Under the pieces are notes generated by a model. That model made no database searches. It worked only from the letters and a program-made list of their open reading frames with translations, and was not told the DNA's origin. This document shows, piece after piece, positions 1-64,000 of a DNA stretch of 64,000 nt (the first letter of the stretch is position 1; every line of letters begins with the position of its first letter). The position numbers were made by a program, and so were the translations under genes. Origin of the DNA: Schizochytrium sp. TIO01 (Eukaryota; Protista; Bigyra: Labyrinthulomycetes). Location: contig SMSO01000032.1 of assembly GCA_004764695.1 (NCBI GenBank), forward strand, positions 1,984,001 to 2,048,000. The letters are read 5' to 3'.

Positions 1-815
1 AGATGATACACGAGGTTGTTTGTCTTATCATGATCCCGGCGAAAGTGTTTGTACGCGCGCTCATAAGCCGACCCCATTTGAAGATTTAAAAACGGTTTGT
101 ATGGCACACAAAAGAAGGGCGCTGAGACATACATCGCTAATTTAGAAAACTCCACCATCGTATTTCCTCTGTTGTACGACAAGTTTAAAGGGTTATTGGT
201 CAACACACGAATTAAGTTTATTAACACGAAAGTATGCGTCAGTAAAAAAAATCAGTTTCCCAGTTGCCTCGCGCGGACGATCTGCAACAAGCTTTGCTTT
301 GCTTTGCTTGTCTGCTTGCCTGCTTGCCAAGCAGCACGCTGGAGGCGAGAACGTTGAGCTTTGAGCTCCCACGCAGTGAGCCCCCTCTTTATTGCACCTG
401 AGAATCCTCAGCAAGCATATATATATATATACACACATCCTCCTAAGTAATACTTTGAACTGTCTCAAGTCCGCCCCTTTTCTACCTTCTCATGCTCGCC
501 CTGGCGACCATCCGGGCCTTTGCTCACTTACCTCGTAAATCCTGCTACCCCCAAACTCAAAGACCAAGCCCGTGCTCGCGCTTCAGCCCAAAGGAATGCT
601 CGCAGACCCCCGTGGCGCTAGCGTGGCTGCTCGGCAGGACAGGTTCGGGTTTTGGGTCTGGGTTCGGCCTTGGGCGCGTTCGAAGCTGTTTTGTTTCACG
701 ATAGTAGTAGTACCTACCTGCCTACTAACACCAGGTAGATAGGAGAAAGCCCAGGATCCCAAGGACCCAAGAACCCGCATCGCTAGCGACGAGGAAACGG
801 TTCAAGGGCACCATA

Positions 816-871
816 GGACTGACTGACTGACTGACTGACTGACTGACTCACGCACGCACGCACGCACGCAC
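816..871. repeat. Compound microsatellite (GACT)n(GCAC)n
   Basis: Directly visible: ggactgactgactg...cacgcacgcacgca. Confidence 0.95.
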
Positions 872-1891
872 TCAGTGGCTGACGACCCTCTGCGGAGCAA
901 GCGATCGGAGAGCGTCCAGCTCCTCGCTCTGAGGGGCCATGGGCCGTGCAATAATTGACTGGTTCCTCTCAATATCGGTCCATATCCATATCCATATCCA
1001 ATATCATTCCGCCACGGGAGCGCTGAAGAGAGAGAGACGCTCGCGGAGACCTTGGTCAGCTTTGCGTGCCTCGACGAGCGTGGTCGATCTCTGCGCGAGC
1101 GTGGAGGCTCGGCGGCCTGCAGAGCTGGAACTGTCTTGAGGCGGACAACCAAGCGACGTGGAGGGCCTACGCGGAATGTCGAAGGAGTGAATGGCGCAGT
1201 GAGCCTGCCTGGCTGCGAAGGCTAAAGAAAGCAAGCCTTGAGACAGCGACGACCCGACTGCCTCTGCCTCGATCTGTCTACCGCTGGCTGTGGACCCACT
1301 GCACAACTTGGACGGCTTCGACGTCGTGCTGTCCACAGGTTGGTAGAGCGATGAAGAGCGCCAGAACCTGGCTGCTGCAGCCCGCCCCAAAGTCGAGTCG
1401 AACTGGACGATTTGAATGAAGACCGCCCCGGGCTCCTTCAAGCGAGATGCTCGCCGCGACCGGTTCGAGGGAGGTCCTGTGCTCCTCGCTGGGCTGCGTG
1501 AGCTTGATTTCGCCAAGGCCGAGTTGTTGCCGAAACGGGATTCGGCAAGCGGAATTCGTCGATGATCTCGTGCGAGGCGAGTCCAAGATCTCGCCGCTCT
1601 GCGCAATGACGCGATCCCGCCAAGACCTGGTTGAACTCGTAGTCTGCGATTCCAAGCAGCCGCTGCTTTGACTCCTCCTTCGGTGAACTTCGAGGCCTCA
1701 GAAAGAAGCACACTCCACTGGAGGCACCGCGAGCGAGTTCCAGCCAGCCAGAACTCGAAGAGCAGAGGCCTCCCTGGTCTGGGATTCCAAACGAGGGGCA
1801 TATGCTGAGGATTGCGGTACCTATCTTCCATGTCTCGCTTTGGTATGATGCAGTAGGGGGCAGTAGGAGGTAGCGCGCTAGGTAGGAAGGG

Positions 1892-1897
1892 ATATAT

Positions 1898-1945
<48 letters not shown>
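1892..1945. repeat. (AT)n microsatellite
   Basis: Directly visible, with two TAAA interruptions. Confidence 0.95.
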
Positions 1946-1948
<3 letters not shown>

Positions 1949-2438
1949 CGTTTATGAAGAAATCGATTGAGATCCTATCCGTTTAAATGCACTCACTTTC
2001 TGCTGTATTGGAGACTTACTAACTTAACGAACTCGCTTTGATTCAAGCAAGGAGAGCAGGTGCCCCTGCAGTTAAGGAGCGATTGAGGCCGTACATGAGG
2101 AGCATGCAACTAAAGATCTCCTGAGGCTTGGGCAAAGTCGCCTACTTGCATAGCTAGCTAGAGTCGTGAACTTCCTAGGTAGGTAGATAAGTACAACTTA
2201 TGAATAGTACACACCCTTGTTTGTTTTACTTTTGAATGAAAGAATAGGTTGACTTTGACCATACAACATCAAGAGCGCAAGTCTATTCCTATCACGGTAC
2301 GGATGAAAAGGACACCGCAGACCCTGTCGATCGGCACACCTGTGCGCGACTTGAGAGAGAGTCTTCCTACCTTGGCGCTACCTCTCTCTGGTTGTTTCTC
2401 CTACCTAAGAGAGTGACTCAACGAAAGGAGATATAAAA

Positions 2439-4571
2439 ATGGAAACCAACGATGCCTTAGTTATACAAGAGGACTTTACACGGGCGCAACGTGGCAAAGG
2501 CTTTGTCCGTGCCCAAGCAGGGTTTCATGCAGATCTTTTGCCAACATGGGGGGGGAATGCAAAAGACATTCTTGAACAACCAAAGTGTTGGTCGAGCAGA
2601 GCTGTAACCCAGGAGGTACGACAAAGTGTCAGAGCACAAAAACTTGCAATACGTACTGGGCGGAGAAGTCAGAAAGGCGAAGATAGCAGTCGTCTTATGC
2701 GTTTACATCACCATAAAAAGTCGTTTCAAGGCTCTAATCCTAGTTCGAATCAGTCTCCTACAAGTAGCGAGGCTGGTGATATCATTGAAGCAAATGAGGA
2801 TCGCAATGGAAGAGGTGGTGCTGTGAGCAATGGCGGGCTTGGCCAGAAAAACCATACAGGAAAACTCGGAGCCCCAAGCCCACATGGAGGGGCCTCCTCA
2901 GCAGGGGGGGCAGGTCTGATTAGCCCTATTGATATTCTTGGTAATGACGTGCGAAATGCTGAAGGCACGCGCACCCAAGATATTTTGCAGAAAATTGAAG
3001 AACGATGCGAAGAGTTGCGAGAAGACCCTGAAGCGTTTCGTGAGCTTCTTCTAAAGATTATCAGAGTTAGAAAAGAGCACCAAAAGCCCCTACCATATGG
3101 ACGCAAGCTTGTTATAGAAAATAAATGGCTATGCGACGATAAGGAAACATGCATGGGTTATTGGCGTGAAATTCACGGCCTTAAGCGTCAGATTACAGAG
3201 ACAGAGGCAAAGCAGGATAAATTGCGTCTCCTAGCACTTTGGCCCACGCCGCCTGAGGAAAATCAGAGTCGTCAAAAGAGGGAGAACAAGATATTGGAGC
3301 GAGGTGCTGAGACCAACGTGCGTATTGTTGAGACGCAGTTGCGGCGAAAGCAGCTAGATGAAGAGCGACAAGAAGAGCTTCGCTATCTTATCAATCGTCG
3401 GGAAATGGCTACCGAATTTAAACGGAAATTGGAAAGATCTATGCAATTACGTGCTGCGCTCTGCAAGCTCGTTATTGTAGCTAAAGCTGGCAAGGAAATT
3501 AGTCTATGCTTAGAAGCAGTGCAAGCTCAAAATCAAGAGAGGCGTCGTAAACTCGTCGCAGCAGCTATTATTCAGCGCCGGTGGAAGTCCACAAAAGCTG
3601 CAGAAACGGGTGCTCAATACCGAAATGCTGTACGTGTTATTCGTCGGTTCGCTGTCCAAGCTGTGGAACTGCGCCGCAAACGAAAGCTGCGAGATGCAGT
3701 AAACATTATTCATTGGTTTCTCACAGCATACGAGAATGCAAATTTTCAGATGGTTATGCGAAATTATAGATATCGAGTCGTGAACTGTCAGCGTTATTTT
3801 CGAAGTTATGTAGAAATTACAAAACAACGATCAAGGGCCCTCAAGATACTTTGGGATAAGATTGAGCGGGAGAAGATTAAGACGGAGCGCACTCGCGCGA
3901 TTGCTGTAATGCGAAAGACTCGTTTAAAGGAACCATCCTCTAAAACTATTCGGAGCTCGCAGGAGCCTATGAATCCTGGCACTACAGGAAATCAGCGATC
4001 ACGCGGAGATCTCCATAATAACAATGTTCAGCCAAATCAAGGTCGCAAACGAAATCAAGCATTGCGCCAAATCAGAGTTAATGGAAGCGATCGCTCAATG
4101 CTCTCTATGCATCCAGGTTTGTATGAACAGGTATCTACGCGTTCAACACTTGTCAGTGGAGGAAACAGTACAAGCCTTATTGCCGCAGCTGATCTTGGCA
4201 TAAATGTTCATCGCAAAGTTCCGAAAGATATTCGTCGCAAACTCTTGAAGGAATATTTAGAAACTACAAGGACAGGGTTGAAAGAACAGTGGAAACGTTA
4301 TTGTCGTTCTAGAAATACAACAGCAGCTGAAGCACGTCTGGTAACAGTAGAAGATGTAAGATCTGCGGTTCATGCTAAGCATAATATGGATCTAGCATCT
4401 GTTTTTACGAAAAGGGGGGAAGCTCAGGCAGAAAAACAGGTACCACCATTTATGAAACTTTATACTTATGCAGTTGAAGGAGATATGCTAGCTCTCATCG
4501 AAAAGGGGCGAGCAATGGCTGATGAACAATTCCTTAATGTTCTCAATGAAGAAGATCCATCAAGTTCTTAA
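2439..4571 (+). CDS. Basic coiled-coil protein with IQ-like calmodulin-binding motifs (710 aa)
   Basis: Intact ORF with an aaaATGg start context. Long E/K/R-rich helical segments. IQ-like repeats AAAIIQRRWKS, AVRVIRRFAVQ, AVNIIHWFLTAY and RVVNCQRYFRSY. Confidence 0.75.
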   Translation: METNDALVIQEDFTRAQRGKGFVRAQAGFHADLLPTWGGNAKDILEQPKCWSSRAVTQEVRQSVRAQKLAIRTGRRSQKGEDSSRLMRLHHHKKSFQGSNPSSNQSPTSSEAGDIIEANEDRNGRGGAVSNGGLGQKNHTGKLGAPSPHGGASSAGGAGLISPIDILGNDVRNAEGTRTQDILQKIEERCEELREDPEAFRELLLKIIRVRKEHQKPLPYGRKLVIENKWLCDDKETCMGYWREIHGLKRQITETEAKQDKLRLLALWPTPPEENQSRQKRENKILERGAETNVRIVETQLRRKQLDEERQEELRYLINRREMATEFKRKLERSMQLRAALCKLVIVAKAGKEISLCLEAVQAQNQERRRKLVAAAIIQRRWKSTKAAETGAQYRNAVRVIRRFAVQAVELRRKRKLRDAVNIIHWFLTAYENANFQMVMRNYRYRVVNCQRYFRSYVEITKQRSRALKILWDKIEREKIKTERTRAIAVMRKTRLKEPSSKTIRSSQEPMNPGTTGNQRSRGDLHNNNVQPNQGRKRNQALRQIRVNGSDRSMLSMHPGLYEQVSTRSTLVSGGNSTSLIAAADLGINVHRKVPKDIRRKLLKEYLETTRTGLKEQWKRYCRSRNTTAAEARLVTVEDVRSAVHAKHNMDLASVFTKRGEAQAEKQVPPFMKLYTYAVEGDMLALIEKGRAMADEQFLNVLNEEDPSSS

Positions 4572-5410
4572 CTTAAACCCATTCCTGGTGATACTGATAT
4601 GGCAATCGTAAATGTACGCATGTAAATGATTGTTTCTGATGAAAAGAAAGTTGAGATCAAATTCTTACGTGAACCGTTAGCGTCGATCTTCGTGGTTAAG
4701 GAATTCAGGTGTTCCACCGAATGACAGAGTAGTTCAAATTGCGATGTTTACAAGGTGTTATGAGTTTTGAAAAACTTCTTACTTTTTCCTATCAAAAAAG
4801 CAAAACTTGTAAGTAAAATTTTGTGTTGAAATGTTATGTCCATGAATGCTAAGTCGATGCGCATCTTCTTAATTGGATTAGTATATCTCCTTTTTTTTAA
4901 CAAACGATGAATAGATTTGATTTTAATTTTAATTTTTTATTTTTAATATTTTTAACTGCACATAAATCAATAATTTTTGGCCCCGATAAACTGGTGCAGA
5001 GTTATGTAAGGGCACCACCAATAAAGGTGCCATTCCCATAGCCAATTCGCATGGATGGTTAATTTTTACCCCGCAATAACACGATACGTACATTGGTCTT
5101 GAAAAAGCCTTCTTATCGATGGGGCAGAAAAAGATGAGTTTTCAAAAGTTGCTCAAATCTTCTCGCGATAACGCGAGGATGGCCTAGGGGGTGAGATCAC
5201 TAAAACACATCTTTTTCCGTCTTACTATTCAAATCTAGTATGTGAAGGTTTACACGCCGGCAAAAGTACAGGTGTAAAAAGTATAAGGGCTTCTACAAGA
5301 GGAACGGCGAAACAGGGAACGATTGCAGTGACATACCTTTCCTCAAACGCGAAAGTGGAATGTGAAAGGAAACATTGAGTACACTCACTTTTGTAAATCA
5401 ACAACTTCAA

Positions 5411-7177
5411 CTAATTGGCATTAATTGAACACTCACCCATGTCTGTTTCCATACTTGATACTGCACGTCCGTGGATATCTTCGCTATCGCTACTTTCGTC
5501 ATCATCCGAAGTTGTGGTATTATGATTATCATCAACATCGTCATTGTCAGTTGATGGAAGACGCTGGATCACAGGGTCCAAGACGGCGACTACATCGTTG
5601 GCTTCTCTCAGATAGGCACTTTGGCGCAAGCCATTTAAATAATCCTTTTCATGGAGCACGTTGAACTGCAAAAGCGCTTTGACGCTTTCAGCGAAGTTTC
5701 TTCGCACAGAGTCCTCGAATATATCTCCGAGGGCATCTTCTGAAACGCGACAGGATTTATGAACAAGCAAAACCATCTCACGATTGCCGTTTCGTGCTGC
5801 AGCTTTCAAAAGTTCAGGGCCAAGTGCCTTTAGATTATCTGGACTGACAATATCACTTTCTAGACAAGCCTGCACAAATTGTACCTGGTTTGTACGCGTG
5901 GCCTCAATAAGCTCACTCTCCAGAGCAAGAATCCAGGTTTTCTCGCGAGCCAGAAGCTCATCACGTCTGCCGAGTTCATTGGCGTCTACGACAAACCCAG
6001 GAGCGCGCAGACGAATATTAAGTGCTTCAAATTCATGGCGGATTCTTGCTTTGAACGTTCTCGCTAAAGAGAGGGAAAGAGCAATTTCGTTGGCCCTTGA
6101 CGCGTGTGAGAAAGCTGCAAAAGTGAGTTCATCCACGGAAGCATGCCCATGCTTATTGCCAGCTTTTGCAATTACGTAGAAGACCAAAGTACCCATGCCA
6201 CGCTGTGCGCACTTCCGTGCAGTATCCATTGAGCACCTTCCATCGAGGCAGTCCAACTTTAACCCATAGTCCAGCATCATCTTTGCCATATCCTCACGTC
6301 CCGCAACTACTGCCAAATTAAGAAGTACATACACAACCTCAGGGCGTGCAAGTACAGGTCTCTCGAGGATGTTATGTTCTCTTCCCGTTTGGTCGTTGAC
6401 TCTGGCTGGCATGCGCTTTGCGTGCAACACGGTCTCTAGCGCTTGCGCGTAGTTCGCGCAAATAGAGCCATATGCCATTTTAGAGAGCATTTCACGTGCG
6501 TCCTCCCAGTCCTCTGCAATTGCCATATTGCAGATCTCGCATGCGGCCCGTTCGCAGACATCCTGTTCGCATGCATTACTATTTTCTCTTATGCTAGTAT
6601 TCAAGAGCATCTTATCGCTGTACTTACCACCATCCTTGTAAGCACTGAGACAAAAAGCATCGTCCTCAAGAACTATATCACCTCCACTGCTCTCAACCTT
6701 ATCCATGGTATACCTATCACCTTTAAGAGAACTTTGAGCAGCTCGAGAAGTTGCTGCCTGACCTGCTTTGGAACGAATACCTTCGTTCGAAATTCGAGGG
6801 CTATCGCAACTATCTCGAGAGTTTTCAGCCGAGACTTCTCGAGGCTGATTTTGGCTATCTTTATAAGTGTTCTTACTGGGTATGTGTGCTTCAACTGATT
6901 TCTTACTTTGAGAGTTCTGGGCAACAGCATCTTCTTCAGTATAAGGAAAGAGACGTCTCCACAATTTATCGAGCTCCTCAGCAGCTTCACGATCTTGAGG
7001 ATGCAAGTCCTGCCTGCGCCGTGCGTTAGTGAAGGACGCCAAAAGCGCTCGAAGTCTATACTCGCCGCCGTCGATGTGCAATTTAAGGACTGAGCTCGAG
7101 ATTGCAAGGCGCCCAAGGCTCTGCAGGTCAAGCATAGCAAGTACCTCTGCAAGAACATCACCATCCAAAGAGTCCAT
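5411..7177 (-). CDS. F-box-like N-terminus plus ankyrin-like repeats and acidic tail (~588 aa)
   Basis: First in-frame ATG at 7177 gives MDSLDGDVLAEVLAMLDLQSLGRLAISS (F-box pattern). Ankyrin-like units: LNLAVVAGREDMAKMMLDYG, LIEATRTNQVQFVQACL, LLKAAARNGNREMVLLV, FEDSVRRNFAESVKALL. Confidence 0.7.
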   Translation of the reverse strand: MDSLDGDVLAEVLAMLDLQSLGRLAISSSVLKLHIDGGEYRLRALLASFTNARRRQDLHPQDREAAEELDKLWRRLFPYTEEDAVAQNSQSKKSVEAHIPSKNTYKDSQNQPREVSAENSRDSCDSPRISNEGIRSKAGQAATSRAAQSSLKGDRYTMDKVESSGGDIVLEDDAFCLSAYKDGGKYSDKMLLNTSIRENSNACEQDVCERAACEICNMAIAEDWEDAREMLSKMAYGSICANYAQALETVLHAKRMPARVNDQTGREHNILERPVLARPEVVYVLLNLAVVAGREDMAKMMLDYGLKLDCLDGRCSMDTARKCAQRGMGTLVFYVIAKAGNKHGHASVDELTFAAFSHASRANEIALSLSLARTFKARIRHEFEALNIRLRAPGFVVDANELGRRDELLAREKTWILALESELIEATRTNQVQFVQACLESDIVSPDNLKALGPELLKAAARNGNREMVLLVHKSCRVSEDALGDIFEDSVRRNFAESVKALLQFNVLHEKDYLNGLRQSAYLREANDVVAVLDPVIQRLPSTDNDDVDDNHNTTTSDDDESSDSEDIHGRAVSSMETDMGECSINAN

Positions 7178-8413
7178 CCTTTTCCTTACTTGAAGTTGAA
7201 AACAGCAACGGAACCGGCGGAGGGGGGAGGAGGCGACACCAAAGAGCAATGATGAAGGATTCGACCACCGGGCGAGCGAGGGGATGCACCTGAGTTCAAT
7301 GAGCCACGCCAAGAGAGAGAGATAATTTTAGTACTCGATCTGTTGTGTACTAGGTACTGTGCTCTACCTACTCCCATATCTGGAACTACAATTTTTATAA
7401 TAATTGTAAAAATATATCTATACTATCTTTTGGAGTTCTTCATGTGGAAATGAGGCTTCGACTACTTGCTAAGGCTGGGCAAAGCACGCGTGTTGTGATA
7501 GGTCGGGGCTGTAGGGAAGATAGAATCCGTACTTTTGAAAATAACTATTATGTAGGCCTCAAATTGGATTTCCAACACCATTTCTAGACAAAGTCGTGTG
7601 TCCGTACGGGGAGTGAAATCATTCTAATCTTAGTCCTGCTAATGATGTTAATAAAATTGATAATAATTCAATTTTATAAAATCCGAAAAAGAAAAGATAT
7701 CACCCAGAAAAAATTAAGTCTTAGGAAAGCAGCCTCAACCTGCTCTAGTAGTCGTGAAAATGATGATCGTATTGAGGATTAACCACTTTCTCAACCTCAG
7801 GGATACATATATTTAAATAAATCAGGTTGTCAAAATTTATCACAATTCAGAACAGCTAGAATTCCTCAGATCTTGATCAACTACGAGCTAGAAAGCTGTT
7901 TAAATGCCAACCACATCAAAGCCATTATACATACAGAATACGCTAAAGCACGGGAAAGATGCTATTCAGTGGTACTTTACCTTAAACGTTTGGATAGTCT
8001 CTTAAAAGAAGCTACCTGATGGGCGGCTCAGCAAAAAATCTTGAGGAGAAAGAACACAAAACCGTATTAGTTATGGTTTTACCAGATGTTCTGCCTAGAA
8101 AACTATATATGCAGTAATTATTCAATTTGTATAGATGCATCAGGGCGTCAGCATAAAAGAACTCACGATGCCTTTGGACTTCCATCAGCCGCGAGAGCCA
8201 ATAAGCTCAAGCAACGCCCACACCACATACCGAATAAAATGTATTTACAATTCCTGGCTTGTAGTAGCAGTAAGAGTAGTAGTAATTTAGTAGTTGTCGT
8301 TGACCAAAACCAGAATCGAAATCAAAACCGGAATCAATATTTGAGCTCATTCAATACACTGACATCATTTATCGGCTTTGTTGAAAACACAGAGCCCGAA
8401 GGAGGCTCCCTGC

Positions 8414-11400
8414 ATGGCGCAGGCTTTGCTGAGTGGTCTCCGGGAGGCCGCAAGGGCTTGGTCGTCGCGAAGTGGCGATGGCGATGCCGCCGCCGCTCAT
8501 GCCGCTTTGAAGGCCGTGAACGCGGCAGCCGATGCAGCGAGACCAGAGCTAGAAATATCCGAAGATGGCGCATCCGTTCGATCAAGAGAATCAAGGTGAG
8601 TAATATGTTTTGTCACAAAGGGCGACTTTGCTGACCGCAGTCAAGCGAACGAGGAGGCTAGATGTAGGTTGCTAACCTTGGAAACAGGTTAGAAGGGCTA
8701 CTAGACAAATGTCAATTATCTTCTGCCTGCAGATCAAAGGACCTGTCTTGAATGATGATGAAGGAAGTGGAAGAAGTAAGGGAACCTATGCACAAAAGAA
8801 AAGGACCCGAAGCTCGATCGAGGAGATGAGTTTTCGGTTTGGGACGAAGGGCAATTTCGCGGTGTCAACTAACTTTCTGGTGATTGGCTACTTGTGCGCA
8901 TTTGAATCGACAGGAGAGAAAAATTAATCTTTGAATGGATCAAAGGTGCTTTGACGCTAAGTGCGGACGATAATGGGAGTAAATGCCCTATTGAAGAGGA
9001 TCTTGATTTGGTATCATTCTTCTTCACACATAATACCACGCGAAACGTTTGCATTCGCTCTTTAATTCATGTATGCACATCATTCTCATCAGAAAGGGAT
9101 TGGGCATTTCTAAATGCTGCATTAGGCTTCGTTGCAGAAAGTGATGTGGAGATGGTTCTAATTGAATTTCAAAATGTCTGGGGAGAACATAGGGTGCAGC
9201 AACTATCGATGTTAGGCAGTGAGGGTAGCTCAAGTTTGGACCCTTTGTGTCGTGTTCTTGCACGGCTTCTTTACCTTGCTAGGCCTGGACGTCTCTCAGG
9301 GAGGGCCATCCGAACATTTGTGAAACGTTCAGACCTTTCTCCTGGCAATTTGTACGATATTTTACGATCAGTCAAATATGCTCTCCCTTCGTGCGATCCA
9401 TCCATGGTAAGAGAACTTCTTGCCTCTGTGTTTACACAAGCTAGTACAATTGTTTTAAGCGAAGAGATATTAACTGCCAGTTTTGATTTGGCATCTGTTC
9501 TTTTACACGAGACCCTGTACGAATTGTGGCTGAATGCATTTTGGATGGATCAGAGTTCCTGTGGTTTCCTTCTCAGACTTCATGCAAGACCTCTGCAATG
9601 TGTGCTGCGGGACCAACTGATCCATGTTCTGGCCGAACAGTGCAATAAGGACCCTAATCGCTTAGTACCCAGTATCTGCATTGCAATCTATTGTGGAGCA
9701 GAACATGAAAACGCCACTGAGAAACTGATGTCTGTACTCAAAAGACCACCCTCATCACTTAACAAACTTGACTCAGCATACCTTAGAGGCCTTTTATCAA
9801 AGACTGCAATAACTATGTCCTCAAGAGAAAGCTCTGCTAGCCAGCAACGAGTCGCGTTGCACGTTTTCAATGAAATTGCACTACTCGATACCGAGGTATG
9901 TTTCAAGGTGATCGGAGAAGCCTTGCAAGGATGTGAATGGATTGATTCTCGTCTTCTATTTACGTTGGTACAATCAAGAACAAAGAAAATGTGCGGCCCG
10001 CCTCAGCCGCTAGTCGTCCAATTAATTGATCATATTTTCTCACCAATGTCAAAAACTAATGCGGAGGTAGTGTGCATAGTGGTCTGCGCACTAGGAAGTG
10101 CTGCCCAGCACACTCTTTTTCTTGAAATCCAGCATCGTATGAAAATGTCACGTCGCCACAGTGTAACCGATCGAGTTAAGCTGGCACTTTCACATCTTTT
10201 GCCAGCCCTCTTAGCGAGAAAAGAGGATTGGAAATCAAAACAATTGATAAAAGAGGAGAACGAAGCGAGAGTTGAGAAAAGTCAAGAATTGCACATTCTC
10301 CACGAACTTGCAACGTTTCTAGCGCAAAGCTGCCGTTTCAGTCAAGAATATGCTGTTACTATCTGTGAGATGCTTTTATCTGCTGAAGAACACACTGATG
10401 GTCATTTAATCGCCTCTTCCCATGCACTAGACCCTCTTCGTCATGCTCTAGATGAATTCTGCACTCAGGTTGTGCACGTGCCCAACAAGAAAACTAAAGG
10501 GTCAGGTAATCCATGCCTTGTGTCTCTTCTTCAACTTCCCGTCGCACTAGCCCTACGAGCTCGCAAAAGCCTTGGCCTGACAAATGATTCCTTGTTTGAG
10601 AATGTGCGAAATGCAGCTTATGCAGCTTTTAAATTAGACGAGGGTGTGAAGGACCTTCCGACTCGGCTCACTGCGTTTGTGCGGGTTGAACAACATCAGG
10701 ATTCATTAGAACTGTGTGCCCTGTTAGCAGAAGCTGCATGTGAACAGGGGGAGATTTCAAATTGTCTTAGCTTATGTCAGTGTTGCGGCATGATTTTAAG
10801 CGAGGCAGCTACCAAGGGCTCACCAATGGTAGCTTCCCCTTTCCTAGAAAATGGTACCATATGCCAAAAGATTGTGTCGTTCCTAGTTCCCTTGCTCGTG
10901 TCACTACCTGTGGAGTGTATTGAATTTCTTGTTTACCTCCTCTCGAGTCAAAAAAGAAAATCACCTACAAACGCACTTCAACTTGGCAACCTCATTGGCT
11001 TACTTGAGAAAATCCGGACTAGTATGGAAGAAGGGTCGAATATAAACCACCACCACCACCACCACCATCACCTAGGAGGAGATTCACGAGATTCCCAGGA
11101 CCATCTTCAATCTTGCGAATTAAGAACTCTTGGTTTGATTCATGATATCATAGCTCCTTCTGAACATAATCCAAAGGATGTCATCAAGTCTAACTTGACA
11201 ATCACGGAAGTAGCAGGGTCATCTTTAGAACGTGTGGCTGCTCTCTTCCTCCACGCGATGCATACAAGCGGTTTGACAAGTACACAATTTCAAGCATATT
11301 GCCGAACATTGATCCTGTTCTTACCGTTAGCAAAGATTGAGAGTCAACGTGGAGTTGTTGCAGTGCAAAAGGCATGCTTTGAGCTGTTGCTCACAATGGA

Positions 11401-12739
11401 TCTATCTACCGTTGCAAATCTTCGTATGCTTTTGGATGTGGTGCTCCCCATCCCCTCGATAGATTCTATTGATACATTGGACCGTGCTCTCAAGCTTCTT
11501 GAGGTACCTCTGATGGGTGTAATGGAGCTGAAACAAAAACTCCGTCATAATGAACGCGTCCCTCACATTACAAACTCTAAGATATCACTACATACCGCAG
11601 TGTCGCATTCCATTTCTGTACTAGACTCTCTTGTTGGAGCACGTGCTTTGCACCTTACAGAGAGCGAACAATCCCTAAAAAACCATGCACGACTGACGCA
11701 GTTTCTACAAATGATTTGGTGCGATGATGGGCTTAGCCAGATCGATACAGCATTGCATAATAGGATCACCCTTCTAAGTGTACATGTTTGTGCTGTAGCT
11801 TCTAGATCGTTAGAACTTCTGCGCCAAGTTAGATTTTGTGAGCAAGGATGCATTGCTGTCTCGCGTTGTAGGCGCCGTACGGGAGGGCATAGTGTTGAGA
11901 CCTCGTCAGTTCGACCAGCACGGAAACGTCGTCACCCAAAGCACAGTCGGCATACAAGCTTTGATCAGGTGAAGATTGAACAAATTTTGGATCAACTTAC
12001 TCACTTAGTATATGTTGCAAAGTCTATTTGTGCTTGGACAAACCAAACAAATAAGCATTCATCTCGAGTAGATATTTTTTTGGAAAGATTGCGCGAGACT
12101 CTTTTTGCATGTGAGGTAGATTCTCGAGCTGCTCTTTCTAGTGATGAACATATGAATGAGATGTTGGATAACAACCATGGTCATGTGTCTGGTTATAGGG
12201 CAGTGTTACGCTCAGCTAAAGGTAATATCAAGGAAGGTCAAGATGCTTCACCGAATATACATACAGAGCATAACTCGGTAGAGCAATCTTTGAGCCAATC
12301 TGATGAACGAGTAATCTATCCCTCTAAAAGGAAGATTATTCCTATCAAAAGAGAAGGCAGTGAGTTAGCTAAAGACCCCATATTCCAAAGCATCGAAAAT
12401 GCATCATCAACTCAAGATCCGAATGTATCTTACAACATTACTGTTTCTGTGAAGCTGGTTCGGAAGCTTTGCAAAGCTCTGGAGAGCTCGTCAACTCCAC
12501 CTAGCGTGAAAAGTAAGGATGAGCGCAAACAAATTGAGTACAATTTGACAACAAGCAAGAAGAGGAGAAGAGAATCCCAGATGAAAGAGATTCTCAACCC
12601 TAGTCTTCGTCGAAGACGAAGCAATAATTCATATATTGATGAAGGTCTCGAGGAAGTAGCAGCGGATGGAGATAGTGATGGGTATGAAGACCTTGAGGGC
12701 TTTATTGTTTGTCCAGGAGATGCATCTTATTTCAAATAA
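8414..12739 (+). CDS. Large uncharacterised alpha-helical (ARM/HEAT-like) protein, two exons 8414-8595 and 8914-12739, ~1335 aa
   Basis: The 1262 aa ORF starts at TTG, not ATG. An upstream ATG exon ends at a GTGAGT donor (8596), with ACTAAC branch at 8868 and CAG acceptor at 8911-8913. The join is in frame (4008 nt). Leu/Cys-rich helical body, His8 tract, basic NLS-like segments, acidic C-terminus. Confidence 0.75.
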
Positions 12740-12980
12740 GAGTCGAACCCTCCCTTGAACCTAAATTTGCATGTAAAGTACATTCTGTGCAGGTACTTTC
12801 ATTTTTATTTTTTTTAAAATTATCATGATAACTTGCTTGGAAAACTTGGTCTGTTGTATAAAAAGGTTTTGCTTCTTTCATTTTTAAAGAGGCGAGAAAC
12901 AGGGGTACTACTATGCGCAAGATACTTGTATTAGAATTAGAAATGAATTACTTCAATACTGCTTTGAACAATAATACTAC

Positions 12981-14561
12981 TTACAAGGGCAAAGTTACAT
13001 CAACAATGCTAGCCAGGCGGGAATTCTCTTCTTCAAGACCTACGACAAAGAAAAGAACCGCAAAGTAGTGACAAGTCGCCCCAATCAGCACAAATATATG
13101 CCAGATAGCATGCCCAATAGGATGTTTGATTTTTTCCAAGAGGAAGAAAATAATCCCGGCAGTATAAGCCAAGCCTCCGTAAAGTAGCAGCTCAACAGCC
13201 CCAGGGCTGATATGAGTCTGTACGTCCTCCCAAGCAATTCCGATCATCCAACCCATACCGAGATACAATGACAGTTCTATGGGCATCATGAATGGAACTT
13301 TGACACGGTGATGAACAATGCATAGAACAATGCCAATGAAAGCAAGAATCCACTCACCTAAGGCCATCATCCACCCATACGGGTGCTTCTCAAGGCTCAC
13401 AACACAAAATGGAAGGTACGTTCCCGCGATGAGAAAGTAGATTGCTGTGTGGTCAACTAGAGACAGCACGGAAGACAAGCGTCGGTTCAGAAAGGCTGCA
13501 TGCAAGAGTGTGGAGCTTACAAAGAGAAGAATAAGGCAGGCACAGTACACCAAACATGCATAGAATGTCCTTCGGCTTTGGTGTTCTGCAGTGGCATGAT
13601 ACATCATTACCACAGTGCCAACGATTGACATCATAACCCCAATGCCATGTGTAAGAGCATTCAAAACCTCTTCAAATACGTTATTACCTCCGTCATGAAT
13701 TTCATAGGCAATACCAGATTTAGCATGCATTTTTTTCATGGCATCATGCAAGACTTGGACTTGGGAGAAACCGAGCTGGTCGTTTGTAATATCCAAAAGT
13801 GTTAAGCGAGGAAGCTTGGTGAGTAGTTCTGCAAGATCAGCCTGAGGAAGTGCAGGTGCAATGCCTGGGTTGTAGGAGATGTTGAGAGATTCAAGGCTTG
13901 GGCAGTCGTACAAGCCAGTGATTATTTCTCGTGCACCAAATTGACTAAGCTTCATGCGGGAAATATCCACGTGCTTAAGATTTTTGCACTCACGTAAGAG
14001 AAAACCTATAACACGAGCATTTGCATCCGTAAGATGTGTAGGGACGTCTGCATGGCGTACACGGAGAGTCTCTAGCCGATCACGCAGTTGAGGTCTGTTC
14101 ATGGTCACCGCCGAGGTGGGGGTGTCAAGCTCTGAGGCTTTCCTTTCTTCACGGACAAGAAGCAAAAGAGGAAGCAAAGGGTGCGAGTTGGATGCTTTAA
14201 TGTAAGTCCAATCTGTTGCAAGACTGGTCAGGACAGATGGGTCTACCTCACATGCACAACTCTTGCACATTGCTACATAAGGATGGAATGATTGAGCCGA
14301 CATGCTCTCCATACCTCCTAGTACAGATACGCCGCGACTGCGTGGTTGAATATCAAATTCCTTCTGGTATTCTGTGGCCTTGCCTTCCAGTGAATTTGAA
14401 GATGTCGATAGAGGCGCTCCCTCAAAAACTCCAGAGTCAGCATCATTCCCATTATCTCCTTGATCATCGGTCACATCTTCGCTTGAATCCGCAAGGTTTT
14501 GTAACTCCTTAGAGATCGCAGCTCGTTTCATCTTGGTACTACTTCGTGTTTCTCGACGCAT
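12981..14561 (-). CDS. RNI-like leucine-rich repeats fused to a hemolysin-III/PAQR 7-TM domain (526 aa)
   Basis: PAQR/HlyIII motifs EEVLNALTH, SSTLLH, DHTAIYFLIAGTY and HAIWHIFVL. LRR units LKHVDISRMKL, LESLNISYNP and LTLLDITNDQL. Confidence 0.9.
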   Translation of the reverse strand: MRRETRSSTKMKRAAISKELQNLADSSEDVTDDQGDNGNDADSGVFEGAPLSTSSNSLEGKATEYQKEFDIQPRSRGVSVLGGMESMSAQSFHPYVAMCKSCACEVDPSVLTSLATDWTYIKASNSHPLLPLLLLVREERKASELDTPTSAVTMNRPQLRDRLETLRVRHADVPTHLTDANARVIGFLLRECKNLKHVDISRMKLSQFGAREIITGLYDCPSLESLNISYNPGIAPALPQADLAELLTKLPRLTLLDITNDQLGFSQVQVLHDAMKKMHAKSGIAYEIHDGGNNVFEEVLNALTHGIGVMMSIVGTVVMMYHATAEHQSRRTFYACLVYCACLILLFVSSTLLHAAFLNRRLSSVLSLVDHTAIYFLIAGTYLPFCVVSLEKHPYGWMMALGEWILAFIGIVLCIVHHRVKVPFMMPIELSLYLGMGWMIGIAWEDVQTHISPGAVELLLYGGLAYTAGIIFFLLEKIKHPIGHAIWHIFVLIGATCHYFAVLFFVVGLEEENSRLASIVDVTLPL

Positions 14562-16184
14562 CGAGCGATAGGTCTAAATCAAGGTTCTAAGGTACTTTAC
14601 GATATTTGGAAAAATAAGACGGTATTTTACTCTGTATCAGAGTAACTTAGCAATACTCGTGAGGAGAAACGCAACGTGAGAGAGTCTACTGATGACAACG
14701 TAGTATGAATCTCTTCTACTCTTTACTACTCAGCATAAAGGCTTTAAACAAACTTTGATAGTGTTGCCCTGAGAATCCACAGGATACCGATGTGTGCCTC
14801 ACACTGTTGCCCCTTGACTGAAGCTGCTTGCACCTAGTAGATTTTGATCAGGAGTCAAACCGACAAGGTGTTGGGCTCTTATCTACGACTCCTGGTTAGG
14901 TTTCACGAGCAGGTCTGCGCCAGCCTGCAGAGTCACAAACCTGGAAGGAATGGATGACTCGGAATTATCACCTTTACCTTCTATCGTCAGTTCACGATCA
15001 TACTACGAACGCAATTATAGTACCTATACATACCTACTATGCAGTAACATATGTAATAGATGCAACTAGCCCGCCTATTTCTCATCAAGACTTGGATTGA
15101 CAGCTTAGCAGTAGCCACAAAATATCTTAATAGATAGCTCTTATGTCACAGACTCCGAAGCATTCCGTGATACCTTCCACACGAGTTGCACTTAAAATGG
15201 GAAATAGCTGTAATGATACTTCTTGTTTTCACAACAAAAAACTTAAACACACATATACTCGTAAGGTATATATATATATATGTGCGTGCACCAACTCATG
15301 AATAGATGAACACCACCTAAGCCTATGTACTTAGTATTATCTGAACGACTAGTTATTACTTGATAGGAGTTAGTGGGAATGGCTAATAAGAAAAAATTCT
15401 CTCTCACCAGTTAGAGGTAAGTAGTACCTACCCAGTACCCTTACTTGTTGGTTTATCACAAGTTCATAAATATTAGTATAAATGGAAAATTCTATTTAGG
15501 CAGGTGGCAGTAGTTAGAAAATACTTCTAGCAATCTATCTATTTGAATTTATAAATACAAGCCAGAACATAGCATGCATGAAAGGTGTGAGTTTTTGTCT
15601 TTTCATAACTCTACTCTCATTCACCTGAGAACTATATGCTTCAGAATCAATGAGTTGACTAACATTCTTTTCTGAAATTGCTCATGGAGCCGTATTTTTA
15701 GTGCTCAATATTATTACTAGGTGATTAAGTACTACTCGGTATATGCTGCTAGATTTTAGTAAGAAAACATGTACTGCTAATTATCAAGTTGAAGACTGAG
15801 TTCGGTCTTTCACGACACTACAACTCGCATTTGTGTTTCAAGTAAGGCATTCCTGAAAGGAGATATTGTATATATTAATTTCCAGGAACTTGTCTTGAAG
15901 TCTCCTAACGAAAATTCGGCTAAGTCAATTTATATTACTCTGCAATAGTGCAATTTTAAGACTTCTACGTTTTGCAGGTCCAAATCGTTAGTCGTAGCTC
16001 GAAACCTAGGACGAAGAGCTGAGATAGCTAGACTAGAAGAGATGTGAAACCTGAATCTATGGCTCTAATAATACAAAACATACAAACTCGTAAAGAAATT
16101 CATGTTATCGATGAGACAGAATATCAAAATATCCTTATTCATCACCTAGATAATTAGCACCGAACTAAGTTCCGGCCTCAGCAC

Positions 16185-17463
16185 TCATGAATCAAGGAAG
16201 CCGTCCTTCTTACAATAAACCTTCTTCCCAGTTACCAGCTCCAGATATCGCAGACGAGCCTTAAATTCTTCAATCGCGGCCCCATAAAGCTGACTATCCT
16301 CAAAAATAAATGAATCCAACTTTCGCATCTGTGCTTGGGTGACATCGCTCAGAGAGTGTGGGGGGACACCGTGCAATTCGTGAGGTGGTTCTGGCCTCTT
16401 GACTCCTGAATCGCAATCGCAGTAACGTGGGAGAGTGTGGTGATACTGATATTCCCACATGCAGACAGATTCATGGAAGTACTCAGAGATACCAACAAAC
16501 CAGGTTTTTTTCATTCTTTTGATTGAAAGATCTACATCTGGCATTAGTAGCTGCCGCTCAAAGATACTGTGTAGCCTGTCCCAGGATCCATGACAAAGAA
16601 ATGCACGAGTCTGCATAGATTTTGGGTGGTAGCATCCGTAGTATCCCTTCGACTGGGTCCAACTAGAATCAAAGTGGTCGAGCCATTTGTCTAGATTTTT
16701 CATTGTAGCTTGGTAGCCAAGATCAATTTTGCGTTGGAGATTATCCAATTCAACTTGCGTTTGGGCTCGCATCGATGCGTCTTCTCCAAGACTCTTTATT
16801 TTGCGTTCAAGAGTTTCCTTTTCTTTCAAGAGATTTACCAGTGCTCCGATAGGCATTGCTCGAGGAAATTTCTTGTTTTCACTACCGATGTTATCCCATC
16901 CATTATCACATTGGAAATATTGAGATAAAATATGGTGTCGTGGCTCTCGTAGAAAAGTGGCGTGGTAGTTATTCTCCTCAGGAAAGACTTTTTGATATTG
17001 TGTCCCCTGCAAACAATCTTCATTCCATATTTTCAATTCTTCTCTCGGTACCTGCCGTCCAACTGTGCTCATAAAGGCAGTGACTGCAGTTTTAGGAATA
17101 TGCATTAGGATGAAGCCCTCATGGCCCCGCCTCGACTCAGGTATAAGTCGAAATTTTTTGACAGGCAAACTATTGCTTGTGAAGTTGCTACCAGCTGAAG
17201 AGCCAAGTATTGCAGCTGATTCCTTTCGCAGGATCAGGTCCTCGGATCTTTGGTGTTGGCGATGATGTTGGTGTTGGCGATGATGTTGGTGTTGGCGATG
17301 ATGTTGGTGTTAGCTTTACAGTGAAGTTGTTTATCTCACTAGATTTCGACTGAGAATGCTCGACGAAGAGGCAAGAAGGGTAATCCCAGGAGCGCCCAAT
17401 CCAGAATGTGATAAGATTGCTGGATATGATAGAAAAGATTAGTAAAAGAAGCGAATTTTTCAT
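16185..17463 (-). CDS. Type II membrane sulfotransferase-family protein (ST1), interrupted by a 1-nt frameshift or short intron near 17216-17339
   Basis: ATG at 17463 gives signal anchor MKNSLLLLIFSIISSNLITFWIGRS and a TPTSSP stalk. The catalytic part is in a different frame, with 5'-PSB-like MHIPKTAVT and 3'-PB-like FLREPRHHILSQY. Clearly paralogous to 23300-25012. Total span is 1279 nt = 3n+1. Confidence 0.8.
17251..17311 (-). repeat. 18-bp tandem repeat x3 encoding TPTSSP (mucin-like stalk)
   Basis: tggtgttggcgatgatgt repeated on the + strand. Confidence 0.9.
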
Positions 17464-18149
17464 CTTGGTAAACAGTCTGGCCTGTGTGACAAAGGAGAGA
17501 AGGGAGAAAACCACGTTTCGCAAATTACGCACGGCTTGCGACTGTCTTGTCCTACAAGCTATATGTCTCCCGAGGCGAAGCGACCAGTCGATAAGTCCTT
17601 GCAAGCTTGCTAGAACAGCTTCGAGTGAATCAGCCGGAGCCCAAAACAGCAGAATCACCACTCCCTAAAGCTTTCTGGTGTCAATATCTACAATACCCTT
17701 TTATTACTTGTACCCAAGCTTGCCCCCGCCCGCCCCCTGTTTTACCACGCCCAAGTTGCTCAAGCGACGCTGGTGGCCGGTCACTGCCTGCTGTTGCTTG
17801 ATTGTTGCTTCAGTATCCCATGTATCGTTAACAATTCGTCCTTTCGTTATTTGTTATTGGTATGCTTTACCTACCTCCTGTTAGAATGGTCACTTCTACC
17901 CAGACCATGACGTTAAATCGCTGGTTTAAACTGTATTGTTTTACATTCGTTTCAAGTTAAAACAAAGCTTAGAGAGTGCCGCAACCCAGGAGTTCTACGT
18001 TGTTTGCGGTTAAGTAAGACAGCGGCAGCTGGAGCTGCTTCTGGCCGAGGAGCGAGCCTTCATGCCGCTTGGAGGCCGCCCTTGGTCTTGATACACACCT
18101 CCTGCTCATCGTGACTGAGTTCTGATGTGCAGAGCAGGCACATTCTCGC

Positions 18150-18688
18150 AGAAACAAACAAACAAACAAACAAACAAACACCCCCCTTCACAGCACCTGC
18201 TTGCCCCTCTTCTCCAATCCTCGTCTGCCTGCCAAGCAAGGCCTGGGAAACCATCGTAGCCTCACCGTATCCACGCACATGGGACAGCCGCGAGGACAGC
18301 AGCCCAAGGCTGTGCCATTTACTCTTCAACTCTCTCGCAGTGAGTGAACGAGTGAACGAATGAGTGAATGAGTGAGTGAATATTCAGAATGCGTGAATAT
18401 TATTTCCAGCAAGTACTGGAACGAGACAGCCTCAGCGTGGGTGAATTCACAAACAATCGATCTCTCTCCTGCTAAGCGCCCCTAGCGGTATCGCCTAGGC
18501 GGCCGGTACTTGTGACTTCGTCCACGGTTCAAGGCGGCGTCGGCAGAAGGTTCAGTCCGCGAAGTGCTCTTCGGCTGTCCTCTCCCACTCCCACCCACCC
18601 GCCATGCCATGCGCCATGCCAGCCACTCCAAGAAGCCCATCTGCACGCTCCAGGTCGGCAGCTCGCTCGCTTGTTCGCTTGCTTCAAG

Positions 18689-18721
<33 letters not shown>

Positions 18722-18740
18722 CGCTTGCTCGCTTGCTCGC
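18150..18740. repeat. Microsatellite cluster: (AAAC)n at ~18152-18180, (GTGA)-like at ~18339-18380, (GCTT)/(GCTC)n at ~18660-18740
   Basis: Directly visible. Explains several spurious ORFs here. Confidence 0.85.
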
Positions 18741-19217
18741 ATCTGTTGTTTGTCTTGAGTGGCTCTCTGTCAGAGGTCGCGCGTTCTTTTGTTCTATGCG
18801 AACTCGGCTGCATGATGGCGGGGGAAAACCCTCTTTGGAACAGCCTTTTTGGTAGTTCCCCAACAAGGTATGAAGAAGGAAGGGACCGCGCTTTGTAGAG
18901 AGGCACACTTTTAGGCTAGGAGTTTACTCTGAAACAGACGGTATGTAGGGAATAGTAGCAGCAGTAGCAGTAGCAGAGCCCTACTGTCTGTTTGTTTGTG
19001 AACTGTAAAGAAATTAAAAATAGAATAAAATCAGTATGCAGCTTTTTAGTGCTCAAGACAAACCACGCTATCGAGCGTTGCTATATTAAACTCGAACTCA
19101 GGCTACACACTGAGAGTTCTTTCAGGTTGTTGAAGGACCCGAGTGTTCTTGTGCTTTTCTTTTGAAAGATAACATAACAAAAACCGTTGGTAGTAGTAGT
19201 AGTCTGTAAGACATAGC

Positions 19218-19352
19218 GAGAATATCGAGAACATAGAGAACATAGAGAATATCGAGAACATAGAGAACATAGAGAACATAGAGAATATAGAGAACATAGA
19301 GAATATCGAGAACAGAGAGAACAGCGAGAACAGCGAGAACAGCGAGAACAGC
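19218..19352. repeat. 9-bp minisatellite GAGAAYAKM, 15 copies
   Basis: gagaatatc/gagaacata/gagaacagc units over 135 nt. Confidence 0.95.
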
Positions 19353-20245
19353 AATCGAACCAGTCTGAGATGAAACTACGTACAAGTCGAAGCACTGCCG
19401 TTGAATCATGATCTTGAATCATGATCTTGAAATCAGCACATGTGGTTTTCTCAAGTAAAGGGATTGACATACATACATAACTTCTGTTATTCGCTGACTG
19501 CGCAGGTACCTAGCTAGCTAGGCACTAGAGCAAACAAACAAAGCAATCCTTGGTACAAGCGATAGAGGCTGTTAGCAGGAACTTTATGGTTTGCATCAGA
19601 TTGATTTATGGATGGGTGTTTCCAGTTCTTGTCGAAGCCAGTCCTGCCACACGCAAAGCAAGCTGTTTGCTTTTAGAGCTTTGTTTCGCAATTCATTCGC
19701 GCTGTCGACTCTCGCATTGGCAGGCAGTCTTGTTTTTGATGCTACTCTCTAGAGCTAGAAAACCAGACGTTAGCCAGGTAGATAGATACATACCATATCG
19801 TCACTAGAGGCTTCAACTGCCTTGCGAATAGTTCAACTGCTTGGTGAGGGAGTTGGCGAACGAATGACTCGAGTCGAAAAGCTCCTTAAGGAAGAGAACT
19901 AACTATCTAGCTACCGGGTACTGACTGCCGTGTGAGGAATTCATGTCCATGAATAGGAGAGAATGACGCTGACAAGGACTTGGACCCAGGCGTACTAAGC
20001 TTGTGGAGGCAGTGAGGAAAGCGGCGCTCAGAAAAGCGTTTGATCACCTCAAAGTTTGGCTCGTGAACAGTAGATTTGTCAGCGAGTCGGTTAGTGAGTC
20101 GGTTAATCTTTTATAGATGAGTCTGGCAGACCGAAAAAAGGAGACTGGTGAGCGTCACTTGTAGAACAGGCCGCTGTGTAGGGTTCGAGTGGCCAAACCT
20201 GCATTCGCTCTTGCATGCTGGCAGGGTGGGTATTGCTGTGACACC

Positions 20246-22507
20246 ATGACTAGGTTCCTTGCACTTGCTTTGTATGTCTTGGCCTTGTTAGTAGTTTTAA
20301 GTCTGGACACAGCACATGCTGCAAGTAGCGTTGGGAAAAACAAGACCCTAGCTCCTTTGGCGTATGAACCATTTAACTTGGGCCAAATCTTTGCAAAAGG
20401 TTGGATGCTTGCTCAACTTGAGGCGCAACACTATGGGCTCGTTGGCAACAAGTGGCTTGGCGGTGAGCAAGTGGGTGTAAAACACATTGATGCATCTGAC
20501 TGGCTCGGTTCAAAAGAACGATTCAATGGACTTTCCGAAGCATATCCGTATTGGGTAAACGGTGCTTGGCCTCTGGCAGTGCTCACAAATGACAAAACTC
20601 TTCAGGATGAAATAAAAAGTCACTTTGCATATATTTTTGACCAACAAGTAAAGAACGGAAAGCTTGGACCCAAATCCCAAACGAATCCATGGTGCACGTT
20701 TCGATTTCTCGTCGTTTTGACGCAATACATTGATGTTACCGGAGACCAGCAAGCTGTACGAAGCATGTTCGATTTTTCTTTTCAGCTGACTAAGTGGCTA
20801 AACGCAGCTCCACTTGATCAGCATCTATGGGCTTATGTGCGCTGGACGGAGATCCTCGAGGCCTACCAATGGCTACTCAACTCGAAATACGCAGATATGG
20901 GTTCAGATGCAGAAATATCTGCCATTGACGAGCTTTTTAAGCTGGCCAGAAGCACAGGCTTCGATTGGCCTACTTGGCTTGAAAGTGACGCCCAGCATCC
21001 GTTTACCAAAGACGTTGAGCACGGGTGGCTTCCCGACAATACTGAGGATGCAGATATCATGGGCTCGGACAAGCTAAAACCACACCTGGACCGCCAGTGG
21101 TCTCATGGTGTCAATGTCGCACAAGCGAGTATGATATGGGCATTGCTTTACAGAGAAACTGGAGATAGAACATACTTGACGCGTGGTCGCGCGGCTTGGG
21201 AGAAGTTGTACAAATTCCATGGCACCTCGTTGCATACATGGACTTCAGACGAAACCCTTTCTGGTCGCGGGCCGAACCGCGGTACAGAGACATGTGTTGT
21301 GGTTGAGATGATGCACTCTGCTGCACAAATGTTTCTACACTCTGGAGACCCATGGTATCTTGACCGAGCAGAGCGTATTGCTTACAATGGTCTTCCAGGT
21401 GCATTTTTTAATGGGACCATGTGGGCGCTGAACTATTACCAGCAAACGAACAAAATCGATGCCATGGATGGAGAGCCAAAATGCGAAAGGGGGGCTCAAT
21501 ACGGTTTTGGTATGGTTTTTGAATGCTGCGTTACAAATCATGGCCAAGGCTGGCCAAAGTTTGTCGCATCCCAGTGGGCTTTCAGCGGAAAATCCAATAC
21601 CTCAACTCTAGCACTATTGCAGTACTTTCCAAGTGAGATGAAAGGTCCCATAGTACTTCGAGATGGAACTAAGATCAAGACTATAGAAGTCAAGACCCAA
21701 TACCCTTTCAAAGAAAACATTCATATCAGGGTCCAGGAGGCATCCAAAAACTTTGATATGGAGGTCCGCGTGCCAGGATGGTGCAAGAACTGCACAGCTG
21801 AGATTGCAAATGAGACTCATTCATTAGAAGCTGGATCAATGTACTCCATACCTATACCTGCTGGAGATAGTGACATTACTCTTACATTTCCACTGCAAAT
21901 ACGCGTTGAGAGGCGCGAACCATATAAGGTGAGCCCTGAGCAAACTCTGAATGCACGATCAGTAAATGTTGTACGTGGTCCATTGGTCTTTGCTCTTCCG
22001 ATTAAATATGTCTTTGATCACGGAGCTTCTTGGGACACTTCAGCTGATCTGATGCCTATTGGCTTTCCCCATGCACAAAATAATTATCTACTCACTAATG
22101 GAACATGGCGCGTTGCTCTAGTTGAAGATATATCGGGCGACGCTTTAAAGTCTGTGCAGGTGCATTTACATGAGGATATAGATGATCTTTTCAGTAAGAT
22201 CCCGCTTGGTCAGGGGCCCTTTACAGAGATGTTTTCACCTATTCAACTGAGCATGAAAGCTGCGATCTTAAATATAGAAGATTGGCCCAACGTCGCAAAG
22301 GGTAAGCGAGGTAACGCAATAACTTGTTTACGCGGTAGCACGTCCTTACCCGAATACACTACAGGCTGGGCAGGTTTACCTCCTGTAAGCCCCGTGGATG
22401 CTCGCAATAAGCCACTTAAAACTATCGTGCTTATTCCGTATGGCGCTACGGATCTTCGCATATCTGAGTTTCCTACTGCTGCCAATACTAGAATGCAGAA
22501 TACTTAA
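20246..22507 (+). CDS. Secreted GH127-type (DUF1680, beta-L-arabinofuranosidase-like) cysteine glycosidase (~753 aa)
   Basis: ATG at 20246 gives signal peptide MTRFLALALYVLALLVVLSLDTAHA. Motifs PYWVNG, HGVNVAQA, GTETCVVVE, LDRAERIAYNGLPG, ECCVTNHGQGWPKF, TQYPF, RVPGWC, RGPLVFAL and C-terminal LIPYGATDLRISEFP. The ETC and CC Zn/nucleophile residues known from GH127 are present. Confidence 0.9.
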   Translation: MTRFLALALYVLALLVVLSLDTAHAASSVGKNKTLAPLAYEPFNLGQIFAKGWMLAQLEAQHYGLVGNKWLGGEQVGVKHIDASDWLGSKERFNGLSEAYPYWVNGAWPLAVLTNDKTLQDEIKSHFAYIFDQQVKNGKLGPKSQTNPWCTFRFLVVLTQYIDVTGDQQAVRSMFDFSFQLTKWLNAAPLDQHLWAYVRWTEILEAYQWLLNSKYADMGSDAEISAIDELFKLARSTGFDWPTWLESDAQHPFTKDVEHGWLPDNTEDADIMGSDKLKPHLDRQWSHGVNVAQASMIWALLYRETGDRTYLTRGRAAWEKLYKFHGTSLHTWTSDETLSGRGPNRGTETCVVVEMMHSAAQMFLHSGDPWYLDRAERIAYNGLPGAFFNGTMWALNYYQQTNKIDAMDGEPKCERGAQYGFGMVFECCVTNHGQGWPKFVASQWAFSGKSNTSTLALLQYFPSEMKGPIVLRDGTKIKTIEVKTQYPFKENIHIRVQEASKNFDMEVRVPGWCKNCTAEIANETHSLEAGSMYSIPIPAGDSDITLTFPLQIRVERREPYKVSPEQTLNARSVNVVRGPLVFALPIKYVFDHGASWDTSADLMPIGFPHAQNNYLLTNGTWRVALVEDISGDALKSVQVHLHEDIDDLFSKIPLGQGPFTEMFSPIQLSMKAAILNIEDWPNVAKGKRGNAITCLRGSTSLPEYTTGWAGLPPVSPVDARNKPLKTIVLIPYGATDLRISEFPTAANTRMQNT

Positions 22508-23299
22508 TCATAATTTTAGTTTAGTTTTTGAAGGGCAGAGAACTCAAAAGATTCCATTAGCACATTATCACATTATGTTCAGCACTAACAATACACAACG
22601 TTGTTTCCGAGGAAGCATTGGTGTTTCTTCAGTCTTTATCTAACTGAAAAGCGAAGGCACAGCAAAAAGATGAGAGTAGTGACAGCGCTTCATAATATAT
22701 GAAGGCTCCAGGAAGGTATGTTTTCCCTGTACATCACCTGAAGTGCAGCAAAATAAAGGTCATCCTGACGGTGGAAACTGAAACACCTCTAAATAAGTGT
22801 TATGCCTCCTATATAGCTCTCAGGGAAGGGGACTTTAACGAGATGAACCAATATACTTGCGAAATAACTCAAGGCCGTAATAATTTTCAAGCTGGGAGTG
22901 AAAGAGAATTTGAATTAGCTAGACCTTAACAATAGGGACAACCTTGGCAAGGAAATATTGTGGCGACGAGTGGTGATTGCCTCCCAGATAGTAAGTGCGT
23001 GCTATCTCTAAGAAACACAACGTGTAGGCAAATTGGGGACCCCTTGCAACTGCCCCAATTATTCAATGAAATATAATTGTGTCGGCTATGCTATAATGAA
23101 ACATAATGAGTTGAACATCTAAGGATGAAACAACCTCCATGTTCCAATAACTGATTATAAAGCTCTATTATATATACAAACAAAATTGAATTTCAAAACA
23201 CAGCGCTAAGCAGCTGCCTCATTTTGTCTTCGACTTAGACTTTACTAGAAACACAAAATAAATAGATATGTTATAAGTACCTTCCCAAGAAAGATTGCT

Positions 23300-25012
23300 T
23301 CAATACAGAGAATCATCATTTCTACACCACATTTTGTGCCCAGTGATATGCTCGACATACCGCACCCGAGCCTTAAACTCTTCAAGTCCAGCTATGTAAA
23401 GCTGGGCATCTTCAAAAATAAAAGAATCTATCTTTCTCATTTGAGAGAGAGATACATCACTTAGTGAGTGAGAAGTTACACCATGTGTCTGGGAGGTAAT
23501 TTTAGGTCGTTCAACACCTGAGTCGCATATACAGTAGTCTGGTAATTTATGGTGATATTGAAACTCCCACATACACATTGACTCGTGGAAGTATTCTGAA
23601 ATCCCAACAAACCACATATTTTGCATACGACTAATGGCAAGAGATGTATCTGGTTGAAGTAGCTTGGTCTCATAAATACTGTGAAGCCTATCCCACACAC
23701 CACGACAAAGAAACGCACGAGTTTGCATTGACTTTGGATGATAGCATCCAAAGTATCCCTTGCCAGGCCTCCAATGATTGCTGAAGTAGTCAAGCCATTT
23801 GTCCAAAGCTCTTACTGTAGCTTTGTATACCTTAGAGATCTCGCCTTCGAGTCTTTTGAGCAAAAATTTGTTTGCTTCGATATCTGAAGCATTCAATGAA
23901 GTATCCAGTAATGCAGCTTCGGCTTGACTCTTTCTTTCATTAAGCTTCTCGAGCGTTCCACTTGGTACTGCTCGAGGAAACTTTCGATTTGCTTGGTTAA
24001 TCCCATCCCATCCATGCTCGCACTGGAAATACTGTGATAAGAGGTGACTGCGCGGTTCTCGAAGAAAAGTTCCATCATAGTTATTAACAGGGTCAAACTC
24101 TCGCCGATATGGTGTGCCTTCCAGGCAGTCTTCATGAAAATGGTGAGTCGCGCCTTTATACAACTGATCAGCTACACTATACATGAATGCAGTAACTGCA
24201 GTCTTTGGAATGTGCATCATGTTGAATCCTTCGCCAGCTCGCCTTGCAGGATCAATAAGCCGAACTGGCTTCACGTTCATGTATAATTGTTTTTCCTTAA
24301 TTTGAACATCTATGCTTTCCTCCCCGAGACTTTCAGTTGCAGGAGTATGCGACTCTCCGGCATCAGCGGTGCCATTAGCAGAAGAAGGAGAGCTTTCCTC
24401 TTTGATAGTTGCAGGAGTACGCGAATCTCCGGCATCAGCAATGCCATTAGCAGAAGAAAGAGAGCTTTCCTCTTCGATAGTTGCAGGAGTACGAGAATCT
24501 CCGGCATCGGCGATGCCATCAGCAGAAGAAGGAGAGCTTTCCTCTTTGATAGACATCAAGACACTGTCAAGTTGAGCCTGATGTTTGGGTGAGGGGAGGT
24601 TTGTTCGATCTGAAACTTTGTCATTTTCAGTTTGACTTGTGTTCGAGGGGAGAACGTCCATTCCTTCAGCGGGTAAATCCCCTTGGGGTAAATCCAATAC
24701 GATTTCAGGTTGACTTAAGTTCGCTTCTTTAATGGTTGCCTCTTGGGGATGTTGTCTTGATGCCTGAAGTTTCTCAATTTCAAGACTGCCCCGAAGTTTA
24801 GAATCCTCGATGAATATACCAGGTTCATTATTTTCAGATTCTGTCTCGAGCTGGGTTATTGAGACGTCTAATAGGGACATGAATACTGATGATTTACGCC
24901 CCACCCAGAATGAAACCATGTTGGTGCATAGCATGGTGCAACATAGAAACAAGAGCAGTGGCTTGTAACATGTCATCTGCCTTTTAAAGGATGTGTTGCT
25001 CGCAGTCTTCAT
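23300..25012 (-). CDS. Type II membrane sulfotransferase-family protein (ST2, 570 aa)
   Basis: Intact ORF. N-terminal anchor LLLFLCCTMLCTNMVSFWVGR, acidic repeat stalk, then MHIPKTAVTAF, FLREPRSHLLSQY, GCYHPKSMQTRAFLC and WFVGISEYFHES. Confidence 0.85.
   Translation of the reverse strand: MKTASNTSFKRQMTCYKPLLLFLCCTMLCTNMVSFWVGRKSSVFMSLLDVSITQLETESENNEPGIFIEDSKLRGSLEIEKLQASRQHPQEATIKEANLSQPEIVLDLPQGDLPAEGMDVLPSNTSQTENDKVSDRTNLPSPKHQAQLDSVLMSIKEESSPSSADGIADAGDSRTPATIEEESSLSSANGIADAGDSRTPATIKEESSPSSANGTADAGESHTPATESLGEESIDVQIKEKQLYMNVKPVRLIDPARRAGEGFNMMHIPKTAVTAFMYSVADQLYKGATHHFHEDCLEGTPYRREFDPVNNYDGTFLREPRSHLLSQYFQCEHGWDGINQANRKFPRAVPSGTLEKLNERKSQAEAALLDTSLNASDIEANKFLLKRLEGEISKVYKATVRALDKWLDYFSNHWRPGKGYFGCYHPKSMQTRAFLCRGVWDRLHSIYETKLLQPDTSLAISRMQNMWFVGISEYFHESMCMWEFQYHHKLPDYCICDSGVERPKITSQTHGVTSHSLSDVSLSQMRKIDSFIFEDAQLYIAGLEEFKARVRYVEHITGHKMWCRNDDSLY
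24336..24551 (-). repeat. 72-bp (24 aa) coding tandem repeat x3 in the ST2 stalk
   Basis: gcaggagta recurs at 24339, 24411 and 24483. Unit ATIKEESSPSSANGIADAGDSRTP. Confidence 0.95.
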
Positions 25013-27786
25013 CCGATATTCTTCAGAGAATGCTGCAATATTATGGCTTGGACTAGACGCTGCCTTTGTACAAACCTAGCGTAATTTGTCCAATGTTTGT
25101 CTTTGTATGAACTATCTGAGAAGCTATTGAAGGCATATATATGTTGCCCAGCGTATAAGATGCAGTGGGACCAAGTCGTCTCTTCAGCACCAATGTCCTG
25201 AGCAACAATATGGTTTTGATAACCAATTCATTTTGTTCGTACTCTTATATATATATATTCTAATCATCGTGATAACAGTCAGTAGTTTCATCTTATAGTA
25301 CTTAACAAGTTTCAATTTTTAATTTCTATACAAGATTGATAAATCCTCCCTGAATACATTGCTATTGCTATATACCAGTAAAAAGAAAAAAAGATGTTAA
25401 ATTACAACTTCCTCACCTCCAAACCTCTACGCAAACATGGAAGTAAGCGAGTGAGTGAACTTCAGACCACGCTTTGCAGAACCAACACGTAAGAAGTCGA
25501 TAAGAAGAGCGATAATGAAGCCGATAAATTGATCAGTTGTCAGTCAAAAGAGCAAACTAGCCCTATTCTCAGGTATATCACAACTCTTCCTGCTATGACT
25601 ATAGCCCTTCTTTTTTCTTTTTCTTCTTTTTTTTTAAACAGTCCCAGTACTAGCAGTTGAAATTAGAACCCACAGCGTCCAGCAATTGGCCAACTGCAAA
25701 GAGTTGCTAGTCCAAATCGTTCTCACTATTGCCATGAGCCCATTCCTCCCTACCAGTTAAGGTTTTCTTTGCTTTAAAATGTATAATTAATTACAATAAA
25801 AAGCTCTTTTGTAAGGTGGGGTAATAGACTAACCGCTGACTATATCACCAGCACCTCTCCTACTACGATGATTCATATAGGCCCACTTACGGTAAAACTG
25901 TTATCACAAACACAACGATACCTACCTCTTAAAAGAAGAAAATTCCCTTAACTTTGCCATCATTATAACATCGGCTATCGATCGCCCTCTTAGTTCCGCT
26001 TGGTCAGCCGTTCGATGAGAGTCACGAGTCTTTCTCGTGAAGCTCTCTCAGGCTTCCAGAGCTGTTCTTTCTTCATTTCTCTCTTGTCCTGTCCAAGGAA
26101 ATGGGCAAGAAAGCTGAGTGAGAAAGAAGCATTTCGAGACGAATGCAACGCGAGAAACCCAGCTGGAAGGAAGGAGGGAATCAGAATGCAGGAAGAGCCC
26201 CCCACCAATGGGCTTGACATTCGAAGCCGCCGTGATTGAACATGAGATGGGTAGTTCATCTGGGCAGCCTATGCAAGTTAAGGACAAGATTGTCTGTCCT
26301 TAGCTCGGGATCCTTTGCACTCTAAAACGGAAAACCACATATGAATCACAAGAGATTCAACATTTCGTAGCCCCAACTGTCGCCATGGGACCTCGTAGTT
26401 CAATAGGAGAATTCGAGCTAGCAAAGACTCCTCCCAAATTTGGAGATGTGGCCCCAAGTTATTCTTCATACTTTCCCGCTTTTAATTAATTGATTGGAGC
26501 TAATAGAAAAGCTCGGCAAGCCATCAACGCTGTGCTCGCCGAACTCTATCAGAGGCATTAAGTGACCGCATTGGCTCGAGTTTTTTGGCCAACTTAAAAG
26601 GGTTGAGCTCACCGCCTCTGACCGGTGAGAGTGTCAGCATGTTATGCAAGGGCGACTCTTTCCAGTTTTAGGGATGGCGCATGAAACCACCTCATTGGGA
26701 AGTACTATCCCCTAATAGCTTTTATACATCGAAGTTACTTACTTCTTTGCTACATTCTGCACTCCAAATGGTCAAGGACCCTCGTAGATTTAGGGATTGA
26801 ACTTAACTCTGCAAGAGGTTTTAGAGATTGAATCAAATTTGAGACTATCTACTTAAAAAGCTGGGGATAGGTTATCGGAGGTTTGTAAAGTGGAGGCGTA
26901 GGCTGATTTATTCCTGCTTCAAATTGTTTAATCCTACCTAAGCTTAGAAAGAACTAATCTCCACAAGTTGACCTCTTTTGCTTCATGGGGAGTTTTGGCG
27001 CAGGGAATCACCGGGACCACGCTCACCAGTAGTACTCAGAGGTATACAATCTCAAGCCAAACAGCGATTGGTTTGGCTTAAGTTTTAACTCACTACCTCT
27101 AACTAATGACCAAGTAATGAGTGTAAGCTGAGACTATCACTCGTTACCACTACCAAGCCAAATGTATCATGGCACCTACCTACAAGTAGGTATTTCAAAT
27201 ATCAGAAACAGTAGTAGTCCAGCCACTACTTCTATTTAGAAAGTCAGAAAGAACTTTTGAGCTGTGTATATTGATTACAACTTTGAGCTGAAGACTAATC
27301 TGAAGCTATTACACGCTGATTGCCAAGCTGACGAGGTTTGTGAACCGACTGGAGTCTGCATACGGTGCGGGTACTAATGATTCATTTGTGTTGCTGTTCA
27401 CTTCACGTTCACTGATCATAGGCTACTCTTACTCATGAATCAAAACACGCAGATAACAAGCCAACCCAAGAAAAATCGTGCCATCTGGCTGAGAGTAAGC
27501 AACCCTATCTAGCAAATAAACTTTCAGGGGTCTGTTATCCTTGAAGGCTTGGCTACAGATATGGTCCTCGATTTGATCCTCACAAACAGCGAGTTCAGGG
27601 TTCCAAACATTTCACGGCTAAATCCAAAATGTCCCGAATTATGTCTGTCCAATATTCTTGACTAAACTCGCCAGGAAACCTTGTAAAGATCTAAAATCAT
27701 AGATTTGATTGTATGATCATGTTTACACAGCTATTCTTTTAAACTGGGCACGATTTCTTTGCAGAAGAAAGCGTATTGAGCTCACA

Positions 27787-28545
27787 CTACTCGTCCAAAA
27801 ATTGACTCACAACCCCGACAAAATGGGCTAATGCGGCAAATAGGCCTTTTGGTTTACGGACGACGTAGTACGTCCGTAAAAACTGAAGTTTAACTAACGA
27901 AAACATATAAGAGCAAGAATATGTGGTTACTAATAGTGTAAAAGTGCTTAAGGAATCCGAGCCCTCATTTTCGATTTTTTTCCAGAGCTTTTTCGCCCTT
28001 GGGGTGAGAGAATCTTTCACTGCGCGAATCGTTTGTGGCTTTACGTGGTATTTTACAGCCATCTCATCATTTGTAAGATTTTTTTCAGGTAAACCTTTTG
28101 AAGGACCTCTGTACCACAGCCTCGAAAAGTAATGCTCATACTTTTCTTGATCTGGAAGGTAGAGGCCCTACACACCCAAGCATGGCTATTGATTAGATGT
28201 ACAACCCGGAAGCGCCGACACGACACGACTCGACGGTGCGAGCGTTATATTCTTCTCAAAGCTCAGAGGAAGCTTGCACATTGAACAAACCTCGTAAATC
28301 GAGACACAGACTCAATGGGCTCGCGAATAGCAAGTACACATATTGGTTTACGATGTGCAGGAATTGCACGGAAGTAGTGGTCTGCAACAATGCACAGGCG
28401 AGGATCCTTTAACAACCAACTTTGAACAGAAAATCTACAGTGCGGTTCACTTCAGCCGTAAAGCTTTTCTGAAGCTCACTAGTTGCCTTTTGCCGTTCGT
28501 AGCCATAGCCAGGCCAGGCTGGGTTCCAGTGATTATCATCATCAT
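27787..28545 (-). pseudogene. 5'-truncated, frameshifted sulfotransferase-like pseudogene of a different subfamily from ST1/ST2
   Basis: My translation of the minus strand near 28420-28275 gives QSWLLKDPRLCIVADHYFRAIPAHRKPICVLAIREPIESVSRF, matching the WxxKDPRLC...(V/I)RxP pattern of P-loop sulfotransferases. Flanking frames are broken by stops and frameshifts. Confidence 0.55.
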
Positions 28546-28860
28546 CAGGGAACTCATTTTGGGTGGGTATTGACGGCGAACGCTCGGCGACAATTAATTG
28601 TGAAGTTTTGCCGTCAATGTCCGGCGCCGAGCGGCAGGGGGGTAGAGGCGGCAGCTGCTCTAGAATAGTCAGGGAACACCCACTTCGAAGTGTTGGTGTG
28701 TACCACTTGTGGGTATGTACCACCTGTGGGCTGTCAATAGCCAGCCATTTCGGTAGGCAGGGACTGCGTCAAATGACGGCAGGCCTGTGGATATTTACGC
28801 CAAATTCGGCGTCAAATGCCAGCACGCCGGTAAAAAAGCTGCCATCAAAAGAGCACCTTT
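28546..28860. mobile_element. Possible DNA-transposon terminus (hAT-like) with subterminal repeats
   Basis: Begins CAGGG where the sulfotransferase-like frame seems to end. About 7 copies of a GCCGTCAA-like motif in both orientations, plus palindromes CAATTAATTG and CACTTCGAAGTG and a TGTACCACYTGTGGG direct repeat. Matching other end not found. Confidence 0.35.
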
Positions 28861-28927
28861 CAACAGATATCGAAATAGGAAGATTATTTTTAAAAGATGC
28901 TGTTTTATTTTTATTTGACTGTTTCTA

Positions 28928-30402
28928 CTATAAATGCATTCGTAAAATTAATATTGAATCCTCAAAATTCTGGGTCATAGGTCTGAGAGGGCGAAAATTC
29001 ATCTTCCTGATCCTCATGTTGTGCCTTCCTCCGTTTCGACATGCTACAATTATTCTCTGTTGTACAGCTGACCTTTCGTCCATTTGTTTGGGAGGTTTTT
29101 GGCTGTGGCTGAGCAATTTTAAACTCTTCTGGGTAATTTTATAACCCTTCACACTTTGACCAATGTGTACCCTTTCACAATTAGACCAATGTGTAAGATA
29201 AGTACTGCACTTATCCATGAGTTGTATTTCACCTGCATGGTTTTGACAACCTGAAGATCTGTTTTTAATAGATTCCTGGATGAGAAGAGACCACACATAG
29301 GCGACATGAAATGGAGTAACGAACTTGAAGAATGGCGCCACTGTAAGACTTACTGTCATGCTAGGTGGGGTCTGTTTGAAATAAAGGCCAAGAACAAATT
29401 GCATCACTTTACTTATCACTTCTCTGCGGACAAGAGTCTTGTCTTCGTTTGATACCACTTCGTCTGTAAGCAATATGTCTAGTTATCTTGGTTTTTTAGA
29501 ATAGTCACTGATTTTTTAAACTTACCTGGGTCGTGGAAGTCCATCAAATTATCAATGTTGAAATTAAATATGCACCGATTGTCTACATATTCCCCCTCCC
29601 TACCATGTTTCACCTGCAATAAATTTCGTTTGGAGGTTTCAATTGCAAGGACATCATCCATAGACTTTCAACGTCAAGAGCATCTTTGACGTGATGATGT
29701 CCTTCAGGAATGCCAAGTAAAAATGCCATTGCGGGTACGTTCGATCCGACAGATTGCTCACGGATGGCGGATTCGAACTGTTTATACTTGGCTTCTACGC
29801 TGTGATAGAACAAATCTTCTAACCACAGGATTAAAAACTTTGCTTTCATGACATCCTCCCAGAATATCCTGTAAAGCAGGAGTTCTTTCGTCCGGCAGCT
29901 TATTCCCTTTTTAGATTGAAATAGCCCTCTATGCTCCTTGCATATTTCTTTAGTTGCAGCTCCATCTTTGTACCCAAGTGTCTGCAAGGCCTAGTACTCA
30001 ATCTCATAAAGAAGTATCGCAGTTTCATTAATGCCTTGTTTGCGGTATTTGCTCCCAAAAAAAGAGCCCCGTACGGAGCACGATTCTCTCTTCTTGAAGC
30101 GAGCGAAAGAAACTAAATACAGATGAGGTAGTCATGTCAGATATTACCTTCAAGTTAAGAGCAGCAGGGTTGTTAGTTGTTACACCTGTCGCCAAGACAG
30201 CATACTTCGCAGCAAAATCAGCCGTTTCGGTGGTGTCAGTATGAAGATACGCCTTTAGAGTATTGAATCGATTCTGAAACCGTGTCTACATCTCCTGTCG
30301 TTGCAAAGTATCCAACTCTTCATTCTCAGAAACTAACTCTACTTCGATAGGAGAGGCTGGAGCTTGAGATACAGTTCCAGCTGCTACTCTCGCTGTTTCC
30401 AT
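28928..30402 (-). pseudogene. Decayed ~480-codon gene of unknown family
   Basis: ATG at 30402 (METARVAAGTVSQAPASPIEVEL...). Successive ORF-track fragments (29610-29987, 29479-29661, 28928-29473) abut or overlap and read as one protein with in-frame stops and frameshifts. Confidence 0.5.
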
Positions 30403-31251
30403 CTATAGAACTACGTTTAACGCCTTGGCTATCGCGAAACACTCGTTCCTTCTGCGCTCGCGCCTCGCACCTCGCGCCTCACGTCTGTACCCGAACCTCT
30501 TACCAGCGGCCCTTGAAGAATTGAAAGGCCAATCAGGGTTATGGTTTTGTCCCAGTGCGCCGTACAACTTTGGTTTTGAAGTTCAAGTTGTTAAGCCATA
30601 ATGGGCTGACACTGCACTTTGTGTTCCTCGAGTGGGTTCTGCAATAAATGGTACCACACCTAGCATACTACTAGGTAGTACCTAGTGATATCTAGTATTA
30701 AACTTTGAATATCATTAACCGTGATTGCCAAGGTTTTGCTCCGTCACGACAGGCTGACGGTAGTCAAATGGTTCATCATAGTGCACACCAACTTGCACTC
30801 AGAACTAAGAAAGAGTACGCAACTGCTGCTAGGGCCAGTGCCTTCTTCATCGTCTTCAAGTTCCTCTCCAAACAGCCAGCCTCAGAAGCGCCGTCGTGGG
30901 AGGCCATGACTCCCCCTGGAGAATTTGTTACCGATCGAAACACACGTGAATGCAGGTGGTGTGGACAGCTTGTAGTAAGCGACGAATGAGCTCCCCATTG
31001 GGCTTGCCGCTTTATCGAGCTTCGCGCAGTCAATGGCGAAGCATATGCATGTCTACGCAAGGGATCCCAAATCATGGCACCTGAACCTCGATTTCTTATG
31101 ATCTATGCAATGGAGGCCAAATTTCTTCACGACTAAGTATGGTGAACTTTGGAATGAGAGTAAAGATTCTCGCGAGCGTGTTGTACAGACCAGCCACGTC
31201 TGGCTTGTAAATTCCCTAGCTAACTCGGATGAATGGTTTCATCCTAGAGAC

Positions 31252-31671
31252 CTCTTGCTTACCAATGGAACGTGGCGATTTGCTCTTGTCGAGAATGTGT
31301 TGAGCGGTACATTAGATTCGTACAAGTACATGTACATCAGATTTAGACAATCTCTTTGCACAAATTCCCCTCAGCTAAGGACCATTCAATGAAATCTATT
31401 CTTCTGTTCATCTTAGTATGAAACTGCTGTGCTCGAGGCAGAAGACTGGCCTAAAGTTCCTCAGGGAAAGCGGGGGAATGCAGTCACATGCTTACGTGGT
31501 AGCACATCTTTGCCTGATTATATTCCAGGCTGGGCAGACTTGCCCCCAGTGAGCCCGATAGATGCCTGCAACAAACTCACCACAACAATAACGCTTATTC
31601 CATACGGCGCAACAGTCCTTCGAGTATCTGAGTTCCCTACAGCAGTGAATACTGGCCTGCGAGCAGCCTGA
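31252..31671 (+). pseudogene. Pseudogene fragment paralogous to the C-terminus of the GH127 gene at 20246-22507
   Basis: LLTNGTWRFALVE...VQVHVH/DLDNLFAQIPLS*GPFNE...EDWPKVPQGKRGNAVTCLRGSTSLPDY...LIPYGATVLRVSEFPTA aligns by eye to the intact gene. About 3 frameshifts and one in-frame stop. Confidence 0.9.
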
Positions 31672-31916
31672 AACTCCTCGTTTTTGCTTTTTATTTTGTT
31701 TTTATCATAATTATAAAAAGATAAGATTTTTACAACTATCATTCAATGTAAATTTTATCCAGTGTATATATATATATATGCCATTGCTTGTTCGGAAAAT
31801 GTAATCTGTGGATCCAACGAAACAAGCTCTTACGCAAGGCATTCTTCTACTTTAGTATGAGAGCAAAAACCCTCAACAATTTCCCGCTAAAATCTTCTTT
31901 AGTAAAAAATAACTGG

Positions 31917-34688
31917 TCAACCTGAGAGCTGTTCAGCAGCTTGGAGAACTGCCTGAGCAGCTGTTGGGCGTGTGATCACTTTAGAGAATTCATCGTGCCC
32001 GAGGTTTTGATAGTCTTCGAACGATAGCTTCTTTCCTCCACATGTAATAGGGAGAACGCCACCAATCGTACCAATGGTATTGTTCAAAACACGCAAACGT
32101 TTGTAGTCACAATCAGAAAGATACGGAGAAGTTACCCTAATGTACGGGTTCGGTTGGATAAAACACGTCGAGTTGATCATGCTCAAATTTGCCCCGGGTT
32201 CATGTGCAAGGACGTAGCACTGGTTAACCCAAAGATAAAGTTCATTAACGTGTGTCATGTGGTTTCCACCATAATTTGCCTTCCAGCCTCGATTTCCATA
32301 TATGAGAACGTTTCTGTAGAAGTTATACTGGCTAGATCCGTCATCGGTATCAAAACCTTCTTGGTTGGCATAGGTACCCAATACTAAGTTATGATGAATA
32401 TTGCGCACTTTTGGTATAACTGTGGCACTATCTTCCGTCCCATGTATGTACGGCACTCGATCCCAGGAGTTAAAAGCCGCATGGTCTCCGCTCTCACGAA
32501 CTGCATTGAGCATTACGTTGTGATGGATATTATCACCGCCCAAGAAGCCATCGTTCATGTTAATCATTGACCGTGGGCCATTCATCATAACATTGTAGGA
32601 AATTTCTGCATCGCCACTAACTGCATGGAAGTAGGCGCATGATTGTTTTTGAAAAACGCCTAGCTCACGGAAGAGGTTACGAGTAATGACAGTACCCCGA
32701 GGTTGGTTGCCTGAACGGCCATCTGGGCCGAGTGGCCATGGCAACTGTCGAGTACAGTTCTCGTTCAAACAATGCCCAGTGTAACCCCAGCTTACTATTG
32801 CTGAATATCCAATCCATGCAAATTCGCAGTGCTCAATTCGAGCTCCACGGTTACGCCCAGTCATTAAAACTCCATTTCCATCTATTCGTTCTAGCTTTGA
32901 GTGAAGTAAGGTAAAGTTGTTGGTATTCTGAATGATGATTGCAGCAGATCTAGGAAGCGCCCAATCTCCACCAGATGGCATTTCGTGGGGATCAAGCCAC
33001 ACATGTGCTGTATCCCGGAGCTCAATATTGCGGATCATGACGTTGTCTGTGTTAGAAACATTAAAGAGTACTTTGGTTCGAGTTGCACGGAATACCCTTT
33101 GAACAGGCCCATCCTTTCCGTGACCTAAGATCTCACTGTTTTCTGTAGAGTTGAATACGTAGTACAATTTGCGTGAGGCATCATCGTAGTACCATTCGTT
33201 CTCTTCGTCAAGCTCTGCAAGTACATTTTCAATATACCACTGAGCAGCAGCATTTTCACCTTCACCTCCTTGACTACCACCAAGAGATGGATCAAAAGTA
33301 CAGGTTTTTGTTGTGTAATTCCAACTTTGTACTTGCCAAGTCCAGGTGTACCATCTACCGTTACCTCTCCACCCTACTACAACTCCACGGTTTTGGATTT
33401 GTTCATCATCATAGCTACTTGAGTGCGGGAGCACAGTATCATCCCAGGTAAGTCCAGAAGGGCTTTTGTGAGGTGTGATTTGTCGAGGTGGTCTGCCAGC
33501 ACACCAATAGCCAAATGATGGTGAGAGGTTCTCACACGAGCCACCCATACCCATATGATATTCTCCCCAATCCCCTTCACCGGTCCATCTGGCCCCTGGA
33601 CCATTCTGCATCGGCCAGTTCACAGAGGGCCAATCTTCAGCTGTAACAACGATATCTGTAGGTGGGCCCGAGCGTGGCGTAACTGCTTTGTGCCACACCG
33701 TCTTATTTTCGATCCAACCTTTGATATAAATACCGTCACCCATGACAGGGTCGACGCTTACAAATGTTTCTCCAGATAGTTCTGGGTCGCCGTTCGGGTA
33801 TCGTGCACGTACCGCTCTACGATTATCTACGCGAAGGCCATCAAAAGAGGCTGCATGGGAGTCTGAAAGAGTAGTAACCCACACATTGTTTCGCACATGT
33901 TCCCAAGAAGAAGGATTCAAGTTCAGATCTTCGGCTCCCGTTACAACAGCATTTTCCCCATCTACACTTTCTATGACAAGACCCGATAAATGGCGGCCTT
34001 GAATTGATAACGTTTGCGAAACAAAGTGTGGACAATTTCCGCGAAGCTTGATAGTTGAGAAAGGCTCCGAGATTGCTCTTACAGCTCTGGCAATAGTGCG
34101 GAAAGCACTCTGTATTGTTGCTCCATCGTTTGTATCACTCCCATTCTCTGCATCTACATAAAATGTACTCGACGATGTCTCAGTTGGCTTTCTGATGTTT
34201 GCATTTGCAGATGCAGATGATTGAGAGGGTGGAAGCCTCCAGTCTAGGTGATCTTGAAAATTTGGGCGATCCAAGCCGCACTTCTGCAACTGTAAAGCAT
34301 CGAAAAGTAATGGGAAATCACCGTACGATGAAAGAACTGTTTTGCCTGTTTCATAAGTAAATTGGCGAAACGCGCAATCGGTCTCAACTGAAACACCTGG
34401 AGGCGATCCAGAAGGTCCGTCACCTGGGCTGTATGGAGAGGCCAGAGCGCCTAAGGCTGGGCCATCTTTACCAAGGAGTCCCAGCTCGCGTGAGGAAATT
34501 GCCCAAAGCCCTAGCGTAAGATTCACAACAAGGGTAGCAAGGCACAATACTCGACGTCGGCGCCAGAGGTAAGAGTGACTCTGTCGAAAGTGAGACTCAA
34601 GCTTGTCTTCGGGTTGCAGACCGTCATACTCGGGTTTTGTAGTGCTTTCTTGAAGTAGTAGAGGCTGTCCAAGCCCGGACTCCAACAT
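31917..34688 (-). CDS. Type II membrane-anchored right-handed beta-helix (pectin-lyase-like fold, GH141-like) protein (923 aa)
   Basis: RRRR followed by a hydrophobic anchor. FYVDAENGSDTNDGATIQSAFRTIARA starter motif, RARYPN, WYIENVLAELDEENEWYYD, and parallel beta-helix repeats (ITRNLFRELG, ISYNVMMNGPR, IHHNVMLN, DTDDGSS). Confidence 0.75.
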   Translation of the reverse strand: MLESGLGQPLLLQESTTKPEYDGLQPEDKLESHFRQSHSYLWRRRRVLCLATLVVNLTLGLWAISSRELGLLGKDGPALGALASPYSPGDGPSGSPPGVSVETDCAFRQFTYETGKTVLSSYGDFPLLFDALQLQKCGLDRPNFQDHLDWRLPPSQSSASANANIRKPTETSSSTFYVDAENGSDTNDGATIQSAFRTIARAVRAISEPFSTIKLRGNCPHFVSQTLSIQGRHLSGLVIESVDGENAVVTGAEDLNLNPSSWEHVRNNVWVTTLSDSHAASFDGLRVDNRRAVRARYPNGDPELSGETFVSVDPVMGDGIYIKGWIENKTVWHKAVTPRSGPPTDIVVTAEDWPSVNWPMQNGPGARWTGEGDWGEYHMGMGGSCENLSPSFGYWCAGRPPRQITPHKSPSGLTWDDTVLPHSSSYDDEQIQNRGVVVGWRGNGRWYTWTWQVQSWNYTTKTCTFDPSLGGSQGGEGENAAAQWYIENVLAELDEENEWYYDDASRKLYYVFNSTENSEILGHGKDGPVQRVFRATRTKVLFNVSNTDNVMIRNIELRDTAHVWLDPHEMPSGGDWALPRSAAIIIQNTNNFTLLHSKLERIDGNGVLMTGRNRGARIEHCEFAWIGYSAIVSWGYTGHCLNENCTRQLPWPLGPDGRSGNQPRGTVITRNLFRELGVFQKQSCAYFHAVSGDAEISYNVMMNGPRSMINMNDGFLGGDNIHHNVMLNAVRESGDHAAFNSWDRVPYIHGTEDSATVIPKVRNIHHNLVLGTYANQEGFDTDDGSSQYNFYRNVLIYGNRGWKANYGGNHMTHVNELYLWVNQCYVLAHEPGANLSMINSTCFIQPNPYIRVTSPYLSDCDYKRLRVLNNTIGTIGGVLPITCGGKKLSFEDYQNLGHDEFSKVITRPTAAQAVLQAAEQLSG

Positions 34689-36907
34689 TGCATAAAGCCT
34701 GTTTGGCCTATCTAAAGTAACACGTCCCCGTGCCTAGTTGAGGTGTTTGCTAGAGGAGCACTCAACCCAGCCCAGTGCAGCTAGCTGTTGTGGCAAGGCG
34801 ATATTCTCTACCTGCCAGTTCAAGTTCTGATGCGTTTAGATATAGAAGCTTACTTACTACAAACCGCCTTCGAGCTTCCACCTCCTTGTCAATCAAAAAC
34901 GCCATTAAAAGAGAAAGCGACTAAGCACCTGCGTGGTAATGCTAGCAGGACTGGCAAATAATATCTAACCTAACTTATTATTGGAGTCCTAGTCTCATTC
35001 ATGTTTCACTCATTTCTGGCTGTTCTGAAACAAATGCATGAGCAACTTTATTTTGGCCTACTGTGCTTTAGATTTTAATGAAACTTAAGACACGAAGTTG
35101 CAATACTGCTGCTGGAAATATCTTTTGGCTATTAAAAAAACCAAAAAAAACATCTGCTATCATATATATATTTAATACATTTGATATCGCTATTTAAAGT
35201 TAAATTATATTTTAATTGAAAAAAATTAAAAAATTATTATTATTAAAATAAATAAAATAAAATAAAAGTAGGTATCTTCCTGTTACTTGCTTGACGGAAA
35301 GAAGCGCAGGGAGACTATCTTGTAATTCGAATGAACCTCTATTTGCTTGATTTTCAATATGACTAATCGACACGCCTAGTCGCGCTCTAATCCGAACTCG
35401 AGCTTCGTGACCACTGCTGAGATATGTATGGGCAATCAGCACTCATGATCAGGCTACTCATAGCAGCTCTTTAATCTGGTTAATAACCCAAGCCAGCACA
35501 TGCTTCTATGTTAAAGATAGTTCGTTGCTTGCATTATAGTGAGAGAATCGCGTTTTTGCTTGAGCTTTTGTCAGTGCAGGAAAATTGTTTAAGGATCGCA
35601 CGACAGCCCGCGAACGAAACGGGATAAGACAGAGAACGTATACTCTATTGAAATTGAAATTACGCTCCTTTCACTGCAAGAAGACTGCGAAGCTTTAGGT
35701 GAAACCCTCGTTTTGGGTTTACATAGGCTTAGTGGTGGTGCTGCTATTGATCTGCGAAGAACCCTCACTTCCCCAAACCAGATTCCAAAGCATCTCAATT
35801 TGGTTAACGTTGAATAAAAGAAGAGCGCGGATGAACCATTGACCCCTGGCTCCAGAAAAGAATTTGGTCATGCGTACATATTCCGATGTGCGCAGCACGA
35901 CTCCAAGTCTCAAAGAACGCAGACTAGTAAGCTGCAATTCATACGGTAGATCGTGCCTCAATGTATTGTTTAAAACTTCTCTACGATCATTATGGTATAT
36001 TTATGATTTACCTTCGCACATAAGAATTGAATTACAGATCATACTACTTAACACGGCCATTTCTACTCTCAGGTGCCGGTCTCAGTGCAACAAACAATTA
36101 ATAAATCAACTTTCGCACCTATTTACCCGTGCCAGTCGGGGTATTATATGGAACATCATCGGGACATCTGTCGGAATTTATTTAATATATATCGCTTACG
36201 TTGAACTCAGACTCATCAACATTTTCGGCATGCTCGCAATACAAGAAAATGATTATTAATTGGCCATTTAAACAATATATCACACTTTAACTCTTCCCTA
36301 TGTAAGAAATCTAAATATGAATAAGCTGGAGAAGACGATTCTCTCTGTGAGTCAAATGAATAGAGCTAATGCTCCTGAAGCGGACGCCACGTCCGGATAT
36401 GAGGTTGTAGCATTTCGTCAAACTTGATCTGCAAGAGTATGGACTTGAAAGTGTTCTAATTAGGGCATCTTTTTTTAGAACTAGAGAAATTCAGATGATT
36501 GTGCTCATTAAAATATTACCGGCATGAATTTACAGTGTGTGTTTATTATTTAACGTCGGTTAGAACTCTCGAGGCAAAAGTTTTACCTCAACATAGTTTC
36601 TTCTTTTCTTTCTTTATCTCAAAAAAAATTGAAACAAAAACGGTGATGTACATACCCCAAGCAAATCTCACTTTCAGTAGTTGATGCTACTCTTGCCGGC
36701 CATTTTATTTGGGTAAGGAAAATCAAGATGGGAGCAGATTTGTTATGAATTTAAATTTTTGATGCTGGCGTCGGTGTGATATAAAGGAGTTGAAAGAGGT
36801 CGCATATACAATCAAATAACTTGGATCATATTTTGCTGCCACGGAAGGTCAAAATTGACTGCGTTTAGCACCAAATGAACGAATAGAGAACTACATCTCT
36901 CACTTCT

Positions 36908-39301
36908 CTAATACAATTGATAACGCATGTTTCGTGCAACACTCAAAGGCGGCTTGTTAAATTTTTCTTTACCCCAATGCGTATCACTTTCGGTTGCCAT
37001 GAAGAACACATGTCCATTTTCTGCATGTATAGTAACAGGAAAGATAGTGATCTGTTGGTTCGCCTCGCGAAAATCGGGCTTTAATCGAAGTTCAATGACG
37101 CGCAATGATTTTGTATCTTCTGTTGCATCAGATTTTAGAGCTTCATGCATGTCAAATACCCATAAATAAGGAATCTGACCTTCAATTCCATTCCAGCGAG
37201 TTACATGACCGATTCCCCATACAAATCTGCCTAAGACAATATGGCCTGATGTACCACCACGAAGAAACTGATTTGAGGAAGCGCTAAGGATAGCAGGAGA
37301 ACATGATACTCGAGGGTGGATGCCAGAAGATGCAGGTGTGGGTGATGGCTTTGAGAAAGAGATTAGCAGGTCTTCATCCAATTTAAGCACTGTAAGTGGA
37401 GTCGATGAGTGAATGAAATACAATTCCTCATTAAAGCTGAAAAAGCCATAATTCTTACCGTTGCCAGCATTTACAACAGGAAATGGTAGATCCGGAATAT
37501 CGATGACAACAGCTTTATTTGTTGCCAAGTTCATCAGCCAAGGTTCCCACCGACCAGTGGTTATGTTCTTACCATGTGTATACAAAATAGGCTGACCCTT
37601 ATACTCAAAAAGTCTAGGGTCAAGTGGGGCGTTAAAGAGCTGACAGGGTTCACCGACTGGGCGCATATGGGAGTCATACAATTGGCGTATGTGCGCTGTT
37701 CTGGCGATGGTGGTAATACGCCGGTAGACAGACACATACTTTACATCAGGTTGATCTGCGATCTCGATAGGAAGCATGGTAGGGTTCGTGTTGAACGCCT
37801 TTACAGTTTGCGGATCTTTATACTGGATCTGTTCAATTGGCTCATAATATAAAGTAGCAGAAGCTTCCTCGTCCATGCGAAAAGGAGGTTTGACAACAGC
37901 AGCTAGGAGAATATCAACTAACCATTGAGGAGTTGTAAGGCGGGGAACCGTTAAATTATCACCTAGCGGCGCACACTCCTCTTCATACCAACTGTTGTCA
38001 CCTGAGCCATGCAGAATAGGTTCCAAAGCGCTAACAATGGTGTCATGTGCATGAATATTCGCAGGAAGAGGAGGGTAAGGATCGTATATAGCGGGCATTA
38101 AAGGGTCACGTGTTGCTGTAGGTGCTTCAGTTGAAGAAGGTGGCAAGGTAGGGGCTTGAGTAGGGGCCTGAGTGACTTGTTCTAAAGAGTTCCTTTGAAA
38201 AAGCGCAAGGCCAGCCAGCCCTGCAGTGATCACAATTGCTAGTATGGCTCTCGTCCACCGACGTTTCTTTGCCTTTTCCGCATCGGATGTAAGCATTGGG
38301 GATGGTTTATAGAAGTAAGCAGCTACAAGGCACACGAAGAGTGCTCCAATACCTCCAGGGCTTGCATGCTTATCCCAGACCAAAACATTAACTAATACCG
38401 TACACGCCTTGCTTGCGTTGCCAACAACAGTGAAACTAGTTGCTGAAAGGGCCTTTCTTGTCCAGAACGCGAAGAATGAAATGCCGGTACCAAGAACCCA
38501 ACTCAACGGGACCCACATGGTATTTACAGTAAACACGTTGTCCATTGCTTGCATAAAACCAGAAACCTCTCCGGTAAAAGCACCAATAACCACGAGAAAT
38601 GGAAGAGGAATTAGGTTGGTATAGTATACACGACCCCACGTGGTCATTTCTACGGTGTTGACAACGTGTTTAATGTAGATTTGATCAAAGCAAAATAACG
38701 TAAACCATACAACAACCCAGAACATACTATCGTATGTAAGTTGACTTTGCTCCGCTTGCATGTATGATAAGGCACCTAGAAGTAGAACTATCAAGATGAA
38801 CACGGATTGCTTGGTCGGAAGGTCACGCCCAAGATAGTGAGTTTCAAGGACACTCAACACTAGCGGGGTACTGGCACGGAACACTATGAAGGTTTCAACA
38901 TTTGCGTGCTGTAAGATTTTAATATTAGCAAAAATGGTGCCTAGAAAACTGACAGGAACAATCCAGAAAGCTTTGACCTTGGCCCATTCTAGCGCATCAA
39001 CATCGATGAAGTTGCACATACCCAACGCCCATGTGAAGGCTGCAGCAGCGAAAAGTTGAGAAAACAGGAGAATGCTGGGGTGTGGAAAATAGTTTACCGC
39101 AAGTTTGTTCACAACCAAAAGCAATGCAGACGTGAGCATGTAGCCTGATACGGCAATCCATGCAGACTTCGGCGTTGTGTCATCGTTATCTGCTGGGGCT
39201 TTAGCCGGAGCTTTTTCGATATCACCATCCTCGTTTTTGTTCATCATTAAGCCGGCATTTTCGTCATCAGAGTTTTCTGCTGAGACCCTTTGTTTGGTCA
39301 T
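36908..39301 (-). CDS. GDP-sugar transporter-like (GONST/Vrg4/SLC35-type) domain fused to a lumenal GT91/GH130-like beta-propeller domain (~797 aa)
   Basis: First ATG at 39301. NST motifs LLVVNKLAV, LQHANVETFIVFRASTPL, WGRVYYTNL, LSATSFTVVGNASK and VLVWDKHAS. Then KKRRW plus an extra TM helix, a TQAP/TEAP stalk, and LDPRLF, GKNYGFF..ELYFIHS and LRGGTSG. Confidence 0.85.
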   Translation of the reverse strand: MTKQRVSAENSDDENAGLMMNKNEDGDIEKAPAKAPADNDDTTPKSAWIAVSGYMLTSALLLVVNKLAVNYFPHPSILLFSQLFAAAAFTWALGMCNFIDVDALEWAKVKAFWIVPVSFLGTIFANIKILQHANVETFIVFRASTPLVLSVLETHYLGRDLPTKQSVFILIVLLLGALSYMQAEQSQLTYDSMFWVVVWFTLFCFDQIYIKHVVNTVEMTTWGRVYYTNLIPLPFLVVIGAFTGEVSGFMQAMDNVFTVNTMWVPLSWVLGTGISFFAFWTRKALSATSFTVVGNASKACTVLVNVLVWDKHASPGGIGALFVCLVAAYFYKPSPMLTSDAEKAKKRRWTRAILAIVITAGLAGLALFQRNSLEQVTQAPTQAPTLPPSSTEAPTATRDPLMPAIYDPYPPLPANIHAHDTIVSALEPILHGSGDNSWYEEECAPLGDNLTVPRLTTPQWLVDILLAAVVKPPFRMDEEASATLYYEPIEQIQYKDPQTVKAFNTNPTMLPIEIADQPDVKYVSVYRRITTIARTAHIRQLYDSHMRPVGEPCQLFNAPLDPRLFEYKGQPILYTHGKNITTGRWEPWLMNLATNKAVVIDIPDLPFPVVNAGNGKNYGFFSFNEELYFIHSSTPLTVLKLDEDLLISFSKPSPTPASSGIHPRVSCSPAILSASSNQFLRGGTSGHIVLGRFVWGIGHVTRWNGIEGQIPYLWVFDMHEALKSDATEDTKSLRVIELRLKPDFREANQQITIFPVTIHAENGHVFFMATESDTHWGKEKFNKPPLSVARNMRYQLY

Positions 39302-41084
39302 GTTCAATTCGCGCGAGCCTGTCAGTAGAAGGGTCGCGAAGGCGAACGAGCTCAGCCTTTAGGCTTTGATTGTTCCCTTCTGGGCTTCTGACCGGACAAC
39401 TTGAGCCACAAGAAGGTATTCCAGATTTGCTGCGTAGCGATAGTACCACTTCGGAACAGCTCAGAATTATTTTTAAAATACCTTCATTCATAATGACGCA
39501 CGCACAAGTGTATCCTTACTTCATCCCACGTTTCAAATTTTATAAATACCTTTTGAGTACTTTCTTTTTTTGTTAGATTCAATATTCAGGAAAAAGAAAA
39601 AGTAAAAGTAAAAGTAAAAGAGAAGCAAATGAAAAATAATATATATATTGAAGGTCAGAGAAACCATGGTAACAAGGAATGAAGATTTCAGAATTATGCC
39701 CCCCTGAGGGCGAATACACTTTGCTCACCAAAACCAAAAACTCAGGAATATACATACACACCACATCAGCAGTCTTTAAAAACCTCACTACTAAAAGGTT
39801 TACCAAAGTCTGGTTCCAGGCCCAAATTGAACCTACAAGCAACAACCAAAGACGTTGGCGATGACGACTTGGACTTTTATGCAGTACAAGACATCCTTAA
39901 ACTCATTACAGCTGGCACGCTTGGCCTCCTGAGCAAAAAGACACTTCAAATACTTACTAGTGGGGGTTCTTCAAATAGAATTTCGAAACGCAATGGAGGC
40001 CACTGGTAGCCTGCTGGAGTCAAAGGTTTCGATTTCGTGCTTTAAAGAGCAAGCTCGTGCCAAACTAAGGGTCGAGAGAAGAGGCAGCATCTATTATCTA
40101 CTCAAGACTCTACTCATACGTAAATATTTTCTTTCAAGCGGATTTCAAGAATTCCATTCACCTGTAGATTCCAGAGTATAGTACAGCAAGACAACATGAA
40201 TCGAGCAATCGGCAGGTGCACAACTTTGAGATACACTAATGCAAGCGCTGATAATCTGTAACAAAACTTAGGTGATTTCGCAGAGTAAGCTCCCTCGATC
40301 TCCGAGTCCAAGAAACAAATTCTAATCAAACATTAGCAAACTAACGCACAACTTTTGTTTCCTTTTCTCCCAATTAGGATTTTCATTGAAAAGAATAAAA
40401 ATCGTTGCCTTGACCACTGAACAAATCAATAACATTAGTATACGGCTACAAACGCATAACCAGACTTATGATAAAATTGCGAGACCTAGGTTGGCGTCAC
40501 AGTAGAATGAAGATAGTGATGAAACTCCTCTACACCACTTCGGTTTTATAGCAGTGCATGTAATTCTTGTAGACAAAATTAATCAGACAACCAAATAAGA
40601 AGACTAATCAGCACTTTTCAGAGCAGAGACTCGTAATTTGGCAGCTAAAATACTCATACATAACTAACAGTGATGCATAATCATAGTGTCGCGCGCTCCG
40701 TCAGGCCTCTCTCCTCCTGCACTCAAGTGTTTTAAAATATTTTTTTCTTCCTTTTTTTTTTACAACCATCTTTATAAAGAGGGTATGTCCGAATGGCATG
40801 CATAAATAATAATTCGGTAATAAATTTACTAGTTTTTATTTTTTAGAGTGAGAAAAGGGAGAAAAAAGGAACTAACAATAAATCACCTTCAAAGCCTCAT
40901 TGGAGTCGAGCGGCGGGTTTGATTAGCAAATAATATACAGTAGTGATGGTAACAACATAGAGTAAACCTTCACGATCAGCCATATTAAGACTATCTAGAA
41001 TGTATTCGGATCTAGAATAACCTTCCAACTCTACAATATCTGAGTCTTTACTAATACAAAGTCTTAACCCAGCAATAATAAAAA

Positions 41085-42005
41085 ATAAACAATAATAATA
41101 ATAATAATAATAATGAACATAACTTTGTACATATAGTTTCATTTTTTTCATTCGCTCATCGTTTGAAAAAGAAGCCGTCCGTACAAATATTTACCCGCGG
41201 ATCTGAGAAAGGCAAAGGAGAAAGGAAGAAATGGCAGCCTCGGCTCTCCGCATGCGTTGGCGTCGCTTTGGCCTGAGTTTGCTTTCCTTCCTCAGAAGCC
41301 GTCACTCCCAATGCTGATGCGTTTGGTCGGTTGCGGCACTCAGTCGTTCGTTCGCTGTGGTTGGCGTCGCGCTTGGTCTCCCTCTCCCTCTCTGCCTGCC
41401 TGCCTGCCTGGCTAGCTGTGTGCATTTTTGTCTGTGCCCAATATGTCATAGTTTATTACTCTTCCGTTTCCAGCCAGACAGACAGACAGACAGACAGACA
41501 GACTCCTCCCTCCCTCCCTCTACTACTCCTCCTGCGCAGCAAGACGCAAGCAAGCAAGCAGGCAGGCAGGATCAGCAACGAGATTAGCTTGGAGAACTGG
41601 CGGGTTGCTGAGAGAGAGAGAAAGAGAGAGAAAGAGAGCGAGAGAGACAGAGCGTGACAACCAACCACTCATCTTCCCTTATCTATGACCCCTCTACATG
41701 ATGGAGCTTCCCCTCCCGCCTTCTTGTGCGCCAATATATATATATATATTTTTTTATTTTTTTTTTTTATTTTTTTTTTTAAATCTAGGGCTGGGGTTGG
41801 AAGTCGGTCCCTAAAAAGAGGTTTTTCGCTTCAAGGTTTGGTTTTGTTCTGTTTTGTTTCGATTTGCTTTATGGTTTATGGTTTATGTTTTTGTTTTCAA
41901 CATGGATAACACCGGTTTTCGAGTTTATGCTCTGTAGAGAGGCAAGCTCTCCTGCTGGGAGGTAGTGCGTAGTGGCGAGATAGCTAGCTAGCTAGCTAGC
42001 TGGCT
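41085..42005. repeat. Microsatellite-rich tract: (AAT)n, (CCTG)n, (CAGA)n, (GCAA)n, (AG)n, (AT)n/polyT, (GCTA)n
   Basis: Directly visible. Confidence 0.85.
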
Positions 42006-45000
42006 GAGAGGGATGGAGGGATGCCACCAGGTCCCTGAAGAGAAAGCCCCGCTTCTCGTTCTTCTGTGTCCTGCCAACCGATGGAAGCTAGATGGTGCAT
42101 TAGATACACGCACGCATACTCCTGCTACTGGAAACCTGCAACTGCCACTATAGTACAACTATCTATGCACGGCTTAGATGGCTCTTCCCACAACGAAGTG
42201 GCTATGTTTTTTTAAAAATGTTTTTTTATTTTTTATTTTTTTTCCGAAAATCTTTCATTCTGAGGACCCTCAAACTAGAGACTTGCTCCGAAGGCGCTGA
42301 GCGGTCTTCTTCGAGACAGGCAGGCTCTGCTTTCGTTTTCGAAAGCGCGGCAAAGCCGTAGAGTCCTTTCTCTTCTCTGATTGGCAAAACTTGCCACAAA
42401 AACTTGTGCAGCGATTAAGAGAAAGTAAAAGCTGGGAAATAAACAGGGAAGCTATTGACTACCTGCCACACCCGAGAAACCCATGCTGAAACCGGAATAG
42501 TTTAAATCAGATAATACTAGACCGGGGTAGGATGACAACGCCCTAAAAAGTGTTTGGACGAAAGTCTACGGAGAGCGGCATTTCGAAAATGAATAATTGC
42601 AACAGTAGCAGTTTAACAGTTGAAGTTCCGGAGAGCTTGCTCCTTTATGAGTCAATATTTTCTTTTTATTAGAACGCATAGATTAAATAATATTTGGGCC
42701 TAGTCGAAGTAACAGTAAACTGGTTTTGATTGACGGTAGCTTTTGTGGTTATTATGAATATTCTATTCTTTTTATTAAATAAAACAAAGGGGGATAAAAT
42801 ATGCACGTGTCACTATAGACTGTATTTGGAAGTGGAAGTGCAAAATCTATTTTAATGCTTTTTTTCTTTCTTTTTTTTACTTTAAAAAATAGGACAGGTA
42901 GTGCCCAGCTGGATACATAAGGTAGATGCATCGTGTATTGTTCTGAACTCCTCAAAGAGGGAGAATTTTTTTGGTGAGGGAAGAAGGACTTTTGTTTATT
43001 GGCATGGTGGGTGAATCATGATATGAATAAATCCAAATTTGCCACTCATCGTGAGACACATGACTATTCAATCTGGATGCTCGCTCACCATTTTAAATCA
43101 CGATACCATTCTTGACTCCAATTCTTTATTGGTGGCAACTTTCATATGCAACGATGAACTTTGGGAGCAAAGTTGTGCGTTGGTTTGTTTCTACACCTGT
43201 GCATTGGTAATATCAAATGGAAGTGCAGCACATTTATTTGCTAGCAAGTTTATGTGCAAGCGCTGGTGCACTTTAACACGCTGGCGAAGAAGCACGCGAG
43301 GGATATTGTGTGTGCATGAATTGATTGTGACAAAAGGGCGATTGGCACCAAGGGCTGCGCGGAATTTGTGTGCATAAACTGGCAAGAGTTTCGTCCAGTT
43401 TCCTTCGGTGCTCCTCGACAACAAACCGGTGTATATGTAAAAATATTTACATAGAGATCATCTCTTTAGGCACAATTTCAATTGCAAAAGAGTGCCGATG
43501 TGAAAAGTAAAATACACGTATTACCTCTTCAGAAATGATAATACTTTATTCAGAGAAAGTTTTTTTTTTTTTAAAAGGTTTATTTCTTACTCCAGTAGAC
43601 TAGAGTAGTTTGTTGCGTAAGGTCCAATGCCGATATTTGGCAGGGGGGGGTTCGAGTAGACAGGTAGTGCAATTTCTCGAGAGGTTGTTTCTCTTAAAGG
43701 AATCGCAGCTGTCATTCGAAGATTCCAAGATTAAATGTTGATCCTTTGCCCAATATGGGCCCCGAGCACAGCAAGGAGAAACATTAGATATTTTGGGGAC
43801 ACCCGTTCTGAAAAACCTACACCTAGCCAGCACTGAGGACGAAACGCTCTATGTCTCACATTGGGAAACTTTAATGTTGAAGTTTAAGATTTTTGTTTTA
43901 TTTTTTATAATCATTTAGGCCTATATGTAAATATTAATATGCGTGGATTATAAATAATACGGTAAAAATATGGAGTTAAGAAGGGAGTCTCTCTTAAAGT
44001 AGAAGTTAGAATCTGCGTTTGCGCGTGGGATAATTAATTATCAAAATTTCTTTCAGCATATCATGCCTGGCCAAATGGGTGATTGTTTTGGTTGAAGGGA
44101 ATCAAACCGAAAGCCTTTAATGCATCCTCTGACTAAGTAATGATGGTGACTAAGTAGTGATGTGCTGTATGACAACTGATACAACCCTCCCTCGTCAGCA
44201 CCAACGTACGTAGCTACTCTCTCATAAACGTAGCTCTCATTTTAAAATAAAACATTATCAGATTTTAAAATAAAATATCATCAGAGCGTAGACGTGTCTT
44301 TTACTTATTGAGCAGTTCCTGCCTTTAATTGAAGGTATTTATTCTCCTCTGGTTGTTGGCCCGATCTTTTATATATATTTTTTTCTGTTCGGGAAATTTA
44401 TCTAATAGTACAGTTTAGTACAGTTTAGTAGTCTGGCCTCAGATGGGCTGCTATAAATTATAGTATTTGGTTCTAATGTGGATTATGCATTACAAGAAGC
44501 ATGCACTTTACTAAATGGCTAACTCCCAAGAAAACGGTATATTTACATGTCTTACAAAGGAGTGGTGAACGGTTTCCATATCTTTCCAGTATCAGCGTGT
44601 GCAAATGACGCATATATGCCTAGCTTCCACTCCAGATGTGGGCGTTCCAGCTATGGCGTTCCAGCTATGATGGTGTATGCAGGTATAAATTGCTTCTTCG
44701 AAGTACCCTACCTTCTGCATTTCTACAATCTACTCACGCTCTTGAAGTGCACGTGAACCTAATGTTATACCTATTTGCTCGGTTTAGTTTGAAATCAATT
44801 TTCTTCGATTTTCATCTTTTCACTAACCTTTCGCCGTGTTGGATTGAATCTATTGCAGGACGCTGTGTATAGGTTTTAATACAACCAATGATATTAAGCC
44901 GAAAATGAGCAATAAAATGATCCAAACCAAATCCGTAAATTCCTGGGTTCATAGTTTTCATGACACATCTCATAGTCTACGACCATGAGCTAATAATAAC

Positions 45001-47892
45001 CAATCCAATCACACTCACAGAAATCGCGTGGCTCCAATGCTTAATCAAATGTCCACCTCATATTCGACTTCACCTTCTGGTTGTAGCATCAGCCCTGTCT
45101 TTGAGCTTGCTGTATCCATACCCACACTGACAACGGGTGGTTGGCTACTTTACTTTCTGCCTGCCAACAAAATCTCAGGTTTCCTCAATTGTTGGTGACT
45201 ATTTGACTCTGCCACACATCCATTGATGAACGAAATTTTCTACAAAGGTTGAATAAACTTATCAAAAGCTCAGATGCAGTTGTTTTGCAGCCACTCTCTA
45301 GTTTCCTAGGTATTTTGTGCAAGTCCAAAAACATGATCTTTGGCTCTCTATGAGGATTTTGTAAAAATCAGTAGGTATCTATTACGAGTTGAAAGTTAGT
45401 GAGTTGAAAATATGTTGGACTTCGTAGTGATTTGCTTTGCCTCTTTCTTCACTGCCATGGAAAGGCTTTCCAAATCCTTAGCACAGCCGATCATATTCGA
45501 TAATGATGCCCGCTTGCTCGGAGCGTCAGTCAATCAGATAACCCGAGCTTATAGAATCTGTGATTGTCGTGCGACTTCAAGGATCACCAAAGCTTTTTCG
45601 AGATCCACACTCTGATCTGATACTTGCGCTTTCCGGATCTAAAGAACTTTTGATGCAATGACAACCAAATCTCTCCTTTCACAACCTGGGTAACTAACAA
45701 CACTGGCACGCGGGAGTGATACCGCACACATAAGCCTAATTAAAGACCTATTGCTAGAATTCGAGAATATTCTATATTTTGCAAATCCCAGATGTTTGTC
45801 TCAAAGTATATTAATCAGGGTACCAAAAGACTTAGTTAGAAATAAGAGGAACCTGTGTCATATACTTTAGATCATTTTTTTTAGAATTAAAAAAAATAAT
45901 CACACTTTTAAAAAAAAAGTGTGAACCTCCTCAGCTAGCAGTTTGTCCTTCTCTTATGTTAAGTTATGCTGTGGTATGTTATGTTCCGACAATTTAATAT
46001 GTTACACCAGGTCTTGAAATAGTTCGATGCCAATATAGCAGAGAAGAAGTCTACCTCAATACTATTATCCGCCACCATTATGATCAATATTCTTTTCTTT
46101 TTAAATCTTAAATAAACAAATAACTTGAAACAAATGACTTGTACGTGGATACGCTGTCACATTCCTTTCAACTTAAGTTTAGCATTTTCAGTCACTTTGC
46201 ACGGAAAAAGCTCATTTATATCTCTAAGCGAGGAGGACACACACACTCTAAGCCCTGTGAATCATTCATCCAGCGTTTATTTATTACCAAAACTTATAAC
46301 AAATTACAGGGAATCGGACGAAAGCATCGAGTTCTTGACCCCAAATACAAAGGAGCCTGTGTATTCGCTTAGCATAATACGCTTGAACCTTGGGGCGTAT
46401 AAGCTAGACTGCATATGAGGTCTGGGCAGTATTTTGGTGTTTGTTGTAAGTTTATTTGCAGAGTGGCTCGCAATAAACTTTGACAGATGAATTTGATTGT
46501 TTCAAGCTTCTTTTTGCAGAACATTGTACGCACGCGCGTTCGCATTTAAGATAAGAAACGAGAAGAAGAAACGTTCACGTAATCTTAAAAACTCTTATTA
46601 GTGGAAGGTGTACATAGATCATAAGATAAGTTAATGATTACTAGATCCTTGAAAATTTGTCCAGAAATAGCCTTTTAGTACACTTTCTAATTTAAGACGT
46701 AGTACTTTTCAGAAGTACTACATCTAAGCTCCTTACCACTCCGCTCCGACACGGTGAGTTAGATTAAAAAATACTGTTTTCACCAAAACCTGGTCTTTTG
46801 GCGATTTTAAGCCCATAACCATAAGGCCTGGTCTACAACTCCTGCGTTCTATCTATTAAAACTTTATCTAGAAGTCCAACCTCAACTTATTCAATCTAGG
46901 CCGTAACACGTAACAGACATCGGTTAGGTAATTATGATTATTCTGTTTGTCAATCCTGAGTGTACATGGATTTTTTAATGGCTCAGCTACGATATAAGAG
47001 CATGGTTCTTTCTGAAGCAGGGGTTTCTAAAGCGGGGACACGACTGAAAGTTAATTTCAGATTAGAGGAGTGCTTTGTAATAAAGATGAAGCAACTCTTC
47101 AATGTTTAAGTAAATCTCTGGTAACTACCGTGCATATGTGGCGAGCTATTTTCAAGTTCCTGAGTATCACTTTGTAAAGCAAGGACATCAATGTTTGACT
47201 CGGTCGACTGTCCTACTTGAAGAGTTCTTAGCCTTCTGCCTCTCTAGTTATTATAGCAGGATCCTTCATTTGTGACGATGATGAAGGAACTGGGGGATTT
47301 GGCTCTTGGTCATTGTTGTTCCCTTTGGGACTTGTTGAGATCTGTGATCCCTCTTTGTCTCTGTTCATTGGTGTCAAGACACATTGAGTCATCTTCGTCT
47401 GAGTAATTAGTTGCCGGATGTTACCTGGTGATAGTCCTTTGGCCAAGTCCTTTGCATGACTTATAATCTCGGTTGTTAATTGTGTTGTGTTGTGTTATGT
47501 TTGGAATATTAGGTGGGATGAAACATTTAGTTATAATAGTTGTTGTGGGTAATTGAGGTGTTGTCTGATCAGTTTCACCTTCAATTAGTCTACTATACTC
47601 CTCACGTGTCCAATAAAGATATCGGATGTCGAAGCGGTTTCTAAAGTCAATGCAGTTGACTGTTCTTCTCCGCCAGTGCAGATCATAAACCTTGACGTCA
47701 AATGTTTGGATGATTTTAGATTTGTCTTTAGGTAGTACATGGATAGCTCAATCATTGACATGTATCAGGAAAATGCATGTCTTCTAACCTCTGTGGAATG
47801 ACGAACGTCTTGAACACACATAGTGCTCCATATACAAGAAAATAGTTGTAAATTGGTGTTTTAGCATAATGTCGTTCATGCGGAGAGTTTCA

Positions 47893-48035
47893 GAAGTAAT
47901 ATTTTCATGCTACGAATCCTCGACCAAGAACTTAAGATATGTTTAAAATTGGCTCCTAATAATGCCATTCTAAATTGTAGCGCAAGCCATTCGTAAGTTC
48001 TTGGTCGAGGATTCGTAGCATGAGAATATTACTTC
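47893..48035. repeat. 42-bp inverted repeat with a 59-nt spacer (hairpin)
   Basis: Left arm 47893-47934 GAAGTAATATTTTCATGCTACGAATCCTCGACCAAGAACTTA. Right arm 47994-48035 is its reverse complement with one mismatch. Confidence 0.95.
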
Positions 48036-49277
48036 AATGAAAATGCATGTTACCACTGTAGAGTATGAATCAAAGCTGCAGATGTTCTGCCCATAAAGTA
48101 GACAGCTTCATTCGTGCGAATTGTGATATTCGACATATGTGTACCATGTAACCAGGGTTTTGCAAAAGCATGAAGTGTGTCTCAAACTTGATCTCATAAA
48201 ATATACATAAAGTAAAGATCTCTGTAGCTAGTGGCATATCTCAGCTTATTGGGTAATCTTAGAACGTGAAATGGTCCCATCACTTCGCCTGAGTTTACCA
48301 TCTTATCAGACTACCTACCTCTGTACGCTCCCCAATCTGCAATAGGTTTATGTTAGGGTTGCACCTGTATAAATATAAATAGTAGAATATACGCATGGTC
48401 TCAGTGTCATTCGGGGTGAATTTTCCTAGGGTATACGCACACCATGAATGTGCTAGAAAGCGCCTTACAAATATCTGTTGGCCAAATAATCAAAATCCGC
48501 ATCTTTGGTGTGGTTTCTTGAACTAGAAAGCTGATCCCAATGGATCAGTGTTTTGAAGGCCACAGAAATATATCTCCAGTAGAGTTTATCAACAAAGCAC
48601 GTATGCAATGACCAAAGATTCTGCAAGTAAGAAATGACAAGCGTTGATCAGGTATCGCAAATCTCATTCGGACAACTAAGAGTAATAGTCTCCTACACTA
48701 TTGTGAACTTCCGCCATGATAGTTTTTAGTGTGTTCCACATAAATAGCGATATTTATGGAAAATTGTGCTTTAACAACAAAGAGGTATATTTTACATACT
48801 AGCCTAATAAACAGACCTTTTTAATAGAATTTCAAGTTGATTTGAACTTCTGCCGCACCACCTTGGACCAAAAAGGTCTAGCTAGGTTTAACTGTAGGAG
48901 TAGGTCCTATTAATATTATAGGTATTGTTGTCTATGTTTCAGCCTAAGACTTTGATAGCATTAGCTACCTCTTCTCAACGGTTCTTCACTTCGTTTAGAA
49001 AAGTTGGGCTTAAGCAATTGGAGCTTTGCTTCTCAGTTTCTTCCTTTGTAGACGCGGAGAGAGCATCGAGAATGTGCGCAAAATTAAACAGATAATAAAT
49101 CTTTGCGTTGTAAATCAGGAAAGGGCGAGATTAACAACAACTCACAGTCAAGCGAAGAAAGCAAGCTGAAGAAGTGGTATTGTACGTTGTTGCATCGTCA
49201 TCAGGTGGACGAGGCGGAAAGGAGAACGAAGCAGTGGAAGCCCACATAGACGGTGCATACATGGACTCGTGAGTAAA

Positions 49278-49772
49278 ATGGAGTATGCGGATGAAGAAGG
49301 CGTCGTCCCGCGTGGTTACGTACTTGCCCGATCATCCACAAGTACAAGCTTGCAAGTCTGCCTTCACTTTAACATGTACATGTCCTTAATTTTCCTAGTC
49401 CTTGAAAGCATTATGCTTTCAAATAAGCTTCAACACTACGAATTAGATGTTTTTGGACAAGTTTTAGCACCCTTAGCGTTTGGCGTATGGTGCGCCTCAG
49501 AGTTTTTCAGGCTATGGTTTGGTTTTACAGGAAATTTACAGGAGAAGTTACCACAAATGTCGGTTTTTCTACTGCTTTCGTTGTTTCCTCAGCTACCATG
49601 TCTCCTGTATTTAATGCAGCTCCAGGATCTACAATTACCAATGGAAAAAATACTTGGAGGTATCATGTTTGCGTTCACTGGATTCGAGTTGATCATAGGC
49701 TATCATGCAATGCAAGCACTTGTGAAAAAGCAAACAGTGACCTATTCCAGACTCATTGAACATGAGGAGTAG
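49278..49772 (+). CDS. TMEM17: TMEM17/TMEM216-family ciliary transition-zone membrane protein (~164 aa)
   Basis: aaaATGg at 49278. Four hydrophobic segments. SLQVCLHFN...EFFRLWFGFTGNLQEKLPQMSVFLLLSLFPQLP matches the family signature RLYLGYxGNLxEKVP. Confidence 0.8.
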   Translation: MEYADEEGVVPRGYVLARSSTSTSLQVCLHFNMYMSLIFLVLESIMLSNKLQHYELDVFGQVLAPLAFGVWCASEFFRLWFGFTGNLQEKLPQMSVFLLLSLFPQLPCLLYLMQLQDLQLPMEKILGGIMFAFTGFELIIGYHAMQALVKKQTVTYSRLIEHEE

Positions 49773-50171
49773 GATGACTGTAGTATCAAATGTTACCATT
49801 ATGAAGCATCGTGGAAGTCGAATTGACGACTTGTTGGATCCCGGATTCTCACAAATTCCTTCTCTATTCATTTAAAACCTGAAAACCTAAAATCGTATAT
49901 CTGTTTGTTTAATTTATTATTTGATTGGCAGATTTACACCTTTCATATGTGTTGTTCGTTGATTGAATGTTTAGTTGCTCACTTGTTTAATTACTTCTTG
50001 TTTTTTTTGCTTATATAGTTTCAGATCTAGCTGTTTATATACATTTGCTGTTTAAACAAACATGCATAACTTTTCCTTCTTTTCTGAAAGGAATTGTTAC
50101 TTGCTTGTGCACTTGGTTTTTCATGTTTGTTTACAAACTCTAACTTGCAGCTAAGAAAGTCGTGGTAGCTT

Positions 50172-53100
50172 TTATCTTTGTGGAGGGCACTGAAAGTTGC
50201 GCATCGGGAAACCTGCAGGTATAAAGTTGAGAGCCTGGAAATGGTCAAGTGTCTGGTGATGTTGGTTATGTGCATTAGACGAAGTATTTCCCTGCTGCTG
50301 CTGTAGAGGGAAAAAACCAAGGTTGACTGGTTGGGGGAAAGAGTGAGTCTGATTTAGTTGAGTAGAAGACGTTTGTAGTTGCATCCCTTGCTGGTGTGGT
50401 TGGATCATGATTTGATTGAACGGTACGGGGGCACTAGTCAATGAGGTTTGAGCCAGGCTCAAAGAAGGCATCAGAGTGAGACCCTCTGGCCATTGCTGAG
50501 GCTGAAGTTGCTGACTTTGCTGTACAAAGAGTGGGTGTTGATTTTGGAGATCTGTTTGTTGTAGCTGATGGATCGAATCTTGAGTCCGAAGTTCGATTGC
50601 ATTCAGCGCCTGAGAAAGGCTCTGCGGGTTCTGATGCTGTTGTTGTAAATCTTTGACTTGCCGCATCAGATTTTGTAGAGCAGGCTGGGCTTCAATCTGC
50701 TTGTAAAATTCCATTGCCTGTCTTTGATTCTGAAGAAAAGAGGCCGATTGATCTGGCGTAATGGTTGGAGACGCCGTTGGAACCTGCTTCGGCTGTTTAT
50801 TATGTGAATCTGGTCCACGCAAGCTGCTACCACTCGATTGGCCTAAACTAGCTTGATTGGAAACTATTGGCTGAGACAAGGTCTTCCTTTCATAGACACT
50901 AGCAGAACTGGTTGTCGTGTGCCTGTTCCTCTGTGTCAGAGAGCCAGGCGAATCAGAAGTATCATGTGACTTTTGAATCACCGTGTTTGGTGTAGGCCTA
51001 GAGTTCATTGGTTCATCCAAGCTCCGGCTTTGCATGTTGACTGGAGTTGGTCGTTTAAAGTGAAGTAGTACCATAAACGCTTTAGCAAAGTTGCGACTGT
51101 CAATGGGAGAATCGCGTAGATTTTTTCGATAATTTATTAGACGCAAGAGTCGAGTTTGAAGTTTACGTCCATTTCGGATTCGTGACATTGGCGGGAAGTC
51201 AGCCTCAGAGTGGCCACTTGGATAGTACAACGACGGGTCCTTTGAGCTGGGCTCCGGATTTTCGTATCGAACTGCTGTCTGCCGAGAACTGGAATCACTG
51301 ATAATGTTGGTTGAGAGAGAACTTGGCTTTGCTGCCAGTGTTTGGTGGCCAGTGTCCTCTTCATGATTGTACTGCTGCCATGTTGGAGAAGGTGACGCAC
51401 CATGCAATGATTCCTTCAAGCTTGATGGAGCTGACTTTGGAACTAGAGCCTCGCCCTGCAAGAAGCGCACATGGTCTTTTGCGGCCATATATTGCTCGGA
51501 AAGAAGAGTTAAATAAGGCCGAAGAGAAGCATTGCGGGAAGTCTCCTCAAAAAGAGTCTGCTGGGCACTAACTTCTTTGTCAAATCGAGAGAGGACATTT
51601 CGAAACCAGGACTTATTAGAAAAATATTCAGTAGTTTTCTCTGCAGCATCAACTACTTTGCTCCGTACACGTTCGAGATACCATTTTGCAAGCGCTACTG
51701 TAATACTACATAGAGTTACATCTTGGCCATCAGCATGCCGTAACCAATGAAAGAGGACAAAGGGAGTAGGAATATCTGCCTTGGTTGCAATTTGGGTTGG
51801 CGATAAAGAGTATCTCTCCATATGCACAATGATTTGAAGACGTACACGGAATTCGTGCGGCGGCGTTTCGCTGAAGTCAACATTACTCGTGACTACGCCA
51901 CCAGGTGGAGGAAGTACCCCTCGGTCATTCATACAACGCAGCCAGTAGGTTACTGCTGTAGAAACGTGAACGTCCTCATTGCCCTTTAACCACTCTTCAA
52001 GCTGGACTGGAAACAAACATAGCAGTTCTGCCACTTGTCGCGACTCGAGATTAAGTCGGTCCATCACTCCTTCAACTTGGTCACGGAGCTCATCGTCGTC
52101 GAGATTGATTGTGCCCTTATTACCACCTTCTTCGTCTGAGTCGTTATCATGGACATCTGTTCTTGGCGAAATTGGTCTGTTTGACTGATTACGGGCATCC
52201 AATTGCGTGCAATCCTCATCGTTGCTGTTTTGGACATGAGCTTTTCCAGTCGGTTGGTTCTGCTCACTACGAGAGACTCCAGCGGGGAAAGTCCAACAAG
52301 ATGAGGTTGATGACCTGGGATTCGAAATCTTGCTTCTTCGGGGACTCAAGCCGGAATCGCTATTTTCTTCTTCGTCGCTGTTGTCTGGAAGGCGACTTGA
52401 ACAAGACGAAGATGATCTTCTCTCTTTGCCATTGCGTCGTGACGTATTCTTCTGTGATGCAGATAGATCTAAAACGGCAGACGATTCGGACGAAGAAGTA
52501 GAGGAGAACGAGGTTGCAGATGCTAAGCTATCATTTCTTCCTTTCTGGCGTTTTGTTAAAGATGGAGACACAACCTGGTTTGATTGAGAATGACTTGAAT
52601 TTCGCCGTTTGCGAGATATATTCGATAAATGTTCCTGTATAGAAATTGAATGGATTAACCAAGGTACGACGTTGGCAATGCTAGCAAAGCGAGACGTGCA
52701 ATTAATAGGTAGTGGCTCAAAATCTTCACTGTGAGCGCCCGCTAAGCTGAAGCGAACCTTTGCAAAGTGAACATCGTTGTCATTTTCCTCACTCTCCAAA
52801 GTGAATAAAAAGAGACCCTGGTTTTGATTGGAGGAGATCGTACAGTTTGGGTGTTGTATCATGTATACTTGGGCTGGGTATTTTGAACCATCTGTGCACT
52901 GCGCAGTTGCTGTGAGACTAGACATAGTTTCAGAATCCCAGTTCAAGTTGCCTACGGTAAAGCAGTTAACTGCCCACACAGTGTAGACTGTAGTACTTGG
53001 AGAAAGGAACACGTGAATTAGTCTAGGACTTCCATTTATAAGGATTCGAGGTGGGAGCGAGGGCCTTTTGACAATTGTCGAGAATGTTTGCTGCATTTCA

Positions 53101-54569
53101 AGCACGCGAGATTTCTCATTCGACGAAAGCCCACATAGCCCTTGGCTACTGAGAGCTCCTAAATCGTATGCTATGTCATGGTGCGGCTTAAATGGCCCCA
53201 TGCTGGCTCTAGACCAGACCATTTCAGGGCGAGGCCAAGCAATAGGTGAACGTTTGATGTAAAGAGGAGGAGTTGTAACGCGTTGGTTCATGTCCTCACT
53301 CTTGTACTTTTTGAGGGTGCAATTAACAACAAGTGGGTGTGGTAATGGCGTTGGAAGCTCTGTTGAATCGATTGGACATGCTAGTGTAAAGAAAACTTCA
53401 CTGGCAAGTCCATTGGGTCGACGATACAAGCGGGGCATTAAAATCATGTTAGGTTCAGTGTAAGGGCGAGAGCCTGCACAAGATAGCTCCGGAATTTGTT
53501 GTGAGAAAGAAATATGACGAAATACATCTTTGGGAGGAATGTTCATGTAAACCATTTGCTGAATCGGATGACGAATCAAAACGTCTAGCTGCACTTCTGC
53601 TCCCCAAGCAATAGGAATGTAGGTGGGTCTCTCATTTGTGCCTATGTTAAATGCGAGCTGCAAACGGAAGTACACCCGCCCATCCCCAACATCTGTTCTC
53701 TCCATGCCAACAATGTCGAAAGACTTTGGAGTTGGGAAATGTGCATGCGAGTTTACCTCGAAGCGGTTTCTCCACTTCCTCCAGCGGCTCTGATAGCTCC
53801 TTACATTTGCTTCTCCCTTTGTGCCAACCATGAGCGTGATGCGGGTGATGTCGGTGGAGGGGTACAATATCCTAGCTAGTTCGTATCGTCTGTTTTCAAG
53901 TGATGTCCACGGCTCAAGGTTATCTGGCAAGACGTTATGCACTTCTTTGCCACACACTTGAATGCTGAAAAAACCGACTTTAAAATGTCTTTTTGCATGC
54001 GCAATCACTTCAGCCTCAGTTACTTTCTCCGAAATCACTTTAGCCACCTTCACGAAATCGTTTCCGTATACGCACAGTCCTTCGATGAATTCCAAGTGTG
54101 ATTTTAGATCCCATCCCGAGAGCATCTCTACATTCATCGCTTGCAACTTTTTGTCATTCTCGCCACCATCTGCAACTTGCACTCTTCCATTTGGATCGCT
54201 CCAGGTACGCGACATTCCAAACGCTTGCCCTCCTTCGCTTCTGTCATTGTCTTCTCTTAATGCGCTACTATGAACATTGTTCAAGTTCTTTTCGCTGTCG
54301 CTTTCCGTGCCGCCGTTGTCGCTGCGGACCCGGGGGACCCACCAAGATGTTGGCAGCTTCTCAGGAGACATCTCTTTCGGCACACAGCCGCCGCCTACTA
54401 AAGAGACTACTTGGGTGGATGTGGCTAGCCTACCACTCAAACCTCGTGCGTGGTCGGCTGCCGCCAAGTTGCGAGCTCTTCCGTTTTCCGTCTGCTCGTT
54501 CTCTGTCTCTGTCTCTGTCTCCTGCTCTCTGATTGTGCGTCCCTTTTTCCTGTTTGTTATTGTCAACAT
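50172..54569 (-). CDS. Putative transcription factor: two N-terminal Myb/SANT-like domains, two HTH-like repeats, Ser-rich linker, Gln-rich C-terminus (1465 aa)
   Basis: WDLKSHLEFIEGLCVYGNDFVKVAKVI...EVIAHAKRHF is a SHAQKYF-class Myb pattern. Second unit WTSLENRRYELARILY...GTKGEANVRSY. Basic RKRR NLS-like motif and Q-rich tail. Confidence 0.75.
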   Translation of the reverse strand: MLTITNRKKGRTIREQETETETENEQTENGRARNLAAADHARGLSGRLATSTQVVSLVGGGCVPKEMSPEKLPTSWWVPRVRSDNGGTESDSEKNLNNVHSSALREDNDRSEGGQAFGMSRTWSDPNGRVQVADGGENDKKLQAMNVEMLSGWDLKSHLEFIEGLCVYGNDFVKVAKVISEKVTEAEVIAHAKRHFKVGFFSIQVCGKEVHNVLPDNLEPWTSLENRRYELARILYPSTDITRITLMVGTKGEANVRSYQSRWRKWRNRFEVNSHAHFPTPKSFDIVGMERTDVGDGRVYFRLQLAFNIGTNERPTYIPIAWGAEVQLDVLIRHPIQQMVYMNIPPKDVFRHISFSQQIPELSCAGSRPYTEPNMILMPRLYRRPNGLASEVFFTLACPIDSTELPTPLPHPLVVNCTLKKYKSEDMNQRVTTPPLYIKRSPIAWPRPEMVWSRASMGPFKPHHDIAYDLGALSSQGLCGLSSNEKSRVLEMQQTFSTIVKRPSLPPRILINGSPRLIHVFLSPSTTVYTVWAVNCFTVGNLNWDSETMSSLTATAQCTDGSKYPAQVYMIQHPNCTISSNQNQGLFLFTLESEENDNDVHFAKVRFSLAGAHSEDFEPLPINCTSRFASIANVVPWLIHSISIQEHLSNISRKRRNSSHSQSNQVVSPSLTKRQKGRNDSLASATSFSSTSSSESSAVLDLSASQKNTSRRNGKERRSSSSCSSRLPDNSDEEENSDSGLSPRRSKISNPRSSTSSCWTFPAGVSRSEQNQPTGKAHVQNSNDEDCTQLDARNQSNRPISPRTDVHDNDSDEEGGNKGTINLDDDELRDQVEGVMDRLNLESRQVAELLCLFPVQLEEWLKGNEDVHVSTAVTYWLRCMNDRGVLPPPGGVVTSNVDFSETPPHEFRVRLQIIVHMERYSLSPTQIATKADIPTPFVLFHWLRHADGQDVTLCSITVALAKWYLERVRSKVVDAAEKTTEYFSNKSWFRNVLSRFDKEVSAQQTLFEETSRNASLRPYLTLLSEQYMAAKDHVRFLQGEALVPKSAPSSLKESLHGASPSPTWQQYNHEEDTGHQTLAAKPSSLSTNIISDSSSRQTAVRYENPEPSSKDPSLYYPSGHSEADFPPMSRIRNGRKLQTRLLRLINYRKNLRDSPIDSRNFAKAFMVLLHFKRPTPVNMQSRSLDEPMNSRPTPNTVIQKSHDTSDSPGSLTQRNRHTTTSSASVYERKTLSQPIVSNQASLGQSSGSSLRGPDSHNKQPKQVPTASPTITPDQSASFLQNQRQAMEFYKQIEAQPALQNLMRQVKDLQQQHQNPQSLSQALNAIELRTQDSIHQLQQTDLQNQHPLFVQQSQQLQPQQWPEGLTLMPSLSLAQTSLTSAPVPFNQIMIQPHQQGMQLQTSSTQLNQTHSFPQPVNLGFFPLQQQQGNTSSNAHNQHHQTLDHFQALNFIPAGFPMRNFQCPPQR

Positions 54570-56390
54570 GGAACGTGTCTATATTTCTTTCCAATGTTTA
54601 GGTTGCCATGATGGAAAAATAATTGTCTGAGGACTATAGTCTAGTTTGGCGATAACGCTCCACTGTACTGAGGTTGCTCAGAAGTAGGGTATACGAATAG
54701 TACAGTTAAGACGAAGTCCATAGTCTACTGGTGGGAAGGAGTAGGTACCTGGGTAGGTGTTGTGTAGCATATCCAAAGTGTAATTCTACGAGAAAATGGG
54801 GTTCATGCCACTGGAATCATGTCAGAGGGATGACTCCGATATCACGTCTTAAATTATAGAGGGCATGTGGCAAACCTAGTCTAAACATCAACCAATCACG
54901 CGACCTTTCAAACTAAATAATAGAATGGTAACGAGGAGGAAACTGTTTTTTTGTTATGTTTATTACGTCCAGTGTGATTGACCATCCTATGGCATAATTG
55001 AAAAAGCAGTGCCTAGGCTTTTGGGCAGCTCTAACAGTATCGGTAGCAGGAATGGGCTGGAATAAGAATGCAAAACAAGATATGAAATCGAAGCCTGTAA
55101 AGAGCGAGGTTCCGAATGCCTGTTTACGACTGAGTCACCTCTGCAAATTAAGGCGTCCCTGAAAATAAGAGAATTACCCTAAGGTGTATGATGTGAACTT
55201 GGAGTCAAGTTCAATCATTAGAAATGATGAAGTCTTTTGTTTTGGAGCTTATTTCATGCATTCTCGCAGAAAATAATGAGCTGTGGTAGGACAAGCTCCT
55301 CTTGAAAGATTACACGTACAGGTTTCGCAATAATAGCTTCGTTTTTCGATCAGCGTTAGTATGCAGCTCTTTTCCTGTTCATATTAATACCATCTCTTCG
55401 ATTATTTCAGACTTCGAATGATTTTTCTTTACATATATTCTAGCTTCGAATATCCCTAAAAAATAATCTTATGTGAATATACGGTAACTGTAAGCATCTA
55501 CCTTCACATCCCTTTGCATCGAGCAAATGAAAAACATTCATCGAGTGATCAGTTTAGAGGCGTAGTTACTACCCACTTATACCAAACCCCTTTCGATTTT
55601 TCATTTGACAGTAACAACCATTCGATGTTCCAAAATAGGGCGCGAAAATTGCATATCCCTGTTGGTTGCAAGACTTTGGTGAAACCTCAAGCTCCAGTAC
55701 TGTTTCACAAAAAGATCGAAGCGCAGGCCTCGAGACTCGACGCAAATTGTGGGTTCATCGTGTTGTAAACAACATGCATCTATTCCGGTAGTATAAAAGT
55801 TGGACGCCCGGTGGGCCGTAATGGAGAGTTTATTCGCAGGAGCTACCAAATGCCCGAAGTCTATACAGTTGAGTGTTTCAAATACATTTCATCTTTGCTG
55901 TGTGGATGTTGACTTGAGTGAGTATGCCAAGAGTGAGGCCCCTGATGAAATCATAACGAACCAATGCGCAAAGGAACGTGATGATCTATCTCATGGGTGC
56001 GCAGAAGGCTGAATTCTTCCGAGCCGTCGTTGAAGTGAGGTTCCGTATCGGAGAAATGCTTCTGAATTATCGTTTGGTAAATCTTGCCGGTTCAATTCGC
56101 AAAACAGACGTGAGTGAGGTGCGGACTTGTGGCGAAATTTCAAGTGCTCTTCCTCGTCTCGGCCCAGGATTTCAAGGCCTGGTCTCTTTCGTCACGACAG
56201 TCCTCAACTCCTTCAACCCTTCAATCCATTAACATGTTCACCCCAAGTCTTCTGCTGCGCCCGGCCTTTAGATCGGCAATTTCTACGAGGTGAGCATTGC
56301 AACTTATACCCCTCATTAGCGCTACACTTGAACAGTAGGTAGGTATGTAGCACAGTAGGTACTGATTATCTTAATAGGATAGAACGAACG

Positions 56391-56597
56391 AACAAACAAA
56401 CAAACAAACAAACAAACAAACAAACAAACAAACAAACAAACAAACAAACAAACAAACAAACAAACAAACAAACAAACAAACAAACAAACAAACAAACAAA
56501 CAAACAAACAAACAAACAAACAAACAAACAAACAAACAAACAAACAAACAAACAAACAAACAAACAAACAAACAAACAAACAAACAAACAAACAAAC
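56391..56597. repeat. Long perfect (AAAC)n microsatellite, ~51 units
   Basis: Directly visible. Confidence 0.98.
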
Positions 56598-57471
56598 GTA
56601 TAAAAAAGGAGCCTAGGTAGGTCCTACCTACCCCTATTCGCTGTCTTCAGTTCGTCAGACCAACATTAGCCATTGCGAAATATTGGCCGCCGGGGAATGC
56701 GAGCGGATAAATTGGAAGGGAAGCATCCTAGGCCTTCTTGTTAGCTCAAACTCTTACACAGGCTCTCTTTAAAGCTCTAGTTTCGTGGTGATTCCAAAGA
56801 ACTAAAGAACCCCAAGTGCCTGTTGTACATCTGAAAGTTAAACTCAAAGGCGTCAAAAAGTGCTGTGTTGGGGTTACACGCATCGTACGCCCTTGGCTTG
56901 TGGTTCTTCCGTGTTTACAGTTTTTAGTTACAGAGAAAGCAGCGAATGTCCGCGCACTCACTCCCTCGCTACCTCATTGACTGCTAGAACAGAGTCGTTC
57001 TTCCGGGTCTAAGTGATTGCCCGACTTTGCGGAGAATAAGCTTCGGTGATCAAAACTCCGCACACGAATTTGATACAGAAGTGGAGCGCAGGTTCTCTAT
57101 ACAAAGGCCAAGGGCCGAGGAAACTGTTGACCCTGAGTAGTTGATGATCATTGCAGGGCAACAGGCGAAGGACCAGCATTTCGAAGAGGAGTTGTACCTA
57201 CTACTAATAGTAGATTTTTTACCCACGGGCGAGTGTGCCAGGGTTTGGGAGAAACAAAATAGTAGCGAGCAAATCCCAAACGGAGATAAACCATTGAAGT
57301 GAGAACACGTGCCCTCACTGTTACCATAAGAAAGTAGGAACTGAATTCAGCAAATAAGCAGCTAGCAAAAGCACATAAACAGTTCGGAATCTGTGTGACC
57401 TCAGCCAGGCGTTGCAAGAATTTGTCTTGTCAATAGCTTGCGTTGCGCGGGAACACGAATAAAGCTCGAAA

Positions 57472-59568
57472 ATGCGGGGTAGTAATAGTGAAGAAGAACC
57501 CATCATGCAAAAGCACGAAACAAGTGGCGAGCAAAGTGTCGAAGGCCTCCGAGGCGAGAGAACAGAGATTCTCCAAGGACAAAAACCTGTGAAGGAGTCT
57601 AAGGGCCGTTTGTGGGCACTTCGTGCTCCGACAAAGGATGACTTACGCCGCGCGATGCCAATCATTGATACGGTTGCGAACTACGATGTACGTGAGAATA
57701 TTATGGGCGATCTCACTGCAGGAATTACAGTCGGTGTTATGTTGATTCCCCAAGGTATGGCGTACGCATTGCTTGCATCTTTGCCTGCACAGTATGGTTT
57801 GTATGCATCTGTGATGCCCATCATCATCTACGCACTCTTTGGAACGTCGAGGCAGCTGGCCGTGGGCCCAGTGGCCATTGTTTCTCTTTTGACCGCTGAG
57901 TCTATCGAGTCGCAGGGCCTTGAGACTGAGATTGAAAAGGTGGAATACGCTGCCCTGCTTGCATTCTTCGCTGGCTTACTCAGTCTGCTATTGGGTGTTT
58001 TCCGAGCAGGAATGCTTGCCAATTTCTTATCGCACTCTGTATTGGTTGGCTTCACCGCTGGTGCTGCGATGGTCATAGCCCTTAGTCAGCTGAAGCACCT
58101 GCTTGGATTTAGCATTCCGAGCTATTCATTTCCCATCCAGACCCTTATTTATGCTCTCGCGCACCTTCCAGACACCAATCCGACTACCATCACGATGGGG
58201 ATTCTCGCCATTTTGATCCTGGTAGGTTTGCGTCAAGCTAAGCAGCGGTTCACCAAACCGGAGGTTGTAGCTGAAGGTTCCACATGGAACAGCGCTCCTC
58301 GCATTCGAAATGGTCTTCGTCGCTTTTTGTTTTATTTCTCAAGCATGGGTGCTCTCGTTGTTGTTGTTGTAGGCACTGCTGTAACGAAGTATCTCTACAA
58401 CGAACACGGATATAGTAAGGCAACTTTGCCAATTGTGGGTGATGTACCTCAAGGTATGCCAGCCCCACGTGCACCTCATATGGCACATTTTGCCTCTATG
58501 TTCCCTGACATGTTTGTGAGTGCTTTAGTCATTACAATTCTTGGGTTTATGGAGTCGTTCGCTGTTGCTGATCGCTTTGCTCGTGCTCATGGCTACGAGA
58601 TCAGTGCTAACCACGAGCTTATGGGCCTCGGTATGGCAAATTTGTTTGGGTCGTTCTTCAACACCTATCCAGTAACTGGCGGGTTTTCGCGTACTGCTGT
58701 GAATGATGCGAGTGGAGCCGTAACACCTATCGCTTCAATCATCAGTGCACTCATCGTGCTCATGGTGATTTTCTTGCTCACCTCGACGTTTTACTACATG
58801 CCAAAGAACGTCTTGGCATCCATTGTTTTTGTTGCTGTATCCAGCCTCTTCGATTTCACAGCACTTCGCATTGCATATATGGTAGATCGTGAGGATTTTG
58901 TGGTCATGGTTTTCACAATGTTGTCAACTCTTTGCCTCGGCACAGAGATCGGCCTTGCTGTAGGCTTTGCAATGTCTGTCTTGATCATCCTTCGAAAGCT
59001 TGCCTTTCCTCACACCGCCGTCCTTGGTAGGATTCAGGGAACAGCCCATAGCGGATGCAATGATGCAGTCTACCGCAACATCTTGCGGTTTCCCGATGCA
59101 ATTCCGCACCCTAACACGGTCATATTCCGCGTTGACGCAGGTATGAACTTTGCAAACCGTCACCACATCCTTTCTGAGCTTTTGCGCGCGGTCAATGCAG
59201 CATCCTTCGATGACCCAAGCACAGGACAGCGACCTGCAGTTATTCTCGCCTGTGAAGGTGTAAACTCGATTGATGTTGCAGGTCTTGAGATGCTTGAGGA
59301 AATTCAAGAAGCTCTGTTTAAACGTAACATTTCGCTCGTTGCGTGCAATGTAATTGGACCTGTCCGTGATAGCGTTGAGAAACAGAATATCTATTTGCGC
59401 TCAATTAAGCACCACCCAGTTGTCCCCTGGCTTCACGATTTGGCCGCTACGGAGGGTATGTCATTTCCAACATCTTTCATGACTGGCACACTGGATCAAG
59501 CACTGCAGAGTTTGCACTCCGCGAAACCAACTTTGCTTTCTGGGGACGTGAAGCTTGACATGGTCTAA
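57472..59568 (+). CDS. SulP/SLC26-family sulfate/anion transporter with C-terminal STAS domain (698 aa)
   Basis: GDLTAGITVGVMLIPQGMAYALLASLPAQYGLYAS, GTSRQLAVGPVA, ELMGLGMAN and YPVTGGFSRTAVN. STAS motifs IFRVDAGMNFAN and VNSIDVAGLEML. Confidence 0.95.
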   Translation: MRGSNSEEEPIMQKHETSGEQSVEGLRGERTEILQGQKPVKESKGRLWALRAPTKDDLRRAMPIIDTVANYDVRENIMGDLTAGITVGVMLIPQGMAYALLASLPAQYGLYASVMPIIIYALFGTSRQLAVGPVAIVSLLTAESIESQGLETEIEKVEYAALLAFFAGLLSLLLGVFRAGMLANFLSHSVLVGFTAGAAMVIALSQLKHLLGFSIPSYSFPIQTLIYALAHLPDTNPTTITMGILAILILVGLRQAKQRFTKPEVVAEGSTWNSAPRIRNGLRRFLFYFSSMGALVVVVVGTAVTKYLYNEHGYSKATLPIVGDVPQGMPAPRAPHMAHFASMFPDMFVSALVITILGFMESFAVADRFARAHGYEISANHELMGLGMANLFGSFFNTYPVTGGFSRTAVNDASGAVTPIASIISALIVLMVIFLLTSTFYYMPKNVLASIVFVAVSSLFDFTALRIAYMVDREDFVVMVFTMLSTLCLGTEIGLAVGFAMSVLIILRKLAFPHTAVLGRIQGTAHSGCNDAVYRNILRFPDAIPHPNTVIFRVDAGMNFANRHHILSELLRAVNAASFDDPSTGQRPAVILACEGVNSIDVAGLEMLEEIQEALFKRNISLVACNVIGPVRDSVEKQNIYLRSIKHHPVVPWLHDLAATEGMSFPTSFMTGTLDQALQSLHSAKPTLLSGDVKLDMV

Positions 59569-62500
59569 AGTTAAGGCTATGAATGGTCGTATGTTAGCAC
59601 ACCCATGAGCAGTAGGTCTCGTCAGATTTGCTCCGTCTGTTTAAAGTTTACAATAATTGAATTTATCGCATTTTGATCATGCATAACAATTAAGATGTCA
59701 GGGCGCAACAATACAAAACTAATTTATTTTCCATTCCGTAAAAATCTTGAAGCCTTTGCTTTATCGCATTATTTAAATTAATCAAGAGTCTAATTACACT
59801 ACACTCACAAAGTGAGTTGTGTGTATGAGTTATTGCGTGCATACATTACTAGCGTCTTGATCTTTGATATCATGATGTTTAAATCCCTACCACTCTCACT
59901 AGTCAGAGGATGCTCTTATCAATCCTCTAATGGGGTTCTTTTGAATATGAAATAACTTGCACATCGAATTGCCAGGAGTCTTAGATGTTGCATTCCATAC
60001 TTGGCTATAAAGTAATATGCATGTTTTTGTTTTTTTCTTTATTTCTGCACATATTTGGTATTGCAAACTCTCGAAATCAATAATAACAGTGGATCGTCTA
60101 TTTTATGTAGTACGATATTGATATTGAGTTTACCTTTAGACTGAGCTGGTGTTATAGATAACGCAGAAACAAGCATGCACGCCCTAAACCTGCGCTATCA
60201 ACTTTGCTGTATTAAAAATAAGGCTTTAGATTGTTCGATCACAAGAGAAAAGGCCTCAAAAGTAGAGGAATTGGAAAGAACAACCTTCATAGTCAGTACA
60301 TTAGTTTACTCCCTCAATTGACTGTCATATGTTTTGGCAATTGAAGGAGTGTCGCAGTTAAAGCTCTAAGTTAATTTAATTATGGTGCCCTACACAACGA
60401 CAAATTAAGCTTCGAAGTATTTGGCAAAATTGAGCGACATTATTTTTTCTTAGTTTTTTTCTTTTGAAGAACCGCACAGTAGAGCAGAATAGGAGCTGTT
60501 TTAATTTTAAAAATAAAAAAATAAAAAATGAACAACAGAAATAAAATCAAAGTCAAAAGACAGAAGCAGCCATATTTCCTCATTATGCATGCACCAGGCC
60601 TTAATCTCGGCAGCTGGACACGGCTCTGGTCGTCTTTCTTTCGGTACCTTCTTCCTTTCTCTACGATCTGCAGAATGCCAATGGTAAAAAAACCCATGCC
60701 GATCAAACTTCAAAGTAAGCAGGCACGCTTTCCTTTCTCCCTCGCAGTCTCGCGGGTCTCTTTCTGCGCAAGCACTGGCCGCCACCCGTCTTCTCCCCTC
60801 TGCGGGCGGCGTGGCCTCTGCACGTCAGCGCGGCGTCCATCACTCGTCAGTCACTGCGCTTCAGCAGCTCTCATCGCACAATCCCAGGCCCGAGTCAGCG
60901 AGAGCGAGAGCCTTCTCCGCGCCTTCTTCCGAATCGGCGTGCGTGCGCACGTGGACCCAACTGCCCGGCGTCGCTCGCGCTCTCGAGGTCCGCCCCGTCT
61001 CCGTTACCACGGCCCATGCCTCGAAGGCCTCGCTCGTTCCACAAGCAAGCCTCCCTCCCCACGCGGCCTTTCGTTTCAGAGGCCTGTCGGCCTTCCAGAT
61101 TGTGCTCAGTACGACCCTGGTCACTCCCGGTACGACCTTTTCCCTGTGAGCAGTCGCCCTAAAACGCGCGGGCTTCCTTCCCACTCTTCTCCTCGCGCGA
61201 TCTTGGCTTTCTTTCCGTCAGACGCAGCTCAGCCCGAGCAAGCGCTTCGATGCCGGAGAGCGGTCCGTGCGAAGGGAGTGAAGGTAGTACCTAGCTCGCA
61301 GCTGCCTCCTGCCTGCTGCCTGCCTGCTGCCAGCGAGAGCGGCGCCGCAGCCGAGGACATCATACACCTGGCGGCGGCTTCTCGAGTTCGCTGCTGGTCT
61401 GTCTCCCCGGAGCGGGAGGCGGAGAACTGGTGGAAGAGGCCGTGCTCAGCTGGCGGCGTTCGGCCTCAAGGGCAAGCGCGCCGGCATGCTCTGGCGTGGC
61501 GAGCATTCGCTTCCGGTTCGAGGCTGGCCAGCCAGTCATTCGTTCTGGTTCTACAGCAAGCTAGCTAGCTCGTCTGCCAGCCAGCCAGCCAGGCATGTTA
61601 GCGTAGTTCCAGGCCAGTGAATAGCGAAGGTCGGCGGATGAAGGCACAAGTGAGTTGTCGGCATTGGACCACTCTGCGAACAAACGAATTCTTCCAGCGA
61701 CAGGGATTGTTTCACGCCTCTCAGGGTGTGCCGTAGATGAGTGGATACATACGTAGGTACCATCTCAACGGAGGCGCTTCCGGACAACGAGATTTCACAT
61801 GAAAAAAGGGTGTAAATAAAAAGTGACGTTGTTGGATTTGGGGTCCTTTACGCTCTATCAAGAATGAGATAGGGTCGCTTGTTTTTCTTTCTATGTTATT
61901 TCCGGGTTGGAGAGCGCGCAAATGAGAGGATGCCAAAAAGCGATGACAAATCGAAAAAACTTAATAAGAAATAAAGAATAGAAATGCGCGACTTGTGTGG
62001 CATTCCTTGTTCACTCGACCCTGCCGATAAAAGTAGTAACCGCAGGTAACATTGACTAGCTGTGTTGGTGCTCTATTCTTGAGACTTTGCTTTATTAAAA
62101 TAATCTAACAAAGTTAAACGATTTTCAGGGTGAATTATTCGGAATTGAGCCACGTGTTTTTGTTTTTTTTGGACGTGGATACGAAATTCGCTTAATCTAT
62201 TCCTTCATTTTTAAAAATTAAATTGAGACAGTCTTTCTCCCTAGCTTATTCATAAAGTGGAAACCGCCGACAACGAAACCTGCTGACAGGGAGATGATAT
62301 TTATGTATTTGTGGTCGGGATTCTGAATTCTTTAAATTGCGGTGTGAACATGTGCGTATTTATGAATTAGTAGAGGTCTTGTAGAGAGAGCCTTATGATG
62401 CGCAGATTTCAATCAAGCATATTGAGTTGAGGGTCACACTGAAAAATCTGATTGCTGAAAGGTACAAAGTAAATAAATCATAGGAGTATGTTCGGGCCAT

Positions 62501-63509
62501 CAGTTGCATTTGTTTTCATCATCGGCAAGATTTAGTTTTTTCATAAATGGAAAGAATTTTTGGTTTGAAATCACTGTAGGTGTTACGTACGCAACTAACT
62601 TAAACACGTAACTTTTCTCAAGGATCCGTGAAAACATTTTAGAAGCAGCTACTACACTTGAGTTATAATTTCTAATTAGTACGCACTAAGAAAAAGAAGA
62701 AGAAGAAGAAGCTCCTGCGTGGTCTTCAGGCTAGTGCATGGTCTGCGATATTCTTTCGAGAATGTTTACTTATCTACCTTGTCGAAGTAATGTTCAAAAT
62801 GATGCAGAGAGCATTATGACCAGCGTTTTCAAAGCTTTATATTTAAAGTCAGAATAGCATAATTAGTCTCAAATCAAATTGGACTTTAGGACAAGTTTAC
62901 TTTTTTAAACGTTTTGCTCTCCTTTTCATTTTTATTCTTTAAAAAAAAAGCCATCTTCATTCAACAGAGTAAATAAAAATGTATTAAAATACAGTATTTA
63001 TTTTCAAAAGCTTTCCCCGTTTCAATATTTTAAAATGTTTTAATTATTATTTTTAAAAGAGCGAAATGCGATTAAAATACGTTTATGTTCAAAATATAAA
63101 ATTCATTTTCAAGTGTTTTATTAATATGGTTAATTTTTAATTAAAATTCTAAAATCAAGAACTTGAAGGTTGTATTAAAAAAAGTATAGATATATATATT
63201 TCATGTTATAATATATAAAGTGAGCAAAAAAATATGTTTAAGCAACAAAGGACAAGTGAAGTTGTAGGTCTGAAAAGTGCAAAACTCAGAATGAAAGAAA
63301 AGAAAGAAGCGACATCGCCTTTCGCAAACAACGGCTTAGGGTAACTGTGCATCTTTAATTAAGTAAGAAAGTATGCAGGAAAGTACGAAAGAAAGTATCA
63401 ACCAAGGGCCCCAAAACGAGAAGAAGCGAAAGCGAAAGCGAAAGCGAAAGAGCCTCTGAGCCATCAGCCTTAGCTTCTTTCCAAAGTCCTAAGGATGAAT
63501 CGGTCGGCC

Positions 63510-63580
63510 AGTTAGTTAGTTATTTAGTTATTTGGTTGGTTAGTTAATTAGTTAATTAGTTAATTAGTTAATTAGCTAGC

Positions 63581-63630
<50 letters not shown>

Positions 63631-63722
63631 ATTAGATAGTTTGTTAGTTAGTTAATTAGTTAGTTAGTTAATTAGTTAGTTAGTTAATTAGTTAGTTAGT
63701 TAGTTAGTTAGTTAGTTGGTTA
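63510..63722. repeat. Degenerate (GTTA/ATTA)n tetranucleotide array
   Basis: Directly visible. Confidence 0.95.
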
Positions 63723-63813
63723 GGTGCCCACCAGCATTACAAGTGAATATCATCAGCCAGACGCATCTGACTCACCCACTTCGCATGAGAGAACTATTCG
63801 CACTCTCGCTGTG

Positions 63814-63844
<31 letters not shown>

Positions 63845-64000
63845 TCTTTCAGTTGGCAACAATTGAAGGAAAAGAAGATGGCCCCATCTTCCCATGTGGT
63901 TAAATATATGTACATGCATATATATACATTACTTGTCTATCGCATGCTGTCATTATTATAAGGAATCAATCATATACTAAGAAAGCTCATACTACTACTA

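Follow-up and report, generated by a model that had tools for sequence, protein, structure and literature searches.

The window, a 64,000-nucleotide stretch of DNA from Schizochytrium sp. TIO01, was found to carry at 36908..39307 one open frame on the minus strand. The ATG nearest its 5' end lies at 39301 and opens a coding sequence of 797 aa plus stop without an intron (36908..39301), and an open frame of 797 codons in DNA of about 45% GC is far beyond chance. Contigs assembled from public runs delimit a transcript unit on the same strand (36730..39416), in which the ATG at 39301 is the first, the leader of about 115 nt holding no other. One contig equal to the gene was obtained from each of four runs belonging to four studies (X1, 36730-39410; X5, 36732-39415; X14, 36757-39415; X7, 36159-39416), each containing the whole open frame unspliced and with zero joints, and read depth was 31-206 over the gene against 0-4 in the flanks. 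These runs carry the guessed label 'RNA?', and none is formally recorded as RNA. The first-pass annotation, made from the sequence, had proposed that one polypeptide unites two domains and had named a splice or a transcript end between them as counter-evidence; the contigs of the four runs cross both domains without a joint, and no such break was seen in them.

Variants found among these contigs were synonymous only in the transporter and propeller portions, and amino-acid polymorphisms were restricted to the stalk that joins them (T395A/I and T397A). An in-frame insertion of 12 nt behind 38147, present in three of the four runs, creates a third TQAP unit. As contigs equal to the gene recur across four runs and four studies, and as variants leave the protein sequence of both folded domains unchanged and preserve the reading frame through the stalk, a real and single gene is present. 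It is one intronless gene, expressed in runs that are provisionally labelled RNA, and encodes an 11-helix membrane protein.

The polypeptide begins with an acidic tail (residues 1-43; 39173..39301, minus strand) that is disordered (pLDDT <50) and, by analogy with the topology of Vrg4, probably cytosolic. A nucleotide-sugar transporter core of ten helices follows (residues 44-332; 38306..39172, minus strand), as indicated by alignment to solved structures, by homologues and by AlphaFold2. Residues 46-332 aligned with residues 22-320 of 9s35, a solved GDP-mannose transporter (E 1.1e-10), and residues 46-336 with residues 20-327 of Vrg4 (5oge; E 3.5e-5), while AlphaFold2 placed ten core transmembrane helices within residues 44-330 at pLDDT 80-97 and an additional short helix at 245-256. 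The complete transporter of about ten helices proposed earlier is thus confirmed, residues 46-336 being a Vrg4-like GDP-sugar transporter. Stand-alone homologues number 330, the nearest at 51-56% identity (E 1e-100), and several bear the names GDP-fucose or GDP-mannose transporter. The window protein falls short of the Pfam cut-offs of EamA (PF00892, 16.4 bits versus 28.2) and TPT (PF03151, 8.3 bits versus 30), whereas the homologues at 51-56% identity have both.

FYNN and GALNK are taken here, after the Vrg4 literature, to be the motifs of GDP-mannose recognition. At these positions the alignment reads YYTN and GNASK in the window protein, and the same variants run throughout the consensus of the homologous transporter clade; since the nucleotide motifs differ from those of Vrg4, the donor is uncertain. 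Residues 44-332 are predicted to exchange GDP-sugar for GMP, as antiporters of the Vrg4/GONST type do. The same genome retains a separate ten-helix paralogue (55% identity), which suggests that the transporter described here provides a dedicated supply. Seven stand-alone transporter relatives have an 11th helix without any enzyme, and the transporter falls within a small clade whose members have 11 helices.

The eleventh transmembrane helix, detected by hydropathy and by AlphaFold2, spans residues 340-377 (38171..38284, minus strand) and would put the remaining chain in the lumen. Its hydrophobic core (residues 349-369; 38195-38257) has a Kyte-Doolittle value of 2.0, the maximum of the protein, and is preceded by a basic patch, KAKKRR (residues 343-348; 38258..38275, minus strand), which by the positive-inside rule would lie on the cytosolic side. 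Patch and helix were located where the first-pass annotation had placed them, and the 11 transmembrane segments with a lumenal C-terminus that it expected agree with the ten plus one helices found by hydropathy and AlphaFold2, the basic patch preceding the eleventh; a cytosolic prediction of the C-terminal domain, which would have spoken against it, was not obtained. Two distant relatives discussed below, P0005 and P0007, likewise have an 11th helix. Because no segment is more hydrophobic than helix 11, which the basic patch precedes, and because stand-alone propeller relatives are type II-like, the C-terminal domain is predicted at the sequence level to be lumenal, with helix 11 serving as a type II-like anchor; the compartment would be the lumen of the Golgi (or ER).

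A Thr/Pro-rich stalk (residues 378-440; 37982..38170, minus strand) connects this helix to the C-terminal part. It has a pLDDT of about 30, with AlphaFold2 disorder at residues 379-440, and is introduced by TQAP repeats (residues 377-384; 38150-38173, minus strand), the first residue of which overlaps the end of helix 11. The stretch TQAPTQAPTLPPSSTEAPTAT quoted for the stalk in the earlier annotation was indeed present at residues 377-397. As the stalk is long and disordered, a tether is likelier than a rigid channel; a complex prediction of residues 40-372 with residues 470-797 scored 0.00 and gave no verdict, neither for nor against docking. Between stalk and propeller lies a lumenal segment (residues 441-483; 37853..37981, minus strand) with a family-conserved C...TPxWL helix, seen in alignment A1 and as the AlphaFold2 helix 459-470.

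The last part of the chain (residues 484-797; 36911..37852, minus strand) is all-beta in AlphaFold2, and its domain model (pTM 0.77) is a five-bladed beta-propeller. All six top VIA matches, 9erh, 4udg, 3taw, 9fj8, 2b4w and 5ayc, are GH130/GT108 structures (Z 17.8-18.6), and the best Foldseek match is the GH130 structure 5a7v; in VIA the fold also resembles GH43 and GH62 hydrolases (Z 15-17.5). The family profile aligned to P0018 (hhalign 98.2%) and to P0019 (97.2%), the latter alignment spanning the (E)DPR, GKNW and RGGT motifs. P0019, a remote relative and the only one to pass the PF04041 cut-off (37.3 bits against 26 bits), is a Pfam-validated GH130 member. An Atlas feature search returned pointers to GH130 and BMT clusters. 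The earlier claims of a soluble domain of about 380 aa with a GT91/GH130 fold and of the motif order EDPR, KNW, RGGT therefore hold, the former through the five-bladed propeller and its solved matches and the latter through the profile aligned across all three motifs to a validated GH130 member.

No Pfam family is matched by the C-terminal domain, PF04041 being absent at E up to 10 (cut-off 26 bits), and PF12141 (Bmt, cut-off 28.3 bits) has no match in the window protein. Weak PF12141 matches of 18-20 bits, below the cut-off, occur in the KNW-LYFxHS region of P0010 (E 1e-3) and P0018 (E 3e-4). A PF04041 profile search of the genome itself gave zero matches at E up to 1; a PF12141 search of this genome was equally blank, which is uninformative because the model is silent in every control genome too. 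With the Pfam thresholds for strict GT91 or GH130 membership not reached, the domain should be called no more than 'GT91/GH130-fold, beta-mannosyltransferase-like', and the propeller is best read as a new family within the GH130/GT108/GT91 superfamily.

Conserved residues occur in four short motifs. LDPR (residues 560-563; 37613..37624, minus strand), which begins the sequence LDPRLF, aligned with the EDPR of P0019 and contains the invariant R563 and D561, the candidate catalytic Asp; D or E occupies the latter position in 11 of 11 family members. The residue before D561 is Leu, where Glu is usual in beta-1,2/1,3 GH130 enzymes, and the proton donor of GH130 is preceded by an E/Y residue (PMC7660257). 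GKNY (residues 615-618; 37448..37459, minus strand) includes the invariant K616, 55 residues after D561, and from this spacing K616 may correspond to the Lys/Arg that GH130 and GT108 have at the +1 site. RGGT (residues 681-684; 37250..37261, minus strand) starts with the invariant R681 (37259-37261), a candidate phosphate ligand, and GIGH (residues 696-699; 37205..37216, minus strand) ends with the nearly invariant H699; the two conserved residues are putative counterparts of the phosphate-binding R168/H231 of GH130. Sequence searches of solved structures with the C-terminal domain, with profiles A1 and A2, and with P0018 and P0019 recovered nothing related and no GH130 chain, so that D561, K616 and R681 are mapped onto catalytic residues of GH130/GT108 by the order of the motifs and the distances between them. 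Conserved basic residues number six (R527, R563, K616, R681, H699 and R790) and conserved acidic ones only two (D543 and D561), a basic-rich and acid-poor pattern that fits a phosphate-bearing donor. The window protein retains every family-invariant residue, and DPRLF, KNY and LRGGT lie at the positions first reported for them.

Only ten relatives turned up when 1.84 billion representatives were searched exhaustively, and a profile search added P0018 and P0019 alone. A word-indexed homologue search for the domain, made with the complete protein, recovered only the protein itself, and no related locus was detected in metagenome contigs searched with the window domain or in viral contigs searched with P0018. 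A link to giant viruses was considered and set aside, its support being confined to fold and feature similarity, and gene transfer is not claimed. Two of the ten relatives, P0007 and P0005, are transporter fusions with a transporter identity of about 38-40%, and P0005 carries an added GT2 domain; the recurrence of the fusion in homologues that the first-pass annotation had called for is thus seen in two distant proteins. Four others (P0002, P0003, P0004 and P0008) are stand-alone propellers with a single N-terminal anchor, the type II membrane build that is usual for Golgi glycosyltransferases. As the propeller tree is star-like, it does not separate one ancient fusion from two independent ones. 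The fusion was not found as a common annotated architecture in the databases and papers searched, nor was any natural transporter-glycosyltransferase fusion found in the literature searched, and the covalent architecture is apparently undescribed.

It is proposed, with a probability of roughly 55%, that the gene encodes a dedicated importer of GDP-sugar to which an inverting glycosyltransferase from a new family is tethered; compartment, donor, acceptor, transferase chemistry and any kinetic channelling are inferences. The transporter half would import a GDP-sugar, with GDP-mannose as the leading candidate and GDP-L-galactose or GDP-fucose as alternatives; helix 11, preceded by KAKKRR, would lead the chain into the lumen of the Golgi or ER, where the Thr/Pro stalk of about 60 residues would hold the propeller enzyme. 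At the lumenal face, the tethered propeller would transfer the imported sugar with inversion and without a metal ion, as a glycosyltransferase in which D561 may act as catalytic acid/base while R563, K616, R681 and H699 may hold the sugar and the diphosphate. By keeping the enzyme at the highest donor concentration, the tether would reserve a private supply for one glycan, which may belong to a wall, a scale or an exopolysaccharide. The union of a GDP-sugar importer with a beta-mannosyltransferase-like domain in one polypeptide, as first suggested, is supported at the levels of architecture, fold and superfamily.

Biosynthesis is likelier than degradation given the recurrent fusion to an importer (P0007 and P0005, with GT2 in the latter), the six conserved basic versus two acidic residues, the known needs of GH130 hydrolases, which lack phosphate ligands and require a second carboxylate (PMC7660257), and the use of GDP-Man by GH130 and GT108 enzymes (PMC12814180; PMC10913872). 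A wider generalisation, somewhat short of even odds, is that single-chain import-and-transfer machines exist as a type: the clade of 11-helix GDP-sugar transporters would have served repeatedly as a platform for lumenal glycan-building domains, a lone propeller in the window protein and in P0007, and GT2 together with a propeller in P0005. The propeller would then define a new family of eukaryotic Golgi glycosyltransferases with the GH130/GT108/GT91 fold.

An unlikely alternative is a lumenal propeller with no transferase role, either an enzyme like those of GH130 (beta-mannosidase or phosphorylase) or a module that binds glycans without catalysis. It may trim glycans or sense them, or it may regulate the transporter or determine where it resides. 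GH130 does include secreted beta-1,2-mannosidases bearing signal peptides (PMC7660257), the fold extends to GH43 and GH62 hydrolases as noted, no Pfam glycosyltransferase model reaches threshold, and phosphate from GDP hydrolysis is present in the Golgi lumen (PMC5714488). Hydrolysis is however disfavoured by the conservation of only two acidic positions, since downstream of D561 no second carboxylate is conserved that could serve as hydrolytic base, and the basic residues that are conserved point to a ligand with phosphate; all the family-invariant residues would hardly be kept in a dead, lectin-like domain. Moreover, the domain has been joined to a donor importer three times, once also to GT2, and its stand-alone relatives are built like type II Golgi glycosyltransferases, both of which favour the tethered transferase.

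It is quite improbable that the halves are functionally unmatched, the transporter being a polytopic anchor or sorting device or carrying a nucleotide sugar other than the one used by the propeller. The substrate motifs unlike those of Vrg4 and the enzyme-free extra helix of the seven stand-alone 11-helix relatives would suit such a view, but the core is as conserved as free-standing transporters (51-56% identity, synonymous-only variation), one helix would suffice for anchoring and eleven are superfluous, and P0005 and P0007 keep the pairing despite their divergence in the transporter (~38-40% identity). Barely credible is an artefact, in which an assembly error joined two neighbour genes or a read-through frame never made one protein. 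Its sole support is that the gene is known at the nucleotide level, from runs not formally recorded as RNA; against it, the frame runs uninterrupted through assemblies made independently from four studies, whose contigs end at the gene borders, the linker shows in-frame repeat polymorphism, and two distant sequences from other samples share the architecture. The importer tethered to a transferase is thus retained as the preferred reading.

Compared with Golgi GDP-sugar transporters of the Vrg4/GONST type (SLC35, DMT superfamily; 5oge, 9s35), the window protein has a ten-helix core that can be aligned end to end, to which it adds the 11th helix and a lumenal extension of 420 residues; it differs from Vrg4 also in its nucleotide motifs YYTN and GNASK and in Pfam TPT and EamA scores below cut-off. 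Its propeller shares the five-bladed fold with the GH130 beta-mannoside phosphorylases, including Uhgb_MS (9erh; Z 18.6, rmsd 3.3 over 246 residues; PMC12814180), and the order (E)DPR ... KNW ... RGGT with a Pfam GH130 member. Uhgb_MS is a dual phosphorylase/GDP-Man transferase with metal-independent, inverting chemistry (PMC12814180). The GH130 phosphorylases are soluble, cytoplasmic and bacterial, whereas the window domain is membrane-tethered, eukaryotic and predicted to be lumenal, carries Leu where Glu/Tyr precedes the Asp in GH130, and falls short of the cut-off for PF04041.

A second comparison is with GT108, the fold match being 2b4w (Z 18.0 in VIA), which we take to be the Leishmania mannogen mannosyltransferase/phosphorylase (MTP). 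GT108 enzymes are true GDP-Man transferases, and in the ancestral enzyme the catalytic Asp D86 and Lys K136 stand 50 residues apart (PMC10913872), against 55 for D561 and K616, which from this spacing may be equivalent. No sequence-level match to GT108 was obtained, and those enzymes are cytosolic, single-domain and engaged in mannogen metabolism, whereas the window domain is tethered behind an 11-helix transporter. With GT91 (Bmt), for which no solved structure is available for comparison (PMC8476585), the stand-alone propeller relatives have in common the build of type II Golgi membrane proteins; PF12141 matches stay below 28.3 bits in P0010 and P0018 and are absent from the window protein. 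The gene adds a eukaryotic, membrane-tethered branch to the GH130/GT108/GT91 propeller superfamily and is a candidate for the pathway, poorly known so far, by which labyrinthulomycete protists make wall material in the Golgi. To our knowledge, this superfamily contains the sole glycosyltransferases built on a glycoside-hydrolase-type propeller, and GT91 is fungal and never fused to a transporter.

How lumenal glycosyltransferases are supplied with donor is an open question in Golgi biology, and a natural covalent fusion makes the value of transporter-transferase coupling directly testable. The fusion is conserved in three very divergent proteins, with a free transporter paralogue in the same genome, and, if the proposal is true, it would be genetic (Rosetta-stone) proof that such coupling is selectively useful. 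The closest concept is that of the assemblies SLC35A2-UGT8, SLC35A2/A3-MGATs and SLC35A2-B4GALT1, detected by FRET, PLA or NanoBiT (PMC9368800, PMC6453868), in which a nucleotide-sugar importer also adjoins the enzyme that consumes the sugar. Those partners are separate polypeptides, whereas the link in the window protein is covalent and genetically fixed, so that it looks like a natural covalent version of a transporter-glycosyltransferase pairing otherwise known only as loose complexes.

The fusion is encoded on the minus strand by one single open frame (36908..39307 in the ORF listing), whose first ATG, at 39301, gives a product of 797 aa. In the translated ORF, the elements read by the first-pass annotation were all found at their assigned places on the minus strand: the KAKKRR basic patch (residues 343-348), the core of a hydrophobic helix (residues 349-369; the most hydrophobic 19-mer of the protein, Kyte-Doolittle 2.0), the stalk TQAPTQAPTLPPSSTEAPTAT (residues 377-397), LDPRLF (starting at residue 560), GKNY (residues 615-618) and LRGGT (residues 680-684). 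Two large neighbouring ORFs, 20189-22507 (plus strand) and 31917-34688 (minus strand), gave glycoside-hydrolase-like matches, to the catalytic and middle domains of GH127 (E 2e-10) and, weakly, to a GH141 insertion domain (E 5e-5).

A sequencing-run search disclosed 20 runs from 9 studies containing >90% of the words of the stretch, and four runs from four studies were mapped onto window positions 35300-40900. In each, the gene is covered at full length by one contig without joints (X1, 36730-39410; X5, 36732-39415; X14, 36757-39415; X7, 36159-39416), at a depth of 31-206 over the gene versus 0-4 over its flanks. As the run assemblies sum to only 20-48 Mb for a 64-Mb genome and the contigs end at the gene borders, the runs were read as RNA, the type label itself being a guess. 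This indicates a single transcript that is neither spliced nor ended between the two domains; no further ATG was present in its leader of about 115 nt. The X7 contig runs about 570 nt beyond the usual 3' end (36159-36730), with insertions of 1 nt at 36620 and 9 nt at 36651, an extension that may represent a longer 3' UTR, read-through or variation between strains.

Four synonymous differences separate the runs from the window, one in the transporter core (L147), one in the stalk (L401) and two in the propeller (L646 and P652), and amino acid changes are confined to the stalk (T395A/I and T397A). The stalk also varies in its TQAP units (38147-38173, minus strand, residues 377-385), of which the window has two and three of the four runs have three, owing to a 12-nt in-frame insertion behind 38147. 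With only synonymous changes in the folded halves and in-frame ones limited to the stalk, the linker appears free to vary while the frame between the halves is kept.

The N-terminal half was confirmed as a nucleotide-sugar transporter, since residues 46-336 can be aligned throughout with two GDP-mannose transporters of known structure, 9s35 (E 1.1e-10) and Vrg4 (5oge, E 3.5e-5). An AlphaFold2 full-length model, built on a 43-sequence alignment, agrees with the expected ten helices plus an eleventh after KAKKRR: it has ten core helices (pLDDT 80-97) and a short extra one at 245-256, then a long eleventh helix (340-377), a disordered segment (379-440, pLDDT about 30) and a beta domain. Residues 1-380 retrieved 330 proteins, the best at 51-56% identity (E 1e-100). 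All matches listed are 251-426 aa, short enough for stand-alone transporters, and come from stramenopiles, chlorarachniophytes, green algae and a chytrid, with the thraustochytrid Hondaea among the best named ones. Compared with Vrg4, the alignment shows YYTN for FYNN and GNASK for GALNK, variants common to the whole homologous clade, some members of which carry source names as GDP-fucose or GDP-mannose transporter. By homology the substrate would be one of the GDP-sugars.

The C-terminal part, residues 381-797, matched no Pfam family, even with the E limit raised to 10, and no sequence of a solved structure. An exhaustive phmmer search through 1.84 billion representatives yielded no more than ten relatives (E 1.4e-13 to 7.5e-4), all from metagenome or run assemblies. 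Their alignment defines the motifs GxDPRxF, GKNWxPF, LYFxHSxxP, RGGTxG, GIGHxT, QxPxLWxFD, FPxS, TATESxxW and RN, and every family-invariant residue is present in the window protein. AlphaFold2 folded the family alignment into an all-beta domain (pTM 0.77), for which VIA, an alignment-free structure search of 48,161 chains, returned six GH130/GT108 structures at the top: 9erh (Uhgb_MS, Z 18.6), 4udg (18.3), 3taw (18.3), 9fj8 (18.2), the Leishmania protein 2b4w (18.0) and 5ayc (17.8). The best Foldseek match is also GH130 (5a7v, E 2e-6). In the VIA ranking, hydrolases with other five-bladed propellers (GH62 and GH43 among them) and a deacetylase come next, at Z 17.5 or below, a lead so small that the modelled fold alone would not settle the family. 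The decision comes from a sequence bridge: a profile search with the family reached P0018 and P0019, the latter a Pfam-validated GH130 member (37.3 bits against a cut-off of 26), and hhalign joined the family profile to P0019 (97.2%, E 3.5e-11) across DPR, KNW and RGGT, and to P0018 (98.2%, E 3.6e-14) across DPR and KNW. P0010 and P0018 have below-threshold matches to the fungal beta-mannosyltransferase family PF12141, and GH130 and BMT clusters are among the nearest to the propeller in a protein-language-model Atlas (0.89-0.91). We conclude that the domain, first taken for a GT91/GH130-type propeller, is a new, very small family within the GH130/GT108/GT91 superfamily.

Among BFVD models, the best fold matches of the propeller were uncharacterised multi-domain giant-virus proteins (E 1e-9 to 1e-7, better than those of solved GH130 structures): those of Pithovirus LCPAC103 and EsV-1-17, and one from Indivirus that carries a LicD/FKTN domain. 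The Atlas likewise ranks Nucleocytoviricota clusters first, and a search of viral contigs with P0018 gave no sequence-level link.

In GH130 enzymes the proton-donor Asp is preceded by Glu (beta-1,2/1,3) or Tyr (beta-1,4), a +1-site Lys/Arg follows 46-57 residues later, and phosphate is bound by an Arg/His pair that is absent from the hydrolases, which carry a second carboxylate (PMC7660257). The ancestral GT108 enzyme has D86, K136, R153, H212 and D289 (PMC10913872), and GDP-Man is accepted by GH130 beta-1,2 and GT108 enzymes (PMC12814180). In the new family, R563, K616 (D+55) and R681 are invariant, H699 is nearly so, and position 561 is D or E throughout, which makes D561, K616 and R681 the candidate active site, although Leu rather than Glu or Tyr precedes the Asp in the window protein. 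With six basic and only two acidic conserved positions, a phosphate-bearing donor would fit better than hydrolysis, pointing to a putative transferase. Two GC-rich relatives, P0006 and P0009, have Glu at the candidate catalytic position (TEPR), and in place of a transporter or anchor their propeller has attached regions of 300-400 aa without a family assignment.

The search for further fusions recovered P0007 (683 aa), with the same ten-helix transporter, extra helix and propeller, and P0005 (1146 aa), in which the transporter and extra helix are followed by a GT2 domain (PF00535, E 9e-15), a region of about 400 aa without a Pfam match and, last, the propeller. P0005 resembles B4GALNT1 weakly and in its GT2 part only; the unmatched region contains HIPKTGG, a motif that resembles the PAPS-binding loop of Golgi sulfotransferases. 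P0005 might be a complete assembly line for a glycan within a single polypeptide. The transporter halves of both are only about 38-42% identical to that of the window protein. P0002, P0003, P0004 and P0008 are stand-alone propellers with a single anchor at the N-terminus, built like classical type II Golgi glycosyltransferases.

The extra helix is likewise present in seven of the nearest stand-alone transporters (P0022-25, P0032, P0040 and P0133), which carry it behind a basic HKRLK patch and terminate within about ten residues of it, three of them (P0022, P0032 and P0040) with a conserved DDF/DDL end. To our knowledge, 11-helix members of this nucleotide-sugar transporter family have not been described. 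In a tree of 123 transporters these seven and the three fusions split from all 113 ten-helix proteins (SH-aLRT 94), and this one-sided branch suggests that the extra helix probably arose once and served as a platform for lumenal add-ons, directing the C-terminus into what would be the Golgi lumen. Within the branch, the window protein is sister to six stand-alone transporters (support 95) and P0005 and P0007 join P0133 (support 99), a finer topology made uncertain by long branches. The propeller tree matches it: P0005 and P0007 cluster with P0002, a stand-alone protein (95/95), away from the window protein, a pattern that either one old fusion or two separate ones would give.

The genome keeps a separate ten-helix paralogue of 55% identity (C33:4712196-4713056, a 328-aa open frame), so the fused copy is additional and presumably a dedicated importer, which might channel its substrate to the propeller. 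Three more distant transporter paralogues (L004-L006) also occur there.

With its intron-poor genes and a GC content of about 45%, the genome fits a thraustochytrid. Thraustochytrid walls consist of scales that are produced in the Golgi from a sulfated polysaccharide with a high content of galactose and xylose (PMC11642839). A literature search for transporter-glycosyltransferase fusions returned only non-covalent transporter-transferase complexes, and the Atlas holds no large cluster like the full-length fusion, the best being stand-alone transporters (0.79). Darley et al. are said to have identified the wall galactose in 1973 as L-galactose, the donor of which is a GDP-sugar. Golgi-made, galactose-rich walls and a GDP-sugar donor together make it an attractive hypothesis that the fusion may help to synthesise wall material or exopolysaccharide. 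The fusion is real, rare and, within the searches made, undescribed; it combines two known kinds of protein, a transporter and a propeller glycosyltransferase, and in that sense is not categorically new.
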